Source of the DNA: Candidatus Paraimprobicoccus trichonymphae
GTDB taxonomy: Bacteria > Bacillota > Clostridia > Oscillospirales > Acutalibacteraceae
Assembly (NCBI GenBank): GCA_036322875.1
Contig: AP027925.1
Coordinates: 693,203-757,202 of the forward strand
Reading direction: 5' to 3'
DNA length: 64,000 nt
The position numbers and the translations under genes were made by a program. Under the pieces are notes generated by a model, which saw only the letters and a list, made by a program, of their open reading frames with translations, ran no database searches and was not told where the DNA came from. Positions within the stretch are counted from its first letter, which is position 1. Every line of letters starts with the position of its first letter. Below, in pieces: positions 1 to 64,000 of this stretch.

Positions 1-34
1 ATTTAAGATTCCTCACATCTTTATAAAAAAACCA

Positions 35-778
35 TCAGGCACAAACTGCTGGACTAGGCAAAAAATCCTCCTCAGTAGCACCTTTATAACCCACGCCTCT
101 TAATGTTTTCACATACTTAGGATTTTCAGGTTCATCTTCTATCTTTTTTCTGATATACCTGATATGAACATCTACAGTTCTGATGTTATCTTCGCAATCA
201 GCTCCCCAAACTTTTTGAATGATCTGATGTCTATTTAATACTCTACCTTTTGATTTAATTAGAAGAGTAAACATATCAAATTCTTTAGTGGTTAATTCTA
301 CAAAACTACCTCTTTTGGTAATAGTTCTTTTTGCCAAATTTATACTAATTTCTCCGATGTTTATTATCTCTTCAACGTCAAGATTAATTTTCAGATTATC
401 ATTTCTTCTAATAACTGATTTCACTCTTGCACAAAGTTCTCTTAAACCAAAAGGTTTAGTTACATAATCATCAGCTCCCATTTCAAGAGCAAGGATGCAA
501 TCGACCTCTTCGCTCTTAGCAGTTAATACTATAATAGGAATACTCTTAGTTTCTTTTTCTAAATTTAATCTACCACAAACAGCTAAGCCATCAACATCCG
601 GCATAATCAAATCTAATATTATCAAATCTGGTTTTTTTTTGTTGATAGCTATCAAAAGATCCTTTCCACTAGAAAATTCTTGAGTCTCAAATCCCTGTTC
701 ATTTAGTGCTACACTAACCGTCTTTCTAACGTTTGATTCGTCATCGGCTATGTATACCAAATTATTTTGTCTATACAT
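35..778 (-). CDS. OmpR/PhoB-family response regulator (receiver + winged helix)
   Basis: ORF 35..793. Receiver motifs IADDE, LIILDLIMPDVDG, LTAK, KPF. C-terminal winged helix (VHIRYIRKKIE...TLRGVGYK). ATG at 778 preceded by AAGGTG is preferred over GTG at 793. Confidence 0.85.
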   Translation of the reverse strand: MYRQNNLVYIADDESNVRKTVSVALNEQGFETQEFSSGKDLLIAINKKKPDLIILDLIMPDVDGLAVCGRLNLEKETKSIPIIVLTAKSEEVDCILALEMGADDYVTKPFGLRELCARVKSVIRRNDNLKINLDVEEIINIGEISINLAKRTITKRGSFVELTTKEFDMFTLLIKSKGRVLNRHQIIQKVWGADCEDNIRTVDVHIRYIRKKIEDEPENPKYVKTLRGVGYKGATEEDFLPSPAVCA

Positions 779-1362
779 CGACACCTTAAACACAACACAT
801 CCTTGATAAATTTTTTAAATATATTTTCGAATATATTTATTCCTTGTGATAATAGTTGAGACAACATTAGATCACTCTACTATTATATGCAACTTTATTA
901 CTAAATAAAACCAATTGCAATACCTAAATTTAATTTTATTTAATCTTTATTAATATTTATTAAAAATTGTGCCTTAAAAACTAGTTTTATTAATATTATT
1001 ACACAACATTAAAGTCAAATACATTCAAAACATTGTTTAATTAACAAATTTTTCATAATTTATATCATTTTTATTTTTTATTAAATAATATACCAAAATA
1101 TATGAATTTTAAAACCTAACGACAAAACAAATAAAAAAACCTTAGCGGTTATATATGAAATTTATAATTTTTTTGAATTTTTTTTTATTTCTTTTGTATT
1201 ATGAGTTTTACATCGGTAATACTTTAGAAATTATTTGTTCAAAAATATTTGAAAAAACTAATTACACAAAACTTTTATAAAAAAAAACGTAAAACCTATG
1301 GTTTGATTGTTCTTTAATCGAATAAGGAGTTAAAAATTTTGAATTTTTTTAAAATAAAATTC

Positions 1363-1394
1363 TTGACAAAAATTTTTTTTAAATTATTATAAAA
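1363..1394 (+). promoter_or_regulatory. sigmaA-type promoter upstream of tRNA
   Basis: TTGACA at 1363-1368, then about 17 nt, then an A/T-rich -10 (ATTATA/TATAAA) about 15 nt before the tRNA 5' end. Confidence 0.4.
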
Positions 1395-1408
1395 CATATG
1401 ATTAAATT

Positions 1409-1485
1409 GGGCCATTAGCTCAGTTGGTTAGAGCAACCGGCTCATAACCGGTTGGTCCTAGGTTCGAGCCCTAGATGGCCCACCA
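1409..1485 (+). tRNA. tRNA with CAU anticodon (elongator Met or lysidine-modified Ile2), CCA encoded
   Basis: Cloverleaf read by eye: acceptor GGGCCAT/ATGGCCC, D arm AGCTCAGTTGGTTAGAGC, anticodon stem-loop CCGG-CTCATAA-CCGG, T arm CTAGGTTCGAGCCCTAG, then A-CCA. Confidence 0.9.
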
Positions 1486-1515
1486 ATTTTGTATATTTTT
1501 TGAGTATAGTTAGAA

Positions 1516-1896
1516 ATGTGTGGAGATAGAGTTTTTATCGGTGTGGTTGGGAAATTGGGTTGTATTTTTTGCGATATAGTCAATAATGTTGTTAAAGCGA
1601 AAGTAATCTATGAGGATAAAAAAACGATTGCTTTTGATGATCAGGAACCAAAAGCGCCAGTGCATTTTTTGATAATTCCAAAGGAACACATTGAAAGTTT
1701 AAATTTTGTAATTTCTGAAAATAGTGCAGTGATTTCTTATATATTCGAAAACATACCTAAAATTTTTAATAATTTGAATATGCACAAAAGTGATTACAGA
1801 ATAGTAAGTAATTGTGGTAAACAAGCGGGTCAAACTGTAAATCATTTACATTTTCATGTTTTGAATGGAAGATATTTAGAATGGCCTCCTGGGTGA
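1516..1896 (+). CDS. HIT-family (histidine triad) nucleotide hydrolase
   Basis: CIFCDI...APVHFLIIPKEH...NHLHFHVL histidine-triad motif. The true start may be downstream of 1516 (conserved N-terminus begins near GCIFC). Confidence 0.85.
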   Translation: MCGDRVFIGVVGKLGCIFCDIVNNVVKAKVIYEDKKTIAFDDQEPKAPVHFLIIPKEHIESLNFVISENSAVISYIFENIPKIFNNLNMHKSDYRIVSNCGKQAGQTVNHLHFHVLNGRYLEWPPG

Positions 1897-2412
1897 GTAT
1901 GTAGTGCTATTTGGGCAAAATTTCGGTGTGCTTTTTATAAGAAACATTAAATAATCAAAGCGGGTTTGCTTGTTTGTTTCTATTTTTAAATGTTACAAAA
2001 TATATGTTTAATGCTTTATTAAGCAGTTAACAAAAAAATACTTAAATAAAATCAAAATTAAACACTTGTTTTGGAGGATTCGAAATTTCAGACTAATTAA
2101 GGGAAGTATTTGTTCTTCAAGGAACAAAGAAGTACACAAGTTTTTAATTGATCATAATATTAATACTAAGTTATTTGGTAAAAAAATTGATTATACATAA
2201 ACTTTGAACACAACTAAAAATTTACAAAGAATAAAAAAAACAGTGAATTTAATATCATTCCAAACATAATATGTTAGACTTTCTTAGGTCATATAATTAG
2301 GTTTAATATGCGAACAATTTATAAAAAAGATAGATAATAATAGTATATATATTATTAAAAGGTTTTACGGGGATAATGATAAATTAAAAGTCTAAAAATC
2401 AAAATCTTAATC

Positions 2413-2919
2413 ATGAATTCTATATTTACTGTAATTTCTATAATTTTAAGTATTTTTATAAAAATTCCAGTTAATTTTAGTTTGCCATTTTTAAAATTAG
2501 AAATTTCAGATTCTATAATTTTAATTGTATCAGTAATTTTAGGGATAAGGTCCGGCGTTTATATTTTGATAACCGTAAATATTTTAAGAACTTTATTTTT
2601 CAGCACTGCAAGTTGGATTGGTTTTATAATCAGAAGTTTAAACATAATTTTAATTTTTATTTTTTATTATTTTTTTAAATCTAAAAACATAATATTTAAA
2701 TATTTTTTGATAATTTTTGGTACAGCTTTATTTTTAGCAATAAAGATACCTTTGAACTATTTTTTTTGGGTTCACATTTTTGGAATATCTCGAAATGTTT
2801 TAGATATTTTAGTTTTCAAAGTTATAGTTCCATTTAATATTATAAAAGTTTTATCTAACTATTTTTTAGCAATTATATTTATAAAACCAATAAAAATGCT
2901 CTCAGATAAGTTCTTATGA
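2413..2919 (+). CDS. ECF-transporter S component, RibU-like membrane protein
   Basis: Polytopic 168 aa. FLKLEISDSIILIVSVILGIRSG and IVPFNIIKV resemble RibU/ECF-S signature regions (recalled from family knowledge). Slightly short at the N-terminus. Confidence 0.5.
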   Translation: MNSIFTVISIILSIFIKIPVNFSLPFLKLEISDSIILIVSVILGIRSGVYILITVNILRTLFFSTASWIGFIIRSLNIILIFIFYYFFKSKNIIFKYFLIIFGTALFLAIKIPLNYFFWVHIFGISRNVLDILVFKVIVPFNIIKVLSNYFLAIIFIKPIKMLSDKFL

Positions 2920-2929
2920 AAAAAATTGA

Positions 2930-3648
2930 GAAAACCGCTAAACTAAAGTTTAGGTTGACAAAAAAGTAATAAATTTCTATAGTCAAAAATACTTAAACTT
3001 CTACTATGAATAATTAAAGTTTTGAAACAACAGACAACTATAGGGATTTGAGAATTACATTTTTCAGTTTTAGTAGAAAAAATTTTTTGGTCTAGAGGAT
3101 ACTTTGTATCAAGCGTGTTGACCGAGGTAATGTTAAATTACATACAAAATCAAGGAAACTAAAACGGAAAAGGCATTTAAATTTAGAATATATCCGAATA
3201 AAAAACAAATCGATACAATACAAAAAACGTTTGAATGTTGTCGTTTTGTATGAAATTATTATCTTGCTAAACGAATTAATCGGTATAAATTTGCGAGATT
3301 AGCGATGAATTACAATGCACATGTTCAAGAGATTTAACACAACTAAAAAAAGTAGATTCTACTGTTGAACAGTCAATATTAAAAGATTTAGACTATATTT
3401 ATGAAAATTTTCACATAAGGTTAATAAAAAAATTCGGGATTTATGAGGTTTAAAAGTAAAAAAATTCCAAAAAATCTTTGTTTCAAAGAAAATTTCAGAA
3501 AAAATTATTTCAATTACGTTAAATCAAAATTCAAATACCGTCGAATTTACATGAATTTACGCTTGAAATGAAATGGAGTTTACTTACCATAAGACAGGTA
3601 GCCACAGAGAGCGCAGAACCAATAATCTGTGCAAGGCAAAGTGTCAAG
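2930..3648 (+). mobile_element. Internally deleted IS200/IS605-family element (left-end hairpin + promoter, tnpA 3' remnant, tnpB 5' remnant, right end)
   Basis: GAAAACCGCTAAAC..GTTTAGG hairpin followed by TTGACA-N17-TATAGT. Frame fragments FWSRGYFVSSV..YIQNQGN* (Y1 transposase C-terminus) and KAFKFRIYPNKKQIDTIQKTFECCRFV (TnpB N-terminus). 3' segment TTACGCTTGAAATGAAATGGAG...GTGTCAAG is shared with the mini-elements. Confidence 0.7.
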
Positions 3649-4600
3649 ATTGTTTATTATTCACAACAGCTGTTTTAAAATCTGGATATTTAGGTGGTTT
3701 ACCTCCCCTTTTTTCATAATATTTATCTGGCATTAATGGATTTTTATTTCTTTCAATTTTTTCTATATCTACAAAACTTTCTTCGCCTTCTCTAACTTCT
3801 CTTGCAACTACAACCATTCTAGAATTTTCAAACTCATAAGAGCAAGTTGAAAGAGTAATTAAATTATCATTTTTACTTATATCAACGGGAAATTTGTATA
3901 AACTTCTTATTTTTATGTTGTAAACAAATTCTAGAAAAGCCTCTTCGCTTGGAAAATCAGATATTAGATAATTAAAAACTTTTCCATCTTCTGGGCAAAT
4001 ATCAGCTTTAAAAACAGAGATAACCTTAAATTCTGTTAATTTTTCTGGTGTATCAAATTTTATAATCGAGGCTTTTTTGCAAAAATCTTCATTTTGATAC
4101 TTTAATAAATCAGCAAACATAGTTCCATCACGCATACTGTGTCCATGTATTAAAATATTTTTTGATGTTTCTTGCAAATTACATGAATTATCAAGAAAAA
4201 TACTTCCATATCGAGTTTTCGCCTTATTACAATCATGATCTATATAAAAGTAAATTTTTTTATCTAAGTCTTTAGACTGTTGAAGAACTGGGTAGTCTAT
4301 ATTACTTCCTTCAATATTTATCCAACCTTTTATATCTGGATTCACTTTTAATAAATCTTCAAATTTTATATATTCTTTTGGTTCTTCTTGCTTAACTATT
4401 TCAGTTGTTTCAACTTCTATTTTTTCTGATCCTTCACTATTAATATTATTATCCTTGTAGTAAATTTCTTTAATGTTTTGAGTGCTTTTTCTTGATATAT
4501 ATGAATCAATAATTAAGTTTCTAACTAAAATTAAAGTTAGATATATAAACGTTAATATTGACAAATAATAAATCAGCTTGCTAAAATACTTTTTTTTCAT
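3644..4600 (-). CDS. srtB: Class B sortase
   Basis: N-terminal TM, ILIHGHSMRDGTMFADL, TLSTCSY catalytic Cys motif, VVVAREV. The stop codon lies inside the right end of the adjacent IS605 remnant. Confidence 0.85.
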   Translation of the reverse strand: MKKKYFSKLIYYLSILTFIYLTLILVRNLIIDSYISRKSTQNIKEIYYKDNNINSEGSEKIEVETTEIVKQEEPKEYIKFEDLLKVNPDIKGWINIEGSNIDYPVLQQSKDLDKKIYFYIDHDCNKAKTRYGSIFLDNSCNLQETSKNILIHGHSMRDGTMFADLLKYQNEDFCKKASIIKFDTPEKLTEFKVISVFKADICPEDGKVFNYLISDFPSEEAFLEFVYNIKIRSLYKFPVDISKNDNLITLSTCSYEFENSRMVVVAREVREGEESFVDIEKIERNKNPLMPDKYYEKRGGKPPKYPDFKTAVVNNKQS

Positions 4601-4691
4601 TTTTTCAACACTTTCGACTTTTTTTGTTTTATAATATTAGTAGTTTGAAGTTTTAATGTAAAAATTCGGGGTAATTTTTATTTTTTATTTT

Positions 4692-5627
4692 TTGTATGGG
4701 AAAGAGAAATATTTAGTCAAAGAAAAAGAAAATATAATACTAAAAAACAAAAAAAAATTATTTGATTTTGCTAAATTTGATGGAGAAGACTTAGATTTGG
4801 ACGAGTTGTCTGTTTGTTTGAAAACTTTTCCTGCGCTAAGTGAGAAAAAATATGTTTTAATCAGCAATTTAGACTTAGAAACTTTAAGAGAAAAAGATTT
4901 AGAAATTTTAAAAAATTTAATATTAGATTTACATGATTTTGTGGTTTTAGTCGTAAGTCAAAATTTAATAAATTCAGATAAAAATACTAAAATTTTTGTA
5001 AATTTTGTCTCTAAAATAAAAAACTCAGAAATAATAGAATTTTCAGAAAAATCTGTAAATATAGCAAGTAAAATTTCTGAATGGACAAAAAAACATAATA
5101 AAAAAATAAACAGAACGAATATAAATTTGCTAGTTAGCAGATGCGGAAAAGATTTGAATAATTTAAAAAATGAAATCGACAAGTTGTGCTTTTTCGAAAA
5201 AAATTTAGAAATAACTTCAAATTCTATAATAAAAATATCAAATTTAAGTCATGATTATAAAGTTTTTGAAATATCTAAAATTATACTTTCTGGAGATCTC
5301 TTTGAGATTTATAATTTTCTTGAAAAACTCTTTTGTAAAAATCCGGATATTTTTTATGTTTTAAATACAATTTCTATAACTTATATTAATTTATATAAAA
5401 TAAAATTAGCTGTAATAAATAAAAAAAATATTGAAGAAATAAGTAAACTATTTGGTTATACTAATAAAAAATTTAAACTTAGATTAGATTTAGAAACTTC
5501 TAGTAAAATCAGTTTAGAAAAGATTAAAAAAAATTTAAATTTACTCTTAGAAAGTGATTTAATATTAAAAACATCTACAATTTGTTCTCATTTTATACTA
5601 AATTATTTAATTATAAATTTAGTGTAG
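4692..5627 (+). CDS. holA: DNA polymerase III delta subunit
   Basis: LYGKEKYL, FDGEDLDLDEL, TFPALSEKKYVLISN match the HolA N-terminal domain. TTG start. The in-frame open region begins only 9 codons upstream, so the usual ~15 N-terminal residues are absent. Confidence 0.75.
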   Translation: MYGKEKYLVKEKENIILKNKKKLFDFAKFDGEDLDLDELSVCLKTFPALSEKKYVLISNLDLETLREKDLEILKNLILDLHDFVVLVVSQNLINSDKNTKIFVNFVSKIKNSEIIEFSEKSVNIASKISEWTKKHNKKINRTNINLLVSRCGKDLNNLKNEIDKLCFFEKNLEITSNSIIKISNLSHDYKVFEISKIILSGDLFEIYNFLEKLFCKNPDIFYVLNTISITYINLYKIKLAVINKKNIEEISKLFGYTNKKFKLRLDLETSSKISLEKIKKNLNLLLESDLILKTSTICSHFILNYLIINLV

Positions 5628-6082
5628 TTATTAAATTAAGATTTGTTTTTGGAATAAAGTATTCTCTGTGCCAAAAAAACTCATATGTGAAACGTGCTAA
5701 ATTGGGTTATATAATATCCAACAAATTTATCAGAATCCTAATATCCATGCTCACCTCAATTTAGATAATTTTCATTTTTGAGATGTACACCGGTTGAACA
5801 AAATTTAACAAGATTCAATGCATAAAAATGGGGTAACTAATAATGTAAGAACCATATTTATACGCAAAGTTTGTTATATTGTTTTCAATATTAGCGTATA
5901 GTTAATTTCTGTATGATTTATCTGATTAAAATGGAATTTAGTGATTTTTCTCACATATTTTACATAAAAAATTGTGTTTATTTTGTATAATAATATTAAC
6001 AGTGGAATTTTTTCATAGCAAACTTAATATAAGTCTTTGTAAAGCAAAAAATCTAGTTTAAAAAATTAAGGAGCTTTAGAAA

Positions 6083-7099
6083 ATGAATTTAAAATCTAGT
6101 TTAAATGCATTGATTATAATCATTTCTCTGATTGCGCTTGTTTATTTTTGTTTATCTGAAAATGGGTTCTCTGACTTAATTTTTAATATAAAAAATTTAA
6201 ATATTTTTTGGTTTATAATGTCATTCATTTCCCATTTTTTGAATATTACTATAGATTCTATTATTATTTTTATTCTTACAAAAAATATAAAAAACGATTA
6301 TAAATTCAAGCAAGCATTGAAAACTTGCGCCGTAGGCCAATTTTTCAGTTCGATTACACCAGGTGGAGTAGCTGGTCAGCCAATGCAAGTATACTCTATG
6401 TCAAAACAAAATGTTTCTACTGGAAATTCAAGTTCTGTCTTGATTCAAAGGTTTTTAATATATCAAACAACTATAACTATATATGGTTTGATTTTTATAC
6501 TTTGGAAAAGATCTTATTTTACCAAGCAAATATCGAAAATGACTAATTTACTAATGTTAATTGGACTTGCTTCGCATGCTTTTATAATTTTTCTCTTATT
6601 GATATTTTCTTTAAAAAGAAAATTTACAGAAAATTTGATAAATATTTTTATAAAATTAATTTCTAAATTAAAGTTAATAAAAAATCCTGAAAAGCAAATT
6701 TTAAAAATAAAAACCCAATTAGATAGTTTCCATAAAAACAATTCTGAATTGTATAAAAACAGTATTTTATTATTAAAATTATATTTATTAACTATAGTTC
6801 AACTTTTTTGTATATTTGTTATACCTTATTTAATTTATAGAGCTTTTAATTTTAATCAAGCAAATATATTCGATATTTTAGCTGCTCAGTCATTTGTAAT
6901 GATGTGTACAAGCCTTTTTCCAATGCCTGGTGGCGCAGGGGCTGCAGAAATTAGTTTTTTTGCTTTTTTTAGTAACTTTTTTATAAATAATACACTGAAA
7001 CCTGCTATGTTACTATGGAGAATCATAACTTATTTTTTAACTATTTTAGTTACCGCCCCATTTTCCAGAATAAAAAAACATAATGAATCTATTCAGTAG
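6083..7099 (+). CDS. Flippase-like / lysylphosphatidylglycerol-synthase TM-region family membrane protein (UPF0104)
   Basis: 338 aa polytopic protein with GQFFSSITPGGVAGQPMQVY and PMPGGAGAAE motifs typical of this family. AAGGAG RBS before the ATG. Confidence 0.65.
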   Translation: MNLKSSLNALIIIISLIALVYFCLSENGFSDLIFNIKNLNIFWFIMSFISHFLNITIDSIIIFILTKNIKNDYKFKQALKTCAVGQFFSSITPGGVAGQPMQVYSMSKQNVSTGNSSSVLIQRFLIYQTTITIYGLIFILWKRSYFTKQISKMTNLLMLIGLASHAFIIFLLLIFSLKRKFTENLINIFIKLISKLKLIKNPEKQILKIKTQLDSFHKNNSELYKNSILLLKLYLLTIVQLFCIFVIPYLIYRAFNFNQANIFDILAAQSFVMMCTSLFPMPGGAGAAEISFFAFFSNFFINNTLKPAMLLWRIITYFLTILVTAPFSRIKKHNESIQ

Positions 7100-7207
7100 T
7101 AAAAAAATTAAAAATGTATTGGCAAACAGATGTACTTATATTTTATATCACAATAATTTTAATAATAATTTCGAAGACAATACATAAAAATTGCGGATCT
7201 AGTAAAG

Positions 7208-8030
7208 TAGACCTGTCCTAAAACTTTAAAATAATGCTAAAATTTTAGAAAGGACAATAAAAATAGAATTGAAAAGTTACCAGAAACAAAATATTTAGTA
7301 ACATTCGGAATAAGAAAACCAACATTTGAAACAAAGCACGCGATCCTCTAAAGCGCATACAAGGAGATGCGAAAAAAGGCGGTAGAGCGCGAAAATTGAG
7401 TGTTTTGGATATGCTAATTATTATGCTTGGATATTACCACGACTACCACACAATGGAAAATTTGGGCTTTGATTATGGTGTATCTAAACAATGAATTTCC
7501 GAGGCTGTTGCATGGCATGGGTCGAACAAACTTTAATCAAAGATGGAACATTTTCATTGCTGTCAAAACGCGAATTAATCAAGGAAAACACCACGCGATA
7601 ATTGATGTTACAGAATGCGAAACCGAGCGTCCAAAACATGGACAAAAAGCTTCATATTCGGGTAAAAAAAGACACACAATAAAAGACCAAATAGTCATAA
7701 ACGGTGACACAAAACAAATTATAGGTATTTATGAAGAAAAAGGTTCTGTGCATGATTTGGAGATTTTTAAGCGCAGCAAATTTCATTTGTTGAAAGATAT
7801 TTTATTTATTGGCGACAAAGGATATCATGGCCTAAAATTCTACCATTCAAATAGTTTGACGCTATATAAAAATCCGAAAAATGGCGAACTTACTGACGGT
7901 TTAATTCACAAATTTCAAGTTACAGAATTCGCATCTAACACGTAAATCATCGTAATACAAACACAACCTTCTTAGTTTTACTAAATTTTATTTTAGCCAT
8001 TTATAATTTTCAAATACGAACCATCTCGTT
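7208..8030 (+). pseudogene. IS5-like (PIF/Harbinger-type DDE) element, sub-type A, copy 1, degraded
   Basis: Left terminal repeat TAGACCTGTCCTAAAAC at 7208. Fragments LPETKYLVTFGIRKPTFE, AIIDVTECETERPKHGQKASYSGKKRHTIKDQ, IGDKGYHGLK. In-frame TGA where copy 3 has CGA. Frame break after ENTTR. The right end is degenerate. Confidence 0.75.
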
Positions 8031-8130
8031 TCTATCTATTAGCAAATCTTTGTATTTTATGCATAGGAAACAGAAAATTTCTCCAAAATTCACCCATCCC
8101 ACTTCGACACGTACCCAGGTTTTGGTTGTG

Positions 8131-8398
8131 TGGCAAGCCGGGCGGCGTAAACTTTCAAATATCAAATCAGCAATATGTATATTAACTGTTCTATCAAGGA
8201 AGTTTTAAATATATAAAAATATTTTATCTTTTTTGATTATGCTCTAAAATAGTTTATAAATAAAATTAAATGTAGCAATTTTATTTTGTGATAATTAGAA
8301 TGGCTAAAATTACAGCAAAATATGTATAAATCTGAAATCAAATTAATAATAATAAAAATGTTCATGGTGAAATTTGTTAAATTTTAAGTTTTTTGAAA
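8131..8398 (+). repeat. Unclassified repeat R1, copy 1
   Basis: Near-identical to 41297..41633 apart from a ~70-nt indel. Starts with the GC-rich hairpin GGCAAGCCGGGCGGCG and contains TTGATTATGCTCTAAAAT. Confidence 0.6.
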
Positions 8399-8552
8399 TA
8401 TATTTTTTGTGTAACCAAACAAATCGTCTAATACAACGTCTTACATTACGTGATACAGCTATAAAATTTTTAAAAACCTTTAATTCTCTAATTATGTTTT
8501 ATGTTTTTTACATACTTTATTTTTTTACGAGTATGTTTTACAAACACAATTG

Positions 8553-8791
8553 CTTTAACACTCTGCTTGGCGAAAAATCAAACAGTTTCTTGGTTCGTCC
8601 CCCAGCAATTACTCGTCTTATGTAAGCTTCCCAAGCGTAAATTCTCGTAAACCCCACGGTATTTAATTTTTAATGCTTGAAATTTCAACTTGGTTTTCGT
8701 TGAAACAACATCTCTTATAATTTTAGCATACCATTATTTTTTGTCAATATTTTTACGATTCATTCGTTAAAATAAACATTTAGCGGTTTTC
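8553..8791 (-). mobile_element. IS605-derived mini-element (left end + promoter + tnpB-3'/right end), copy D
   Basis: Reverse complement reads GAAAACCGCTAAATGTTTATTTTAACG hairpin, TTGACA-N16-TGcTAAAAT, GTTTCAACGAAAACCAAGTTGAAA hairpin, CCGTGGGGTTTACG..., ...GCCAAGCAGAGTGTTAAAG. Confidence 0.7.
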
Positions 8792-8875
8792 TTGCTGATT
8801 TATATAAATATTATAAAAGTGTATTTTTCTTTGTAGTTTAAGCAATAATATCTAAGTCAATGATCTATTTGGGAA

Positions 8876-10045
8876 GTGGTTTTTTTGGCATCAGGTGCAT
8901 TATCTTTCATTTTGAATAAAACAAGAGATTGGAAATATAAAAATGTACTAAAAAATATTAAGTTTATAGATGATTGTTTATATAAAAAAATTGAAAATTC
9001 TGAAAATGGGGTGTTTATTTCTAGCTCTTTTGATGGTAATTTTCAAGAAATGATTTGGCACAGATTAAAAATCAAATCAGAAGTACCACAAAATGGATTA
9101 TTAAAACTGAAAATTTTTGCAAGTGATTATAAGGGAATTTTTGTAAAAGAAATAGATAAAAAAATAAATGATTTAGACGAGTTTTTTTTAGATAAAAAAA
9201 TAAGTATAAATAAAAAAATTGAAGTTTTTGAAAGCATAAAAACAAAAGAATTCAAGAATCCTAAAGATTTGCTTCTATTTGATGTAACCGGGAGGTTTTT
9301 ATGGATATATTTAGAGTTAGTAAGCTATGAAAAAGAACAAATAAAAATCGAATATTTAAAAATTGAATTTCCTAGAGTTACTTTTGCAGATTATTTGCCA
9401 GATATATACAAAGAAAGTTTCGAAAATAATCTTTTTTTGTACAGATTTGTGGGAATATTTCAGTCAATGTATGTTGATACAGAAGATAATATAGATTTTA
9501 TAACTCTAAATTTTGATCCTAAAATAGCAAATTATGATTTTTTACAATGGATATCAAACTGGTTGTCTGTAAAAGATGTCCCAATTTGGGGAAAGGAAAA
9601 ACTTAGAGAAATATTAAAACATGTAGTAAATCTTTATAAAATCAAAGGAACTAAAATTTCTATATCTTTAATTGTAGAAGAATTTGTTGGTACTAAACCT
9701 ATAATAATAGAACATTTTGAAATAGAAAATAATCAATATTATAATCTACAGTCACATATTATAAATAAACTTTTTGGAGACAATAGCTTCGTATTTACAG
9801 TAATACTTACAGAAAAATATGTAAAAAACTCTGAAAAATATATAGAAATTTTAAGAGTCATAAACAGTGTGAAACCAATAGACTCTATCTGTAATTTAGT
9901 GGTGTTAAATGACAAAATATATTTAGACTATCATTGTTACTTAGAAATAAATTCCTATATTGCAAAAAATTGTGAACTTGTATTAGATGAAAACAATGAT
10001 TTGGATGTTTTAATGCTAAAAAAATTCAGTCAGGATTCAAAATAA
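8876..10045 (+). CDS. Contractile-tail/eCIS baseplate protein, P2 gpI-like tail protein domain
   Basis: FADYLPDIYKE..FLYRFVGIFQSMY...FDPKIANYDFLQWISNWLS...KLREILKHVVNLYKIKGTK matches the conserved phage tail protein I / Afp12-type pattern (from memory). Intact 389-aa ORF, GTG start. Confidence 0.7.
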   Translation: MVFLASGALSFILNKTRDWKYKNVLKNIKFIDDCLYKKIENSENGVFISSSFDGNFQEMIWHRLKIKSEVPQNGLLKLKIFASDYKGIFVKEIDKKINDLDEFFLDKKISINKKIEVFESIKTKEFKNPKDLLLFDVTGRFLWIYLELVSYEKEQIKIEYLKIEFPRVTFADYLPDIYKESFENNLFLYRFVGIFQSMYVDTEDNIDFITLNFDPKIANYDFLQWISNWLSVKDVPIWGKEKLREILKHVVNLYKIKGTKISISLIVEEFVGTKPIIIEHFEIENNQYYNLQSHIINKLFGDNSFVFTVILTEKYVKNSEKYIEILRVINSVKPIDSICNLVVLNDKIYLDYHCYLEINSYIAKNCELVLDENNDLDVLMLKKFSQDSK

Positions 10046-10159
10046 TTTATAAACAATAAAAAAACATGTGCGATCAAAAATTAAAATAGTAAAAAAAATA
10101 ATACGGATTTATTATACCTATTCTAAAATCACAAAATATGATATAATAAAAATAAGGAT

Positions 10160-10904
10160 AGTGAAAAAAAGATGTCAAAATTGCCAGAGAAAAAATATTT
10201 AGTAACATTTGGAATAATGAAACCAACATTTGATGCGGTGATTGAGATTCTTGAAAAAGCATATGAAAGAACACAAAAAAGAAGAGCGCGAAAACCCAGC
10301 GTTCTAGATATGATGATAATAACACTGAGGTATTATCATGATTATCGAACGATGAAAAATATTGGACTTGAATATGGAGTCCATGTGTAGCGTATTTGCG
10401 AAGCTATTGCTTGAAAGAATGGAGCGTTTTCATTGCCTTTAAAACGCAAGTTAGTCAAAGAAAATACCGCGCGATTATCGAAGTAACAGAGTGCGAAATC
10501 GGACGTCCAAATATAAACAAAAAACGTTATACAATAAAAGATCAGCTAGAGAAACGGGCTTAATTATAGGCGTTTATGAGGAGAAAGGTTCATGTACATT
10601 TTTAAAAGGAGCAAATTTCATTTTTTGAAAAATATTTTGCTCATCGGTGACAAAGGATACCAAGGCATAAAATTGTATCACTCAAACAGTTTGACTCATT
10701 ACAAAAAACTTAAAAATGGCGAACTTACCAAATATCAAAAGTGGTTTAATTCTCAAATTGGAAGCTACAGAGTTCATATTGAGCACGCATAAAATGATTC
10801 AAAATTTTGCAATATCGCTATCGTAATAAACAAAAAAACATTTACTTCTCATTTCTTTAATTTTAGGTATTTATAACTTTGAGCTAGGTTTTAGGATAGA
10901 TCTA
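10160..10904 (+). pseudogene. IS5-like element, sub-type A, copy 2, degraded
   Basis: MSKLPEKKYLVTFGIMKPTF..., AIIEVTECEIGRP, LIGDKGYQGIKLYHSNSLT, RVHIEH. Right terminal repeat GTTTTAGGATAGATCTA ends at 10904. Several stops and frameshifts. Confidence 0.7.
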
Positions 10905-11523
10905 TTTTATTATTCATACTACATGATATTCTACATCATTTAATTTATGGGTTCTTTTTCGGACTTGTTAGTTACTAATTGCTATTTTAATAAAATTTTG
11001 TCATATTTTCAATGATTTTTTCTATTCGATTTTGGTGAAATAATCTGTATAAGATTCAACGTTTTAGTCAATTCGCAAATTTCATCACCCACGTATACTT
11101 TATACATAAGTAAATATAAGTGTTTTTTAAAATGCCAGCTGCATCCGGATGAACTTTTACGTACGTTAAATCTAAACAAAAAATTCGCCTTTTCACAGAA
11201 ATTACTACGTTTTTTTTAAATACACAAAAATATTTTCGAGTACACCACTCATCTATTTACCCTCAATATAGATCGTGTACCAATTATTTCCGATGGATCT
11301 CCATTTACTGCGCACATGTAAAAACGTATTTAACACTTCTAAATTATTTTGTTTGAACAAACTCTAGAAATTAAATTTGTGAATAAAAACTTGTAATAAT
11401 GGAAAAATAAAACTTAGGAGGTATTAAAAAATAAAAAATATAGACAATTTTGAGACAGAAGTAAAATTTATTTTACCCAAAGGTTATATAGATCAAACTG
11501 GAGAACTTCATAGAGAAGGTATT

Positions 11524-11811
11524 ATGCGGTTAGCAAATGCCGGGGATGAAATTATGCCTCTTAATGATCCTAGAGTTAAAATAAATCCTGGCTATTTAAG
11601 TATTTTGTTATTACAAAGAGTTATCAAAAATTTAGGTACTCTAAATAAGATAGATGTTAGTGTTATAGAAAGTTTATTTACAGCAGATATGGCGTATTTG
11701 CAAGATTTATATCAAAAAATAAATTCTGTGGAACCACAAAAATTAACAGTTCAATGTACTAAATGTTCTAATAGATTTGTAGTGCAAGTGCCTTTTTTCG
11801 GGGAAGCCTGA
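11524..11811 (+). CDS. Tail assembly chaperone, P2 gpE-like (conserved region extends upstream to 11428 without an ATG)
   Basis: REGIMRLANAGDEIMPLNDPRVKINPGYLSILLL resembles gpE-type chaperones. The open frame continues upstream (KIKNIDNFETEVKFILPKGYIDQTGELH) to a TAA at 11425. AGGAGG at 11416-11421. Confidence 0.6.
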   Translation: MRLANAGDEIMPLNDPRVKINPGYLSILLLQRVIKNLGTLNKIDVSVIESLFTADMAYLQDLYQKINSVEPQKLTVQCTKCSNRFVVQVPFFGEA

Positions 11812-11999
11812 AAAGTTATCCTCAAGATATTTTATATGAAGAAATAGCTTTTTTGGCTTACTATTTTCACTGGTCACATAAAGAAATTATTAACTTAAAT
11901 CACATTGAAAGACTTAAATTTTGTGATGAAATTTCTAAAATAAATAAAAAAATTAATGAGAGTTCTGGTTTTAAAAAGAAAAATATATTTGAAGTATAG
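11775..11999 (+). CDS. -1-frame extension ORF lacking its own ATG (E'-like; small conserved contractile-tail cluster protein)
   Basis: Frame translation ...FFRGSLKSYPQDILYEEIAFLAYYFHWSHKEIINLNHIERLKFCDEISKINKK... No ATG/GTG/TTG start in this frame. Overlaps the end of the chaperone ORF. Confidence 0.5.
   Translation: MCSASAFFRGSLKSYPQDILYEEIAFLAYYFHWSHKEIINLNHIERLKFCDEISKINKKINESSGFKKKNIFEV
11793..11799 (+). promoter_or_regulatory. Candidate -1 ribosomal frameshift heptamer T_TTT_TTC
   Basis: X_XXY_YYZ heptamer in the zero frame, 10 nt before the TGA of the chaperone ORF. The -1 frame is open from 11775 to 11999. Confidence 0.45.
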
Positions 12000-12014
12000 A
12001 GTGGTGACAATTTG

Positions 12015-12626
12015 ATGATAGAAAAACTAATGAGTTTTTTACAAAATTATGATAAATTAAGACCTTCAAAACGTGCTAGTGCTATGGATTATGTGCAACA
12101 AGGTTGTAACTTCATAGTTACTTTTAATCTTATGTACAAATATGGTTTCAAAGAAGTGTCAGGTATAGAAGTCCGCAAAAAATACGGAACAATCTCTGAA
12201 GGAGGTGTTAACGATCATGCTATTTTAGTTGGCGAGGCCGAAGGCAGTGAACTTAGTCTGGAATTCAAAAGGGGAATGTTGATAAGAGACTACTCATCAA
12301 GTGGAATTAACGCAGCTAGTGCTCTTGCCGCTGCACTGATAAATAACAATCTCCTTCGTAGAACAGCTCTTGTAAGCTTAAATTCGATTACCCCGCAAAC
12401 TGCTCTCGAAAATGGACCTTCTTTTGGCGAAATAGAAGTGTACAATAGGCAGGTTGAGCTAGTAGCAAGATATACTTTTTGGTCCGTGGGAGTAACTAGT
12501 TGGAAATTAGATGAATTAAGCGCCGAAAGCGCTAATCCATTAATAGAAGAATTTACTATAGCTCATAATGGAATAACTAGAGAACCGATATCTATACCAG
12601 AAAGTTTGAAATTAAATAATTATTAA
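12015..12626 (+). CDS. Contractile-tail/eCIS tube protein (T4 gp19 / Afp1-5-like)
   Basis: FIVTFN...GFKEVSGIEV..YGTISEGGVNDHAILVGE...LEFKRGML...IEEFTIAHNGI follows the conserved tail-tube pattern (F.V..g...gF.evsGl..e...y.eGG.n...lpg...l.L.rG). Confidence 0.75.
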   Translation: MIEKLMSFLQNYDKLRPSKRASAMDYVQQGCNFIVTFNLMYKYGFKEVSGIEVRKKYGTISEGGVNDHAILVGEAEGSELSLEFKRGMLIRDYSSSGINAASALAAALINNNLLRRTALVSLNSITPQTALENGPSFGEIEVYNRQVELVARYTFWSVGVTSWKLDELSAESANPLIEEFTIAHNGITREPISIPESLKLNNY

Positions 12627-13245
12627 AAATTATTTTTGCAGAGTTATTTCTATTTTATTTGTTTGGCAAGAGCTGTAAATTTGCTTATACTTCCCTGCTT
12701 TCAGCATGTATATGGTGTTTTTCTGCGATAAATTTTGCACTATTTTTTGTTCATTAAGTTTATTGAAGTTTAAATATTTTGGAGGTAATAAAGTTTTCAT
12801 TTTTTGGTATTTTGATTAATCCCAAAAATCTTGGAGCATCTCAAATTTTGTTACCGGTGTTTTGATTATGGTTTTAGTCATTTACTCAATATATTCAGTT
12901 TAGAAGGTTTATTGCATTTTTTGCATTCATGTTTGGATACTTTATTGCTTTGAAGTTTCCATATTTTTGATTTTACGATAAACGCAATTTAATTTTTATT
13001 TTGACATTATAATTTTTGATTATACATGATTTTTTAATGTCATTAAATAATAATCAAAATTTATCTACTACAGTAAAAACCTTGACATTCCTTATGCCTA
13101 AAGGAAGGGGATTCTTGGGGGGTGCATACAGAAGTGTATTTCTACCATCTTTAAGCCCCGAGATATGCCATTGCCTCCATCCTAAACCAGTGCATACAGC
13201 AGTTTAGGCTGGTTTCCTTTTACCAAAAACCACAGGTGCGTTTAT

Positions 13246-14127
13246 AATAGACCTGTTTCTAAACTCAAAAACCTAACCTATGATTATACAAACTTGCAAT
13301 TAATTTGACCTTGAGTAAACCTCTTTTTCCTTTGTTTCTGTAAATTTCTTTACAAATTCTAAATATTTTTATTTCTCTATTAATGTGTTCAATTGTGATT
13401 CTTTTTTGTGCCAAAAGCCTATTTTCAACGATTTATTCTTCGGTGAGAGGATGATTTTTTGTAGCTTTTTTTGGTATTTTAGCATTCGGAAAAAATTTTT
13501 GAATTCCTTGATACCATTTATCTGCATAAATTTTAACTTCTTTCCCGAGTATTTTGGTTAAAGAGTTTTTAAATATTACAAAATTGTGTGTTGCGCTGGT
13601 TACATTAAAAACATCAAATGTTTTACGTGTTTTTGCATTAGCTAAAATTTGATATTTTGTTGTGTGCCTCTTTTTTTACTTGAGTATGATACTTTTTGTT
13701 TGTACTTCGAGGCTGTTCTTCAACATCTAAGAACAACATTTCAAAATTATTTTTTTCAGTATTATCGGATTTAAAACGTTTTTTAATCTCTTTGATCTTG
13801 AACTTTTCCTACCGTCTTAAAACATCTTCCACCCAAATTATATATTTGCATAGCGTTGACTTTGGTACTTCATAATCAAAGGCCATATGACGCATATTTT
13901 CTGTATCCTCGCCAATATTCAAGTGCATCTGAGTTCAACTGAAAGTCCATTCCTTCCACCTTTTCTGTGTGTCTATTGATACTTTTTTTAAAATTTTTAG
14001 CATTTTTTTGAATACCGCTTTTGTGACTCCTGTGATTAATTTGAAATTTTGGTCTTTTTGTTTTTTTATTTTTTCATACTTATTCATTTGTTTATTTTAC
14101 CATTTTTTGTTTTTGGACAGGTCTAAT
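13246..14127 (-). pseudogene. IS5-like element, sub-type B, complete ends, transposase frameshifted
   Basis: Terminal repeats AATAGACCTGTTTCTAAAC (13246) and GGACAGGTCTAAT (14115-14127). Minus-strand fragments ALEYWRGYRKY, FDYEVPKSTLCKYII, KKRHTTKYQILANAKTRKTFDVFN, ADKWYQGIQKF, RITIEHINREIK. Confidence 0.75.
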
Positions 14128-15741
14128 ATAATTTGTCGGTTTTTTAAAATTTTTGAATTTTAAAGTTTTTTTGCTGATTTCCCGATTGGGGTATTATATT
14201 TTATTAAAAAATCTTTGCCTCGTCTGTACTTTTTGATTATCTTTGATATATAAGAATTGTATTTTCCCTCTAAATGTTGCGTAAAAATTGTATTCCGTCA
14301 AATATGCAAAGTAACCAGTCCGCAGCTAAGCAATAATAATTTAAGATACCGCATGTTTCAGTATTGTATCTTTCTACAATTTTGTAATCGGGTAGATATA
14401 GCCAATCTTTCTTGTGCAGTGGTCTAATTTTTTGCTTCTTTTCGCCTTGTTACACCGTTTTAAAACATCATTTTTTCTATTTTCTTGAACGGAACTGATA
14501 AATTTACTTTACCATTTAGTATTCGGGCTTTTCTTCCAAGCAAATCGATTTTTACTTCTGAATTTCGACGCACCGAAACATCATACCCCAAAAATCTTAC
14601 TTCTTTACTACTGTGAGTAATTAATGTTTTTTCTTCGATTAAAATTATTTTTAATTCTGTGTTGACTTTGTAATTCTTTGATTGTTTTTAATAACGCCGT
14701 CTTTTCTTCAGGCGAGGCATCTTTTTTATTGCCTAGCACATTTAAATAAATGTTATCAAAAATAGGTGAGAGTTGGGGGTGTACCCGAGTAAGTTTGGTG
14801 GTGCTTCCAGTTTTTCATATATTCGAAAATCTCGGATAATATTTATAAATTTGCCATCCTTAATTTTTTGATCAAGCATTTCAATGAGTTTATCATGGTT
14901 TATGTTGTCGAAACAGCCTTTGATGTCGCCTTCTATGAACCATATTGCACTATTGAACGGGTATAACAACGGGTCTCATTTTTTCCATTAAGCCTTTTGA
15001 TAAATCCCCTGCGTAATGGCTTGGATTTAAAAGTACCATTTGTAAGTTCTGTTATTAACTTTTCAACATACGTTCTTCCCTAATTCATCTATCGTATCAT
15101 TATCAGTACCTGGATTCAGAGCATCATTGTTTTTGCTTGATTTTTGATAAGCAACGTAGTACGTAAGAGGTATCTGTAAAAATGAGTATATACGCCAACT
15201 TTATGGTCACTAGAATTTTTAAAAATACGCTCCAAAATATCAGTCGTTGGCTTTGTCACGGATTCTCCGTCCTTTCAACTTTCTTATTTTGAAATATACT
15301 AACTGCCTCCCTTTGACGCTTTCCCGCCCTTGGATTAATATGAAGGCTCTGTTACCATGTGGAATAAACTCCCTTTAGGTAATCCCCAATTAACTTTGTT
15401 TCTTGGATGTAAATTATCGGATATGCTTTATAGTCTGTTAAAATATGTTCCCGTGCTTACTTTGCAATATTGTGGTAACAGTGTGTACGAATACGACATA
15501 CAAGCTCATTGCAATATTAGGAGCTAAGAGTTTAATTTCCCGGTTAACAGACTTTGCATTAGGCAAGATAGCCCTATTTCCATATCTACTGCTAATCGTA
15601 ACCTTAACTCCAGAACAATTTGCCGCTTCCTCACCGTGCATTGATCAACTTTTGTTTTGCAGTAAAGTAAGCCTTTCTGCTGCGTTATCATGCAGCATAG
15701 TTCCAATTATCTACTATAAACAAAGCCCTATCTGGGTGCAC
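14128..15741 (-). pseudogene. Group II intron fossil with dead reverse transcriptase/maturase
   Basis: Minus strand starts GTGCACCCAGATAGGGC (GUGYG-like 5' end) followed by ~470 nt of structured RNA. RT fragments [65 protein letters not shown] domains 3-4 and the YADD segment are deleted. The 3' part is cut by the IS at 13246-14127. Confidence 0.7.
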
Positions 15742-15889
15742 ATATTCTTTTCATATTATATTTTGTGGTTTTTAGGATAGGTCTAATAAAGGAAAAATCT
15801 ACGTAGAAACAAAAAATCACCATTTAAACAAATTAATACTTGAAATACCAGCTTTATTGTTATTATTTTTAGAGAGGCTGTTCATGTGA

Positions 15890-16143
15890 AATAGGAAATT
15901 AAAAATGAAAATCATAACATTGATCGGAAAAAATATGTCTAAACCACTTGATTTTCAAGAATGTTCGTTTGATCTAATTACAGTTTTTAAGTTATGAGGC
16001 CATGATAAGTAAAACAACTTTAACCGAAACTGATATTCTCGACAATTTTTATATCTTATTTATCTTGTATGCTTTATGTACAAACAAAAATTTTTTCTTT
16101 TTTACTTTAACCAAATTTTATTTTATGTGAACAGGTTCTAAAA
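15890..16143 (+). pseudogene. IS5-like 3' remnant with degenerate right terminal repeat
   Basis: Short transposase C-terminal-like frame ending near GTGAACAGGTTCTAAAAA, which resembles the GGACAGGTCTA repeat. Confidence 0.35.
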
Positions 16144-16381
16144 AATAATGAACTCAATCCATTCTAAAATATAAATATTATAGATTTTCTTGAGTCATCT
16201 TAATAAAAATATTTCATCGTCGCTTTTACGTATTTAAAGTATAACATCTTCCTGGCAGGTGGTGTATACAAAAATCCACCAATCATGCCAATAAACACCC
16301 ACTAACCTCATTCTTTTGAATAATGAGCCACAACCAAAAATCTAAAATTTTAATTCTTAAATTTTAAAATAATTAAGAAAA

Positions 16382-16621
16382 TTAATTAGTATCGTTCTGA
16401 TCATCAGGATTATTTGAACTAATAGACGATTTTTTACCTATTTCCTTCCCTATATAATAAGAATTACTTGCAATCTGAGCTTGATTTTCATCTTCAAGGA
16501 AAAAAACATCTTGATCCAAATCATCATCGAAGACAAAAAATCCTACTTTACCATCATATTCTCCTTCTCTAACACCTCTGCCTGAGACCTTTTCTAAATT
16601 TTCATTAAGCAATTTTTTCAT
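16382..16621 (-). CDS. Hypothetical small acidic protein (79 aa)
   Basis: Intact ORF with GGAGG-type RBS (GTAGGAGGTACGG upstream of the ATG on the minus strand). N-terminus MKKLLNENLEKVSGRG. No recognisable family. Confidence 0.45.
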   Translation of the reverse strand: MKKLLNENLEKVSGRGVREGEYDGKVGFFVFDDDLDQDVFFLEDENQAQIASNSYYIGKEIGKKSSISSNNPDDQNDTN

Positions 16622-16941
16622 AAACCGTACCTCCTACAATATTTTAATACAGTGGTATTCGCTAACCAAATATGGCGCCCCCCGTATGTAACACTATTTT
16701 ACCTCTTTTATTTATAAGACAAATAAAACGCAATGTCAAGTGTTTTTTAGTAACTGCTATCCAAATATTAAAGATCAGAGTTATTTGGTTTGTAATTGTT
16801 TATCAGAAGTCACTAAACTCCTCTCAAATATAAAAAGATATTTTTTTTATTTTTCACACCTAGCAATTTTAATTAAATTTATATTATATCTTCGAAATTT
16901 TTTGCTCGAAAAACTTTAAATTACAAAATTTAAAAAAAGTA

Positions 16942-16970
16942 TTGATAAAAAATAATAATAATAGTAAAGT
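16942..16970 (+). promoter_or_regulatory. hrcA operon promoter
   Basis: TTGATA-N17-TAAAGT immediately upstream of the CIRCE element. Confidence 0.5.
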
Positions 16971-16975
16971 ATAAA

Positions 16976-17002
16976 TTAGCAGTCTTAACATAAGAGTGCT
17001 AA
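16976..17002 (+). promoter_or_regulatory. CIRCE operator (HrcA binding site)
   Basis: TTAGCAGTC-N9-GAGTGCTAA against the consensus TTAGCACTC-N9-GAGTGCTAA. Confidence 0.85.
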
Positions 17003-18057
17003 TCGAAAATATAAAGAAGGTGGGGAGGTTAGAATTAAGCAAAAGAAAGTTAAAAATTTTATCTGCTGTAGTAGAAAAATATATTAAAACTGGAGAACCT
17101 GTTAGTTCGGGGTTAGTATGTGATCATTTAAATTTTAATATTTCTTCGGCAACCATAAGAAATGAAATGGTTGAACTTGCTAAGTTTGGGTTTTTAGAAC
17201 AACCACATACATCGTCCGGTAGAGTACCGTCTTGTAAAGGCTATAGGTTATTTGTAGATAGAGCAATGAAAATAAAACCTATTTCCACGGAAGAAAGAAA
17301 TTTAATAAGTGGAATTTTATATTCTCGCTCAGATGATCCCGAAAGTTTAATAGAAAAAACTTCTAAAATATTAGCTGATATTACTAATTTTGCGGTTTTG
17401 TTGACTAGTCCATCGAGTTCTGAAGCAAGAATAAGAGATATCCAATTTGTTCAGACTGGTAGAAAAAATTTAATGATAGTTTTGATGACTAGCGCAGGTA
17501 TGATAAAAAATAAATTGTTTAGATGTGATTATGATGTAACACCAGAGCTGATTGAAATTTTCAGTAGATTAGTAAGTGAAAATTTTAGAAACAAATTATT
17601 AAACGAAATATCTTCAGAAAGTGTTAAATTTTTGGCAGATTATGATAGTGAAGTAGAAAAAATATTATTTCCAATTTTTAACGTTTTGATAGAGACAGCT
17701 CAAGAAGCTCAAAAAATATCTATTAAGTTGGAAGGTCAAAATAATTTACTAACTGTCCCAGATACAAATACAGATGATTTAATGTATATATTTAGTTTTT
17801 TAAATAATAAAAAAAATATTTTGGATTTGGTTTCAAATTTAAGTAAAAATAAATTTGATATATATATAGGCGATGAATTAAAATACCCAGAGTTAAAAAA
17901 TTTGAGTGTTATTTTTACTAAATATAGTATAGGAGATAAATTTGGTGATATAGGTTTAATAGGACCCACAAGAATGGATTACGGGAAGCTCATTTCAAAG
18001 TTAAAATATATTTCTGACACTTTGGGAGTAATATTAAATAAAATGTTAGATTTATAA
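16996..18057 (+). CDS. hrcA: Heat-inducible transcription repressor HrcA
   Basis: LSKRKLKILSAVVEKYIKTGEPVSS and the full-length family pattern. The tracked GTG start (16996) lies inside CIRCE, so the true start is probably downstream (GTG 17020 or later). Confidence 0.9.
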   Translation: MLIENIKKVGRLELSKRKLKILSAVVEKYIKTGEPVSSGLVCDHLNFNISSATIRNEMVELAKFGFLEQPHTSSGRVPSCKGYRLFVDRAMKIKPISTEERNLISGILYSRSDDPESLIEKTSKILADITNFAVLLTSPSSSEARIRDIQFVQTGRKNLMIVLMTSAGMIKNKLFRCDYDVTPELIEIFSRLVSENFRNKLLNEISSESVKFLADYDSEVEKILFPIFNVLIETAQEAQKISIKLEGQNNLLTVPDTNTDDLMYIFSFLNNKKNILDLVSNLSKNKFDIYIGDELKYPELKNLSVIFTKYSIGDKFGDIGLIGPTRMDYGKLISKLKYISDTLGVILNKMLDL

Positions 18058-18076
18058 AAAGGAGGAGAAGTATTTT

Positions 18077-18595
18077 TTGAAAGAAGAAAATGAGGGAAAA
18101 ACAGATTTTGAAGAAAGTCAAAATGAATCTGAAAATTCTGAATCTGAATTAGAAAATATAAAAAAAGAACTAGAAAATTATAAAGATAAATTTATAAGAG
18201 TAGTGGCCGAGTATGATAATTATAGAAAAAGAACAGAAAAAGAAAAAGTATCGATTTATTCATGTGTAGTTTGTGATACTGTTTCTAAAATTTTACCGGT
18301 CATAGATAGCTTAGAACTAGCTAGTAAGAATCTAAAAGAAAGTAAAAATGTAAATTCAGAATATCAAAAAGGTTTGGATTTAGTAAATAATCAAGCTTTA
18401 GATTGTTTAAATAAATTAAAAGTGGAATCTTTTGGAAAAATTGGAGAAGAATTTAATCCAGATATTCACAATGCTGTATCTCATGTGAATAATGAAAAAA
18501 ATAAAAAAAATAATATTATAACTGAAGTATTTCAGAAAGGTTATAAATTAGAAAATAAAATTATAAGACACGCTATGGTCCAAGTGACTAATTAA
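18077..18595 (+). CDS. grpE: Nucleotide exchange factor GrpE
   Basis: Acidic N-terminus, FIRVVAEYDNYRKRTEKE, C-terminal beta domain. TTG start after AGGAGGAG. Confidence 0.9.
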   Translation: MKEENEGKTDFEESQNESENSESELENIKKELENYKDKFIRVVAEYDNYRKRTEKEKVSIYSCVVCDTVSKILPVIDSLELASKNLKESKNVNSEYQKGLDLVNNQALDCLNKLKVESFGKIGEEFNPDIHNAVSHVNNEKNKKNNIITEVFQKGYKLENKIIRHAMVQVTN

Positions 18596-18615
18596 AATAA
18601 AATTAAAATTTTTAG

Positions 18616-20484
<1,869 letters not shown>

Positions 20485-21446
20485 TAATTTTAATTATGTA
20501 GAATTTGAAATTTATGTAAAGTTGGAGGTGATGTTTTTTATTCTTTTAAAAAAAAGACCTAAATTTGAATATGTGTGGCGTATATTCAGCGAATGGTATA
20601 AAGTTGGTGGTAATCCAAGGCATTGATGTTAATATTTTTAGATATTTCTTTAAGATTTTGTATGATCTTTTTTCTTATAATATCCATAATATTATCGCTA
20701 TACGGAGAAAACAAATTGATCAAAGTTTATATCTCGTTTTCTGTCTTAATATCTGACATCCAGAGACTAATAATATTACTCAAATATTTTCTGTTGGCAA
20801 CACAATCGTATAACTTGAAACTGTATAACTATCATGTTTCAAATATTGAAATAAAAATTCGAAAAATTGTAAAAGTAATATTTGATATTTTATAGAATTT
20901 GGCGTTATAATGAATTTTTTTCTTAAATTTCATGACTTACTGTATCTGAAGCTGTATATTTCAATAGCTTTTACCGTACTGTTTGATGATTAAATACGTT
21001 AGTTTTAAGTCTTCTAAGCCGAATATTATATGTATAGTTTCATCATATAAGGTAACTCTTAGTATAATAATTAAAAAATCTCATTATTAATATTTGATAT
21101 TTATACTTAACTGCAAATTTTAGAGCAAATTTATTTATTAAGTCCTAATTTTTAGGATGGCAATCAGTTATAAAAATAAAATATTTTTGAAAAAAGTAGT
21201 TGACTAATTTAAATAATTATCGTATAGTTTATGTGCAAGGTGAAACTTGTATAAATATCAGTATAGTTTTGATATAAAACAAACGAGAAAACAGCGAGAG
21301 TATTAGCAAAAGGATATGTTGATACTGGTTGGGTATGTTTAGCTTACAGGAAGAGTTTGTGCCTTAGAAGAGTTGTGTTGGAATTTTAAAATTTTGAGAG
21401 GAGACTGCAGAGTGGAGTCAAATAGTAGAGTTTATATAAAACCGCG

Positions 21447-21675
21447 AAAAAACCGCTAAATATTTATTTTAGCGAATGAATCGCAAGAATGTTGATAAAA
21501 AAATAATGACATGCTAGAATCTCAAGAGTACTTCAACAAAAACCAAGTTAAAATTTAAAGCATAGAAAAAAGGTGCCGTGGTGGTTCACGGAAGTTTATA
21601 CTTGAAATGAAATGGAGTCGGTTGGCCTGCGGCAGACATTGGACCAGGAATCTGCGTAAAGCAGAGGGTCAAAAT
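21447..21675 (+). mobile_element. IS605-derived mini-element, copy B (reads toward rpsB)
   Basis: AAAAAACCGCTAAATATTTATTTTAGCG hairpin, TTGATA-N17-TGcTAGAAT, CCGTGGTGGTTCACGG hairpin, CTTGAAATGAAATGGAGTCGGTTGGCCTGCGG...GCAGAGGGTCAAAAT. Confidence 0.7.
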
Positions 21676-21773
21676 TAGTAAAAAATAAAACACATATTGT
21701 AGTGTTAAGCTTTGGTGGTTTTTCAAGGAATAGTAGCTACAATAGAGGAAAAAAACCAAAGGAGGAAAATTTT

Positions 21774-22586
21774 GTGCCAATAGTATCAATGAAAAATTTA
21801 TTAGAAACGGGAGTCCATTTTGGACATCAGACTAGACGTTGGGATCCTAGAATGTCAAAGTACATTTTTACTCAGCGTAACGGTATTCATATAATAGATC
21901 TGCAAAGAACCTCTAGAAAATTAGAAGAAGCATATTGGTTCGTAAAGGAAGTATCAAAATCCAAAGGGAGTTTTTTATTCGTAGGAACAAAAAAACAAGC
22001 ACAGGAGTCTGTCAAGGAATCGGCTGAAAGGTCTGGGGCTTTTTTTGTTAACTCAAGATGGTTGGGGGGGACTTTGACTAACTTTCTAACTATAAAACAA
22101 AGGATAAAAAGATTAGAACAATTGAGAACAATGGAAGAAAACGGGACTTTCGATTTGCTTCCTAAAAAAGAGGTACTAAAATTGAAATCTGAGATTGAAA
22201 GATTGGAGAGATTTATTGGTGGAATAAAAAATATGGCAAAGTTGCCAGATGCAATTTTTGTAGTTGATACAAAAAAAGAGCAGATAGCTTGTGAAGAAGC
22301 TAAAAAGTTGAAAATACCAATAGTAGGCATGGTAGATACAAATTGTGATCCTTCTATTGTGGATTATGTCATACCTGCAAATGATGATGCAATAAGAGCG
22401 GTAAAATTGATTTGTGATACTATCGCTGATGCGATAATAGAAGGGCGTGAAGCTAAACCACCAGCTAAGAGAATAATAGAAAATCAAATTCCTTCATCGT
22501 CTTCACCACGGGGATTAGATAAGGTTTTAGACTATGGTAGAATAAACCAGGATAAAAAATTGCACAATGAAGAAATTTTAAATTAA
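21774..22586 (+). CDS. rpsB: 30S ribosomal protein S2
   Basis: [30 protein letters not shown] at 21774 sits 8 nt after GGAGG (21761-21765). The upstream extension in the ORF track (21702) is not conserved. Confidence 0.95.
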
Positions 22587-22659
22587 GATTGTAATATTCT
22601 GTCATTAAATATAGTGATTCGTTGAAATTGTAATTCATGAGCATAGGAGTGGTGTTCTT

Positions 22660-24579
22660 TTGCAAAAAAAGTATTATATTACTACGCCCATATATTATCC
22701 ATCCGGGGAAGCACATTTAGGACACGGTTATAGTACAGTAGCGGCAGATGTTTTAGCGAGGTATAAAAGATTACAAAACTACGATGTTATGTTTTTGACG
22801 GGAACAGATGAGCATGGGCAAAAAATAGAATTAAATGCTAAAAAAGAGAATCTTGAGCCGAAAAAGTACGTTGATAACATGATTCCAAAATTTAAAAATT
22901 TATGGAAAGTTTTGAATATTTCTTATGATAAATTTATAAGAACTACTGACGCTTACCATATAAAATCTGTACAAAAAATATTTGAAGATTTGTATAATAA
23001 AGGTGAAATTTATAAAGGAGAATATGTTGGTTGGTACTGTGTTCCGTGTGAAAGTTTCTTTACAGATTCTCAATTAAAAGATAACAAATGTCCTGATTGT
23101 GGACGAGAAGTAAAAAAAGAAAAAGAAGAATCTTATTTTTTTAAATTATCTAAATATTCTGGAAAATTGCTGGATTTGTACAAAAATAATCCTGAATTTA
23201 TACAGCCAGAAAGTAGAAAAAATGAAATGATAAGCTTCATAAAGGAAAATTTGACGGATTTATGTGTAAGCAGAACCAGTTTTAAATGGGGTATACCGGT
23301 AAATTTTGATAAAAATCATGTTGTGTATGTTTGGCTAGATGCTCTTTCGAATTATATAACAGCTTTAGGATATGAAAGCGAGGATGATTCAAATTTAAAA
23401 AAATATTGGCCTGCAGATGTTCACATAGTTGGCAAGGAAATAGTAAGATTTCACGCCATAGTTTGGCCAGCTGTTTTAATGGCATTAAACTTAGAGTTGC
23501 CTAAAAGAGTATTTGGTCACGGATGGTTGTTATTTGGTGAGAATAAAGATAAAATGTCTAAATCTAAAGGTAATATTGTTGATCCAAATATCTTATGTTC
23601 AAGATATGGTACAGACTCTATAAGATATTTTTTAATGAGGGAAATTTCTTTCGGTTTAGATGGGACTTTTACGAACGAAGTTTTATTAAACAGAATAAAT
23701 TCAGATTTAGCAAATGATTTAGGAAATTTGGTTTTTAGAACTTTAACTATGATCGAAAAATATTTTAATAACAAACTTGTTTCTAAAAGTGAATTTAATA
23801 AAGATTTAGACTCTGATCTGATAAATACAGCTGAAAATTTAAGTTCAGAATATCAAAAACATATGGATAATTTCAAATTTTCAATAGCTTTGGAAAAGAT
23901 TTGGAATTTAATTTTTAAATTGAATAAATATATAGAAAAAACTGTACCATGGGATTTGGCTAAAATTGTGAATAAAAAAGAGCGATTGTCTACAGTTTTG
24001 TATAATTTATGTGAAAGTTTAAGGATAATTTCTATCTTGATTTTACCTTTTATGCCTGAATGTGCTAAAAAAATTCAGGTTATGTTGGGAATAAATTCTG
24101 AAGTTTTAGATTGGATATCCGTTTCAAAGTTTGGAATGTACAATTTAAACTCTGATATTAAAGCAAGAGAAGTGTTGTTTCCGAGAATAGATATAGAAAA
24201 AGAATTAGAAATTTTAGGTGATTTAAACAAAAATATAGTTAATTTAATTAATATACAAGATTTTTGTAATGTAGAGCTAAAAGTTTTTGAAATTTTAGAA
24301 TGTGAAAAAATCAAAAAATCAAAGAAGTTGTTAAAATTAACAGTTACTGATAATTTTAACAATGAAAATTCTAAAAGAATTGTCGTTTCTGGGATAGCTG
24401 AATATTATGAGCCTAAAGATTTGATAAATAAAAATGTAATTTTGGTTTCGAACTTAAAACCAGCAAAATTATGCGGTGTTGAAAGTAATGGGATGATTTT
24501 GGCTGCTTTCGATACTTATAAAAATACCGTGAAAATTATTTTTGTAGATGACATTTCTGTAGGTAGTAAAATTAGTTAA
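22660..24579 (+). CDS. metG: Methionine--tRNA ligase with C-terminal tRNA-binding domain
   Basis: YITTPIYYPSGEAHLGHGY (HIGH region), KMSKSKGN, CPDCG zinc knuckle, C-terminal EMAP/Trbp111-like domain. TTG start. Confidence 0.95.
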   Translation: MQKKYYITTPIYYPSGEAHLGHGYSTVAADVLARYKRLQNYDVMFLTGTDEHGQKIELNAKKENLEPKKYVDNMIPKFKNLWKVLNISYDKFIRTTDAYHIKSVQKIFEDLYNKGEIYKGEYVGWYCVPCESFFTDSQLKDNKCPDCGREVKKEKEESYFFKLSKYSGKLLDLYKNNPEFIQPESRKNEMISFIKENLTDLCVSRTSFKWGIPVNFDKNHVVYVWLDALSNYITALGYESEDDSNLKKYWPADVHIVGKEIVRFHAIVWPAVLMALNLELPKRVFGHGWLLFGENKDKMSKSKGNIVDPNILCSRYGTDSIRYFLMREISFGLDGTFTNEVLLNRINSDLANDLGNLVFRTLTMIEKYFNNKLVSKSEFNKDLDSDLINTAENLSSEYQKHMDNFKFSIALEKIWNLIFKLNKYIEKTVPWDLAKIVNKKERLSTVLYNLCESLRIISILILPFMPECAKKIQVMLGINSEVLDWISVSKFGMYNLNSDIKAREVLFPRIDIEKELEILGDLNKNIVNLINIQDFCNVELKVFEILECEKIKKSKKLLKLTVTDNFNNENSKRIVVSGIAEYYEPKDLINKNVILVSNLKPAKLCGVESNGMILAAFDTYKNTVKIIFVDDISVGSKIS

Positions 24580-25099
24580 AAATACATACTACAGTGTTAA
24601 TTATAACGAGAAATCAAATCTCATTGTAATCTAATGTGCTTCCTTTTATATTTATCTTCAAAATATTTTATTTGTTTTTCATAATTTTTATGGTGTAATA
24701 ATAAAAGAAATAAGCTTTTATTATAAAGTGAAATTTATTTAGTGTTTATAATTAATTTATAAGGGTGAATTACCAAAAATGAATAATCTAAATAAAACAG
24801 TTGCATTGACGTCAAATACTTTAATTTTAGCAATGTCAACTGATTTTAGTACATGTGCAGCCGGAAAACACAAGTGGTATCAGCTACACGAAAAAATCGG
24901 CTATTGTAAAAGGTGTAAATTATACATTTGGAGGGGTAGCATTAGCAGCATTAACTGTATTTGTGGGTAAAAAAGGACATGATGGCCATTCACGAAAGTG
25001 ACTCACAAAAACTATTGAAAGAAAAAATAGCCACAAATATTTTAAGTCAAGAGCAATTGATAAATATGTTGCCGGAGTTATTTAGAATTTTCTATATTT

Positions 25100-25890
25100 C
25101 ATTAGATAAAATGGAGCATATTGTGGTAAGCAAAATAAGCGATAATAATCGTAAAATATGGCTGACTGCGGAGAATTATATAGATCATGTTATGGACATT
25201 AAAGTGGAGAATGCAGTAGAACATGCAATAGATGAAGCAGAAGAAAACAAATACTTGCTACCGCAGATAAAGAGCTCCTAAAGATAACGTGGCAAGACTA
25301 AAAAGTATAGGTTTTAACATTTGATAAGAATGACAAACTATTTGCTACTGTGATGTTTGTGGAGGCTCGTACGAGTGCTAGAGAAAAAATAGTTACTGAC
25401 ATTAAGGTTAACCGCATGGAGAGAAAATGGATCAGCATACAATTTAGTCAGAAATAGAAGCTGTGAATACTTTAAGTTTGGGAACGCATAATTTTAACAT
25501 TTCAAGTACTCCATTATGGTCAGTAAAATTAGCGATTGTGACATGTATCGCATGTGGTAGGCAATTTGTGTGTCTATCCTTAAATAAATTTTAATTTCTG
25601 ATGTTTTTTTCCCCACCATCATAACCTTTTTTGTTGGATGTATCAGAATTTTTTACACTTTTGGAATTTACAATTATCATTGTTGTTTTTGGATTTCTAT
25701 CATCCGCAGTACGTTATGTTTGCACAATTATTCGTATCATATCATCTAGAAATACTAGTTTTATCTTCGCGCTTTTTAGACCACTTTTTAAAATCGTAAT
25801 CCATAGGTTGTGTTGTCTTGCTATTATTTTCAAGTTCATTTCTAATTTCTTCAAATTTGCTCTTTTGTTACATCACTTTGATATGCTAAT
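25100..25890 (-). pseudogene. IS5-family (DDE_Tnp_1-type) transposase remnant
   Basis: Minus-strand fragments VTKEQ..EEIRNELENN, SVKNSDTSNKKGYDGG.K, LPHAIHVTIANFTDHNGVLEML, VLPR..E..F. Multiple stops and frameshifts. Confidence 0.5.
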
Positions 25891-25891
25891 A

Positions 25892-26770
25892 TAGCTGTTC
25901 CGATTTAAAAAAATCTGTGATATAATTAAACGATGTCATATTCAAAAGACACGCGAGAATTGGTCTTAAAATATCTCTCGAAAGGGGGCACACTTATGAA
26001 GAAGCACGTAAGTAACTAGGTGTAAGCATAAGTTCAAAAAAAGCGTGGAAAAAACTTTTAAACGAAACAGGAAATTTAGAAAAGCGGTTAAAAAGGAGAA
26101 GTGCGACGAAATTTTTCACCGAAGAGCTTGAATTTTACATAGAAGGACATCCTGGCGCAATGCTTTCAGAAATAGCAGAAAAATTTGGTGGTTCGACATC
26201 CGGTGCATTCGATGCTTTGAAACGAATAGAAATCACTTCAAAAAAAGAGTATTTTTACATCGAAAGGGGCAAAATAAAACATCAAGAATTCGATGAAAAA
26301 ATGTCTAAACCAATGTGCCGACATTGCCTATATTGACGAATGCGGTGTTAATAAGTTTATGGCAAAATATTACGGTGGAAAAAGAGTTTTTATTCCTGAG
26401 CCCGGACGAAAATTTAAGCGGATAAATATCGTTGCGAATCAAATTAACGAAAAATAGATTGCAGTCAGAATGTACAAATGGTCGATGACTGCGGCATTTT
26501 TTCAAATTTGGTTTAACTATGAACTCTGCCCAGTTTTACGTCAAAACAGCATAATTGTGATGGACAACGTTAGTTTTTACAAAAAATCGGAACTCGAAAA
26601 AATTGCATGCTTATTATAAATGCCACGTCGTTTGGCTTTCGCCATATTCTCCGGACAAAAATAAAATTGAAAAATTATGGGCAAATTTAAAAGATTGGTT
26701 GCGTTTTAATTCTAAAAATTACTTAACAATTCAAGAATCTATCTCAGCTTATTTTAAATCGGAATAGCTA
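25892..26770 (+). pseudogene. IS630-family element, copy 1 (complete inverted repeats, TA-flanked, transposase frameshifted)
   Basis: IRs TAGCTGTTCCGATTTAAAA / TTTTAAATCGGAATAGCTA with TA on both sides. Fragments KAWKKLLNETGNLEKRLKRRSATKF, IDECGVNKFMAKYYGG, IIVMDNVSFYKKSELEKI, PYSPDKNKIEKLWANLKDWLR. Confidence 0.8.
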
Positions 26771-27110
26771 TAAATATGATTAACAGGTAATTTTTGAGAA
26801 ATAGATATTTCTATTTTTACGAAGTTTTTAAAGTAAGGAGTTAAGCACTATTTTTATCTGAACATATTCTAGACAAAATAAGCTATTATGTTTTCTAGTG
26901 TCATCACATTTAATTCAATAAAAAAATAATTAAATTTAAAATTAAAAAATTTTTTCATAATAATTAATAATTTTTTAAGTATTTTGTGAAAAAATTAGCA
27001 TTTGCTGATAAAATGTTTGTTTAATTGAAAATTAATTTCACCACACAAATTTTTTTATGCTAGAATATAAAAAATATTTTTAGAAATTTAAAAAAATAAC
27101 AGGAGAAAAA

Positions 27111-29915
27111 ATGCCAGAAAAAAACTATAATAGTACTATTAATTTACCGAAAACAGATTTTCCCATGAAGGCCAATTTACCTAAAAATGAAGTAATAACT
27201 TTCAAAAATCTTGAAGAGAAAAATATATATTCTCAAATTATGAGAAAGAATGCTTTAAAACCGTTGTATATTTTGCATGATGGTCCACCATATGCTAATG
27301 GAAATATTCATTTGGGACATGCTTTGAATAAAATTTTGAAAGATTTTGTTGTAAAATATAAAAATATGTCTGGTTTTAGGTCACCATATGTTCCTGGGTG
27401 GGATACTCATGGTTTACCAACTGAATTAAAAGCACGTGAAAAAGCTAAAATTAAGAAAAATCAGGATATTTCAGACTTAGAATTGAGAACAATTTGCAAA
27501 GAATTTGCTGTTTACTATATGAACAAACAAAGAGAACAATTTAAAAAATTAGGATTGTTAGGTGACTGGGATAATCCGTATATTACCTTGTTACCCGAAT
27601 TTGAATCAAAACAAATTGAAGTTTTTGCAAAAATGGCTTCTGAAAAAGCAATTTATCAGGGTTTAAAACCTGTGCATTGGTGTTATACTTGCGAAACTGC
27701 GCTTGCTGAAGCCGAAATTGAATATAATCAAGATAACTGTAGATCTATATATGTAAAATTTAGGGTGAAAACTCCTAATATATTTTTAAAAGGTTTAAAA
27801 GTGGATGTCAACAATACTTATTTCGTAATTTGGACTACTACTACTTGGACTTTACCGGCTAATGTTGCTATTTGTTTGCATCCAAAAATGGATTATAATT
27901 TAATAAAATCAAAAAACGAATATTATATTATAGCTAAAGATTTAGTTAAAAATTGCATGGAAGGAATTGCTAATATTGGCGAGTATAAAATTGTATCTAA
28001 TTTAAAAGGTTTTGAGCTTGAAAATATAACAGTTTTTCATCCATTTTTGGACAGAGAGTCTGTAATTATTACTGGAGAGCATGTTACCGCTGATTCTGGT
28101 ACGGGTTGTGTTCATACTGCGCCTGGACACGGAATTGAAGATTTTGAAGTTTGCAGTAGATATAAAGATATTCCTGTTGTAGTACCTGTCGATAGTAAAG
28201 GTGTTTTAACAGAAGAAGTTGGAGAATTTAAAAATATTCATATTTCAAAAGTAGAAGAAAATATTATAGAAAATTTAAAAAAATCTAATTTATTATTTGG
28301 GGAAAAACATTTAAAACATCAGTATCCTCACTGTTGGAGATGTAAACAACCTGTTATTTTCAGAGCTACTAAACAATGGTTTTGCTCTATAGACAAGTTT
28401 AAAAATCAGGCTTTAAAAAGTATAAATTCAGTAAATTGGATTCCTAAATGGGGAAAAGACAGAATAAGCTCGATGATTTCGGATAGAAAAGACTGGTGTA
28501 TTTCCAGACAAAGGAAGTGGGGCGTCCCGATACCGATATTTTTTTGTGATAACTGTAAAGAGCCACTGATAAATTCTGAAGTAATGTCAAATGTATCTAA
28601 AATATTTAAGTCGGAGGGTTCTGATTCTTGGTATTGTAAAAATTCCGAATATTTTATTACAGAAAATATAAAATGTCCAAAATGTAAAAATGACAAATTT
28701 ACGAAAGAAAACGATATAATGGATGTTTGGTTTGATTCTGGTGTTACTCACGAAGTTGTATGTAAAAGGGAAGACATGCAGTTTCCAGCTGATTTATATC
28801 TGGAGGGGTCTGATCAGTATAGAGGTTGGTTTCAGTCTTCTTTACTTACTTCTGTTTGTATAAATGATAAAGCTCCTTATAAAAATGTAGTTTCTCACGG
28901 TTGGGTTGTAGATGAAGAAGGCAAAAAACAGTCTAAATCTTTAGGAAATGGGATAAAACCTACTGAAGTTATAAATAAATACGGCACTGATATTTTTAGA
29001 CTTTGGGTTGCATCTTCTGACTATCATTCGGATGTGAAAATTTCTCATAATATTTTAAACCAACTATCTGAGTCTTATAGAAAAATTAGAAATACTTTTA
29101 AATTTATCATAGGCAATTTATATGACTTTGATCCAAACACAACAAGTTTTAAATTTGAGAAACTTTTAGATATAGATAAGTTTATTTTAAATAAATTGAA
29201 TAAGTTATATGATATTCTAATTAATTCTTATCAAAATTTCGAATTCCATTATATTTTTCATAGTATTCAAAAATTTTGTATTATAAATTTATCCAATTTT
29301 TATTTAGACATAATAAAAGATAGATTATATGTAGAGAAAGCTGATAGCTTCAAAAGAAAAACAGCTCAATATGTGATTTATATTATTTTAAGTAATTTAA
29401 TCAGATTTTTAGCACCAATTTTGGCATATACTTCAGAAGAAGTTTGGAATCATATGCCGCATAAAACAAATGAAAATCTTGAAAGCATTTTGTTAAATGA
29501 CATTTTAGTTAAGTCTGATTTTGATTTAGATAGTAACTTTAGTAATTGCTGGGAAAAATTGCAAGAATTGAAAAACGAAGTAAGAAAAACTTTAGAACAA
29601 GCAAGAAAAGATAAAGTTATAGGTTCATCTTTGGAAGCAAAAGTTTTAATTTTTTCTAAAAATAAGGAAATTCTTGAATTTTTAAGCAATAATTATCAAA
29701 ATTTAAAAGATATTTTGATAGTTTCAGAAATCGAAATTTCAGATGATTTTGATGTTTTAAATAAACCCCCCCTGGAAAAAATGGAAGATGTTTTTGTTTC
29801 TATTGAACATTCTATAAATAAAAAATGTGAAAGATGTTGGATGTATTTAGATACAGTTGGGAAAAATTTAAGTAATTTTGATTTATGTGAAAGATGTATA
29901 AAAGTTTTAGAATAA
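27111..29915 (+). CDS. ileS: Isoleucine--tRNA ligase
   Basis: PPYANGNIHLGHAL (HIGH), KQSKSLGN (KMSKS), C-terminal CERCW...CERC zinc motif. 934 aa. Confidence 0.97.
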   Translation: MPEKNYNSTINLPKTDFPMKANLPKNEVITFKNLEEKNIYSQIMRKNALKPLYILHDGPPYANGNIHLGHALNKILKDFVVKYKNMSGFRSPYVPGWDTHGLPTELKAREKAKIKKNQDISDLELRTICKEFAVYYMNKQREQFKKLGLLGDWDNPYITLLPEFESKQIEVFAKMASEKAIYQGLKPVHWCYTCETALAEAEIEYNQDNCRSIYVKFRVKTPNIFLKGLKVDVNNTYFVIWTTTTWTLPANVAICLHPKMDYNLIKSKNEYYIIAKDLVKNCMEGIANIGEYKIVSNLKGFELENITVFHPFLDRESVIITGEHVTADSGTGCVHTAPGHGIEDFEVCSRYKDIPVVVPVDSKGVLTEEVGEFKNIHISKVEENIIENLKKSNLLFGEKHLKHQYPHCWRCKQPVIFRATKQWFCSIDKFKNQALKSINSVNWIPKWGKDRISSMISDRKDWCISRQRKWGVPIPIFFCDNCKEPLINSEVMSNVSKIFKSEGSDSWYCKNSEYFITENIKCPKCKNDKFTKENDIMDVWFDSGVTHEVVCKREDMQFPADLYLEGSDQYRGWFQSSLLTSVCINDKAPYKNVVSHGWVVDEEGKKQSKSLGNGIKPTEVINKYGTDIFRLWVASSDYHSDVKISHNILNQLSESYRKIRNTFKFIIGNLYDFDPNTTSFKFEKLLDIDKFILNKLNKLYDILINSYQNFEFHYIFHSIQKFCIINLSNFYLDIIKDRLYVEKADSFKRKTAQYVIYIILSNLIRFLAPILAYTSEEVWNHMPHKTNENLESILLNDILVKSDFDLDSNFSNCWEKLQELKNEVRKTLEQARKDKVIGSSLEAKVLIFSKNKEILEFLSNNYQNLKDILIVSEIEISDDFDVLNKPPLEKMEDVFVSIEHSINKKCERCWMYLDTVGKNLSNFDLCERCIKVLE

Positions 29916-29954
29916 TTTTTTCTAAAAATTAGAAATGATAAAGGGGAAGAAGAT

Positions 29955-30746
29955 TTGTCAGTTTTAAACTTTGTTAACACAGAAATAGTAGAAAAATTAA
30001 AAGTAGTTATCGGAAAAAATGCTGAATTAATAAGATACAATGAATCTAGGTCGACTTCCGATGGCATGATCTGTTATAGTGCTGATTTTAAATATACTAT
30101 TGTGGGTACTGAAGATGAAATATTAAATGAAAATAAAGCAAAGAAAAAACTTAAAAAAATGGCTGGAAAAAAAGCTGAGTTGATACAATTTGAGGTCAAA
30201 GCAGAAGAAAATCAAAAAATTTATACTGCTGTTTTCAGAATAAAATTTACAAAGAATAATTTATCAACTCTGGATAAATTAAAAGAATTAAAATCAATTA
30301 CAGACAAAAATGCTGAACTTATAGAGTACTATGGACCTAAAATTACTTTAAGCGGCATAGTTTACAGCGCTAATTTTGAATATACTATTGTAGATAATGA
30401 AGATAAGATATTAAGTGAAGATGAAGCAAAGAAAGAGCTTAAAAAAATGGCTGGAAAAGAAGCTGAATTAATGAAATTTAAAGTTAAAACAAAAAACAGC
30501 AAAAAAATTTATATGGCTATTTTCAGGATAAAACTTACAGATATAATGGGAAAAAAAGAAATACTAAATACTATAATTGAAAAAATAATTGAAATTGAAA
30601 ATGTTACTGTCCTTGACTTTCAAGACTTTTACAACGGAAATTACAAACTTGTAGTTGCTGACAAATCTGGTAAAGTCTATATAGAGAATTTTAATGAATC
30701 GGTTGTTTTTAATAATTTAGATTTGCTTTCATATTTTTTTGACTGA
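29955..30746 (+). CDS. Hypothetical protein with internal tandem duplication (PepSY-like modules)
   Basis: Two ~110-aa repeats (GKNAELIRYNE...KAKKKLKKMAGKKAELIQFEVKAEENQKIYTAVFRIK and DKNAELIEYYG...EAKKELKKMAGKEAELMKFKVKTKNSKKIYMAIFRIK). TTG start. Confidence 0.5.
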   Translation: MSVLNFVNTEIVEKLKVVIGKNAELIRYNESRSTSDGMICYSADFKYTIVGTEDEILNENKAKKKLKKMAGKKAELIQFEVKAEENQKIYTAVFRIKFTKNNLSTLDKLKELKSITDKNAELIEYYGPKITLSGIVYSANFEYTIVDNEDKILSEDEAKKELKKMAGKEAELMKFKVKTKNSKKIYMAIFRIKLTDIMGKKEILNTIIEKIIEIENVTVLDFQDFYNGNYKLVVADKSGKVYIENFNESVVFNNLDLLSYFFD

Positions 30747-30893
30747 TTTTAGTGTTACTTATATTTATTTCTAAAGTTGTAAATCAAAGGCTCACTGCCG
30801 TGAATATAATACGCAATGATGCATTAACATATTTAAACTTCTTTATTCCTCTTAAAATAAAAATAAAATTTTATCAAGAATTAAATGTAAAAC

Positions 30894-31088
30894 CTAAGCT
30901 TCTTTTAATTCTTTTTTTACAACTTCTACATCGTTGTAATAACCGCAATTCTTACAAACTTTATGAGACACCCTAAAAAACCCGCATTTTTTACAGGTAA
31001 CCAAATTTGGAGAGGTTAATTTCCAAACATTAGAACGCCTTTTATTTTTTCTAGATTTTGAATTTTTCCTTTTTGGTGAATAAGACAT
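30894..31088 (-). CDS. rpmF: 50S ribosomal protein L32
   Basis: SPKRKNSKSRKNKRRS..WKL..P.LV.C..CG....SHKVCKNCGYY zinc-ribbon L32 pattern. Confidence 0.9.
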   Translation of the reverse strand: MSYSPKRKNSKSRKNKRRSNVWKLTSPNLVTCKKCGFFRVSHKVCKNCGYYNDVEVVKKELKEA

Positions 31089-31176
31089 TTTTACACCTTC
31101 CTTACACTTTAAAATATTTTCTTATTATATTATATAAATTGAATTTTATCTTTTAAAATAAATAATGTCAAGTATT

Positions 31177-32463
31177 TTACACGACATTTTCCGAAACTTC
31201 ATATTCATATGGGATTTTTTTAATATCTGCACCTAATTCTCTGAATTTTTCTACTATGTTTTCATAACCACGTTCTATATAAGAAATTTCTTCTATAATT
31301 GTGGTTCCAAAAGCTGAGAGACCAGCTATGATTAAAGCGGCACCAGCTCTTAAATCTGTAGCCTGAACTGTCGCACCGTTTAAACTTTTAACGCCTTCAA
31401 CTATAGCCATTTTACTATCTACTGATATCTGAGCACCCATCCTTCTTAATTCTTCCACATATCTAAATCTGTTATTCCATATAGACTCATTAATTATACT
31501 AGTTCCGTTTGCAATAGCTAATAACGTAGTGATTTGTGGCTGCATATCAGTTGGAAAACCAGGATAAGGTAAAGTCTTGATGTTACATTTATTTAAACAA
31601 GTTTTTTCATTAGAAACTTGTATACTTTCATCGTAAACTTTTACTGAAACTCCTATTTCTTCCAGTTTTGCAATAGTAGAATCTAAATGTTTTGGTATAA
31701 CATTTTTTATGATTATATTTCCATTAGTTACTGCAGCTGCCGTCATATAAGTACCTGCTTCAATTTGGTCTGGAATTATAGAATAATCTGTACTTTTTAG
31801 TTCTCTTACTCCTCGTATTTTTATAACATCTGTACCAGCACCACAAATATCTGCTCCCATGCAATTTAAAAAATTCGCTAAATCCACAACATGTGGTTCT
31901 TTTGCAGTATTCTCTATAACTGTAGTTCCATGAGCTTTTGCAGCAGCGAGCATTATATTTATAGTAGCTCCTACTGAAACTATATCTAAGTATATATTAT
32001 TACCTATTAATTTATCGCAAGTTATACTTACAACTCCAGATTTTAATTCATATTTTGCACCTAAAGCTAAAAAACCTTTTAAATGTTGATCTATAGGTCT
32101 AACGCCTAAAGCACACCCTCCAGGCATTAAAACAGTAGCTTTTGAAAATTTTCCTAGTAAAGCCCCCAATAAATAATAAGAACCTCGCATTTTTCTTATC
32201 AAGTCCGAAGAAGCAATATGTGACAAAACGTTCCTAGTGTCTATCTCTAAAGTATTTTTATTTAGCACTTTAACGACAGCACCTAATTCTGCCATTATAT
32301 TACATATAAGAGTAATATCACTTATATTAGGTATATTTCCAATTGTACAAATTCCATTAGATAAAATAGTAGCAGGAATTATAGCTACAGCCGCATTTTT
32401 TGCACCACTTATCGAAACCTTTCCATTTAATTTTTTACCTCCATTAATTACTATTTTTTCCAT
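31177..32463 (-). CDS. murA: UDP-N-acetylglucosamine 1-carboxyvinyltransferase
   Basis: Full-length MurA pattern including the active-site loop MPGGCALGVRPID. Confidence 0.95.
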   Translation of the reverse strand: MEKIVINGGKKLNGKVSISGAKNAAVAIIPATILSNGICTIGNIPNISDITLICNIMAELGAVVKVLNKNTLEIDTRNVLSHIASSDLIRKMRGSYYLLGALLGKFSKATVLMPGGCALGVRPIDQHLKGFLALGAKYELKSGVVSITCDKLIGNNIYLDIVSVGATINIMLAAAKAHGTTVIENTAKEPHVVDLANFLNCMGADICGAGTDVIKIRGVRELKSTDYSIIPDQIEAGTYMTAAAVTNGNIIIKNVIPKHLDSTIAKLEEIGVSVKVYDESIQVSNEKTCLNKCNIKTLPYPGFPTDMQPQITTLLAIANGTSIINESIWNNRFRYVEELRRMGAQISVDSKMAIVEGVKSLNGATVQATDLRAGAALIIAGLSAFGTTIIEEISYIERGYENIVEKFRELGADIKKIPYEYEVSENVV

Positions 32464-32537
32464 TTAAATGCACCTCCTAAATTTTTATAAATGTTCCATA
32501 CTTTTATTTTTATCGTAATAACGTAAAACTATTCAAA

Positions 32538-33398
32538 CTAAATTTTCAAATTATTTTCAAGAAATACAAAATCATCGAAACTCAAGTTTTCAGCTCTTAT
32601 TAATAAATTTATATTATTTTTTAAAAAAATATTTTCCAAAAATTTTTTTGATAACCTAAATTCAGAACTTAAATTATTTATTAATTTTTTTCTTTTTTTT
32701 CTAAATCCAGCTCTTACTATTCTAAAAAAATTATCTTTGTTATTTATTTTAAAAAATTTATTTTTATTGATTATAATTTTCACAACACTTGAATTTACTT
32801 TAGGTTCAGGAAAGAATTTAGTTTTATTAATATTAAATAAAATCTCAGCTTCAGAGTAATATCTAATAGAAACGCTTATACTACCACATTTTTTGTCACC
32901 TGGTATAGCACAAATTCTCTCAGCAGATTCCTTTTGTAACATAAAAATCATGCTATGTATATTTATATTTTCCTCTAAAATTTTCATTATTATCTTCGAA
33001 GTGATATAATAGGGTAAATTCGCGCACATCATTACTTTATCAAATTTATCAAACTCACTCAACAACAAAAAACCCAAGTCCAAATCGAAAACATCTGAAT
33101 TTATTATTTTTATATTTGAAAAACCTTTTAAAGTTTCATTAAGTATGCAGATTAGTCTATCGTCTTTTTCTATAGTAATAATTTTATCTGATATTTTTGC
33201 TAACTCTTTAGTTAAAGTCCCAATTCCAGAGCCAATTTCTATTATTCCGATTTTTTCATTGCTTATTGAACATTCTTGCGCCATTTTTTTGCAAGTCTCC
33301 GAATCGATAATAAAATTTTGTCCTAAATTTTTATTAATTTTAAACCTATATTTTTTTAATATTTTTTTTATCGTGTCAATATTATATAAATTACACAC
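32538..33398 (-). CDS. rsmA: 16S rRNA (adenine1518/1519-N6)-dimethyltransferase
   Basis: KNLGQNFIID, IIEIGSGIGTLT (SAM motif), NLPYYITS. Confidence 0.9.
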   Translation of the reverse strand: MCNLYNIDTIKKILKKYRFKINKNLGQNFIIDSETCKKMAQECSISNEKIGIIEIGSGIGTLTKELAKISDKIITIEKDDRLICILNETLKGFSNIKIINSDVFDLDLGFLLLSEFDKFDKVMMCANLPYYITSKIIMKILEENINIHSMIFMLQKESAERICAIPGDKKCGSISVSIRYYSEAEILFNINKTKFFPEPKVNSSVVKIIINKNKFFKINNKDNFFRIVRAGFRKKRKKLINNLSSEFRLSKKFLENIFLKNNINLLIRAENLSFDDFVFLENNLKI

Positions 33399-33479
33399 AG
33401 TATTATTCTATCACAAAATTTCATTTTTTAACTTTCAAAAATTTCATTTCAAAGACGTCAATTACCCTATGCCAGGCTT

Positions 33480-33730
33480 GTAACAACCCAGCGGTTCGAA
33501 CGATTTATATCTCCCACTTTTAGCTTGCGCAGTGGTGTTATATCATAGACAGATTGACATGCTGCCTTACAAAACAAGTTTACTTATTTTGTACTTCAAC
33601 TATGTACTCATTTCCAATGCGTTGAAGATTCATTGCACCAATACGGTTATCGTCAGATGTGTATCCGCAAGATTTACACTTGAAAAAATGGTGTTTCTTT
33701 CCCTGTTAGCTCTTTCTATAATGACCACTT
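33480..33730 (-). pseudogene. TnpB (IS605 orfB) C-terminal remnant of a second sub-type
   Basis: Minus strand FKCKSCGYTSDDNRIGAMNLQRIG (zinc finger + RuvC-III-like region), then a short GC-richer tail ...AAGTGGGAGATATAAATCGTTCGAACCGCTGGGTTGTTACAAGCCTGG. Confidence 0.55.
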
Positions 33731-33880
33731 ATATTATAAAATTTTAGAAAAAATTGTCAAACAGTTTAAAAATTTTAAGAAAAGGCTCAGGTGAAATCAA
33801 AATTTTAAGCTCCAAATAGCAAAAACTATGCCTTGAGAAATTTATTGTTATATATATCTTAAATTAACAATTTCAAAACT

Positions 33881-34963
33881 TTAAATATAATTTTTATAAC
33901 ATAGCAGTTCAGCTAGCAATATAGCTCCTCCAGCTGCACCCCTAACAGTATTATGTGACATCGAAACAAATTTAATATCAAATTGAGTATCTTTTCTTAA
34001 TCTTCCTATCGAAATACCCATTCCATTTTCTAAATCTCTTTCATATTTAATTTGTGGTCTATCAGGTTCTGAAAAATATCTTAGAAATTTTTTAGGTGCA
34101 CTTGGTAATTTTAAGTTTCGAATATGTGCATTATAATTATTCCATTTAGATATTATTTCTTCTAAATTATCTACTTTTTTTTCAAAAGATACGAAAACAG
34201 CAGCAGCGTGTCCATCAGTTATTGGTATTCTAAAACATTGTGAAGTTATATTTATTTTATTATTTAATATAATTTTATTATCTTTGATCTTACCCCAAAT
34301 TTTAAGTGGTTCTATTTCAGATTTTTCTTCTTCACCACTTATATATGGAATTAAATTATCTCGCATCTCTGACCAGTTTTCAAAAGTTTTGCCAGCGCCT
34401 GAAATTGCTTGGTAAGTGCACACTAAAATATTTTTTATGTTTAAATCTAAAAGAGAATGTATAGCCGGCACATAACATTGTATAGAACAATTTGATTTTA
34501 CTGCTATAAAACCTTTTTTTGTGTTTAATCTTTTTTTTTGAATTTCTATAATTTCAAGATGCTCAGGATTAATTTCTGGTATTACCATAGGAATATCAAA
34601 TTCTAGTCTATTTGCACTGTTATTCGAAATTACAGGACATTCTAATTTGGCATAAGATTCTTCTAATTCTTTAGTTTCAAGTTTATTTATATTTATAGCA
34701 CAAAATACAAAATCTACTTCTGAAGCTATTTTTTTTTTATCTCTTATTAAATCTAAAATTTCAAATTTTTTTAATTTTTCGAATACAGAAATATTTAAAA
34801 TATTAGTTTTATAACTGAGAACTTCTTCTAAAGTTTTATTAGCTGATCTGTAACTTGCAGCTAAAATTTTTATTTCAAACCAAGGATGGTTTTCAAGTAA
34901 ATTCATAAATTTTTGGCCTACCATACCAGTAGCTCCTAAAATTCCTACTTTAAATTTTCGCAT
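33881..34963 (-). CDS. asd: Aspartate-semialdehyde dehydrogenase
   Basis: MRKFKVGILGATGMVGQKF, SNCSIQC active-site Cys region, SHNTVRGAAGGAIL. The ORF track starts 15 codons upstream (35008); the conserved N-terminus begins at the ATG at 34963. Confidence 0.9.
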   Translation of the reverse strand: MRKFKVGILGATGMVGQKFMNLLENHPWFEIKILAASYRSANKTLEEVLSYKTNILNISVFEKLKKFEILDLIRDKKKIASEVDFVFCAININKLETKELEESYAKLECPVISNNSANRLEFDIPMVIPEINPEHLEIIEIQKKRLNTKKGFIAVKSNCSIQCYVPAIHSLLDLNIKNILVCTYQAISGAGKTFENWSEMRDNLIPYISGEEEKSEIEPLKIWGKIKDNKIILNNKINITSQCFRIPITDGHAAAVFVSFEKKVDNLEEIISKWNNYNAHIRNLKLPSAPKKFLRYFSEPDRPQIKYERDLENGMGISIGRLRKDTQFDIKFVSMSHNTVRGAAGGAILLAELLCYKNYI

Positions 34964-35221
34964 ATTAAATAAAAATACCTCATAATTATCATTTATACAA
35001 TATAACATTCATTTTTTTGATTTTTGTGAATATAAAACCTAATTTTTCATTATAAAATAAAATTGTTCAAACTGTCAATTTTTAAAATATTCCAGGGAAT
35101 CCTCCCATAAGCTAAAGCTTGTGGGCTTCCGATATGTATTATCAAGTTTTAAAAATGATATATAATCCATTTAGTGAATGTGAATTGGAGTTCATCTCTA
35201 TCCATACGAGCAAAACTCAGC

Positions 35222-35447
35222 ATTTGCCCCTCTGCTTTGCGCAGATTTTTGGTTTAACGTTCGTCGCAGGCCAACCGACACCATTTCATTTCAAGTGTAA
35301 ATTCCCGTTGAGTCCCCACAGTGTCTTTTTTCCATGCTTTAAGTTTCAACTTGGTTTTCGTTGAAGCACTCTTGAGATTTTAACATACCATTATTTTTTG
35401 TCAATATTTTTGCAATTCATTCGCTAAAATAAATATTTAACGGTTTT
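35222..35447 (-). mobile_element. IS605-derived mini-element, copy E (reads toward asd)
   Basis: Reverse complement: AAAACCGTTAAATATTTATTTTAGCG, TTGACA-N16-TGtTAAAAT, CTTCAACGAAAACCAAGTTGAAAC, ...CTTGAAATGAAATGGTGTCGGTTGGCCTGCGACG...GCAGAGGGGCAAAT. Confidence 0.7.
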
Positions 35448-36033
35448 ATATAACAATATTAAACTGCGCGTGTTAAGCTTAATTACGTAAACGAGGAGCG
35501 GTATGGTTTCTGTATCATAAAGAAGAACTTTAGCAGCAACCCCTTACCATCGCTGGTTCAGATTTTAAAATTTTTCTTATAAAATATCTTGCACCGATAT
35601 TATATGTTGCATTTAAACCACGGTTGTACATTTTTGGGATAGAAAAAACACAAATTGAGTAGTTATACTTTTTTTCCCTTTTATACTGTATAAATTCCAC
35701 GTTCTATCTTGCAGGTACCATCGAAAGCTAATTTTGACGTACTCCATACACAAACTCTGCTGATTTTAATGCCGTTTTTTAGTGCATTATGCTCAACAAT
35801 TTTTTTACACTATAAATTAGGCTTTTGATTTTTGCTGCCTTTTTTCTTTCATGTAAATTCCAAATGCTCGAATACAATTGTGTAAACGTTATACAATAAC
35901 AAACTCTACAATTTCTTTTGTTGTTTTACGAACGATATCGGTATTGATATCATTAACATGTTGACAAAAAAAGAATAGGTGTTTTGCGAGCATCGCCTTT
36001 TTAACCCTATTTATCGATTTATACAAACCCATG

Positions 36034-36277
36034 AGAAAACCGTTAAATATTTATTTTAGCAGATGAATCATAAAAATATTGACAAAAAATAAGGGTATGC
36101 TAAAATTATGCAAAGATGTTGTTTTAAAGAAAACCAAGTTGAAGCCCAAGCATTAAAAATAAAATACCATGGGGTCACGGGAATTTGCACTTGAAATGAA
36201 ACTTACTTAAGATGAGTAATCGCCGGGACGTAAATCCAAGAATCTGTTTGGTCTTTAGCCAAGCAGAGTGTCAAAGT
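36034..36277 (+). mobile_element. IS605-derived mini-element, copy C
   Basis: GAAAACCGTTAAATATTTATTTTAGC, TTGACA (36079-36084)-N16-TGcTAAAAT (36098-36106), ...CATGGGGTCACGGGAATTTGCACTTGAAATGAAAC...GCCAAGCAGAGTGTCAAAGT. Confidence 0.7.
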
Positions 36278-36339
36278 AGGATATTTTTTTATGCAAATAT
36301 CGAAAAAATTGTTTAGCTGATAAAATATTTCGGATGATA

Positions 36340-36940
36340 TTAATCAATTTTCACTTGAAATTTGCAAGAGACATAGTATTACATGGAAACCGATAAAGAC
36401 CACATATAATACATTACATGACAAAAACTAATCTCACCATTGCGTTATTAAATCTTGCTAAAATGATGAAAAGCTTTACAACTTATCATATATGGCGTAA
36501 TCATGCAGATTTTTTAAGAAATCATTTTTGGAGAGAACAGACTTTTTGGATTGATGGTTATTTTATATGTTTCATTTGGAATATTATTTAAGCTACCCTA
36601 AAAAACTATATTGAAAATCAAGGACAATCAATCACTGTTGCCGCAATCTCGCCAGTTAAGCTAATATGATTACGACGACATTTTTTCAAAGTTATATTTA
36701 AATATTCAAGTAAAAAAATTACTGGGCTTTTTTTATTTTTCTAATTGATATATTAACTTGACAAATCGCATGCCAATTTTAGCCAACAAATTACCATTTA
36801 CACGTTTAAAACTTTAGTTAGCGGGAAATAAACGTCCAATTTTTTTGTAAATTTCATTTGTTATTTTCATTTTTCAGTATATCAAATTTTATTTCACGCA
36901 AAAAAGCTCTACTATCAATAATAATATAATAAAAAAATTT
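36340..36940. pseudogene. IS200/IS605 debris (tnpA 3' remnant on +, tnpB-like fragment on -)
   Basis: Plus-strand LLNLAKMMKSFTTYHIWRNHADFLRNHFWREQTFWIDGYF..YIENQG (Y1 transposase C-terminal half with stops). Short TnpB N-terminal-like frame on the minus strand near 36800. Confidence 0.45.
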
Positions 36941-36946
36941 TTAAGT

Positions 36947-37591
36947 TCAGAATGCTCTAAGTGCGTTCATAGCCGCAACTCCAGCATATGTTGAAACGTT
37001 TTCTAACATATTCTCAGATTTTATGTCCATCACGGTTGTTGGTGAAAGTTTGGTTCCAGTATCTTCTACTATATCGATAGCTACGCTTGCTTTTAAAGGT
37101 TTTCCCCACCTAGAAAAGCAGGCAAAATCAACATTAGCGGCTGCCATTATACCTAAAAATCCGCCAATATCCTCATCTCTGTCTGAACCCCAGTCTTCTC
37201 CCCCCCAAGAAAAAACAACATAACCACCAGCATGTTTTACTAATTTTGGCAGTGAAGTAACGTCTTCTTCCAAAAGAGAAATTCCGTTAAGACCGATCGT
37301 GTCATTCAACGTACGAAGATTGTATTCGTCAAATATATCGTACATTAGAGTGAAATTTATTTTTCGACAATTGTCCTCTTTGTCTGTTCCTCCTCGTTTC
37401 AGCTTAATTCTATTTTCTGTCATTGGCAGGATATTTGTTTTACTCTTAACAGCAAACGAAAATGTACTTGGATTAAATTGTACAGGCAATTTATCTTTTT
37501 TACTAAGATCATTGTTTAAAGTATAAATAAATGCTTTAGAAACAACACTAAAATCATTTAAGGCATATGTTCTATATGACAAAATAATCAC
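36947..37591 (-). CDS. Contractile injection system tube-initiator-like protein (Afp7/Pvc7 N-terminal-domain family)
   Basis: KAFIYTLNN....LPVQFNPSTFSF, INFTLMYD, VVFSWG, FLGIM..ANVDFACFSRWGKPLKASVAIDIVE follow the conserved CIS tube-domain pattern. Likely TTG start at 37582 after GGGGTG. Confidence 0.65.
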   Translation of the reverse strand: MIILSYRTYALNDFSVVSKAFIYTLNNDLSKKDKLPVQFNPSTFSFAVKSKTNILPMTENRIKLKRGGTDKEDNCRKINFTLMYDIFDEYNLRTLNDTIGLNGISLLEEDVTSLPKLVKHAGGYVVFSWGGEDWGSDRDEDIGGFLGIMAAANVDFACFSRWGKPLKASVAIDIVEDTGTKLSPTTVMDIKSENMLENVSTYAGVAAMNALRAF

Positions 37592-37744
37592 CCCTTATTT
37601 TTATTTATTCTCTAAAATTATAATTTTTATAAATTAAATTTATATTTTACTTTTTTCATAAAAAAATTTAAAATTTTGATTATTTATTAACAAAAAAGTT
37701 TTAAATAAATAATCATTGATAAATATATTAATATAATAATAAAA

Positions 37745-38480
37745 TAATTGGTGTTTTAATTAGCTAAAAACCAAACAGATTTTTATTTTTGTGTTTTTCG
37801 CGATTTTCCGTAAACTCTATTTAATTTCAGGCGTAAATTTCCATGAACCTCACAGTACTAATATTTACTTGAAATGCCAAAATTCTTAATTTTCATCTAA
37901 AATATTTTTTACAGCATTAACATTTATATCATGTTTGATACCATATTTTAGGCAAATTCAATTGAGAATTTTTAAATCTTTAATTTTAGAATTCTTAAAG
38001 CCGTGATTGCTGCATTAATTGACTTAGAAAATTTGTGATTTTTTGCCATATTCTTAATTTGTAAATTTTCTGTAACAAACGTTGAAATTTAATTATTTTT
38101 TTACCTGTTTTTTTGCTATCTTATTCGATTTTAGTAAAAAATTTTGTGGCTTAAAGAATACCCTGTATCAACCTGTCGACCGAATCAATAGTGGATTATG
38201 TACAAAATCAAGGAAACTAAAATGGAAAAGGCATTTAAATTTAAAATTTATCCGAATAAAAAACAAATTGAGATAATGCAAAAAACGTTTGGATGTTGCC
38301 AGTTTTTTATGGAACTATTTTTGCCAAACAAATCGGTCAATAAAAACTTGACAAATTAGCGATGAATTACAATACATACTCAAGCGTTATGACAAAATTA
38401 AAAAAAAAAGATTTGGCTTAGAGAAGTATATTTTACTTTTAGACAGTCAATGTTAAAAGATTTAGACTATATTTATAAAA
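37745..38480. pseudogene. Two opposed IS200/IS605 remnants (tnpB 3' half + right end on -, tnpA end + tnpB 5' end on +)
   Basis: Minus strand ENLQIKNMAKNHKFSKSINAA... then GGTTCATGGAAATTTACGCCTGAAAT. Plus strand YVQNQGN* followed by MEKAFKFKIYPNKKQIEIMQKTFGCC. Confidence 0.6.
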
Positions 38481-39222
38481 TTACACTGTTCATTTGTATC
38501 TTGATTTTTTCACTTATAAGTGAAATAAATTCTGAATTGGTAGGTTTACCACGAACTTCAAGTACAGTATACCCAAAATACATATTTAAAATTTCAGCGC
38601 TTCCTCTATTCCAAGCAATTTCTATTGCATTTCTTATGTTTCTTTCAACCCTTAAAGCTGTTGTAAAAAATGTTTCTGCTACCACTGGGTATAATTTTTT
38701 AGTTATTGTGTATATATATTCATGGTTACAAATACATAAATTCAAGGCTTTTCTCAAATAGATGTAACCTTTTATATTTGCAGGTATTCCAATTTTATGT
38801 AAAATATTTATTATTTTCGTTTCTAATTCATAATTCTGAATATTGCAATTTTCATAATAAATTTTTTTAAGTATATTTATTAATTCAAGACAATTAAATG
38901 GTTTTGAAATACAATTGTCAATTTTATACTGTAATATTTTTTTTTCAAATATATTTTTTAGAAAATGTTTTACCAATAAAATTTTTAATTTTTCAGCACA
39001 TTTTAGACTCCTAACATTTCTTAGTATTTTGTTAATGTTTTTTTCGTTAAAATCAAATAAATTCAAAATGATTACATCAAAACGGTTAGCTTCAATAATT
39101 TTAACTATTTCATTATAATTGAAAAACGGTAACATGTACATATCTATACCATTTAAATCTAAAATTTTTCTTTCATAGTTATCAAAATTACTATTATCTT
39201 CTATATTAAGAACCCGTAACAT
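38473..39222 (-). CDS. spo0A: Spo0A-family regulator with atypical (Asn-substituted) receiver domain
   Basis: C-terminal Spo0A_C signature GIPANIKGYIYLRKAL...LYPVVAETFFTTALRVERNIRNAIEIAWNRG...FGYT...GKPTNSEFISLI. N-terminal receiver fold with IEDN...FDVIILNLF...ISKPF. ATG 39222 aligns with the canonical N-terminus (the ORF track starts at TTG 39246). Confidence 0.85.
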   Translation of the reverse strand: MLRVLNIEDNSNFDNYERKILDLNGIDMYMLPFFNYNEIVKIIEANRFDVIILNLFDFNEKNINKILRNVRSLKCAEKLKILLVKHFLKNIFEKKILQYKIDNCISKPFNCLELINILKKIYYENCNIQNYELETKIINILHKIGIPANIKGYIYLRKALNLCICNHEYIYTITKKLYPVVAETFFTTALRVERNIRNAIEIAWNRGSAEILNMYFGYTVLEVRGKPTNSEFISLISEKIKIQMNSVIL

Positions 39223-39594
39223 TTTAGGTTTAAATCTAGCCTCCAAAAAATTTTTACATTTTTGAAAGATTTTAACACGTAGAATAAAAAAAACAACACA
39301 ATAGATATAGAAAAATACGCCATTTATCTATGTAAATTACATAATTAAACATTATATGTAAATTTATTTAAAAATTTTATATACAATATGTACGTCTACT
39401 AAAATGAATTGATTATTTCTAAAAAAACGAAAAACAACACAAATATTTAAGCGAAATTTAATATATTAATGATATTTTTATTATTTTCATTGCTTTAGAT
39501 TTTGTATAAGATTTCGTAAATTTTGGAAAAATGCTTAAATTTCCCCTTAAAAATTTTCTCCATAACATCGAGTTATTTTTATAGAAAAAAGGCG

Positions 39595-39642
39595 AAAAAA
39601 CCGCTAAACTTTAGTTTAGTCGGATGAATAACCTCATCTAAA
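39595..39642 (+). mobile_element. Isolated IS605-type left-end hairpin fragment
   Basis: AAAAAACCGCTAAACTTTAGTTTAGTCGG abutting the truncated end of IS630 copy 2. Confidence 0.4.
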
Positions 39643-40472
39643 AATTAAGTAATTTTTAGAATTAAAACGCAACCAATCTTTTAAATTTGCCCATAATTTT
39701 TCAATTTTATTTTTGTCCGGAGAATATGGCGGAAGCCAAACGACGTGGCATTTATAATAAGCATGCAATTTTTTCGAGTTCCGATTTTTTGTAAAAACTA
39801 ACGTTGTCCATCACAATTATGCTGTTTTGACGTAAAACTGGGCAGAGTTCATAGTTAAACCAAATTTGAAAAAATGCCGCAGTCATCGACCATTTGTACA
39901 TTCTGACTGCAATCTATTTTTCGTTAATTTGATCCGCAACGATATTTATCCGCTTAAATTTTCGTCCGGGCTCAGGAATAAAAACTCTTTTTCCACCGTA
40001 ATGTTTTGCCATAAACTTATTAACATCGCATTCGTCAATATAGGCAATGTCGGCACATTGGTTTAGACATTTTTTCATCGAATTCTTGATGTTTTATTTT
40101 GTCCCTTTCGATGTAAAAATACTCTTTTTTTGAAGTGATTCCTATTCGTTTCAAAGCATTGAATACACCGGATGTCGAACCACCAAATTTTTCTGCTATT
40201 TCTGAAAGCATTGCGCCGGGATGTCCTTCGATGTAAGATTCAAGCTCTTCGGTGAAAAATTTTGTCGCACTTCTCCTTTTTAACCGCTTTTCTAAATTTC
40301 CTGTTTCGTTTAAAAGTTTTTTCCACGCTTTTTTGAACTTACGCTTACACCCATACACCTAGTTACTTACGTGCTTCTTCATAAGTGTGAGATATTTTAA
40401 GACCAATTCTCGCGCGTCCTTTGAATATGACAGTTTGATTATATCACAGATTCTTTTAAATCGGAATAGCTA
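39643..40472 (-). pseudogene. IS630-family element, copy 2 (inverted relative to copy 1, one end truncated)
   Basis: Near-identical to copy 1 (mirror ORFs 26305..26505 and 39866..40066 differ at 2 of 66 residues). Terminal TTTTAAATCGGAATAGCTA at 40454-40472. The other end is lost at about 39643. Confidence 0.8.
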
Positions 40473-40622
40473 TAACTCTCTTTTTTTTATATTTTATTTG
40501 CTGTTCTTAAATTTTTCAAATCAAAAAATATATATTACAATCTAAATAATATAAAATAAATCAGTAGCTAAAAAACATATTTTTAAAAAAAAGTTTAATA
40601 AAGATAGGACTAGATTTATTTA

Positions 40623-41174
40623 ATGAGTATAGAAAAATTAAAAAAATTTTTAATATCTTCTTTAATAATATCCTTGGCTGTTATTTTAAGTAAAATATGT
40701 GTTTTTAAGTTGCCTAATGGTGGTTCTGTTAATCTTAGTATGATTCCTATTGTACTTTGTTCTCTTCTATTTGGAAACAAATTAGGAATTTTATCTGGGC
40801 TTATTTACAGTGTTATTAAAATTGTGCTCAATATAAATTTACTACCAATTGTTAATATTTATAAGTATTTTACAATTTTTATCTTAGATTATATTTTTCC
40901 GTATATTGTTTTAGGTTTTACAAATATGATAAATAAAAAAACAAACAATATTAAATTAAGTGTTTTTATTGTTATTTTTTTAAGGTTTTTGAGCCATTTT
41001 ACATCTGGAATAGTGATTTGGAGTGAGTACATTGAAAATTTAAATTCAAACGTAGATATTTTAGTATACTCTCTAATTTATAACTGTTCTTATCTAATAC
41101 CAGAAGCTATTATTGTTATATTATTTTTTAGTAATTTTTATAGTATACTTTTAAAAGTTTTTTTAGTGCAATGA
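40623..41174 (+). CDS. thiT: ThiT/YuaJ-like thiamine ECF-transporter S component
   Basis: KLPNGGSVNLSMIPIVLCSLLFGNKLGILSG and FILDYIFPYIVLGF match the ThiT family pattern. 6 TM. Confidence 0.6.
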   Translation: MSIEKLKKFLISSLIISLAVILSKICVFKLPNGGSVNLSMIPIVLCSLLFGNKLGILSGLIYSVIKIVLNINLLPIVNIYKYFTIFILDYIFPYIVLGFTNMINKKTNNIKLSVFIVIFLRFLSHFTSGIVIWSEYIENLNSNVDILVYSLIYNCSYLIPEAIIVILFFSNFYSILLKVFLVQ

Positions 41175-41296
41175 AGATTTATATATATAATTTTCGGCAA
41201 AAAACTATATAAAACCTTTAATTTTAACTGAAAAACATGGTAAATCGAATATAGCAAAGAAGTGTTTTTTCGATCAACAGATTTGAGTTAGTCGTA

Positions 41297-41633
41297 TGGC
41301 AAGCCGGGGCGGCGTAGACTTTCAAATATCAAATTAGAAATATATATTAACTGTTCTATCAAGGAAATTTTAAACATATAAAAATATTTTTTCTTTTTTG
41401 ATTATGCTCTAAAATAGTTTATAAATAAAATTAAATGTAGCAAGCTTATTTTGTGATAATTAGAATGGCTAAAATTACAGTAAAATATGTATCATAAAAA
41501 AGTAGAATTTCAATTTAATGAAACATCCGTACAAAAGACATTTCAAACAGAATAAGTTTCAAAATCTGAAACCAAATTAATAATAATAAAAATGTTCATG
41601 GTGAGATTTATTAAATTTTAAGTTTTTTGAAAA
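41297..41633 (+). repeat. Unclassified repeat R1, copy 2 (with ~70-nt insertion)
   Basis: Same sequence as 8131..8398, with extra CATAAAAAAGTAGAATTTCAATTTAATGAAACATCCGTACAAAAGACATTTCAAACAGAATAAGTTTCA. Confidence 0.6.
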
Positions 41634-41825
41634 TTAGTAAAAGTATAATTTTAAAAAAGCTAAAGTTTTCCTCATATCTAAAATATTTAAACTGCAAAAA
41701 GCTTTTGAACTTGTTATTTCAAACCATTTGAAATGTACAAATTTTTATTGGATTGTTCAACAAGTTTGCTTTGATATAACATCCATTTTGAAGAACTAAT
41801 ATAAGTAATATTTTGAAAAATTTTT

Positions 41826-42593
41826 TAAATGAAAAAATTACCAGAAACAAAATATTTAGTAACATTCGGAATAAGAAAACCAACATTTGAAGCAATGCAC
41901 GCGACCCTCATAGCGCGAAAATTGAGTGTTTTGGATATGCTAATTATTATGTTTGGATATTACCACGATTATCGCACAATGGAAAACTTGGGCTTTGATT
42001 ATGGTGTATCTGAACAACGAATTTCCGAGGCTGTTGCATGGGTCGAACAAACTTTAATCAAAGATGGAACATTTTTATTGCCGTCAAAACGCGAATTAAT
42101 CAAGGAAAACACCACGCGATAATTAATGTTATAGAATGCGAAACCTAACGTCCAAAACATGGACAAAAAGCTTCATATTCGGGTAAAAAAAGACACACAA
42201 TAAAAGACCAAATAGTCATAAACAGCGACACAAAACAAATTATAGATATTTATGAAGAAAAAGGTTTTGTGCATGATTTGGAGATTTTTAAGCGCAGCAA
42301 ATTTCATTTGTTGAAAGATATTTTATTTATTGGCGACAAAGGATATCAGGGTTTAAAACTCTACCATTCAAATAGTTTGACGCCCGTATAAAAAGCCGAA
42401 AAATGGCGAACTTACTGACGGTTTAATTCACAAATTTCAAGTTACAGAATTTGCATCGAACACGCAAATTGTTGTATTAAACGCTTCAAAATTCTTCAAC
42501 AACGCTATCGCAACAAACAAAAAAAACACTTATTAAGAATTTCTCTAATTTCGGCTATTTATAGCTATGAATTGAGGTTTTAGGACAGGTCTA
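41826..42593 (+). pseudogene. IS5-like element, sub-type A, copy 3 (5' truncated)
   Basis: MKKLPETKYLVTFGIRKPTFE..., AIINVIECET*RPKHGQKASYSGKKRHTIKDQ, IGDKGYQGLKLYHSNSLT. Right terminal repeat GTTTTAGGACAGGTCTA ends at 42593. Confidence 0.75.
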
Positions 42594-42636
42594 ATATATT
42601 ATGATAGAAAATAGAAAAATGGAACAATTTGTATTA

Positions 42637-42962
42637 TAGCTGTTCCGATTTAAAAGAATCTGTGATGTAATTAAAAGATACCATATTCAAAAGATACACG
42701 AAAATTGGTCTTAAAATATCTCACAAGGGGACAAAGCACGTAAGGAACTAGGTGCAAGCGTAAATTTGAAAAAATCGTGAAAAAAACTTTTAAACGAAAC
42801 AGGAAGTTTAGAAAATCAGTTAAAAAAGAGAACTGCGACGAAATTTTTCACCGAAGAGCTTAAATCCTACATTGAAAAATTATGGACAAATTTAAAAGAT
42901 TGGTTGCGTTTTAATTCTAAAAATTACTTAACAATTCAAAAATTCATCTCAGCTTATTTTAA
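42637..42962 (+). mobile_element. IS630 internal-deletion derivative (~330 bp)
   Basis: Starts with TAGCTGTTCCGATTTAAAAGAATCTGTGATG. Joins the first ~220 bp of the IS630 directly to its last ~100 bp (...EKLWTNLKDWLRFNSKNYL). The terminal repeat is replaced by a GGATAGGTCTTAAT IS5-like end. Confidence 0.65.
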
Positions 42963-43201
42963 AACTAAAATGGGGATAGGTCTTAATTAAAATTGGTATT
43001 TCATTAATTATACTTTCTAAAACATATACATGAGCATTAAACATTATATAATTATTTCCAATTTTACTTTTATATAAATCAATATTCCTACAGCACAAAC
43101 CATATTTGTCATCGTGTACATCTAACTCCCAAGAAATAAATTTATGTTTTTTTGCATCGAAATTAACCTCAATATTAAGTTCACTAAAAATATACTCTTC
43201 A

Positions 43202-43450
43202 TTAATCGTACCAAATTTTATTTAAATCTTCACCATAACTATATACTACTATTGTTTCGCCATATTTTGTAAAACCTTTACGTTTTATTTTAATTAATTT
43301 TTTATGGTATACCTTTTCAGTAGGTGGCGATGAATCAAACACACGCCAATAGTATTTAAAGAAAAAGCAACACACACATAGCGCACCTATTATTCCCCTA
43401 ACTGTGCCAAAAACAATTTTGATTTTATTTATAATAACAAACACCCTCAT
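43202..43450 (-). CDS. Hypothetical small membrane protein
   Basis: 82-aa ORF with one N-terminal hydrophobic segment. No family recognised. Weak support. Confidence 0.3.
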   Translation of the reverse strand: MRVFVIINKIKIVFGTVRGIIGALCVCCFFFKYYWRVFDSSPPTEKVYHKKLIKIKRKGFTKYGETIVVYSYGEDLNKIWYD

Positions 43451-43569
43451 TCATTTTTTTATAAATATTAGTTTAAATCTCCCTGTTTAACATTTTAACA
43501 TTGAAAATTCAACTAAACGCATGAGTGATTGTACAATAGTAAAAAAATTAAAGTCAATACTATAACTTA

Positions 43570-43870
43570 GGAAAAATATTTCTAGCGAGAGGCAATTTCC
43601 TGATATTATCTATCATCATATGCATAAAAAAGGACGAAAATATATCGCTTAAAAGTTTTGAAAAAATTCCAGTTATTATGGCGCATATAACGTAATAAAC
43701 CTACGATGTTTAGCAAATCTAAAATTAACAGTTGAGCGTTCAAATCGTCGTTTAAAGCACTATTTTACTCGTTTTGTTAGAAAATCTTATTTAGTTTCTT
43801 AAAACACTGAAATAGCGGCTAACTCTTTGTGTGTTTGGGCCTACGGACACCTTATTTCTAAATTTTTTTT
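43570..43870 (+). pseudogene. IS1-family transposase C-terminal remnant
   Basis: LTVERSNRRLKHYFTRFVRKSYLVS follows the IS1 InsB pattern (ER.N..LR..L.RL.RKS..FSKS). Stops upstream. Confidence 0.4.
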
Positions 43871-43899
43871 ATGTTTTATATATACTTTTGCACTGACAT

Positions 43900-45399
43900 T
43901 TAAATTGTTCCTAGTTCAACGAATTCAGTTTTTTTACCATCAGAATTAAAATAAAATCTTATAAAATATTTTTCTAAATTGTATTTTTCCCCAATAACTT
44001 CATTCATACTATTTACATTTATATTAATATGGGAAAATATTGTTTTGTAATAATCTGGCAAATCATATTTCGCAGAAGAAAAAGTCTTTCCTAATAAGCT
44101 TCCTCTATCTTCAAGAGTGCTTTCTGCACTCAATCCCATAAAATTTTCGGGATTAACTATAATTTTTTGACAAGAATATTCTTCTTTTTCTGGATCTAAA
44201 TAAAAAACCACAGATACTTTTAAATTTAGATAGGAAACTATTAATTTATCGTCTTCTTCAATTTTATAGGTTTCTTTTCCAAAACTTTCTAAAATTTTCT
44301 CTTGATCTGAATTTAAATATAAAAAATAATCTATAGTATCAAATTTAAAATCGCCTTCATACATTTTGGTTCCCAGAATGTTATATAATATTCCAGCGCC
44401 ATGTTTTTTTCCATTTAAAAATTCACCTTCATAGGCAATTTTAAAATTATTTTGATTATAAAGTTGACCTACACCTTCAGGAACACCTGCTTTAAATTCT
44501 CCTGTATATTCTGGTTTTGCACTTTTAGGATTGTATTTATCGCCTTTACCTTCAAATAAATCACTTTTAAATTCTCCAGAATAAATTAGAACACCATTGG
44601 AATACAAATTTCCTATACCTTCATAAACACCAGATTTAAAATCACCTTTATATAAAATACTCCTTCCATCTTTATCATATAAAATTCCTCTGCCTTCTCT
44701 CAAATCATTTACAAATTCACCGTAGTATGTTCTTAATTTAGTTTCGGGATTAAATTCTATACCTTTACCTGATTTTTGTCCAGAATCAAAATTTCCTGTA
44801 TAAATAAGTTTTCCTTCAGAATTAAATAATTCACCTTCGCCATTATAACTGTTATTTTCAAAATTACCATTGTAAATTCTTTTTTTTTCTGAATAATATT
44901 CTCCGAGACCTGTATATTTACCAGCTGAAAATAATCCTGCATACAATAAATTACCTTTTAAATCATACTGAGTCCCAAAACCTTCAGGATTACCATTTTG
45001 CAGTGTTCCTACAAAAACTGTCACACCCATTGCATCTTTTACTTTTGCTTTTCCTGTAAAAGTAGAATATTTTGCAGTATCTAATTTTATATTTGAACAC
45101 CAAAGTCTACCATCAGCCCACGGATATATAACATATACAAAAGTAAATATTACACTGCAGGTAATTAATACAAATGTAACAACAAATTTTTTGGAAAAAT
45201 ACATTCCGAAAATTCTTATATAGTCTTTTTTGCTATTGGGCTTTCTTGACAATGTTTGTAAAAAACTTTGTACAGATTGTTGAATTATTTGATTAATTCT
45301 TGTAAAAAAATTAGTTATTTTAGATATCCATTTTGACATGGATTGCATTTGCATTTGCAAATTAGAAGTTAATCTTGAAAAAACATCTCCAAGCCACAT
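43900..45399 (-). CDS. MORN-repeat membrane protein
   Basis: N-terminal cytoplasmic segment, one TM (FVVTFVLITCSVIFTFVYVIY), then about 9 consecutive Y.G.F..G...G.G repeats (e.g. YTGNFDSGQKSGKGIEF, YSGEFKSDLFEGKGDKY) and a unique C-terminal domain. Confidence 0.8.
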   Translation of the reverse strand: MWLGDVFSRLTSNLQMQMQSMSKWISKITNFFTRINQIIQQSVQSFLQTLSRKPNSKKDYIRIFGMYFSKKFVVTFVLITCSVIFTFVYVIYPWADGRLWCSNIKLDTAKYSTFTGKAKVKDAMGVTVFVGTLQNGNPEGFGTQYDLKGNLLYAGLFSAGKYTGLGEYYSEKKRIYNGNFENNSYNGEGELFNSEGKLIYTGNFDSGQKSGKGIEFNPETKLRTYYGEFVNDLREGRGILYDKDGRSILYKGDFKSGVYEGIGNLYSNGVLIYSGEFKSDLFEGKGDKYNPKSAKPEYTGEFKAGVPEGVGQLYNQNNFKIAYEGEFLNGKKHGAGILYNILGTKMYEGDFKFDTIDYFLYLNSDQEKILESFGKETYKIEEDDKLIVSYLNLKVSVVFYLDPEKEEYSCQKIIVNPENFMGLSAESTLEDRGSLLGKTFSSAKYDLPDYYKTIFSHININVNSMNEVIGEKYNLEKYFIRFYFNSDGKKTEFVELGTI

Positions 45400-45438
45400 T
45401 TTTTAAATTTCAACTCCTTTAAAATTAATTTATTTAAA

Positions 45439-48282
45439 TTAAAATAACTCTCCTGACCAGTTTTCACTGCTGTCACCAGATTTATCATTTATTAATTTGT
45501 CGCATTTTACTAAGTAATATATAGCAACTGGATCTTTCTCATTTATTCCCAAAATAGTTGAAAACATTTTACAAGCTTGTTCGAAATCTTTTTTTAAATA
45601 AAAATCTACAGCTTCTTCAAACAATTTTTTGGTTTGTATATACAAAACATTTTTATATCTATTACTGATTTCAATAATCTCATAAATTTTCATAGATCTT
45701 TTATTAGAAATATTTATAACTATACCGATATATCTAAAATTTTTAGCTGTAGTTAATTTATTTATTATATTATCAGTAGCAACGTGACTTACTCCAATAT
45801 TTCTTAAATTTTTATCTATGTCTGTTATCTGTATAACTTCTTCAGAAACTAGAATTATTCCACGTATATCTTCATTCCCAGATATTCCTAATATTATCTC
45901 TCCGTAATCTAAAACCATTCTCATGTTTTTGCGTAAATTTTTATTTATATTTATTTCTTTAAATTGCAAAGAACAATTAAAAGCATCGTTAACATCCTCA
46001 AAGAGTATTTTCATACTTAGACCATCGAAAGAGTATACTATTCCATTGTTATTTTTTACTATGTCTAAGAACTTAGGATAACTACTATTTATAGCATCAA
46101 ATAACTCATCTTCACTTTTAAATTCATATTTTTTGTCTTTTATAAAATGAAAACTTAAATACAAAATATTTACATTCACCTTTTTTTTGTCCTGTAATTT
46201 GATTTGAGTAATTTTATCTTTTCCTATTAGTTTTATTAATCTTTTTGGTAAGTATTTTAAATACTCTTTATTTAATATGCTCATATTTTCTGTATAACTA
46301 TCGATTTTTTCTGACATTAAATTAAAAGCATTTGAAACATCAGCTAGTTCGTCCTTTGAGACTATTTTTATTCTAGTATTCCATTCTTTTACACTTATTC
46401 TATTGATTCCGTGTTCTATTCTTCTAAGAGCTTTCAAAGCTATCTTTATTACAAAATATAAATATATAATTATAGCTAAAATAACTATTAGCAAATATAT
46501 AGAATAGTCTCTGAATATTTTTCTAAACTCCATATTTTTATGAACATTTTCATCTAAGAAATTACCTACAAATCCAATAGGTACATCATTAGAATTTTTA
46601 ATTACACAAAACGAGGCTGAAATATCTCCGTGAACGTCTCTGAATACAGCTCTTTTAGTACTTGTGTTTTTTGGGTTTTTTAATTCACTCCAAATACTAT
46701 ATAAATTACTGGTTTCATCTTCTTCTAACAACATATCTACCAAAGCTAGACCTTTGGGAAACATATCTGGATTTACATATCTTAAATATTTATAAGAATT
46801 TGAATTAATACTAAATCTTGTATTAAAACTAGAATATATTTTATTTGATTCTACAATATAAGTGATGAGATAGTCGCTTTTTTCTCCAATTTTATTTAAC
46901 AAATCTGCATACGAATTTTTAACACCACTGTTTAAATTTATATGATTAATACTTAGATAATCTTTAACAGGATCTACAGTTTCAAACTCTTTAGAGTCTA
47001 TATTACCAGCTGCAATTTTTGCTCCTGCATCTTGGATTTCTCTTAAGTCTAGAATATATCTATCCAGATGATTTTTAGTGATAATTAAAATCAATGCCAA
47101 AATTATTAATATAAAAATCGGAGTAAAAAAGCCTAATATTTTTGCTGTTACTACAACTCTTCTGAAACCTTTTTGTATTATGAAAATTATAAAATATCCT
47201 AAAGCCATACAAATTGCAAACACTAGTGCTATAATTATTATTCCCAAAGGATAAAATTTATTATGAATATTAGTAATAAGTTTATCATTGCTACCAAATC
47301 TCAAAAATGACAAGTTATTAAAATTTTTTAAAACAGCAAAATATTCGTTAGGATTAACTACATAAATTCTTCTTATATCCTGGACTTTTACATTTTTTAT
47401 AACATTTTCATCCATCTTATAAATACTCTGTAAATTCAATTCTGCGTTAGTTTCTAATTTATAAAAATTTCCGACTAAATTATTAGTAAAATATAAACTG
47501 TTATCTAAGTCCACAGAAAATCCAGAAAGCAAGAATTTATCTCTAGGTATTAAATAAGAGTAATCAATAAAATTATCATCAAGATCTAAACAGAAAAGTT
47601 CACCTCTCAAAGTAGAATAAAAAATTCTACCATCTGATAAAACAGAAATATCATTTACAAAATCTACATTTTTATCTGAAATTTCTATACTCGGTTTAAC
47701 TTCAAAAGATTTTACTTTTTCAGGACTTTCGTTTTCCAATGGATTTACTTTAACTACATCAAAAACACCTTCTTTGAAACCGATTATAATAATATTTTGG
47801 TCTACAATCTGAATTTTTTTTACATAATTTTCTATAGGAGGATTGGGATCATTTGAAAAATCAATATTTGCTATAGTTTTTAATAAGCTTCCTTTTGTGT
47901 CGTACATTAAAACAGATTCTTGAATTAAAGGAAATTCAGAAAAAATTTCTTTTTTACTTCTAAATTGCTTAGATATATAAAAATTACCTTTAGAATCTAC
48001 ATTAATCTCATTATAATTAAAATTTGATTTTTCATCGGATTTATCTAAATCGAATTGAAATTCCAATTTACTAGAAACATTTATTTTTGAAATTTTATAA
48101 ACTTCTTTATCTTTGTCTATGCTTAATATATAAATATTTCCAGCAGGGTCTATATCAGAATTAATAAAAGTTCCAATATTTGGTCTGTTAAAATAATCTT
48201 GGACGAAAAATCCAAGAACAATGCCAAAAATTGCTATTAAAATATACCAAAAATTTTTATTTAACTTTATCTTAAATTTCAA
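45439..48282 (-). CDS. Multi-domain membrane sensor: propeller-like ectodomain, second ectodomain, HAMP, degenerate class III cyclase-like domain, TPR-like tail
   Basis: TM at residues ~12-30. Repeated D..GN.Y motifs. Three further TMs. HAMP-like ALKALRRIEHGINRISVKEWNTRIKIVSKDELADVSNAFNLM. Cyclase-homology-like block VNILYLSFHF...GIVYSFDGLSMKILF...MVLDYGEIILGISG. TTG start. Confidence 0.65.
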   Translation of the reverse strand: MKFKIKLNKNFWYILIAIFGIVLGFFVQDYFNRPNIGTFINSDIDPAGNIYILSIDKDKEVYKISKINVSSKLEFQFDLDKSDEKSNFNYNEINVDSKGNFYISKQFRSKKEIFSEFPLIQESVLMYDTKGSLLKTIANIDFSNDPNPPIENYVKKIQIVDQNIIIIGFKEGVFDVVKVNPLENESPEKVKSFEVKPSIEISDKNVDFVNDISVLSDGRIFYSTLRGELFCLDLDDNFIDYSYLIPRDKFLLSGFSVDLDNSLYFTNNLVGNFYKLETNAELNLQSIYKMDENVIKNVKVQDIRRIYVVNPNEYFAVLKNFNNLSFLRFGSNDKLITNIHNKFYPLGIIIIALVFAICMALGYFIIFIIQKGFRRVVVTAKILGFFTPIFILIILALILIITKNHLDRYILDLREIQDAGAKIAAGNIDSKEFETVDPVKDYLSINHINLNSGVKNSYADLLNKIGEKSDYLITYIVESNKIYSSFNTRFSINSNSYKYLRYVNPDMFPKGLALVDMLLEEDETSNLYSIWSELKNPKNTSTKRAVFRDVHGDISASFCVIKNSNDVPIGFVGNFLDENVHKNMEFRKIFRDYSIYLLIVILAIIIYLYFVIKIALKALRRIEHGINRISVKEWNTRIKIVSKDELADVSNAFNLMSEKIDSYTENMSILNKEYLKYLPKRLIKLIGKDKITQIKLQDKKKVNVNILYLSFHFIKDKKYEFKSEDELFDAINSSYPKFLDIVKNNNGIVYSFDGLSMKILFEDVNDAFNCSLQFKEININKNLRKNMRMVLDYGEIILGISGNEDIRGIILVSEEVIQITDIDKNLRNIGVSHVATDNIINKLTTAKNFRYIGIVINISNKRSMKIYEIIEISNRYKNVLYIQTKKLFEEAVDFYLKKDFEQACKMFSTILGINEKDPVAIYYLVKCDKLINDKSGDSSENWSGELF

Positions 48283-48731
48283 TATAAAAACCCCCTAAAC
48301 TATTTAATATTCGCTATTTTAGTAATATAATCCAGTAAAAAATATAAAAAATCAAGTAAAAAATATATTTTTTTGTGAAAAGATTATAGAAACTCGGGAA
48401 AACATTACATTTAGTACCAGTTTAAAATTATCGAATATATTAGGTATTTTAGAAAAAAATTAAAAAACATAAATAAATTTTTGATACAATTTTAAGTAAG
48501 ATGGAAGCTTGGTTGTCAAATTTGGTTATTCTGCTCTTCCTGGTAGATATAAATTTATTAATTTATGTATGATTTTTGTTTACCTTATTAGTGCAGTAAT
48601 TTACAATATTGTTAAAATAATCTAAACAATTTAATGATTATTAGCAAAAATTTTTTTAGGAGCGGAAACCGAGTAAGTTTGATATAAACAGATTTAATAT
48701 TTTTTCTCAAATTACTCTTTCAAACACAACG

Positions 48732-49595
48732 TTAATTTTTTGTAAGGGGGTTGTCATAAGAAACAACAAGTTTTAAATTATAAAAATCTGCTATGGCTTT
48801 TACTATAGATACAGCTATTTTCTGTAATTTTTCGTCAGAATTCAAAAAATTTTCATAATCATACGGGTTATTTAAGTAAGCACATTCCACTATTATGCTT
48901 AAAATTTTTTTTATGATTCCTTCTTTTACTATTCTATAATAATCAGCAATTTCGCCTGTGTCATACTTAGTACCGTTTTCAGATAATCTACGAAACAAAC
49001 CATCTGGCAAAAAAGGACTTGGTGTTATACCGATTGACTTCAAGTTTTCTAAAATTTTTAAACCTAACCTCTCTTCCTCTATATGCAGATCGTTTCCTTG
49101 TAAATCTTTAGAATGAGCATTTGTAACTAAAATCATAGAACCACTGTGAGTTTCTTTAGAATTTTTTTTGCAACGAGTTTTTATCTCAGTAGCATTATTA
49201 TGTATTGAAACAACCAAATTCGCCTCTTTTTCAATTCCAAGCTGAACTCTACTTTCTAAATTTGGATTGTCATCTTCCTTATGAGTTATATATACTTCAA
49301 TTTCTTCACCTTTGTCATTGGCATATTTTTTAAACTCTTTTTCCATATGTAAAGCTATTTTATAATTAAGATCCTTTTCTTTTACTACTATTTTATTAAT
49401 TTCTTCACACAAAAGTGTATACTTAGAACTACTTAAATCAGGTATTTCGTTTTCTTTAACTAAATACTCAACAACAGCACCAGAATCTTTGCCACCATGA
49501 CCAGGATCTAAAATTATGCAAAACCGTTCTGCATAAACTGTATTTCCTAGAAAGATTAATAATACAAAACCTAAATTAAATACATTTTTTTTCAA
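48732..49595 (-). CDS. N-acetylmuramoyl-L-alanine amidase (Amidase_3 family), secreted
   Basis: Signal peptide, ILDPGHGGKDSGAV, LVVSIHNNA, IVECAYLNN. TTG start after AAGGA. Confidence 0.85.
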   Translation of the reverse strand: MKKNVFNLGFVLLIFLGNTVYAERFCIILDPGHGGKDSGAVVEYLVKENEIPDLSSSKYTLLCEEINKIVVKEKDLNYKIALHMEKEFKKYANDKGEEIEVYITHKEDDNPNLESRVQLGIEKEANLVVSIHNNATEIKTRCKKNSKETHSGSMILVTNAHSKDLQGNDLHIEEERLGLKILENLKSIGITPSPFLPDGLFRRLSENGTKYDTGEIADYYRIVKEGIIKKILSIIVECAYLNNPYDYENFLNSDEKLQKIAVSIVKAIADFYNLKLVVSYDNPLTKN

Positions 49596-49628
49596 TTTTA
49601 AAACGTCCTTTATAATAAATTAAAAATT

Positions 49629-51737
49629 TTAAATCAAATGAAATGCTATAGTTACAGCAGCGAAAACTATTGAAACTATAGACGTAAGTTTTAACAAAAT
49701 ATTTATAGATGGTCCTGAAGTGTCCTTAAATGGATCACCAATAGTATCACAAACTACAGCTGCTTTATGGCACTCAGAATTTTTTCCGCCGTAATTTCCT
49801 GCTTCTATAAATTTTTTTGCATTATCCCAAGCACCACCAGCATTTGACATCATTATGGATAAAGCAAAACCCGTAACGGTAGTGCCAGCTAATAATCCTG
49901 TTACACCACCAGGACCTAATATTAAACCTGTTAGCACTGGTAAAGATACAGATATTAAAATTGGTGCTATCATCAGATTTTGTGATGCTTTAGTACACAA
50001 ATCAACACAAGAAACATAATCAGGTTCCGCCTTGCCTTCAAATAATCCTACAATTTCTTTAAATTGTTTACGAACTTCTAAAACTATACTTTGTGCTGCT
50101 TTTCCAACTGCTTCCATAGTAAGTGCTGAAAATATAAAAGGTAACATTGCACCCAAAAACATTCCTATTAAAATTGGCGGATTATTTACACTCAAATTAA
50201 GTCGCAAACTAGGAGCTATTTTGTTTATTTCAGAAATGTAAGAAGCTATTAAAGCCAATGCGGTTAAAGCTGCAGAACCTATAGCAAAACCTTTTCCAGT
50301 TGCAGCAGTCGTATTTCCCAAAGAATCTAAAGCATCTGTTCTTTTTCTAACATCTTCTCCTAATTCAGACATTTCAGCTATTCCTCCAGCATTGTCTACT
50401 ATAGGACCATAAGCATCTGTTGCTAAGGTTATTCCCAAAGTTGACAGCATCCCAACAGCAGCTATTGCGATTCCATATAAACCTTTATTAAAACTTGACA
50501 TATTAATTACATTTCCACCACAACAAAAAAAACTTATTAAAACAGAAGCAGAAATAATAATCACTGGTGCTACTGTAGATTTCATGCCTAAAGATAATCC
50601 ATTTATAACCATGGTAGCTGCACCAATTTCGGATGATTTAGCAAGATTTTTAACGGGGCCATAATTATCTGAAGTGTAATATTCAGTCATAAATCCTATC
50701 GCTACACCAGCAAGCAATCCGCATATTATAGCGTAAAAAATCCCTTTTTCGTTAGGAAGCATTGATTTTATAACAAAAAACGAGACAAAAGCCATCATAA
50801 TAGCACTTACATAAGTTCCCATTCTTATAGATTTTAATAAACTTTTTTGGTTAGCATTTTCAGTAGTTTTCACAAAAAAAGTCCCAGCTAAAGAAACTAC
50901 TATTCCACACGCTGCTAAAATTAATGGTATTGCTATTCCGTTAAATTTATAACCTGCTGCAACTCCTAAAGCACAGCTTGACAATAAAGAACTAACATAA
51001 GATTCATACAAATCTGCCCCCATTCCTGCTATATCTCCAACATTATCTCCAACATTATCAGCTATAACAGCGGGATTTCTAGGATCATCTTCAGGTATAT
51101 TTTTTTCAACCTTTCCAACTAAATCTGCGCCAACATCGGCGGCTTTTGTAAATATTCCCCCACCTACTCTTGCAAATAAAGACATGCAAGACACACCGAT
51201 TCCAAATGTTATCATATTTGAAGTAATTTGTTGAAACATTATAGATTCGACTCTTATTGGTTCTATAGAAGTGTAATAGTGTTTTAAAAAGCAATACCAT
51301 ATAGTTACGTCTAACAAGCCTATACCGACCACCATAAAGCTCATCACAGAACCTGATGAAAAAGCAACTTTTAAAGCCTTGTTTAAACTACTTGTTGCAG
51401 CAAAAGCTGTTCTCGAGTTTGCCATAGTAGCTGTTTTCATGCCTATATAACCAGATAGGGCAGTTAAAAAACCACCCGTTAAAAATGCAAAAGGCGTGAA
51501 TTTACCGACATAATCAAATCTTGACATTAACAATAAAGCCAAAAATACAAAACCAAAAAATATTGCTACGCCTTTGTATTGTCTCTTTAAATAGGCATTC
51601 GCACCTACTCTTATGGCATCAGAAATCTTTATCATTTTTTCGGTTCCTTGAGAACAAGACTTCACAGTGTAGAACTTGTAAGCAGCAAAACACAGTGAAA
51701 CAATAGCTATTAAAATAATAAAAGCTAAAATACCCAT
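49629..51737 (-). CDS. hppA: Membrane-bound pyrophosphate-energised cation pump
   Basis: 702-aa polytopic protein with DNVGDNVGD, GGAWDNAKK, DTIGDPFKDTSGPS, GNTTAATGKGFAIGSAAL signatures. Confidence 0.95.
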   Translation of the reverse strand: MGILAFIILIAIVSLCFAAYKFYTVKSCSQGTEKMIKISDAIRVGANAYLKRQYKGVAIFFGFVFLALLLMSRFDYVGKFTPFAFLTGGFLTALSGYIGMKTATMANSRTAFAATSSLNKALKVAFSSGSVMSFMVVGIGLLDVTIWYCFLKHYYTSIEPIRVESIMFQQITSNMITFGIGVSCMSLFARVGGGIFTKAADVGADLVGKVEKNIPEDDPRNPAVIADNVGDNVGDIAGMGADLYESYVSSLLSSCALGVAAGYKFNGIAIPLILAACGIVVSLAGTFFVKTTENANQKSLLKSIRMGTYVSAIMMAFVSFFVIKSMLPNEKGIFYAIICGLLAGVAIGFMTEYYTSDNYGPVKNLAKSSEIGAATMVINGLSLGMKSTVAPVIIISASVLISFFCCGGNVINMSSFNKGLYGIAIAAVGMLSTLGITLATDAYGPIVDNAGGIAEMSELGEDVRKRTDALDSLGNTTAATGKGFAIGSAALTALALIASYISEINKIAPSLRLNLSVNNPPILIGMFLGAMLPFIFSALTMEAVGKAAQSIVLEVRKQFKEIVGLFEGKAEPDYVSCVDLCTKASQNLMIAPILISVSLPVLTGLILGPGGVTGLLAGTTVTGFALSIMMSNAGGAWDNAKKFIEAGNYGGKNSECHKAAVVCDTIGDPFKDTSGPSINILLKLTSIVSIVFAAVTIAFHLI

Positions 51738-51767
51738 AAATTAAAAACTCAACTTCCTTTTGTTTTT

Positions 51768-52109
51768 TTAAATTAATTCTATAATTGCCATTTCAGCGGC
51801 ATCTCCACGTCTAGGACCTAACTTGTAAATTCTCGTATAGCCACCATTTTTTTCTGTATATTTTGGCGCTATAGTATCAAATAATTTTTTCACTACAGAT
51901 TCTTTAGTTATAAAAGAAAACGCCTTTCTTTTTTTGCTTAAATTGTTTTCTTTTGCTAAAGTTATAAATTTTTCTGTTAAATTTCGAACTTCTTTTGCTC
52001 TTGTTACAGTTGTTTCAATTTTTTCATTTTCTAATAAAAAAGTCACCAATGCTCTTAACATTGCAACCCTGTGTTCTGTAGCTCTGCCTAATTTTTTTCT
52101 ATTAGCCAC
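51768..52109 (-). CDS. rplQ: 50S ribosomal protein L17
   Basis: [23 protein letters not shown] at 52109 sits 8 nt after GGAGAGG. The GTG at 52118 in the ORF track overlaps the RBS. Confidence 0.93.
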
Positions 52110-52140
52110 AAAAAACACCTCTCCTTTCGGTTTAAGTTTC

Positions 52141-53169
52141 TTAATCTCTGTCTTCTAGATTAATTCTAGACTGTAAATCTATTCCGATATCTTGCAATTT
52201 GCCTAAAATTTCATCTAAAGATTTTTTACCTAAATTTTTTACACTTTCTAACTCTTCCCTTGCTAAAACAGCTAAATCCTTAACAACATTAATATTCGCC
52301 CTTTTCAAACAGTTATAAGCTCTGACAGAAAAGTCTAAATTTTCTATAGGAGTGTCCTCAGATAAGTTTAATGCTTTTCTAGGTTTATTTTTATTAATAA
52401 TATTGCTTATAGTATTACTACTTTTAGATTTTTCAAATGTTACTTCTAATCCTTGAATTTCTTGAGATACATCAGGAATTTCTAAGAATAAATTAAGATG
52501 CTCTGTTAATATTTTTGCTGACAAAGAAATAGCTTCATGAGCCGTAAGCACACCGTTTGTCCAAACTTCCAAAACTAATTTGTCATAATCCGTAAACTGA
52601 CCTACACGAGTAGGCTCGATATAATAATTAACTTTAGTAACTGGTGTATAAATAGAATCTACCGGTATAGAACCCAAAGTTTTGGTTTTTACACTGTCTC
52701 TGTTTTTTTCCAAAGACACATAACCTCGACCATTTGAGAGCAATATTTCCATTTTTAAACTAGAATTTTTATTTAGACTAGCTATATGCATATCAAGATT
52801 TAATATTTCTACTTCACTGTCGTGTATTATATCTTTTGCGGTTATTTCGCATTCCCCAGTTTTATCTATTCTAACTATTGTATCTTCTTCAGAGAATAAT
52901 AATTTAGATTTTAAATTTTTAATATTTAAAACAATTTCAGGCACATCTTCTTTGACTCCTGAAATCGTAGAAAATTCATGCATTACACCATCTATTTTTA
53001 TAGATTTTGGAGCAGTACCAGGCAATGAAGACAATAAAACTCTTCTTAAACTGTTCCCTAATGTACTACCAAAACCCCTTTCTAATGGTCCTATAATAAA
53101 TTTTCCATAATTTTTGTTTTCTGAAGTTTCTTCAGTTATAACAGAGGGTTTTTCTATTTCGATCATCAA
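52141..53169 (-). CDS. rpoA: DNA-directed RNA polymerase alpha subunit
   Basis: [22 protein letters not shown] and the C-terminal domain [16 protein letters not shown]. Confidence 0.95.
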
Positions 53170-53188
53170 ATACTCCTTAAATTATTTT

Positions 53189-53824
53189 TTACTTTGAATA
53201 CAATTCGATGATGAGAGTTTCTTCTACTTCCAAATCTATTTCTTCTCTTGAAGCTTTAGAAATTATCTTAGCCTCCAGAGTTTCCTTGGTTTTATCTAGC
53301 CATTTTGGGAAAGGTCTCGAATTACTTTTTTCTACTAAATCTTTAAATTTTTCAGTAGATTTAAGTTTTTCACTTACAGAAATAACATCATCTATTTTAG
53401 CCAAATAAGAAGGAATATCTACTTTCCGATTATTAACCAAAAAATGACCATGACGAACCAATTGCCTCGCTTCAGCTCGAGAACCGCCCCAACCTAACCT
53501 GTAAATTACATTGTCCAATCTAGATTCCAAAATAGAAAGTAAATTTTCGCCTGCTTTTCCTTCTTTAATTTTTTCTGCTAATTCGTAATAGTGCCTAAAT
53601 TGTTTTTCAAATACCCCGTAATATCTCTTAGTTCTTTGTTTTGCACGCAATTGCAAACCATACTCCGAATTTTTTTTACGTACTTGTGATTTTCCATGTT
53701 GACCTGGGACATAAGATTTTCTAGAAATACCACATTTAGGTGAATAACACCTTTCTGATTTTAAAAACAATTTTTGTCCTTCTCTTCTACACAATTTACA
53801 AACAGCTTCTGTGTATCTTGCCAT
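53189..53824 (-). CDS. rpsD: 30S ribosomal protein S4
   Basis: [16 protein letters not shown]...YGLQLRAKQ...[10 protein letters not shown]. Confidence 0.95.
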
Positions 53825-53862
53825 ATATTTAAAATAACACCTCCTAAAAATTTAAAATGAAA

Positions 53863-54258
53863 CTAAACACGTCGTCTCTTTGGTGCACGACAACCATTGT
53901 GTGGAACTGGTGTAACATCTCTTATAGCCTGTATTTCCAGTCCCGCAGCTTGCAAAGCTCTAATAGCCGCTTCTCTACCTGAACCAGGACCTTTTACTTC
54001 TATATTTACTATTTTCAATCCGTGTTCCATAGCTTTTCTAGCCACTGACTCTGCTGTAACTTGGGCAGCAAACGGCGTGGATTTTCTTGAACCTTTAAAA
54101 CCAAAGCCCCCTGCACTTGCCCAAGAAATCGCATTACCTTGAACATCGCTAATAGTAACTATAGTGTTGTTAAAAGTCGATTTTATATGAGCAACACCTC
54201 GTTCAATATTTTTATTTTCTTTTTTTTTGCGTACCGCATTTTTTTTCGCAATCGTCAA
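53863..54258 (-). CDS. rpsK: 30S ribosomal protein S11
   Basis: [42 protein letters not shown]. Confidence 0.95.
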
Positions 54259-54272
54259 ATTTACATACCTCC

Positions 54273-54656
54273 TTATTTCTTTAAAGTCGCTTTTTTCTTG
54301 TTTGCTACAGTTTTTCTAGGACCTTTTCTGGTGCGAGCATTAGTCTTAGAGCTTTGCCCTCTAACAGGCAAACCAACTTTGTGTCTGTTTCCTCTGTAAC
54401 AATTTATTTCCATAAGTCTTTTAATATCAAAAGTTATATCTCTACGCAAATCTCCCTCAACTTTACAATTTTTTTCTATATATATTTTCAATTTAGAAAT
54501 ATCTTCCTCGGGTAAATCTTTAACTCTAATGTCTGGGTTAATTTCTGTTGCCTTTATAATTTTTGTAGACATACTACGTCCTATGCCGAATATATAAGTG
54601 AGACCGATTTCAATTCTCTTGTCTTTCGGCAAATCAACACCTGCTATACGTGCCAT
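54273..54656 (-). CDS. rpsM: 30S ribosomal protein S13
   Basis: [26 protein letters not shown]. Confidence 0.95.
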
Positions 54657-54680
54657 ACTTACTTAATCACCTCCCAAAAA

Positions 54681-54794
54681 TCAACCCTGACGTTGTTTGT
54701 GTTTAGGATTTTCACAAATCACTCTTAAGCTTCTTTTTCTAGTTATAATTTTACATTTATCACAAATTTTTTTTACAGATGACCTTACTTTCAT
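54681..54794 (-). CDS. rpmJ: 50S ribosomal protein L36 (not in the supplied ORF track)
   Basis: Manual translation of the minus strand: [37 protein letters not shown]. Confidence 0.9.
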
Positions 54795-54934
54795 AAATTA
54801 AACCTTCCCTATTTTGTATATAATAATATATCTACAAATAAAATTCAAATAATATATTAAAAAAACAATTTAAAACATGATATTTAGTTGATGTGAAATA
54901 TAATATTTAAATATTCATATTTGTATACTTCGTT

Positions 54935-55231
54935 CTAATTATTGTTAGAACCAGCATTTGTGTTGACGGTTTTATTATTTGCTTCAAAATTTCTATTATT
55001 ATCTTTATTTTTTGAACGCCAAATAATTCTCCCGTGAGCCAGATCGTACAATGACATTACCACTTTTACCATATCTCCTCGTAAAATTTTAATAAAATTC
55101 ATTCTTAACTTACCAGATATATAAGCTGTAATTATCTTTCCGTTTTGTAATTTTACCTTAAATGTAGTATTTGGTAGTACCTCTACAACTTCGCCGTCAA
55201 CTTCAATTTCATTTGAATCTTCTTTTGACAT
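54935..55231 (-). CDS. infA: Translation initiation factor IF-1 with a 24-residue Asn-rich C-terminal extension
   Basis: [72 protein letters not shown] aligns to IF-1. AGGAG lies 9 nt before the ATG at 55231. Confidence 0.9.
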
Positions 55232-55501
55232 CACCTCACACTCCTTATGATTTGCAAATTTTTTTAGAGACTTTCTTATGTCCTTATTACATTTTAAAAC
55301 GCTTTCATCCAAAAAAGAATTAGTCAATTTCAAATGTAAAAATTTCTTTTTTTTCGGTTTCCCTAAGGGTCTATATTTACCATCACATATTATAGCATAT
55401 TTTTCATCGAAATCTAAAATTACGTGAAAATTATTTTTATCCCGACCAGCTTTAGAAATTACAACTGAACCTTTTTTTATTTCCAAATCTAAATTCTCCA
55501 C
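55232..55501 (-). CDS. KOW-domain RNA-binding protein, no stop codon before infA (in-frame fusion)
   Basis: [52 protein letters not shown] is the small KOW protein usually found between map and infA in Clostridia. The frame runs straight into the infA ATG. Confidence 0.7.
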
Positions 55502-55513
55502 AAAATTTATAAC

Positions 55514-56266
55514 TTATTCTGCATTAGTCAATATAATTGGGCCATCGTCAGTAATTGCAATTGTATGCTCAAAATGCGCCGATAATTTGCCATCTGCAGT
55601 TACTGTAGTCCAATTGTCAGACAAAACTCTTACTTCATGTGTTCCTATGTTAACCATTGGCTCAATAGCTATAACCATACCTTTACATAATTTAGCCCCC
55701 TTATGAGGCTCTCCAAAATTTGGAACGCTTGGATCTTCATGCAAACCCGTACCTATGCCATGTCCAACATATTTTCTTACCAAAGAATAACCTCTTTCTT
55801 CAGCATATTTTTGAATAGTATGACTTATATCACCGATTTTATTATCAACAACAGCAACTTCTATACCCTTTGCCAAACTTTCTTTGGTAGTATTAATCAA
55901 TCTTTGTGCAGTTTCGCTAATCTCTCCACAAGCAAAAGTGTAAGCATTATCTCCGTGAAAACCTTCAAAATAAGCTCCTATATCTATGCTAACAATATCA
56001 CCTTTTTTTACAATAATATCTTTGCTTGGAACTCCATGAACAACAACATTATTAATAGAAATGCAAGTACTCGCGGGATACTCTTTGTGGTTTAAAAAAG
56101 AAGGTACGGCATCCTGTGATTCTATATACTCTTGAGCTATCGAGTCTATTTCCCAAGTACTGATTCCAGGTTTAACAGATTCTCCAGCCAATTTTAAAGC
56201 CCTTGCTGAAATTCTTCCAGCTTCTATCATTATTGAAATTTCTCTTTCTGTTTTCAAAATTATCAT
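55514..56266 (-). CDS. map: Type I methionine aminopeptidase
   Basis: VVHGVPS, DIGAYFEGFHGD, YVGHGIG, EPMVN, EHT metal-ligand pattern. Confidence 0.95.
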   Translation of the reverse strand: MIILKTEREISIMIEAGRISARALKLAGESVKPGISTWEIDSIAQEYIESQDAVPSFLNHKEYPASTCISINNVVVHGVPSKDIIVKKGDIVSIDIGAYFEGFHGDNAYTFACGEISETAQRLINTTKESLAKGIEVAVVDNKIGDISHTIQKYAEERGYSLVRKYVGHGIGTGLHEDPSVPNFGEPHKGAKLCKGMVIAIEPMVNIGTHEVRVLSDNWTTVTADGKLSAHFEHTIAITDDGPIILTNAE

Positions 56267-56898
56267 TTTAAAATTTCCTTAATTATATTTTTTGATGATT
56301 CCTCAAACGGCCGCTCACCGTCTATATTAGACAAGATATTCAATTTTTTGTAGTAATTTACTAAAGGTTCAGTTTGATCATAATAAATTTTCAATCTCTC
56401 TTTGACAGTTTCTAATTTATCATCAAATCTTTGAATCAAATTTCCATTACATCTATCGCAAACATCTTGTTTGTTTGGAGACATTTCTGTGTAAATATTA
56501 TAAGTAGAGCCGCATTTTTCACAAATTCGGCGACCAGACATTCTTTTATATATCAAATTATCAGACGCATGAATATTAATAACCTTATCTATTTCAACAT
56601 TATTTTTATTTAAAGCTTCAACTTGCGCCAAAGTTCTAGGAAAACCATCTAGTATAAAACCGGTTTCACAATCTCTTTTGCCTATACGTTCTTTTACCAT
56701 ATTAATAACTATATCATCTGATAAAAGCTGACCTTTGTCTATATAACTTTTAGCTTCCTTGCCTATATCAGAACCATTTTTTATAAATTCTCTAATAATA
56801 TTTCCAGTTGATATAATAGGAATTTTTAGTTTTTCAGACACTACTTCAGCTTGTGTACCTTTACCAGCGCCTGGCGGACCAAGAAGTATTATATTCAA
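56263..56898 (-). CDS. adk: Adenylate kinase (zinc-lid type)
   Basis: NIILLGPPGAGKGTQAE, lid CEKCGSTY...CDRCNG. TTG at 56898 sits 9 nt after AGGAGG. Upstream codons in the ORF track overlap the RBS. Confidence 0.93.
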   Translation of the reverse strand: MNIILLGPPGAGKGTQAEVVSEKLKIPIISTGNIIREFIKNGSDIGKEAKSYIDKGQLLSDDIVINMVKERIGKRDCETGFILDGFPRTLAQVEALNKNNVEIDKVINIHASDNLIYKRMSGRRICEKCGSTYNIYTEMSPNKQDVCDRCNGNLIQRFDDKLETVKERLKIYYDQTEPLVNYYKKLNILSNIDGERPFEESSKNIIKEILK

Positions 56899-56971
56899 AA
56901 AAATCATCCTCCTTCTCACATATATTATTATAATTATTAATAAATGTCAATCTTTACTCATTTAAAAAAAT

Positions 56972-58297
56972 TTAATCTAAAAAACCTTTATATTTTCTCA
57001 TCATCATTTGAGATTCCAATTGTTTTATCGTTTCTAGTGCGACACCCACTAAAATAACTATTGAAGTACCACTTAAACTTAGACTGCTCATTCCTGTTAA
57101 AAATCCAAAAACAATGGGAAAAATTGCTATAAAAGCTAAAAATATAGCACCTAAAAATGTTATTTTCGACAAAATTTTATCAAAAAATTCCATAGTAGGT
57201 TTCCCAGGCCTTATGCCTGGAATTACACCATTACTTTGTCTTAAATTGTTTGCCATTTCTAATGGTTCAAAAGATATTGATACATAAAAATATGAAAACA
57301 TTATAATCAAAAAGAAATAAATCACAGCATATAACCAACCATTTATAGATAAGGCCTCTAAAACTTTTTTAAAAAAACCAGTAGGTTTGGTGAAAAGACT
57401 AATCAAAGTTGGCATAGACAAAATAGAACTTGCAAAAATAACTGGCATAATACCGGCCAAACCAACTTTTAATGGTATATGACTAATTTGGCCAGCATAT
57501 AATCTTCTTCCAGCAGTTCTTTGAGCATATTGAACCGGAATTCTTCTTTCAGCATCGTTAATGAAAACTATAATCCACATCATACCCAAAAGAATTATTA
57601 AAAAAATTGGAACATAAACAAAATATCTCCAATTTTCTCCTGGATTCATGGCGGCAAACATAATAAAAGTAGAAAGTTTCGTAAATATAGCAGGCAATCT
57701 CGACACTATGCCAGCAAACAACAATATAGAAACACCATTACCAATTCCTTTTTCGTTTATTCTCTCACCTAGCCACATTATAAGCGCCGTACCAGCAGTA
57801 AAAATCAAAACAATTATTATAAAAACAAAAGTACCAGAAGCTCCTTGAGTATATTTAATTACAGATTGTCCTTCAAAACTGCTGTTTTTTAATTGTAAAT
57901 AATAACCGGCTCCTTGCATTAATCCTAATGCTATAGTGACATATCTAGTTATAGTATTAATTTTTTTTTGACCTTCAGAACCTTCTTTTTGCAAATTTTC
58001 CAAAACCGGCAAAGCTATGCCCATCAATTGCATTATAATCGATGAATTAACATAAGGTGTAATTGACATTGCAAATAAAGTCGCTTGTGCAAAAGCCCCC
58101 CCTGAAAGAGTATCTAAATATGCTAGTAAAGCGCCTCCTTCAGCAGAATTACCCATTAATCCTCTTAATGCTTCAACATTTAAAAAAGGAACCGGAATCA
58201 TAGAACCAATTCTAAATACTATTATGATCATAACGGTATATAAAATTCTTTTTCTTAAGTCAATAATTTTCCACGCATTTATTAAAGTTTTAATCAA
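56972..58297 (-). CDS. secY: Preprotein translocase subunit SecY
   Basis: 441-aa, 10-TM SecY pattern (GIMPYVNSSIIMQL-like, GNGVSILLFAGI). Confidence 0.95.
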   Translation of the reverse strand: MIKTLINAWKIIDLRKRILYTVMIIIVFRIGSMIPVPFLNVEALRGLMGNSAEGGALLAYLDTLSGGAFAQATLFAMSITPYVNSSIIMQLMGIALPVLENLQKEGSEGQKKINTITRYVTIALGLMQGAGYYLQLKNSSFEGQSVIKYTQGASGTFVFIIIVLIFTAGTALIMWLGERINEKGIGNGVSILLFAGIVSRLPAIFTKLSTFIMFAAMNPGENWRYFVYVPIFLIILLGMMWIIVFINDAERRIPVQYAQRTAGRRLYAGQISHIPLKVGLAGIMPVIFASSILSMPTLISLFTKPTGFFKKVLEALSINGWLYAVIYFFLIIMFSYFYVSISFEPLEMANNLRQSNGVIPGIRPGKPTMEFFDKILSKITFLGAIFLAFIAIFPIVFGFLTGMSSLSLSGTSIVILVGVALETIKQLESQMMMRKYKGFLD

Positions 58298-58298
58298 T

Positions 58299-58742
58299 TT
58301 ATATTACCTCAACTTTCCCACCGGCATTTTGAACTTTTTCTTTAGCGCTTTCGGAAAATTTATGAGCTTTTATCGTCAATTTTTTATTAATTTTACCATT
58401 TCCGATAATTTTTATTTTATTAAATCTTTTTTTTATAATTTTCTTAGACTTTAAATCTTCTGGGCTAACCACAGAATCTTCCTCAAAAATGTTTAATTTT
58501 TCTATATTTATAGCTAAAACTTTTTTAGCAAAAATATTATTAAACCCTCTTTTAGGAATTCTTCTTTGCAAAGGAGTTTGACCACCTTCAAAACCTCTTT
58601 TTCTGCTGTAACCTGAACGAGCTTTTTGTCCTTTTTGCCCTCTACCTGAAGTTTTTCCATGTCCTGAACCATGCCCACGACCGATCCTCTTTCTTTTTTT
58701 TCTGACAAAATTTTTAGGTCCAGTTATATTACATAATTCCAC
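58299..58742 (-). CDS. rplO: 50S ribosomal protein L15
   Basis: [26 protein letters not shown]. Confidence 0.95.
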
Positions 58743-58759
58743 TATCTACACCTCTTTTT

Positions 58760-58939
58760 TTAATTTTCTAAAATCTCTAATAAATGATTTATTTTAAAAA
58801 TTTTACCTCTAGTTTGCGGATTATCAGGGTGAATTTTTGTATTATTTACTTTTTTCAAGCCGAGAGAATTCGCTACCAAAACTTGTTTTTTCTTTTTGTT
58901 ATTCAAGCTTTTTATTAATTTAATTTTTAAATTTTTCAT
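58760..58939 (-). CDS. rpmD: 50S ribosomal protein L30
   Basis: LKIKLIKSLNNKKKKQVLVANSLGLKKVNNT. ATG at 58939 sits 8 nt after GGAG. Confidence 0.9.
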   Translation of the reverse strand: MKNLKIKLIKSLNNKKKKQVLVANSLGLKKVNNTKIHPDNPQTRGKIFKINHLLEILEN

Positions 58940-58952
58940 AAAACTCACTCCT

Positions 58953-59483
58953 TTAATTTAAAATTTCTTTTATAGTTTTTTCTCGCCCATCTGCTACTTG
59001 TTTAAGAGTTCTTAAAGATTTAAGACCTTCAAAAGTAGCTCTTACGACATTAAACGGATTATTTGATCTTAAAGATTTAGTCCTTATATCTTTTATTCCA
59101 GCGGATTCAATAACAGCACGAGCAGAGCCTCCAGCTATAACACCAGTTCCTTCGGGCGCTGGTTTCATGAGCACTCTGGAAGCACCAAATATTCCGATGA
59201 TTTCGTGTGGTATAGTTGTTTTTTTCAAAGAAATTTTTATTAAATTTTTCTTAGCATCTTCTATACTTTTTCTTATAGCATCGGGAACTTCCCCGGATTT
59301 TCCTGTTCCAAAACCAATCGTTCCATTCCCATCTCCAACAACTACTAAAGCTGAAAACTTAAAATTTCTACCGCCTTTTACTGTTTTTGAAACTCTGTTC
59401 ACGGATACCAATTTTTCTTTTAAATTTAAAGTCTCTGCATCTATTCTACGCAAAAATGATCTCCTCCTTTTTCTAATGTACAT
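58953..59483 (-). CDS. rpsE: 30S ribosomal protein S5
   Basis: [34 protein letters not shown]. Confidence 0.95.
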
Positions 59484-59487
59484 TAAA

Positions 59488-59859
59488 TTAAAATTTCAAA
59501 CCTGTTTCTCTTGCGCCATCTGCAAGTTCTTTAACTCTCCCATGATATAAATAACCACCTCTGTCGAATATTACTACATTTATTTTCTTTTTTAAAGCTT
59601 TTTCTGCCAGTAATTTCCCAACTTCTCTAGCAGCTATTTTATTTCCAGTACAAATATCTTTAAATTTTTTATCCAAGCTTGATGCCGAAACCAAAGTGAT
59701 TTTTTTATCATCATCTATAATCTGAGCATAAATATTTTTTAAAGATCTAAAAACATTTAATCTTGGGCGTTCAGCATTTCCAAAAATTTTATTTCTAATT
59801 CTTTTATGCCTTTTAATTCTAGCTTTATTTCTATTAACTTCATTTATCACTATTTTCAC
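59488..59859 (-). CDS. rplR: 50S ribosomal protein L18
   Basis: [37 protein letters not shown]. Confidence 0.95.
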
Positions 59860-59871
59860 CTCAACAAATCA

Positions 59872-60075
59872 TTATTTTTTTAATTTTTTCGCAAAAAATA
59901 TTGCTTCGTAATGTATATATTTAAAAAGTTCTGCAATTGCTAAAGCTCCACAAAAACCGCCTTTTAATACATGTCCAAAAACCGCACAACGAACACAAGT
60001 GCAAGTTAAAATATTATAAAATCCATAACCACAACACATTTTTATAACTAAAAACACTGTAAAATCCAAAATCAT
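59872..60075 (-). CDS. Hypothetical Cys-rich hydrophobic 67-aa ORF inserted between rplF and rplR
   Basis: Open frame MILDFTVFLVIKMCCGYGFYNILTCTCVRCAVFGHVLKGGFCGALAIAELFKYIHYEAIFFAKKLKK, co-oriented with the operon. No obvious Shine-Dalgarno. Confidence 0.35.
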   Translation of the reverse strand: MILDFTVFLVIKMCCGYGFYNILTCTCVRCAVFGHVLKGGFCGALAIAELFKYIHYEAIFFAKKLKK

Positions 60076-60102
60076 TTATATATTTTTATCATACTAAATT
60101 CC

Positions 60103-60648
60103 TTATTTAGATTTTTTACCAGTTTTTCCTTCTTTTCTTCTTATAATTTCATTTGCATACTTAATTCCTTTGCCTTTATAAGGTTCAGTTGGGCGTTTTT
60201 CTTTTATTTCTGCTGCAAATTGTCCTACTTTCTGTTTATTTAAGCCAGAAATTGTTATTTTATTTGTACCTTGAACCTCTATCTTGATATCTTCGGTTTC
60301 TGAGACTATAACTTGATGAGAATAACCTAAATTCATGACAAGATTTTTACTTTGTTTTTGAACTCTGTAACCAATACCGTTTACTTCTAAATCTTTTTTA
60401 AAACCCTCTGTGACACCTTTCACCATATTAAAAACAAGAGAACGTGTCAAACCATGCAAAGACTTGTTAAATTTACTGTCATTTGGTCTTTTTACTGTAA
60501 TTACTTTAGGAGAAATTTCAATAGTCATATTATTATGAATTTCTTGATTTAATTCACCTTTTGGACCTTTTACATTTAAAATACCATCGTTAAAATTTAC
60601 TTCAACATTACCAGGAACATTTACAGGCTTTCTTCCAATTCTAGACAA
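60103..60648 (-). CDS. rplF: 50S ribosomal protein L6
   Basis: MSRIGRKPVNVPGNVEV...LNVKGPKGEL. Confidence 0.95.
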   Translation of the reverse strand: MSRIGRKPVNVPGNVEVNFNDGILNVKGPKGELNQEIHNNMTIEISPKVITVKRPNDSKFNKSLHGLTRSLVFNMVKGVTEGFKKDLEVNGIGYRVQKQSKNLVMNLGYSHQVIVSETEDIKIEVQGTNKITISGLNKQKVGQFAAEIKEKRPTEPYKGKGIKYANEIIRRKEGKTGKKSK

Positions 60649-60696
60649 AATTTTAACCCCCTTTAGTTTACTTTATGTTAAAAAAATCCCTAAAAC

Positions 60697-61095
60697 TCAC
60701 CAAACATGAGCAAGAATTTCTCCACCCACATTTTCTTTTTTGGCTTTTTTATCGGTCATTATACCTTTAGAAGTAGAAACTATTGCAATTCCCAAACCAC
60801 CTAAAACTTTTGACATTTTTTCAGCACTGCTGTAATTCCTCAAACCAGGTTTTGAAATTCTTTTTAAACCTTTAATTACAGATTCTCTTTTATTTTTATA
60901 TTTAAGATAAACTTTTAATATATTTTGTTTTCTGTCTTCAAGTACATAAAACTTTCTTATATAACCTTCTTCAAGCAAAATCTGAACAATAGAGCTTTTC
61001 ATATTAGAACTAGGTATTTTTACATAATCATGTCCAACAGAACTTGAATTTCTAATCCTAGTCAATAAATCAGCTATCTTATCAGTTGTTGGCAT
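60697..61095 (-). CDS. rpsH: 30S ribosomal protein S8
   Basis: [15 protein letters not shown]...[33 protein letters not shown]. Confidence 0.95.
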
Positions 61096-61118
61096 TCTTT
61101 CCCTCCTTTCTTATAAAA

Positions 61119-61127
61119 ATTCTAGCA
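61119..61127 (-). promoter_or_regulatory. Extended -10 element TGcTAGAAT just upstream of rpsH
   Basis: Reverse complement of ATTCTAGCA. About 25 nt upstream of the rpsH ATG, leaving the AAAGGAGGG RBS in the transcript. Confidence 0.3.
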
Positions 61128-61281
61128 AAATTAAAATCAACTTACCTTATAATAGGTTTAATGTTTCATCGAAAACGTCTTAATATTTTCTCCACATTCG
61201 TAAATTCCGTCTGTTGTAGACGTACTTAAATTTAGTTTATTATAACAAATTTTGTTTGTCAACAAAAAATTCAAACGCAAT

Positions 61282-61310
61282 CTTATAAAAAACAAATTTT
61301 CAAATTTGTT
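61282..61310 (-). terminator. Weak A/T-rich hairpin + T-run after rpsN
   Basis: Minus strand AACAAATTTGAAAATTTGTT followed by TTTTAT. The stem is almost entirely A-T, so predicted stability is low. Confidence 0.25.
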
Positions 61311-61314
61311 CAAA

Positions 61315-61500
61315 TTACCAACTTGCTTTCGTTACACCAGGAATTTCGCCTTTATAAGCCAAATTTCTAAAACAAATACGACACACACCAAATCTTCTTA
61401 AATATGAATGCGGTCTACCACAAATATTACACCTAGAATATTCTCTAGTACTGTATTTTTGCTTTCTTTTTTGCTTTACTTTTAGAGAAACTTTTGCCAT
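61315..61500 (-). CDS. rpsN: 30S ribosomal protein S14, zinc-binding type Z (61 aa)
   Basis: [48 protein letters not shown] at 61500 sits 7 nt after GGAGG and overlaps the rplE stop. Confidence 0.93.
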
Positions 61501-62048
61501 CAAAACACCTCCGCTTTAAAAGGTGCACCAAGTAATAATAATAACTCTTTTGCTTCACTATCAGTTTTAGCAGTAGTCGTTATACTTATATCCATGCCCC
61601 TTATTTTATCTATTTTATCATATTTTATTTCCGGAAATATAAGCTGCTCTTTTATTCCCAAATTATAATTTCCGCGCCCATCAAAAGATTTTAAATTTAT
61701 TCCTTTGAAATCTCTTACTCTTGGCAAAGCAAAATTAAATAATTTATCTATAAAAACAAACATTTTTTTGTTTCTTAAAGTTACTTTAGCAGCGATTTTC
61801 ATGCCTTCACGAACTTTAAAGTTGGAAACGGATTTTTTTGCCTTACATACAACTGGTTTTTGACCAGTGATTAGCGATAAATCATTCACAACGTTAATTA
61901 TAGTTTTAGAGTTATCCTTAGAATCACCAACACCAGAATTAATAATTATTTTTTTGAGTCTTGGCACTTGCATTTTATTTTTATAAGAAAATTTTTTAAG
62001 CAACAAATCCACAATCTGAGATTTATAATACTCTTTTAATCTTGACAA
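61500..62048 (-). CDS. rplE: 50S ribosomal protein L5
   Basis: [13 protein letters not shown]...[13 protein letters not shown]...[10 protein letters not shown]. Confidence 0.95.
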
Positions 62049-62077
62049 ATCAAAACCTCCTTTCTCAATTTATTCTA

Positions 62078-62407
62078 TTATAGCATACTGTTACACTTTT
62101 TGCAGTAACGATGTTTTTTACCAGAATCGTCAAGTTTATGATTAACTCTAGTTTTTTTCTTGCAAGTAGGACAAACGAGTTGCACTTTACAAGCATACAA
62201 AGCACTTTCAGTCTTTTTAATACCACTTTCTTGATCCGCTTTTTTAGCTTTAACATGCTTAGAAACTAAGTTAATACCTTTTACCATGAGCTTTTTTTCT
62301 TTCGGACTTACAGCTATAATCTTTCCTTGTTTATTCTTATCTTTGCCAGAAATCACAGCTACTAAGTCGCCAGTTTTCACATGAATTTTATTCCTCAAAT
62401 TTAACAT
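62078..62407 (-). CDS. rplX: 50S ribosomal protein L24 (with C-terminal CxxC...CxxC ribbon)
   Basis: KIHVKTGDLVAVISGKDKNKQGKIIAV KOW motif. CPTCKKK...YCKKC tail. Confidence 0.93.
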   Translation of the reverse strand: MLNLRNKIHVKTGDLVAVISGKDKNKQGKIIAVSPKEKKLMVKGINLVSKHVKAKKADQESGIKKTESALYACKVQLVCPTCKKKTRVNHKLDDSGKKHRYCKKCNSML

Positions 62408-62430
62408 TTAAATCACATCCTTATTGGTTT

Positions 62431-62459
62431 AATATACTATGAATTATTTTGAATATCAA
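62431..62459 (-). promoter_or_regulatory. Promoter for rplX
   Basis: Minus strand TTGATA-N17-TATATT about 20 nt upstream of the AAGGATG RBS region of rplX. Confidence 0.45.
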
Positions 62460-62529
62460 GTACTTTTTCTAAAAAAATACAAAAAATTGTTAAATTAAAA
62501 ACTTGATAAATAAAATAATAATTTTTATT

Positions 62530-62690
62530 TTTTGATTCTTGGCTTTACGCTTTTTATAAGTTTCATTTAATTCCAAGCGTTAATTCTAATTGAATCCCCA
62601 TGATTCTCATTTAATATTGACAATTTATTATTTTTTTAGTATTTTTGCACAACTTATCCAACCAAACTGAAGTTTAGTGATTTTTTTGCT
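62530..62690 (-). mobile_element. Shortened IS605-derived mini-element, copy G
   Basis: Reverse complement: AAAAATCACTAAACTTCAGTTTGGTTGG hairpin, ATTGTCAA, CATGGGGATTCAATTAGAATTAACGCTTGGAATTAAATGAAACTT, GCGTAAAGCCAAG. Clearly related to copies B-E but with internal deletions. Confidence 0.45.
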
Positions 62691-62700
62691 TTTTTTTAAT

Positions 62701-63250
62701 AATAGACCTTTTGTGAAATTAGCTTAATTATAACTACATGAAATACGAAAAAGTAAATTTTAGAAAAATTAATGGAGTAAAACCACCAGTATTTGAAAAA
62801 ATATTAGAAATATTGCGAAAAAAATATGAAAACAAACATAAGTATTACGGCACTATTCAAAAGCAGCATAGAATATAAATTGATTTTAATCGATGATAAA
62901 TAAACTTTTATTATAAAGACTGAAATCACTGTAAAAAAAATCAGAAAAATTTGCTTTGAAAAAAACACGATTTCACGCGAAATCTAAAATCCGAATAAAC
63001 GAAAAAATTAAAGTAATTGCAGATACGGGTTTTCGTGAGATTTATAGATTTCATAAAAATCTAGAAATTTCTAAAAAGATAACTGAGAAGCAACTACTTA
63101 TAAACCATAGAAAAACAAAAAAATCGTAAAATTTCAAGTTAGAAAGTTAAAATTAAGAATGTCATAAGGTTTGTTAAACGTTTTAGAGTACTTTCTGAAA
63201 AATATAGAAATCATAGAAAACGTTTTAATTTAAGGTTTAACTTAATTTGC
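62701..63250 (+). pseudogene. IS5-like element, sub-type C, heavily degraded
   Basis: AATAGACCTTTTG left end. MKYEKVNFRKINGVKPPVFEKILEILRKKYE, VIADTGFREIYRFHKN, FNLRFNLICDIGNFD fragments with many stops. Confidence 0.55.
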
Positions 63251-63284
63251 GATATCGGCAATTTTGACACTGCTTTTTAATTTC

Positions 63285-63340
63285 ACCATTTCAAGGCAAG
63301 GAGGCCCTTGACTTTAGTTGTAGGGAGTAATTGCAATTTT
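63285..63340 (+). mobile_element. TnpB-tail/right-end-like fragment
   Basis: GC-richer CACCATTTCAAGGCAAGGAGGCCCTTGACTTTAGTTGTAGGGAG (SPFQGKEALDFSCRE), similar in style to tnpB 3' tails seen elsewhere in the window. Confidence 0.3.
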
Positions 63341-63355
63341 TTTCTCAAATTTTAT

Positions 63356-64000
63356 AATAGACCTGTCTAAAAACAAAAAAATGCTAAAAATCTTAAAAAA
63401 AGATTATCAATCGACACACTGAAAAGGTGAAAGAAAGGGATTTTCAGTTGAATTCAGATTAATAATGGCACTTGAATATTGGCGAAAATACAGAAACATG
63501 CGTCATATGGCCTTTGACTATGAAGTACCAAAATCAACGCTATGCAAATATATAATTTTTTGGGTGGAAGATGTGCTAAGACAGTCGGAAGAGTTCAAGA
63601 TCAAAGAGATTAAAGAACGTTTTAAACCCGGTAATATTGAAAAAAATAATTTTGAAATGTTGTTCTTAGATGTTGAACAACAGCCCCGAAGTACAAACAA
63701 AAAGTATCATACTCAGGTAAAAAAAGAGGCACACAACAAAATATCAAATTTTAGCCAATGCAAAAACACGTGAAATACTTGATGGTTTTTAATGCAATCG
63801 ACGCAACACACGATTTTGTAATATTTAAAAATTCTTTAGCCAAAACACTCGGGAAAAAAGTTAAAATTTATAGTATAAAGAAGTATACTATGGTATCTAT
63901 TTTTTACAAATTATGTCTAATATATACATAACATGAAACTATCGGAAGCAAATAACAAAAATATGTGACGATCGATTTTCATCTAAAACTGTGTAATTTT
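63356..64000 (+). pseudogene. IS5-like element, sub-type B, copy 2 (runs off the window)
   Basis: AATAGACCTGTCTAAAAAC left end. ALEYWRKYRNMRHMAFDYEVPKSTLCKYIIFWVEDVL. Same frame break in the GTAAAAAAAGAGG tract as the copy at 13246-14127. Confidence 0.7.

Follow-up and report, generated by a model that had tools for sequence, protein, structure and literature searches.

The stretch of DNA analysed here (the window, 64,000 nt of the genome of Candidatus Paraimprobicoccus trichonymphae) carries an extracellular contractile injection system (eCIS) gene group that includes a tail assembly chaperone gene, an overlapping frame with a DUF6760 domain and a second tube-family gene. The features of the locus are as follows.

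8876 to 10045, plus strand: Cis12/P2 gpI-like baseplate protein (NCBIfam CIS12_fam, E 2.2e-32; Pfam Tail_P2_I).
11416 to 11421, plus strand: Shine-Dalgarno sequence AGGAGG of the chaperone gene, read directly and aligned with AGGAG before the ATG of locus L004.
11431 to 11811, plus strand: tail assembly chaperone, the putative short zero-frame product (translation, homologues, PHROG 508, AF2, dN/dS).
11793 to 11799, plus strand: candidate slippery heptamer T_TTT_TTC in the zero-frame register X_XXY_YYZ (codons CCT TTT TTC).
11799 to 11999, plus strand: -1 frame extension as it would be read after a slip, from CGG 11799 to TAG 11997-11999.
11804 to 11859, plus strand: predicted 3' stimulatory hairpin (RNAfold), with its 5' arm at 11804-11820 and its 3' arm at 11841-11859.
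12012 to 12626, plus strand: second tube-family gene (T4 gp19/Cis5-like; Pfam Phage_T4_gp19, E 1.8e-11).

The second tube-family gene begins 12-15 nt past the DUF6760 stop and is the same neighbour that is found in relatives such as L022. The Cis12-like gene is shorter than its family model, which it matches at positions 423-566 of 715. A DDE transposase fragment (DDE_Tnp_4/DDE_Tnp_1) adjoins the eCIS genes at 7427-7945, and the stretch from 12626 to 16996 holds no long ORF on either strand. A promoter and terminator scan of 10900-13000 returned no more sites than were found in shuffled sequences.

The chaperone (zero) frame is open from 11428, directly after a TAA at 11425-11427, and runs to a TGA stop that we read directly at 11809-11811. 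Its C-terminal end reads ...RFVVQVPFFGEA, confirming the ...VQVPFFGEA terminus given in a preliminary description of this DNA. No ATG, GTG or TTG precedes the conserved N-terminus, and the first ATG of the ORF is at 11524. An ATA at 11431 lies 9 nt past AGGAGG and corresponds in alignment to the ATG at position 3986 of L004, the closest relative. We consider ATA 11431 to be the probable chaperone start, a decayed start codon that would still be used; AT pressure seems to have turned its G into A. Translation could start at an ATA codon, if weakly. The predicted short product is ~127 aa in length, with a CxxC...C zinc-ribbon-like tail behind a beta/alpha core.

The frame in the -1 register overlaps the chaperone frame, is open from 11775 to 11999 as previously stated, and reads ...FFRGSLKSYPQDILYEEIAFLAYYFHWSHKEIINLNHIERLKFCDEISKIN.... 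Its first ATG, GTG or TTG is TTG 11853, which falls inside a conserved domain, in agreement with the earlier statement that this frame has no such start or RBS of its own. The domain (about 11817-11969) is Pfam PF20546, DUF6760, matched at 63.7 bits (E 1.7e-17, model positions 5-55 of 89) against a gathering threshold of 27 bits, and the same Pfam match was obtained in 78/78 aligned relatives. The impression that the -1 peptide looked conserved was borne out by the DUF6760 match and by its conservation in related loci, and because the peptide is both a true Pfam family and conserved across these loci, the observation lies well beyond chance. Translation through the overlap by a -1 slip would give a long product of ~190 aa with the junction ...VQVPFF/RGSLKSYPQD... 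(the slash marks the change of frame). Databases annotate the chaperone and DUF6760 as two genes. We also considered a reading of TGA as Trp (code table 4), which was rejected: with table 11, the housekeeping genes dnaK, metG, ileS and rpsB all have long uninterrupted ORFs, and passing through TGA 11809 gains just 12 codons.

The zero-frame protein has 596 homologues with up to 78% identity, of ~123-125 aa, which carry the NCBI name "phage tail assembly protein". PHROG 508, "tail assembly chaperone", matched 91/95 family members (best E 1.5e-8), the window copy scored E 0.0038, and the Pfam models for phage tail assembly chaperones (TACs) matched weakly (Gp41_Mu, E 0.08). The window copy keeps 37/37 invariant family positions (alignment A1). 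Judged by the PHROG 508 hits and the NCBI names of its relatives, the upstream ORF is a member of a phage TAC family, as the preliminary description had proposed, and both frames now have a family assignment, the zero frame to PHROG 508 and the -1 frame to DUF6760. An AF2 model of the chaperone (pLDDT 85) found its best fold matches in BFVD among T4-like baseplate hub assembly proteins (gp51/gp26 type, ~260 aa) at E 2e-7 and TMq 0.6-0.67, which hints that the T4 gp51/gp26 helpers and the eCIS chaperone may share a fold. Against the PDB, the best match was the PBSX-type protein YqbN (3klu), which was not significant (TMq 0.51, E 0.39), and a search by sequence for relatives with solved structures returned noise only. 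In a comparison with four relatives, the chaperone had dN/dS values of 0.07-0.16 and the -1 frame values of 0.13-0.20, each being an average over both lineages; by this measure both frames are under purifying selection.

The T_TTT_TTC sequence at 11793-11799 does occupy the zero-frame register that had been claimed for it, although the distance from the heptamer to the chaperone stop is nine bases (11800-11808) rather than the 10 nt given earlier. The window DNA is 28% G+C, 2.65% of the codons in its long frames carry an in-register X_XXY_YYZ heptamer, and the chance of at least one such heptamer in the 11-codon overlap is ~0.26. Because of this chance in an AT-rich window, the heptamer by itself is not significant, and it is the comparative evidence, not the heptamer alone, that carries the case for a putative frameshift.

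Our search for related loci returned 80, from Clostridia (gut and termite), Moorena and Symploca cyanobacteria, Chloroflexota, a Methylocystaceae MAG and an ANME-2 archaeon. With the window and with L001 and L002, the duplicate loci of its own genome and of G006, 83 loci were analysed, 81 of them distinct. DUF6760 lies in the -1 frame relative to the chaperone in 83/83 loci, although counts of this kind overstate independence because the loci are mutually related. The DUF6760 start falls 2-26 nt past the chaperone stop in all loci except L058, where the interval is 146 nt. Indels have placed the slip site at -7 to -25 nt relative to the stop, depending on the lineage, and the -1 relation is kept throughout. 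From the opening of the -1 frame to a conserved Tyr, 45 of the 81 distinct loci have no in-frame ATG, GTG or TTG; the other 36 have some such codon upstream of the DUF6760 domain. None of the seven near-cognate codons is present in the open part of the -1 frame in 15/81 loci. A natural in-frame fusion of chaperone and DUF6760 was not found among word-sharing relatives (proteins of 105-332 aa).

Most loci carry an in-register slippery site shortly before the stop. The 18 closest loci all read CCT TTT TTC GGG GAA GCC TAA/TGA, with Pro always encoded by CCT and Phe always by TTT. About 30 loci have an A_AAT_TTT slip site instead, in which AAATTTT always follows GTA or ATA, and the remaining lineages have GAT TTT TTA/G or CCT TTT TTG. 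Loci that lack a canonical heptamer all carry xxG GGG GAR, a G_GGG P-site slip site. Slip sites have thus turned over between lineages (L004-L083), with G_GGG_GAR, T_TTT_TTC, T_TTT_TTG/A and A_AAT_TTT all represented.

Two loci depart from the common arrangement. L049 (~4352-4395 of CAKSLI010000010.1, an Oscillospiraceae MAG) is the only locus of the 81 in which the -1 frame is closed, by a TGA past the chaperone stop; its DUF6760 has its own GAGGGGGG-N8-ATG and no slippery site. L049 thus shows that not every locus makes a fused form and counts against the frameshift reading; DUF6760 seems to have become a gene of its own there and is apparently able to work as a separate protein. In L058 (4364-4683, Flavonifractor sp. 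An306), the -1 frame is open from T_TTT_TTG through an insert of ~47 residues, and a GTG stands directly ahead of the DUF6760 domain.

The hairpin predicted by RNAfold in the window starts 4-6 nt past the heptamer and has a folding energy of -15.5 kcal/mol; its z-score is -1.8 when 61 nt are folded and -2.5 when 70 nt are folded. In 79 loci, the 70 nt past the slip site had a mean z of -1.80 vs. -0.03 for a control segment taken from within that gene (paired Wilcoxon p 4e-13, a value in which the relatedness of the loci overstates independence). Stem onset falls 4-7 nt past the slip site in every lineage, and synonymous positions of both hairpin arms are conserved around a variable loop. We grouped the loci by slip-site type, not by pairing; the class that contains the window comprises 38 loci and has an 11-bp core stem. 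This core stem was 87% paired compared to 45-58% with slid partners, a comparison in which the structure derives from the same sequences, and 0/500 shuffles reached pairing as high. Fifteen cells had changed on both sides of the stem; in cyanobacterial and archaeal loci, for example, A-U became G-C or U-A became C-G. An invariant GCCGG/CCGGC stem, distinct from this one, is found at equal spacing in the A_AAT_TTT lineage, and the G_GGG loci have the core stem 4 nt past the G run. For the group that includes the window, the slip site is 7 nt more upstream and the stem is lengthened by GCC/GGC pairs, which restores the spacing. At least three distinct downstream stems were seen among loci L004-L083, each 4-7 nt from its own slip site. 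On the strength of these alignments, we conclude that the downstream stem is maintained via compensatory changes.

We propose that the locus is an eCIS tail assembly chaperone gene with a programmed -1 ribosomal frameshift of the P2 E/E+E' type, giving a short product and a long, DUF6760-fused product, and we put the probability of this reading at roughly 0.78. The frame relation, the slip sites, the stem and the TAC membership across loci all support the gpE/E'-style pair that the preliminary description had suggested from the window alone. The sequences themselves show the frame arrangement, the missing -1 start, the conservation of slip site and stem, the family memberships and the purifying selection on both frames; the slippage itself, how efficient it would be, the partners that would be bound and the continued expression of the window copy (probably from ATA 11431) are inferred. 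The DUF6760 frame would be startless and yet conserved because it is made by a -1 slip from the chaperone gene. Most ribosomes would follow the zero frame to TGA 11809 and release the short chaperone. Some would pause with UUU UUC in their P and A sites, held by the hairpin at 11804-11859, move back by one base to pair with UUU UUU, and continue from CGG 11799. Reading after the slip would add ~66 residues, the three-helix DUF6760 domain, to give the long form. By analogy with lambda G/GT and P2 E/E+E', the common N-terminal part may bind the tube protein; the same phage analogy suggests that the frameshift-only domain may bind the tape measure or the tail-initiation complex, and that a fixed, low long:short ratio would be delivered for tube assembly.

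The state of the window's gene has to be viewed against the layout of its genome, a single contig of 1.28 Mb over which the eCIS genes are scattered. The relevant genes, all of them open frames, are as follows.

45-46.5 kb of the genome: sheath (578 aa) and first tube gene.
617 kb and 1160 kb: two Baseplate_J-like genes.
702-706 kb: the group of chaperone, DUF6760 and second tube gene, with the short Cis12-like gene.
816 kb: cap (Pvc16_N).
1215 kb: gp25-like gene.

Relatives keep one operon, in the order sheath, tube, chaperone, DUF6760 and second tube-family gene, with no tape measure gene directly downstream, whereas frameshifted phage chaperone genes stand between the genes for tube and tape measure; a distance of 650 kb separates the chaperone locus from the first tube gene in the window's genome. 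A match to Phage_GPD (spike) was not found in the genome. The preliminary description had called the locus a stripped-down tail/eCIS fragment, which does not hold, since the same genome has intact genes for sheath, tube, cap and baseplate at other positions. The eCIS gene set looks dispersed but maintained, not a dead fragment.

This scattering is nevertheless one of the observations that would fit a fossil signal in a dying gene, in which the family uses the frameshift and the window copy is untranslated, its ATG decayed to ATA and its operon broken by IS elements. From TAA 11425 to the conserved N-terminus there is no ATG, GTG or TTG, a DDE-type transposase (IS) remnant and the short Cis12-like gene adjoin the locus, and the sheath and tube genes are far away. 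Both frames, however, are uninterrupted, all of the invariant chaperone positions are kept, a perfect AGGAGG stands 9 nt before the ATA that aligns with the relatives' ATG, and the slip site and stem are intact. The sheath, tube, cap, gp25-like and Baseplate_J-like genes are likewise all open, and dN/dS is low, though averaged over both lineages. We consider a dying gene unlikely, but given the missing canonical start and the dead IS elements around it, the window copy may be poorly expressed or not expressed.

The chaperone and DUF6760 could also be two separately translated genes, with DUF6760 started by translational coupling or from a non-canonical codon (CTG 11807 or ATT 11775) and the -1 relation reflecting a common short operon overlap. 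The standalone DUF6760 of L049 is an arrangement of this kind, a few loci (L026, L044, L045) have an ATGA-type overlap, Pfam and other databases handle DUF6760 as a protein of its own, and the G-rich GGGGA ahead of the stop could serve as an SD. Independent genes, however, would not hold the -1 frame in every locus across indels, nor would they fix the synonymous codons that form the heptamer or a stem 4-7 nt downstream. CTG 11807 is CTA in the nearest relatives, and the loci without any near-cognate codon, like the larger number without a canonical one, argue in the same direction, which makes separate translation quite improbable in our view. Transcriptional slippage, in which RNA polymerase would make some of the mRNAs with a longer or shorter T6 (or G4-5) run, would yield the same -1 long form, from shift sites that, AAATTTT apart, are homopolymer runs. 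The runs here, of 6 T or 4-5 G, are below the ~8-9 A/T needed (Atkins et al., in 2016, reportedly put the requirement for productive transcriptional slippage at A/T runs of about 8-9 or more), the AAATTTT sites are not homopolymers, and a conserved stem 4-7 nt downstream is a hallmark of ribosomal -1 shifting. We regard this mechanism as very improbable indeed.

Programmed ribosomal frameshifting in the eCIS chaperone gene would resemble that of phage P2 (GenBank AF063097), in which E/E+E' is annotated with a -1 shift at T_TTT_TTG (site 19685). Like P2 gpE/gpE+E', the eCIS locus belongs to a contractile-tail lineage and has a small chaperone ORF, a slippery T-run shortly before the zero-frame stop and a startless -1 extension of ~55-65 aa; the motif ...FHW(P/S)xxE...(M/L)...E...W(R/C)E... 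is common to the extension and to P2 E'. Unlike P2 gpE, the eCIS chaperone has a C-terminal CxxC...C element, and the next gene here is a second tube-family gene, not a tape measure, in a host system that is an eCIS and not a phage. An identity of the chaperone part with P2 gpE is not supported, there being no detectable similarity (hhalign E 0.43).

The lambda gpG/gpGT frameshift is said to have been described by Levin, Hendrix and Casjens in 1993, and Xu, Hendrix and Duda reportedly found in 2004 that a -1 frameshift is conserved in the tail assembly chaperone genes of dsDNA phages. The eCIS locus shares with lambda two overlapping ORFs, which in the relatives follow the tube gene, an X_XXY_YYZ site and, by analogy, a fixed short:long ratio. 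It differs in that there is no sequence similarity to gpG/gpGT and that lambda is a siphovirus; lambda also needs no strong 3' structure, whereas the eCIS locus has a conserved hairpin. T4 gp51/gp26 and Bacillus subtilis YqbN/XkdN (PDB 3klu), the best fold matches of the chaperone model, are likewise contractile-tail assembly helpers, but the T4-like proteins are twice as long as the eCIS chaperone, and we know of no frameshift for gp51/gp26.

The AF2 model of DUF6760 has three helices (pLDDT 85), and neither its sequence, its profile nor this model matched PDB chains beyond noise. We compared the DUF6760 profile with 11 P2-type E' sequences, comprising the P2 E/E+E' region and ten diverse P2-type E' extensions, and obtained an hhalign probability of 72% (E 3e-5) over 34 columns, in the region of the common FHW...E...W(R/C)E motif. 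Six of 78 DUF6760 sequences matched Pfam PF06528, Phage_P2_GpE, all below threshold (best E 0.0051). DUF6760 is probably, at weak to moderate confidence, distantly related to the E' extension found in P2 gpE+E'.

The eCIS clade to which this locus belongs is said to lack Cis6 in gut-metagenome surveys. Cis6/Afp6/Pvc6/Alg6, the "spike plug" of AFP/PVC-type eCIS, is a small helical protein that is required for particle assembly and whose gene adjoins the Cis5 tube gene (PMC12546770, PMC8894136); neither paper mentions a frameshift for Cis6. DUF6760 occupies a comparable operon slot, but Cis6, unlike the DUF6760 frame, has its own start. The possibility that DUF6760 is Cis6 is not supported, since PDB searches by sequence, by profile and by fold gave no matching chain. 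DUF6760 might still act as a functional stand-in for the spike plug or as a tape-measure anchor, delivered in the long form into the tube lumen or spike cavity and freed in a few lineages (such as L049), with the slip site replaced several times and the stem re-spaced; we think this unlikely.

The frameshift mechanism is classical. We found no paper on DUF6760, nor any linking eCIS, tail assembly chaperones and frameshifting. The proposed reading would provide a mechanism and a likely role for an uncharacterised Pfam family, and would correct the annotation of hundreds of eCIS loci, at present entered as a "phage tail assembly protein" plus a small ORF that is either truncated or absent. For eCIS expression or engineering, recoding or codon-optimising the chaperone gene would be expected to destroy the slip site and the stem, and thus the long form. 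A phage tail-assembly recoding device would appear to have been kept by eCIS from bacteria to archaea, and the window's chaperone gene would be marked as still under selection despite its scattered eCIS operon. The organism of the window may be a comparable Oscillospiraceae symbiont with a reduced genome, as close homologues (P0086, P0098, L022) are found in termite-gut Oscillospiraceae MAGs and in "Candidatus Improbicoccus" endosymbionts of termite protists, which have genomes of ~1 Mb.

Follow-up and report, generated by a model that had tools for sequence, protein, structure and literature searches.

Non-autonomous IS200/IS605 derivatives known as PATEs are the closest described counterparts of the repeats analysed here. 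PATE-like elements were reported from Geobacillus stearothermophilus by Meers et al (2023), according to whom PATEs 'often encode omega-RNAs' that are used in trans (PMC10055086), and a C. difficile PATE that has the ends of an IStron has been illustrated (bioRxiv 10.1101/2023.11.20.567912). The repeats described below (mini-elements) resemble PATEs in lacking coding capacity, in having two ends that each bear a subterminal hairpin and share homology with the ends of autonomous elements, in a conserved pentanucleotide beside the left end, in occurring as several dispersed copies and in a right end that would carry the omega-RNA scaffold for a TnpB acting in trans. They differ in their host, a reduced endosymbiont whose tnpA and tnpB pieces, as far as seen, are all pseudogenes, in that the copies are old (65-80% identity), and possibly in a near-consensus sigma-70 motif ~60 nt 5' of the scaffold.

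The omega-RNA of TnpB is the same molecule as the reRNA (Karvelis et al, 2021, PMC8612924; cryo-EM, PMC10097598). As in that RNA, the mini-element scaffold would occupy the 3' end of tnpB plus the right end and stop at the transposon boundary; it comprises several helices, and its guide would come from the flanking DNA. In contrast to it, almost the whole scaffold lies 3' of the tnpB stop codon in the mini-element clade, corresponds to no Rfam family and, in the mini-elements, stands without a tnpB gene. TldR proteins, nuclease-dead RNA-guided repressors derived from TnpB (PMC10705468), offer a parallel in omega-RNA-like guide genes that outlive transposition. TldR guide genes, however, adjoin the protein gene and target promoters, and no such protein was seen in our window, that is, the whole 64-kb stretch of DNA that was analysed. 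Hairpin repeats handled by a relative of the Y1 (HUH) transposase also characterise the REP/BIME and RAYT systems, in which RAYT is a domesticated Y1 transposase and REPs are 20-40-nt palindromes with neither promoter nor guide-RNA scaffold; unlike these, the mini-elements match transposon ends on both sides, and the Y1 genes here are IS200-type (Pfam Y1_Tnp).

Members of the repeat family

The window belongs to the genome of Candidatus Paraimprobicoccus trichonymphae RsTa-C01, an endosymbiont of a termite protist (1.28 Mb, 27.5% GC). This genome holds 248 pseudogenes, mostly of the mobilome, and no CRISPR-Cas, and its pseudogene table includes 10 entries COG-named 'REP element-mobilizing transposase RayT' and about two dozen 'Transposase' entries (PMC10579323). 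Using alignments and an nhmmer scan of the window with a profile derived from the four full copies themselves, we identified a repeat family with four full copies of ~240 bp each, which fall into two subfamilies and are named here after the coordinates of the original prediction:

36023-36274 (+): mini-element of subfamily A, 252 nt, the 36034 copy (36034-36277 in the original prediction), by nhmmer
8555-8803 (-): mini-element of subfamily A, the 8553 copy, with the scaffold at 8555-8667, by nhmmer
21436-21672 (+): mini-element of subfamily B, the 21447 copy, by nhmmer
35224-35458 (-): mini-element of subfamily B, the 35222 copy, by nhmmer

The profile matched 21431-21673(+) at E 2.5e-72, 35223-35461(-) at E 3e-71, 36018-36276(+) at E 7.6e-62 and 8553-8808(-) at E 2.1e-61. 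The four well-conserved copies of ~230 bp that had been predicted were thereby borne out by both approaches (nhmmer E 1e-61 to 1e-72); their predicted boundaries were roughly right, except that the left end reaches 11-16 nt further outward. As controls, the exact pattern of the left-end hairpin gave 0 matches in 100 shuffles, and that of the right-end core, found six times, gave a mean of 0.31 in shuffles. The copies have diverged by 20-35%. All three sense-strand frames are broken by stops in each copy, and the only ORFs of at least 80 aa that overlap a copy, 8374-8625 and 35119-35364 (81-83 aa), run antisense to the element. A blastn search of plasmids with the element gave no match. A scan of genome contigs with the pattern TTTRYRCTTGAAATGAAA, which was too loose, returned 115 chance loci, none of them related by blastn; a gapped right-end pattern returned 12 chance loci in metagenome contigs; and two pattern scans of viral contigs gave one chance match (in a VRR-NUC-like ORF) and then none. 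A contig search with the exact window proteins found no match.

The full copies are accompanied in the window by more decayed relatives and by remnants of tnpA and tnpB:

2930-3647 (+): longer decayed relative with left-end hairpin, TTGACA-17-TATAGT, tnpA/tnpB fragments and right end
61131-61335 (-): more decayed mini-element in the rpsN-rpsH spacer; a hairpin and TTGACA-12-TATAAT lie 5' of its scaffold (61131-61230)
62530-62690 (-): decayed, shortened relative 5' of rplX (L24, by Pfam), with the promoter hexamers lost
39589-39629 (+): left-end remnant, absent from the original prediction
37810-38070 (-): tnpB C-terminal remnant (37889-38070), then a decayed right-end scaffold (37810-37874), by tblastn and nhmmer
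36283-36624 (+): IS200-type Y1 transposase (tnpA) pseudogene with two stops, abutting the right end of the 36034 copy

The longer relative, predicted at 2930-3648 as a carrier of tnpA/tnpB fragments, does contain a C-terminal fragment of TnpA (3052-3156) and N-terminal fragments of TnpB (3167-3432, up to 70% identity to the TnpB of outside locus L178), both identified by tblastn, together with a right end at 3527-3647 (nhmmer E 4.3e-12). The shortened copy proposed at 62530-62690 has the same layout by eye, but its similarity is weak (nhmmer E 0.24; 61% over 79 nt). Proteins S14 and S8 (Pfam) flank the 61131 element. The scaffold at 61131-61230(-) and the remnant at 37810-37874(-) were absent from the original prediction.

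The remaining fragments of tnpA/tnpB located by tblastn are 37889-38070(-), 38222-38479 and 36283-36624; we failed to identify an intact tnpA or tnpB in the 64-kb window, as had been stated for tnpB. The pseudogene at 36283-36624 matched Pfam Y1_Tnp at E 1.2e-10 (profile positions 10-121 of 121) and showed 34-36% identity to the TnpA of outside elements L193 and L211 (tblastn). It begins just past the right end of the 36034 copy, which is thus nested in an older IS, and this position inside a tnpA pseudogene suggests past mobility. Protein searches with the window TnpB fragments reached 59% identity at best, with no match from RsTa-C01, whose annotated proteins are included in the database; a pseudo-TnpB search returned just short N-terminal fragments, and the element has no DNA in common with the contigs that encode them (L116-L122). 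A cognate TnpB was found neither in the window nor, as a close relative, among the indexed proteins.

Left end and promoter-like motif

In IMG/VR contigs we identified complete IS605-type elements with tnpA and tnpB (L193, L199, L211 and L209), and the full-length tnpB loci L178 and L206 showed 59-60% identity to a composite TnpB N-terminal query from the window, rising to as much as 70% over the first 50 residues. The IMG/VR elements and L178/L206 share with the mini-elements the left-end tip, the hairpin and the GGATGAAT motif and, in the right end, helix P1, the linker GAAGTTACG/GAATTTAC, helix P2, GAATC, helix P3 with a CTTTAG-type loop and a tail in ..GTTCAA/..GTGTCAA; unlike the mini-elements, they encode intact proteins. 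Blastn detected no DNA identity between the mini-elements and these outside sequences, which are linked by profile and covariance models only. The features of the left end are as follows:

36018-36022 (+): TTTAT flank of the left end, presumed insertion target or transposon-adjacent motif
36040-36068 (+): left-end subterminal hairpin and GATGAAT motif (CCGTTAAA-TATTTAT-TTTAGCA, then GATGAAT)
36079-36106 (+): sigma-70-like promoter motif of the 36034 copy, TTGACA, 16 nt, TGcTAAAAT; 11 of 12 matches plus TG extension
21492-21520 (+): promoter motif of the 21447 copy, TTGATA-17-TAGAAT; 10 of 12 matches
35404-35377 (-): promoter motif of the 35222 copy, TTGACA-16-TAAAAT; 11 of 12 matches
8747-8720 (-): promoter motif of the 8553 copy, TTGACA-16-TAAAAT; 11 of 12 matches

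The tip, hairpin and GATGAAT align with the hairpin and GGATGAAT of the complete elements L193, L199, L211 and L209 (alignment A5), and nhmmer matched L193, L199 and L202 (E 0.011). These comparisons support the interpretation of the left ~100 nt as a genuine IS200/IS605 left end with its subterminal hairpin. A local alignment of this hairpin with DNA encoding the TnpB zinc finger was rejected as an artefact of AT-rich sequence. The left end extends to a flanking TTTAT, directly 5' of the conserved tip, in the 36034, 21447 and 8553 copies and to TTTAA in the 35222 copy; TTTAA(A) occupies the corresponding position in L193, L199 and L202, which are complete elements from outside the window. The right flanks differ between the four copies, and TTTAT/TTTAA is not repeated there. 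By analogy, we presume that TTTAT represents the insertion target, or transposon-adjacent motif.

The near-consensus promoter motif expected in every full copy was recovered (10-11 of 12 matches), with the TG extension present in all four. The accompanying proposal of selection on the promoter, or on transcription from it, found no support: in the preset check the hexamers showed no conservation in excess of the local background, with 10 of 13 hexamer columns invariant against 66 of 98 elsewhere in the left half (Fisher p 0.75). The left half as a whole is the better conserved one (76 of 111 columns invariant, against 55 of 136 in the RNA half). In the more decayed members 62530, 61131, 39589 and 35949, the motif is partly or wholly lost or mis-spaced. 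In L193 and L199, the closest left-end homologues, the position of its -35 box is taken by the ATG of tnpA, a start codon that the mini-elements do not have there. Since the motif coincides with sequence alignable to tnpA codons, it is possibly fortuitous.

Right end and omega-RNA-like scaffold

Comparison with outside elements supports a division of the right ~165 nt into approximately the last 14 codons of tnpB and a whole non-coding right end of ~110 nt:

36117-36156 (+): tnpB end remnant, approximately the last 14 codons and the stop, containing the 'small hairpin' of the original prediction (36123-36143)
36159-36274 (+): omega-RNA-like scaffold, equivalent to the non-coding right end, by models from outside tnpB-linked right ends
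36167-36180 (+): scaffold helix P1
36190-36193 paired with 36237-36240 (+): scaffold helix P2
36244-36251 paired with 36259-36266 (+): scaffold helix P3, loop TCTTTAG
3' part of 36159-36274 (+): scaffold tail AGTGTCAA

The tnpB end remnant aligns by eye with the end of another tnpB remnant in the window (37889-37950(-), reading ..VNAVKNILDEN) and also with the NILNEGLRLLSA* end of L178 and L206; at the protein level this match is weak, with 3 identical and 2 similar of 10 residues. We rejected the alternative that just the tnpB stop codon is retained, as ~14 codons remain by comparison with 37889-37950. The right end is placed by analogy directly after GTCAA (36274 and 21672; 35224 and 8555 on the minus strand), because duplicated outside elements with different flanks end there. 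The loop of the right-end hairpin P3 (TCTTTAG) resembles that of the left end (TATTTAT).

For comparison we used 80 full-length tnpB loci outside the window. In full-length loci the 95-125 nt after the stop codon have P1, P2, P3 and the tail in common, and the ~100-nt scaffold found 3' of tnpB in 40+ full-length elements has its homologue, by both sequence and structure, in the right half of the mini-elements. Covariation was measured on these outside homologues; the window itself holds four copies in two pairs. Alignment A6 had 92.7% of cells paired and compensatory changes in 14 of 19 pairs, and alignment A7 had 94.6% of cells paired and compensatory changes in 13 of 22 pairs. None of 500 shuffles matched the observed covariation score in either alignment, and controls with one partner slid along the alignment were 30-47% paired. 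Covariation, proposed originally as a check on the copies, here backs a three-helix structure in outside full-length elements. When single copies were folded, the 3' part did not exceed shuffled sequence in stability (z 0.20 and -0.08), and RNAalifold on the window copies alone was uninformative.

Covariance models built from outside sequences were then compared with the window: R2 (11 sequences), R3, the broadest (43 sequences), and R1, which represents a compact scaffold class. On held-out loci, R2 matched just 3' of tnpB in 37 of 38 cases, with 16-64 bits. In the window its top match was 61131-61230(-) (39.0 bits, E 3.7e-7), and it also matched 8555-8667(-) (35.6 bits, E 2.2e-6), 36159-36274(+) (25.6 bits, E 4.4e-4), 21568-21672(+) (15.0 bits, E 0.12) and 35224-35329(-) (12.8 bits, E 0.4); the right end of the 2930-3647 relative scored just 7.8 bits. 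With R3 the four mini-elements took ranks 1-4, led by the 36034 copy (28.2 bits, E 1.1e-5), then the 8553 copy (23.9 bits, E 1.8e-4) and the 21447 copy (15.9 bits, E 0.033), the match to the 35222 copy being mis-registered; the 61131 element scored only 11.1 bits. R1 gave weak matches (E 0.05-0.7), the compact class being too distant. The range of scores seen for held-out bona fide scaffolds includes those of subfamily A, and the scores of subfamily B (12.8-15.9 bits) are at the noise level of the window, in which the best unrelated match reached 15.3 bits. Subfamily B lacks 10 nt of P3, which is reduced to 4 bp, and has a broken helix P2b. Because these models were built outside the window and match its copies, the predicted identity of the 3' segment as tnpB end plus omega-RNA-like right end found support. 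The decayed scaffold at 37810-37874(-) was matched by nhmmer (E 2e-4) and R2 (17 bits, E 0.043); it directly follows the tnpB remnant 37889-38070(-), and the scaffold therefore follows tnpB in RsTa-C01 too.

A search against Rfam, also suggested originally, returned none of the Rfam 15 families at the gathering threshold in the window except one tRNA, and nothing relevant at E up to 10 over 35100-36400. RAGATH-18 gave a sub-threshold match on a C. difficile right end only. The scaffold of this TnpB clade, lying almost wholly 3' of the tnpB stop codon, is composed of three covarying helices without an Rfam family.

Origin and fate of the mini-elements

At the level of sequence, our comparisons showed a repeat family whose two ends are homologous to those of bona fide elements and which fits a covarying RNA structure. 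The left-end homology, the scaffold homology and the covariance model matches together support a PATE-like reading with an omega-RNA scaffold, and the original description of the repeats as IS200/IS605-derived and devoid of coding capacity agrees with the homology at both ends and the stop-broken frames. We consider it probable that the repeats are non-autonomous IS200/IS605 deletion derivatives (PATEs) with an omega-RNA scaffold and that they are now immobile relics, the latter being most likely in view of the 20-35% divergence, the P3 loss in subfamily B and the presence of tnpA and tnpB as pseudogenes only.

One internal deletion would have fused a left-end piece to a piece comprising the tnpB 3' end and the right end. 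The left piece would consist of the tip, the hairpin bound by the transposase and the start of the tnpA region over a length of about 10 codons, a part that reads as a near-consensus sigma-70 promoter; the right piece would consist of approximately the last 14 tnpB codons and the complete non-coding right end. The role of this right end as DNA would be to offer the transposase another hairpin to bind (P3, loop TCTTTAG) and a tail for cleavage (..GTCAA); its role as RNA would be to form the TnpB omega-RNA scaffold, with P1, the long-range P2, P3 and a tail that runs into a guide copied from the flank. In the past, the elements may have been mobilised in single-stranded form by a TnpA acting in trans and inserted 3' of TTTAT, and each copy may have produced, from its internal promoter, a copy-specific guide for TnpB in trans; homing and retention by the mechanism demonstrated for full elements would then have been possible. 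At present, if the promoter motif fires, the elements would merely add read-through transcription toward downstream DNA. It is from this anatomy that we infer transcription of the mini-elements, their use by TnpB and their mobility, and the phrase 'built to express a guide RNA' would likewise be a reading of anatomy. That the deletion was not arbitrary, fusing promoter to scaffold so that copy-specific guides could arise and TnpA and TnpB be exploited in trans, with some copies later kept for feeding transcription to rpsB, asd and the spc operon, appears doubtful to us.

The gene neighbourhood bears on the related explanation that the copies are exapted promoter or leader modules, kept for driving or modulating rpsB (21447 copy), asd (35222), rpsH (61131) and rplX (62530). 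Four of the six elements do lie directly upstream of these essential genes and point the same way: the copy at 21436-21672 stops 102 nt short of the rpsB GTG start (21775), and that at 35224-35458(-) precedes asd (33881-35008, -) by 215-260 nt. From 21300 to the start of rpsB, the element's own motif was the sole sense-strand sigma-70-like site in our scan, and the promoter-bearing left half is better conserved than the RNA half. Co-orientation with leading-strand genes is, however, expected anyway, because IS200/IS605 insertion reportedly keeps in step with the direction of replication, as Ton-Hoang et al. are said to have found in 2010; with the GC-skew maximum of the window at ~31-32 kb, most elements point along the inferred fork direction. 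Moreover, asd has its own promoter-like site between the gene and the 35222 element, the 61131 and 62530 elements have lost promoter spacing or hexamers, the hexamers are no better conserved than neighbouring left-end sequence, and the 8553 and 36034 copies have no such essential gene downstream. Taken together, these observations make exaptation unlikely.

We regard as markedly less probable the idea that the mini-elements are still-working guide-RNA genes, loading an intact TnpB or a nuclease-dead TldR-type regulator encoded elsewhere in the 1.28-Mb genome, with flank-derived guides for homing or regulation. The strong promoter motif ~60 nt 5' of a complete scaffold in four copies and the subfamily A scores, comparable with held-out bona fide scaffolds, would suit such genes, and the window amounts to 5% of the genome. 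Yet there is no intact tnpB in the window, the search with window TnpB gave nothing above 59% identity and nothing from RsTa-C01 (annotated proteins included), and the pseudogene table holds many transposase pseudogenes. The copies are 20-35% divergent, with P1, P2b or P3 damaged in several, and the RNA half evolves faster than the left half, which counts against present selection on the RNA; guides derived from the flanks, moreover, would match only the vacated donor site. Scarcely credible is a superficial IS200/IS605 likeness of non-transposon repeats, whether REP/BIME-like palindromes, terminator modules or a small-RNA family. It could draw on three hairpins followed by T-runs that score as terminator-like on the antisense strand, and on the 10 Y1-type pseudogenes COG-labelled 'REP element-mobilizing transposase RayT', a COG that we take to be the one holding IS200-type Y1 transposases. 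Both ends of the mini-elements, however, show specific and collinear homology to complete tnpA+tnpB elements, window relatives hold tnpA/tnpB fragments between the same ends, and a length of ~240 nt with an internal 110-nt scaffold is unlike REPs; the end alignments, model matches and tnpA/tnpB fragments already contradict such repeats.

PATEs encoding omega-RNAs have already been described (Meers et al, 2023), and the mini-elements add another such case. They open no new mechanism, and their practical value lies in annotation, as transposon relics rather than genes or regulators. Read in this way, they account for several unannotated intergenic repeats in a reduced endosymbiont, two of them beside or inside ribosomal-protein operons. 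Our analysis also supplies a seed alignment for an omega-RNA family; among sampled sequences, the nearest relatives of the TnpB clade concerned come from Clostridia and from IMG/VR viral contigs. Finally, the mini-elements offer a clean natural example of IS200/IS605 derivatives that retain the guide-RNA module plus the transposase-binding ends, and the retention of this module fits the view that TnpB-mediated retention matters for non-autonomous elements too.

Copies, relatives and anatomy of the mini-elements

The region at 36034–36277 co-aligns with the three other sites named in the original prediction across ~240–260 nt. All four were recovered when a profile derived from them was searched against the window (E 7.6e-62 to 2.5e-72). 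The four full copies thus exist, with boundaries corrected and members added. Exact motifs from both ends are far more frequent in the real than in shuffled sequence. The copies fall into two subfamilies, with ~80% identity inside each and ~65% between A and B.

Mini-elements, relatives and gene fragments in the window
36023–36274 (+), copy 36034, subfamily A
8555–8803 (−), copy 8553, subfamily A
21436–21672 (+), copy 21447, subfamily B
35224–35458 (−), copy 35222, subfamily B
3527–3647, right end of the long relative, profile E 4e-12
37814–37874 (−), right-end remnant, profile E 2e-4
39589–39629, left-end remnant, profile E 1e-3
Near 62564–62604, proposed short copy, profile E 0.24
3052–3156, TnpA fragments
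3167–3432, TnpB N-terminal fragment
38222–38479, TnpB N-terminal fragment
37889–38070 (−), TnpB C-terminal fragment
36283–36624 (+), IS200-type Y1 transposase pseudogene with two stops, Pfam Y1_Tnp E 1e-10

The longer relative predicted at 2930–3648 indeed carries TnpA and TnpB fragments followed by a family right end, and the expectation of no intact tnpB within the 64 kb was borne out; IS200/IS605 genes in the window are broken pieces only. The shortened copy proposed at 62530–62690 resembles the profile only faintly (E 0.24) and has lost both promoter hexamers.

Anatomy of the 36034 copy
36018–36022, TTTAT, presumed target
36023, start of the copy, with the left-end tip
36040–36068, hairpin and GATGAAT
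36079–36106, promoter motif TTGACA-16-TGcTAAAAT
36117–36156, tnpB remnant (~last 14 codons and stop, by alignment)
36159–36274, scaffold

The tnpB-end stretch was compared with the 37889 remnant, which reads ..KNILDEN, and with the outside tnpB locus L178, which reads ..NILNEGLRLLSA followed by the stop. The right segment had been described as the final ~150 nt of tnpB plus the right end; the length is about right, but the former coding part is only ~45 nt. The "small hairpin" of that description falls inside 36117–36156; it has no compensatory changes, and in two copies its pairing is imperfect.

The 36034 copy is followed directly, at its right end, by the start of the Y1 pseudogene, and a TTGACA-bearing, left-end-like stretch (35949–35975, +) lies just before its TTTAT. 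This copy therefore appears nested in an older element, which suggests that it was once mobile. Subfamily B copies, at different loci, have in common a 10-nt deletion that takes out most of the right-end hairpin. They have the left end and deletion junction in common with A and a different interior of the long-range helix P2, a pattern that suggests recombination between right ends.

Outside tnpB loci and the right-end RNA

A plasmid tblastn search led to tnpB genes of Ruminococcus albus and Clostridioides difficile (~49% identity), which were used as queries to collect 80 full-length tnpB loci from viral contigs. The nearest (L178, L163, L206, L162) show 57–60% identity to the TnpB N-terminal fragments of the window. 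Five loci (L193, L199, L202, L211, L209) have a left end 50–690 nt upstream of tnpB that matches mini-element profile positions 16–75, and a tnpA ORF is readable between the two in L193, L199 and L211. All but L202 align with the mini-elements across tip, hairpin and motif GGATGAAT. The left-end flank is TTTAA(A) in these loci and TTTAT (three copies) or TTTAA (one copy) in the mini-elements.

The 95–125 nt downstream of the tnpB stop in the outside loci follow one common plan: hairpin P1 (CCGTAGG..CTACGG), a linker, P2 around an interior that varies, GAATC, hairpin P3 (CTTTAG-type loop), and a tail such as GAGGTTCAA. In outside elements present twice with differing flanks, the last transposon bases are TTCAA, GTCAC or TTCAG; by analogy, the mini-element right end would lie after GTCAA. 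Helix covariation is strong in these homologues. In a compact class of 23 sequences 92.7% of cells pair, with compensatory change in 14 of 19 pairs, and in the 11 sequences nearest to the mini-elements 94.6% of cells pair (13 of 22 pairs compensatory). None of 500 shuffles scored as high as observed, and registers slid by 1–3 columns pair only 30–47%. Single-copy folding of the mini-elements was unremarkable.

Three covariance models were trained on outside sequences only, and with E-values that are rough by design the compact-class model R1 gave weak window matches, the top one being the 8553 copy (E 0.05). For 37 of 38 held-out loci R2, built from the 11 nearest sequences, placed a match of 16–64 bits directly downstream of tnpB.

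Matches of R2 in the window (approximate E-values)
61131–61230 (−), 39.0 bits, E 3.7e-7, best in the window
8555–8667 (−), 35.6 bits, E 2.2e-6
36159–36274 (+), 25.6 bits, E 4.4e-4
37810–37863 (−), 17 bits

On subfamily B, R2 gave 15.0 and 12.8 bits at exactly homologous coordinates, near the best unrelated window match (15.3). R3 (43 outside sequences) gave its four best window matches at the four mini-elements (28.2, 23.9, 18.2 and 15.9 bits), with the one at 35222 out of register. Based on these scores, the predicted omega-RNA-type scaffold is recognisable in subfamily A; that of subfamily B is damaged, with P3 down to 4 bp through the 10-nt deletion and a different P2 interior. A decayed mini-element right half also sits directly after the 37889–38070 tnpB fragment, so that the right half is what comes after tnpB in this genome too.

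An Rfam search found no family for this right-end RNA. RAGATH-18 (RF03064) matched below threshold at a C. difficile tnpB right end (L137:3644–3698; 32.9 bits, gathering 44.9); this family may coincide in part with a TnpB guide-RNA scaffold. The omega-RNA model also matches 60–560 nt upstream of the tnpB start in six viral-contig loci (L156:1325–1422, 53 bits; L195:1333–1444; L179:1329–1434; L144:1316–1417; L172:956–1047; L166:942–989). There seems to be a second right end just before these elements, which tandem or targeted insertions could have caused.

Promoter motif and orientation

Every full copy has the near-consensus promoter motif. Three copies agree with the consensus at 11 of 12 positions and add a TG extension, and the fourth agrees at 10 of 12; in the long relative the equivalent place reads TTGACA-17-TATAGT. 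Judged by its sequence, the motif would probably fire with standard sigma-A. The argument that it is under selection fails. The hexamers (10/13 invariant columns) do not exceed the remaining left half (66/98; Fisher p 0.75), and it is the left half as a whole that stands out against the RNA half (76/111 versus 55/136; p 1e-5), which also leaves selection on the RNA unsupported. Decayed relatives have lost the motif: both hexamers are missing from 62530, the spacer of 61131 is 12 nt, and a −10 box alone is left in the 39589 remnant and a −35 box alone in the 35949 stretch. Furthermore, in the alignment the −35 box falls on the start codon of tnpA in L193 and L199 and, by our own reading, the spacer and −10 box fall on tnpA codons 5–12, so that the motif occupies what was once coding sequence. 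It may be inherited from the ancestor or have arisen incidentally through AT-rich decay.

Genomic positions could suggest that the elements donate promoters to downstream genes: 102 nt separate the end of the 21447 copy from the rpsB start, asd follows the 35222 copy at a distance of 215–260 nt, the 62530 element precedes L24, and 61131 occupies the S14–S8 spacer. However, cumulative GC skew peaks at ~31000–32000 within the window, and fork-tied insertion would also yield the direction of leading-strand genes, which is that of the fork. As Ton-Hoang and colleagues reportedly described in 2010, IS200/IS605 insertion orientation is tied to fork direction. This orientation holds for 7 of 12 IS200/IS605 pieces in the window, the exceptions clustering at 8.5 kb and 36–40 kb, where the skew is weaker than in most of the arm. 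Gene orientation switches from + to − at the skew maximum, and the replication terminus probably lies within the window.

The element at 61131–61335 (−), in the ~220-nt rpsN–rpsH spacer of the ribosomal-protein operon, is preceded by a hairpin and a mis-spaced TTGACA-12-TATAAT; R3 gives it no more than 11 bits. It has the look of one more decayed mini-element, and transcription of the operon would include it.

Host genome and relation to known PATEs

Other transposon debris in the window is far younger than the mini-elements. It includes a 690-nt inverted repeat (26037–26726/39645–40334; 98% identity) with an IS630-type HTH ORF and a repeated DDE_Tnp_1/4 remnant (7229–7957/41790–42479; core ~95–97%, edges 70–83%). 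The window also has a ~380-nt inverted repeat (13526–13899/63494–63871; 90–95% identity). Phage-tail/contractile-injection-system genes (Tail_P2_I, gp19-type tube, CIS_tube) lie amid IS debris at 8876–10045, 12012–12626 and 36947–37591 (−). After dnaK of the hrcA-grpE-dnaK cluster, 20485–21430 contains no dnaJ-length ORF, the sole ORF being of 90 aa (20623–20895); dnaJ may have disappeared or have decayed to a pseudogene.

A protein search with the TnpB fragments gave hits of up to 59% identity, none of them from this organism, whose annotated proteins are in the database; the TnpA/TnpB enzymes therefore appear lost from the host. We take RayT to be a COG name that includes IS200-type Y1 transposases. 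Exact protein matches assign the window to strain RsTa-C01 of Candidatus Paraimprobicoccus trichonymphae. This clostridial endosymbiont lives in Trichonympha agilis, a protist of the termite gut, and lacks CRISPR-Cas; its 1,276,969-bp circular genome (27.5% GC) has 839 CDS and 248 pseudogenes, most of which belong to the mobilome (PMC10579323). Its pseudogene table has ten "RayT" and about two dozen "Transposase" entries, and the genome paper does not mention the mini-element repeats (PMC10579323).

PATE-like elements (palindrome-associated transposable elements) without coding genes were described in Geobacillus, and PATEs often encode omega-RNAs, necessarily used in trans by TnpB of other elements (Meers et al, 2023; PMC10055086). 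A PATE with IStron ends has been figured for C. difficile (bioRxiv 10.1101/2023.11.20.567912). The identity and architecture predicted for the present family, PATE-like IS200/IS605 mini-elements with an omega-RNA scaffold, are supported by the match of both ends to outside elements and by the model matches. Its local details are the promoter-like motif fused close to the scaffold and a host apparently without the enzymes. The family most likely has no present-day function beyond incidental transcription. PATEs carrying omega-RNAs are already known, and these mini-elements add another example of the same kind.

Follow-up and report, generated by a model that had tools for sequence, protein, structure and literature searches.

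The window analysed here, a stretch of 64,000 nucleotides, lies in the complete genome (1.277 Mb, G+C content 27.5%) of RsTa-C01, an endosymbiont of the termite protist Trichonympha agilis whose genome size was given as 1,276,969 bp (Takahashi 2023). The phylotype is an obligate intracellular member of the Clostridia, placed in the Acutalibacteraceae within the Oscillospirales. On the reverse strand at 38473..39246, the open reading frame list and the Pfam and NCBIfam profiles identify an orthologue of spo0A, the product of which is the textbook developmental master switch driven by the phosphorelay or by orphan kinases. The frame has two candidate starts, giving a protein of 257 aa from a TTG at 39246 or of 249 aa from an in-frame ATG at 39222 (MLRVLNIEDN...). 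A Shine–Dalgarno-like GGAGG (39240..39244, reverse strand) overlaps the TTG, its distance to the ATG being 17 nt. Residues are numbered here from the ATG, so that Asn54 becomes Asn62 when counted from the TTG. The protein comprises a pseudo-receiver domain (residues 2-119; 38866..39219, reverse strand), recognized by Response_reg, a Spo0A-receiver profile and an AlphaFold2 (AF2) model, and a Spo0A_C effector domain for DNA binding and transcription activation (38503..38814, reverse strand; PF08769, 125.8-128.5 bits).

An earlier note, made from the sequence letters, took the C-terminal half for a genuine Spo0A effector domain, and formal searches agree. PF08769 is matched over its whole length (model positions 1-104 of 104; 125.8 bits, E 8e-37), the Spo0A effectors of known structure, 1LQ1 and 1FC3, are recovered by phmmer with E values from 1e-33 to 1e-34 and 46-49% identity, and Foldseek superposes the domain on them with TM 0.87-0.92 and rmsd 1.2-1.6 Å. 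The receiver scores 21.2 bits with Pfam Response_reg, short of the gathering cutoff of 30.2, and the protein scores 158.7 bits with the TIGR02875 equivalog, short of the cutoff of 200. The gene is the single-copy orthologous spo0A of RsTa-C01. A search of all six frames of the complete genome, reading through stops, matched Spo0A_C only here and found no second, canonical spo0A, not even a fragment, so the concern that the gene might be a degenerating paralogue of a canonical copy falls away. In a tree of Spo0A proteins, it groups with those of the Acutalibacteraceae genera g7 and g122.

The gene has left its usual place. In five of the six relatives examined, spoIVB lies directly upstream of spo0A; in RsTa-C01, it is 362 kb away (C1:1094474-1095595), as the earlier note suspected in placing spo0A outside the spoIVB-spo0A context. 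The suspected IS605 remnant at the 3′ end was likewise found: an IS200/IS605 TnpB N-terminal remnant (HTH_OrfB_IS605; 38198..38359, forward strand; PF12323, E 3.1e-10) lies 114 nt past the spo0A stop codon. An IS630-type transposase remnant lies upstream of the gene (40035..40358, reverse strand; PF01710, E 1.5e-9), and the two remnants bracket the translocated spo0A. A TGTCGAA at C1:1094453 was considered as a remnant of the promoter from which spo0A was once expressed behind spoIVB, and rejected, as it lies within the 3′-terminal part of dnaJ, a convergent gene. Scanned for promoters and terminators, the DNA upstream of spo0A yields 16 promoter-like hits and shuffled sequence 10.7 +/- 3.2, which is uninformative in DNA so rich in AT. 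The broken synteny and the IS remnants on both sides would fit a spo0A that has recently lost its function by genome erosion and AT mutation pressure, any sporulation then being Spo0A-free, and the 248 pseudogenes of the genome (Takahashi 2023) point the same way. We consider such a loss of function unlikely.

Five positions are central to the phosphorylation of Spo0A, namely D10, D11, D56, T/S86 and K108, and these are E8, D9, N54, K85 and K107 in RsTa-C01. Three of the five are kept: Glu8-Asp9 (GAA GAT; 39196..39201), equivalent in alignments to D10/D11, the acidic pair of the B. subtilis protein, and Lys107 (AAA; 38902..38904) of the conserved Lys-Pro after beta5, which is kept in ISKPF, the motif that the earlier note had paired with ILKPF. 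The remaining two, the acceptor and the switch, have been replaced. Asn54 (AAT; 39061..39063) stands in the column of the phospho-acceptor Asp56 of B. subtilis, and Lys85 (AAA; 38968..38970), at the end of beta4, in the Thr/Ser switch column, LLVKHF aligning with MLTAF as had been proposed. A further substitution, Lys61 (AAA; 39040..39042), stands in place of the loop Asp in the MPxxDG motif, a residue conserved in 100% of 70 comparison Spo0As. All these codons are on the reverse strand.

The placing of Asn54 at the acceptor position, proposed in the earlier note, has been upheld by four independent alignments, one of them the position of the residue in the AF2 model. In phmmer, FDVIILNLF pairs with YDIVVLDIG of PDB 5UIC; MAFFT alignments that included B. 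subtilis Spo0A and first 30, later 79, relatives put Asn54 in the acceptor column; a Spo0A-receiver profile HMM, built from 79 receivers with the RsTa-C01 protein left out, matches over its full length at 40.8 bits and pairs N54/D, K85/S and K107/K at top posterior probability; and in the model, beta3 spans residues 50-54 with Asn54 as its last residue. Asp57 (GAT; 39052..39054, reverse strand), three residues on in NLFDF, is not supported as the alternative acceptor, since neither the sequence alignments nor the model place it there: Asp57 aligns with the Met of MPxxDG and sits in the beta3-alpha3 loop. To judge from these residues, the RsTa-C01 Spo0A is probably not phosphorylatable.

Some phosphoryl chemistry may nevertheless persist, because E8, D9 and K107 are kept and an orphan kinase is conserved. 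A census of the genome gives two histidine kinases and two canonical OmpR-type regulators; one of the kinases, at C1:886640-887587 (H-box VHDIKNPL), is an orphan without a sensor that is conserved with the sister genus g7. Phosphorylation could then fall on a residue other than that at position 54, with Asp57 or a Ser/Thr as candidates, or on Asn54 after its deamidation, with this soluble kinase as donor. CheY D57N, which is phosphorylated on Ser56, is a precedent. An Asn acceptor can deamidate back to Asp, and a mutated phospho-site is sometimes compensated (PMC4395418). We nevertheless judge non-canonical phosphorylation to be distinctly unlikely: the Thr/Ser switch and the loop Asp have gone as well as the acceptor, Asp57 occupies the loop position already described, and the two OmpR regulators equal the two kinases in number. 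Asn54 is, moreover, followed by Leu, a context in which deamidation is slow. Spo0A of both B. subtilis and C. difficile requires phosphorylation of Asp56, the C. difficile D56A change abolishes Spo0A phosphorylation, and all Spo0As studied are phosphorylation-regulated according to the same mutagenesis paper (bioRxiv 10.1101/2022.02.07.479450).

The protein as a whole has diverged strongly. In the Spo0A tree its branch is by far the longest (root-to-tip distance 5.1, median 2.9). It departs from the family at 15 of the 64 columns conserved at >=90% (the median among other Spo0As is 1 and the highest count 7), and has the lowest Spo0A_C score among all primary copies (128 bits, the others scoring 150-163). 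The gene has a GC content of 22.5% and a GC3 of 16.4%, and most of its replacement codons are A/T-rich (GAT to AAT; AAA, TTA, ATA and AAT). Each of these features would also be expected of a gene that is decaying after loss of function. Identity to relatives is about 20% in the receiver and about 55% in the effector. A disproportionate decay of the receiver relative to the effector is unsupported, the receiver identity of 0.20 comparing with 0.16 predicted from the effector; both domains are accelerated. The decay of the receiver is specific to Spo0A among the response regulators, since Response_reg gives the two others, which this AT-rich genome also encodes, 101.9 and 97.9 bits against 21-23 for Spo0A. 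That both are undegraded speaks against spo0A as a decaying relic.

Other properties of the protein are also those of a gene in use. The 249-codon frame is open, and a simulation of neutral drift puts the probability that it escapes a stop at 0.02 for 50 substitutions and at 0.0005 for 100; it is therefore very unlikely that the frame would have stayed open through such divergence without selection. The AF2 model has a mean pLDDT of 88.6, and its receiver (pLDDT 75-95) shows five strands and five helices in a (beta-alpha)5 fold that matches REC structures at TM 0.7-0.79. The pattern of burial is kept too: the hydropathy of the receiver correlates with that of the Spo0A family at r=0.67, a value reached by none of 5000 shuffles. 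Close relatives in which the conservation of N54 and K85 could be followed were not found by a word-indexed search, an exhaustive phmmer search of 1.84 billion representatives or a scan of genome contigs. Among full-length matches, the best reaches 46% identity and belongs to the g7 type; those with the highest scores overall are multi-domain proteins with Spo0A_C repeats and were rejected as relatives.

The effector domain keeps the RVER.IR..E.AW core and the GKPTNSEF motif, a further point against loss of function. Its helix-turn-helix recognition region, TTALRVERNIRNAIEIAW (38611..38664, reverse strand; phmmer and alignment), carries in or beside the recognition helix three substitutions in columns of >=90% conservation, S190L, A195N and H198N, because of which DNA binding could be altered. 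The genome contains a single perfect tandem TTCGACA-N3-TTCGACA. It stands in front of spoIIE, with 22 nt separating it from a perfect TATAAT downstream and about 50 nt from the ATG of the gene. The corresponding spacing in the spoIIG and spoIIE promoters of B. subtilis is 21-22 bp. None of 10 genomes simulated with a third-order Markov model contained a perfect tandem. In the genome collection, at least 120 occurrences of the 20-base layout of the tandem were counted where roughly 8 would be expected, and the matches listed are nearly all from Firmicutes, 7 of them in front of spo0A itself. At a G+C content of 27.5%, sites that contain CG should decay if unused, so that this tandem also argues against a functionless spo0A. 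Because this unique pair of 0A boxes precedes the spoIIE TATAAT, the effector domain most likely still works, as far as sequence can tell.

No 0A box within one mismatch was found in the 450 bp upstream of spoIIAA or in the ~570 bp upstream of spo0A, and one TGACGAA-type box lies about 270 bp upstream of spoIIGA. Genome-wide enrichment was looked for and is absent: about 115 boxes would be expected and 89 are present, 29 of them intergenic (expected 30). Lone perfect boxes adjoin rnpA-, acpS-, lepA- and ptsI-like genes, as judged by eye from translations. spoIIA is preceded by a near-consensus sigma-A-like promoter, TTGACA-N18/19-TATTAT, which might need no activator. Taken with the bare upstream regions of spoIIA and spo0A and with the three substitutions near the recognition helix, this would be compatible with a functional regulator whose DNA specificity has changed, so that it now serves other genes, for example, and no longer controls entry into sporulation. 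We hold such a repurposing to be very unlikely. The only perfect tandem of canonical 0A sites stands at spoIIE, a classic Spo0A target, the genome has no other Spo0A to read it, and the tree groups the protein with the Spo0A orthologues of the family.

The machinery downstream of Spo0A is whole. The earlier note had asked after other sporulation genes, and spoIIAA-AB-sigF, spoIIGA-sigE, sigG, sigK, spoIIE, spoIVA and spoIVB are all present as intact open frames, SpoIIE being 783 aa long and SpoIVA scoring 399.8 bits (complete matches in 13 relatives span 322-413). A SigH-like sigma factor, present in 12 of 15 relatives of the same family, was not found in RsTa-C01. An endospore is ‘frequently’ visible in RsTa-C01 by transmission electron microscopy; this report comprises one sentence and one figure, the cells being recognized by their location, and neither Spo0A nor sporulation genes appear in the text or supplement (Takahashi 2023). 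The intact cascade and the reported endospores speak against a dead regulator. They also bear on the fates that the earlier note envisaged for a Spo0A beyond the reach of the kinases. A ‘decoy’ is disfavoured, because the genome has no other copy of the gene and the organism keeps a sporulation cascade and is reported to form endospores; ‘constitutive or otherwise regulated’ fits best.

Loss of the acceptor is rare among Spo0As at large and recurrent in the order to which RsTa-C01 belongs. An Asp occupies the acceptor position in 106 of 109 other database Spo0As. Among 79 Oscillospirales Spo0As there have been at least five independent changes from D to N, besides changes from D to E and from D to S, and the DD pair has also been lost in some. 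All nine other Oscillospirales species with an Asp-less Spo0A have an intact SpoIVA.

Comparison with canonical Spo0A (B. subtilis, G. stearothermophilus and C. difficile) reveals the same REC plus Spo0A_C architecture, a sole copy beside a sigma F/E/G/K cascade and canonical TGTCGAA boxes before spoIIE. The RsTa-C01 protein differs in its acceptor Asn, its switch Lys, the change of the loop Asp to Lys and its scores below the TIGR02875 and Pfam REC cutoffs, as does its gene in not adjoining spoIVB and its genome in having no SigH-like factor. The active site resembles those of the aspartate-less or pseudo-receiver regulators (RitR, ChxR, HP1043/HP1021 and BldM/WhiI), which share a receiver fold with a non-Asp acceptor and a DNA-binding output. 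RitR has Asn at the acceptor, as here, and further active-site substitutions are another feature shared with these regulators. These regulators are orphans and presumably independent of His-Asp chemistry, as is presumed for the RsTa-C01 Spo0A; the difference is that the output here is Spo0A_C, at the head of a textbook phosphorelay-dependent developmental programme. Pseudo-receivers are already known as a class, but no published description of a pseudo-receiver Spo0A was found, and two reviews do not discuss Spo0A_C as a carrier of such domains (PMC4395418 and PMC12632262).

That a Spo0A can act without phosphorylation has precedent in the laboratory. The sad67 allele of B. subtilis spo0A is constitutive, promoters being activated without phosphorylation once the inhibition by the receiver is relieved. 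The isolated DNA-binding domain also bypasses phosphorylation (PMC3485338). These are laboratory deletions or truncations, whereas the RsTa-C01 receiver is full-length and folded and its change is natural. A short interdomain linker was rejected as a cause of constitutive activity, as the 40 residues from the KP motif to PAHIKG are common to many canonical Spo0As.

On balance, we lean towards a functional Spo0A with a pseudo-receiver that acts independently of phosphorylation. Because N54, K85 and K61 replace the acceptor, the switch and the loop Asp, His-Asp phosphotransfer would no longer be the switch. The receiver fold is kept, probably for dimerization or for holding the effector domain, and the Spo0A_C domain would still bind 0A boxes and activate stage-II promoters, at least that of spoIIE. 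Entry into sporulation would be set by the amount of Spo0A or by a non-phosphoryl input. The perfect tandem site at spoIIE, which should be of high affinity, would help, because no phosphorylation-enhanced binding would then be needed. As the sole Spo0A has lost its phosphorylated aspartate, RsTa-C01 probably begins sporulation without the textbook kinase signal.

A bolder version of this reading can be put forward tentatively, as a possibility to which we give rather less than even weight. The ‘energy parasite’ would sporulate without any His-Asp phosphorylation, by way of a hard-wired pseudo-receiver Spo0A, the loss of SigH and the tandem spoIIE site. Its spore would be a default, dose-controlled transmission stage instead of a decision taken on starvation, and the organism would stand, with its documented phenotype, at the tip of a trend among small-genome Oscillospirales, which would have disabled the Spo0A site repeatedly and yet kept the machinery for sporulation.

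Cases known only from metagenomes cannot tie an Asp-less Spo0A to a spore phenotype. RsTa-C01 links genotype to phenotype, because it has no Spo0A besides the Asp-less one and its endospores have been seen by electron microscopy, and with one regulator and one perfect predicted binding site, it offers a small and tractable system. If the phosphorylation-independent reading is correct, Spo0A-type outputs would join the catalogue of pseudo-receivers, whose mechanisms of activation are open (PMC12632262). It would also mean that the initiation of endospore formation can be rewired without two-component signalling, and it would hint at how host-restricted Firmicutes fold sporulation into an obligate life cycle.

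The open reading frame at 38473..39246 (minus strand), in which the earlier note had recognized a Spo0A homologue, is confirmed by the ORF list. Read from a TTG it encodes 257 aa; the ATG at 39222, in the same frame, would give 249 aa (MLRVLNIEDN...). Since the sequence GGAGG (39240-39244) overlaps the TTG and is 17 nt ahead of the ATG, either codon may be the start; residues are numbered from the ATG, as in that note. The C-terminal half is indeed a Spo0A effector domain. The protein scores 125.8 bits against Pfam Spo0A_C, and this half matches the solved effector domains 1LQ1 and 1FC3 both in sequence (phmmer, E about 1e-33 to 1e-34) and in its model (Foldseek, TM 0.87-0.92). The N-terminal half resembles the CheY, Spo0F and PhoP receivers (Foldseek, TM 0.7-0.79), with Pfam Response_reg at 21.2 bits, under the 30.2 cutoff, and TIGR02875 for the protein at 158.7 bits, under the cutoff of 200.

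That Asn54 occupies the place of the acceptor Asp is borne out by four independent lines. A phmmer alignment to a solved receiver pairs the two residues. MAFFT alignments with 30 and then 79 relatives, plus a B. subtilis Spo0A sequence serving as a ruler only, set Asn54 in the acceptor column. A profile HMM built from 79 other Spo0A receivers gives 40.8 bits with the key columns at top posterior probability, and in the AlphaFold2 model (mean pLDDT 88.6) beta3 comprises residues 50-54. Asp57, raised earlier as an alternative acceptor, aligns with the Met of MPxxDG and sits in the loop after beta3, and is not supported in that role. The five signature positions, canonically D, D, D, S/T and K, are Glu8, Asp9, Asn54, Lys85 and Lys107, the alignments and profile HMM placing Lys85 at the switch position, where a residue other than Thr/Ser had been proposed. 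Lys61 replaces the Asp of the MPxxDG loop, which is invariant among 70 comparison proteins. The protein is a Spo0A orthologue by descent, but the phospho-acceptor that defines the Spo0A mechanism is, as judged from sequence, missing; it is therefore classed as a Spo0A combined with a pseudo-receiver.

No second, canonical spo0A accompanies it: a six-frame search reading through stop codons finds one Spo0A_C match in the genome, a single contig of 1,276,969 bp (C1). Other sporulation genes are present as open frames, namely SpoIVA (399.8 bits; 322-413 bits for complete matches in 13 relatives), SpoIIGA followed by SigE, SigG, SigK, SpoIIE (783 aa), SpoIVB, and SpoIIAA-SpoIIAB-SigF, an operon spanning the coordinate origin (C1:1276607-1276969 joined to 1-1096). 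SigF, at 211 aa, is short, and it is also divergent, scoring 172 bits where the cutoff is 321. A near-consensus sigma-A-type promoter, TTGACA-N18/19-TATTAT, precedes spoIIAA by about 60 bp, with no 0A box; the spoIIA promoter of B. subtilis is sigma-H-dependent. No SigH-like sigma factor was found genome-wide, the best TIGR02859 match (35 bits) falling on SigE; in 12 of 15 same-family relatives a SigH-like ORF, about 200 aa long, scores 93-139 bits. A sixth sigma-70 protein, at C1:1003128-1003796 (+), matches SigE and SigK equally well (about 170 bits each) and is additional to the bona fide SigE and SigK. The unusual setting of spo0A also stands: spoIVB, directly upstream of spo0A in five of six relatives examined, is 362 kb away, and the gene is flanked by an IS630 remnant and, on the other side, the IS605 remnant (TnpB) already described. 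Just downstream, isolated between IS remnants, an ORF of 214 aa (36947-37591, minus strand) weakly matches the contractile-injection-system tube family PF19266 (30.6 bits).

The organism, phylotype RsTa-C01, has a genome of 27.5% G+C with 839 CDS and 248 pseudogenes (Takahashi et al. 2023, PMC10579323). It is a putative energy parasite, obligately intracellular in the protist Trichonympha agilis of the termite Reticulitermes speratus, and by TEM ‘frequently contained an endospore’ (PMC10579323). That paper and its supplement say nothing of Spo0A or of sporulation genes, and the strain was not found mentioned in any later paper.

Could spo0A be a recently decayed relic? Its protein has the longest branch in a tree of 80 Spo0A sequences and departs from the conserved residue at 15 of the 64 columns with at least 90% conservation (others, median 1, maximum 7). 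The replacement codons are mostly A/T-rich, and the acceleration affects the effector domain as well as the receiver. Decay is nevertheless unlikely. In a neutral-substitution simulation with the genome's own base composition, the probability of an uninterrupted frame fell to 0.02 at 50 substitutions and to 0.0005 at 100, which corresponds to 73% amino-acid identity; identity to relatives is about 20% in the receiver and 55% in the DNA-binding domain. Receiver hydropathy follows that of the family (r=0.67, matched by 0/5000 shuffles), even at columns where the other Spo0As seldom have its residue (r=0.29, matched by 63/5000). AT pressure alone does not erase receivers in this genome, since its two other response regulators reach about 100 bits with Pfam's receiver model. 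SpoIVA shows no unusual divergence, so it is spo0A in particular that has accelerated. One of the two other regulators, the only canonical ones in the genome, lies in the window (35-793, minus strand; OmpR family, Response_reg 101.9 bits, Trans_reg_C 91.5 bits, no adjacent kinase) and serves as an internal control for receiver conservation.

Two histidine kinases and two canonical OmpR-type regulators remain in the genome, with no two of these genes adjacent; their equal numbers fit a Spo0A without a kinase. One kinase is of the TM-HAMP-HisKA type (C1:403067-404119); the other, outside the window (C1:886640-887587, minus strand), is a soluble, sensor-less orphan with a duplicated DHp segment; its orthologue in the sister genus g7 is likewise an orphan. 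The presence of this soluble kinase lends some weight to a non-canonical phosphorylation of Spo0A, which we consider quite improbable. Of its two DHp copies, the first reads FNIENPL, without the His, and the second VHDIKNPL; the orthologue in genome G006 (L100) is a single-DHp orphan beside hsp20.

The 0A box, TGTCGAA, is not enriched in the genome overall, and, allowing up to one mismatch, none occurs in the 450 bp preceding spoIIAA or in the roughly 570 bp preceding spo0A. Upstream of spoIIE (C1:484345-484250), in gene direction, lies TTCGACA-aat-TTCGACA-(22 nt)-TATAAT-(about 50 nt)-ATG, the genome's only perfect tandem 0A site. None of ten third-order-Markov simulated genomes has such a site; imperfect tandems are at background (17 observed, 14-28 simulated). 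The B. subtilis spoIIE and spoIIG promoters have -35-like and -10 elements about 21-22 bp apart, overlapped by 0A boxes, and the boxes of its stage-II promoters are weak. Both are sigma-A promoters activated by Spo0A (PMC12090719). In the genome collection, at least 120 records contain the 20-base tandem layout, against about 8 expected by our own estimate from uniform base composition; the matches listed are nearly all from Firmicutes, seven of them located immediately before spo0A genes. A Spo0A reading canonical 0A boxes is most likely still in use at spoIIE, where the two perfect boxes could make up for lost phosphorylation-enhanced binding; that the protein is instead a repurposed regulator is the least probable reading. 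Among matches to TTCGACA-N3-TTCGACA-N19-25-TATAAT (L111-L230), many uncultured Clostridia have a near-identical promoter, TTCGACA...TTCGACACA(N)AATTAACATAATATGCTATAAT; at 46 of 123 listed sites the 400 nt downstream contain no ORF of 80 aa or more, and the promoter's target there may be a small gene (abrB-like?) or an RNA.

According to a mutagenesis study in C. difficile, phosphorylation regulates all studied Spo0As, and the D56A substitution abolishes it and severely reduces sporulation (bioRxiv 10.1101/2022.02.07.479450). When 79 other Oscillospirales Spo0As were taken from the genomes of relatives, the acceptor proved to be Asn in five (L002, L037, L047, L062, L089), Glu in three (L009, L021, L027) and Ser in one (L013). 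Their scattered positions in the tree indicate that the Asp has been lost many times independently, and all nine genomes have an intact SpoIVA. Two mutually unrelated proteins, L002 (G033:C1:1073129-1073440 region) and L089 (G096:C52), both from such genomes, combine Asn with Met for the conserved Lys (YFIPMPF and YFIIMPF). In the closest genus, g7 (L092, L094 = G006:C117, G326:C20; P0128), the acceptor Asp is kept and Gln-Ser replaces the Mg-binding acidic pair (MIFQSAKD / IISQSIKD), a different route to the predicted disabling of the same site in a neighbouring small-genome lineage. A wider sample of 109 other database Spo0As has Asp at this position in 106, Glu in two and Ser in one. By eye, Gly appears at the acceptor position of P0134, a Spo0A-like database protein of 256 aa (PDVAIIGVTLKNLDG). 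Five metagenome proteins (P0002, P0003, P0121-P0123) carry two to four tandem Spo0A_C domains with little or no receiver (P0002, 394 aa, has three) and scored above all true orthologues in both database searches; we know of no description of this architecture. Reviews of aspartate-less and pseudo-receiver domains (PMC4395418, PMC12632262) do not treat Spo0A as a carrier.

The observation of the earlier note is thus confirmed and its interpretation supported. On balance, the gene would be a functional sole copy whose pseudo-receiver works without His-Asp phosphotransfer. The particular value of the case lies in having together a published endospore phenotype and one clean candidate binding site.
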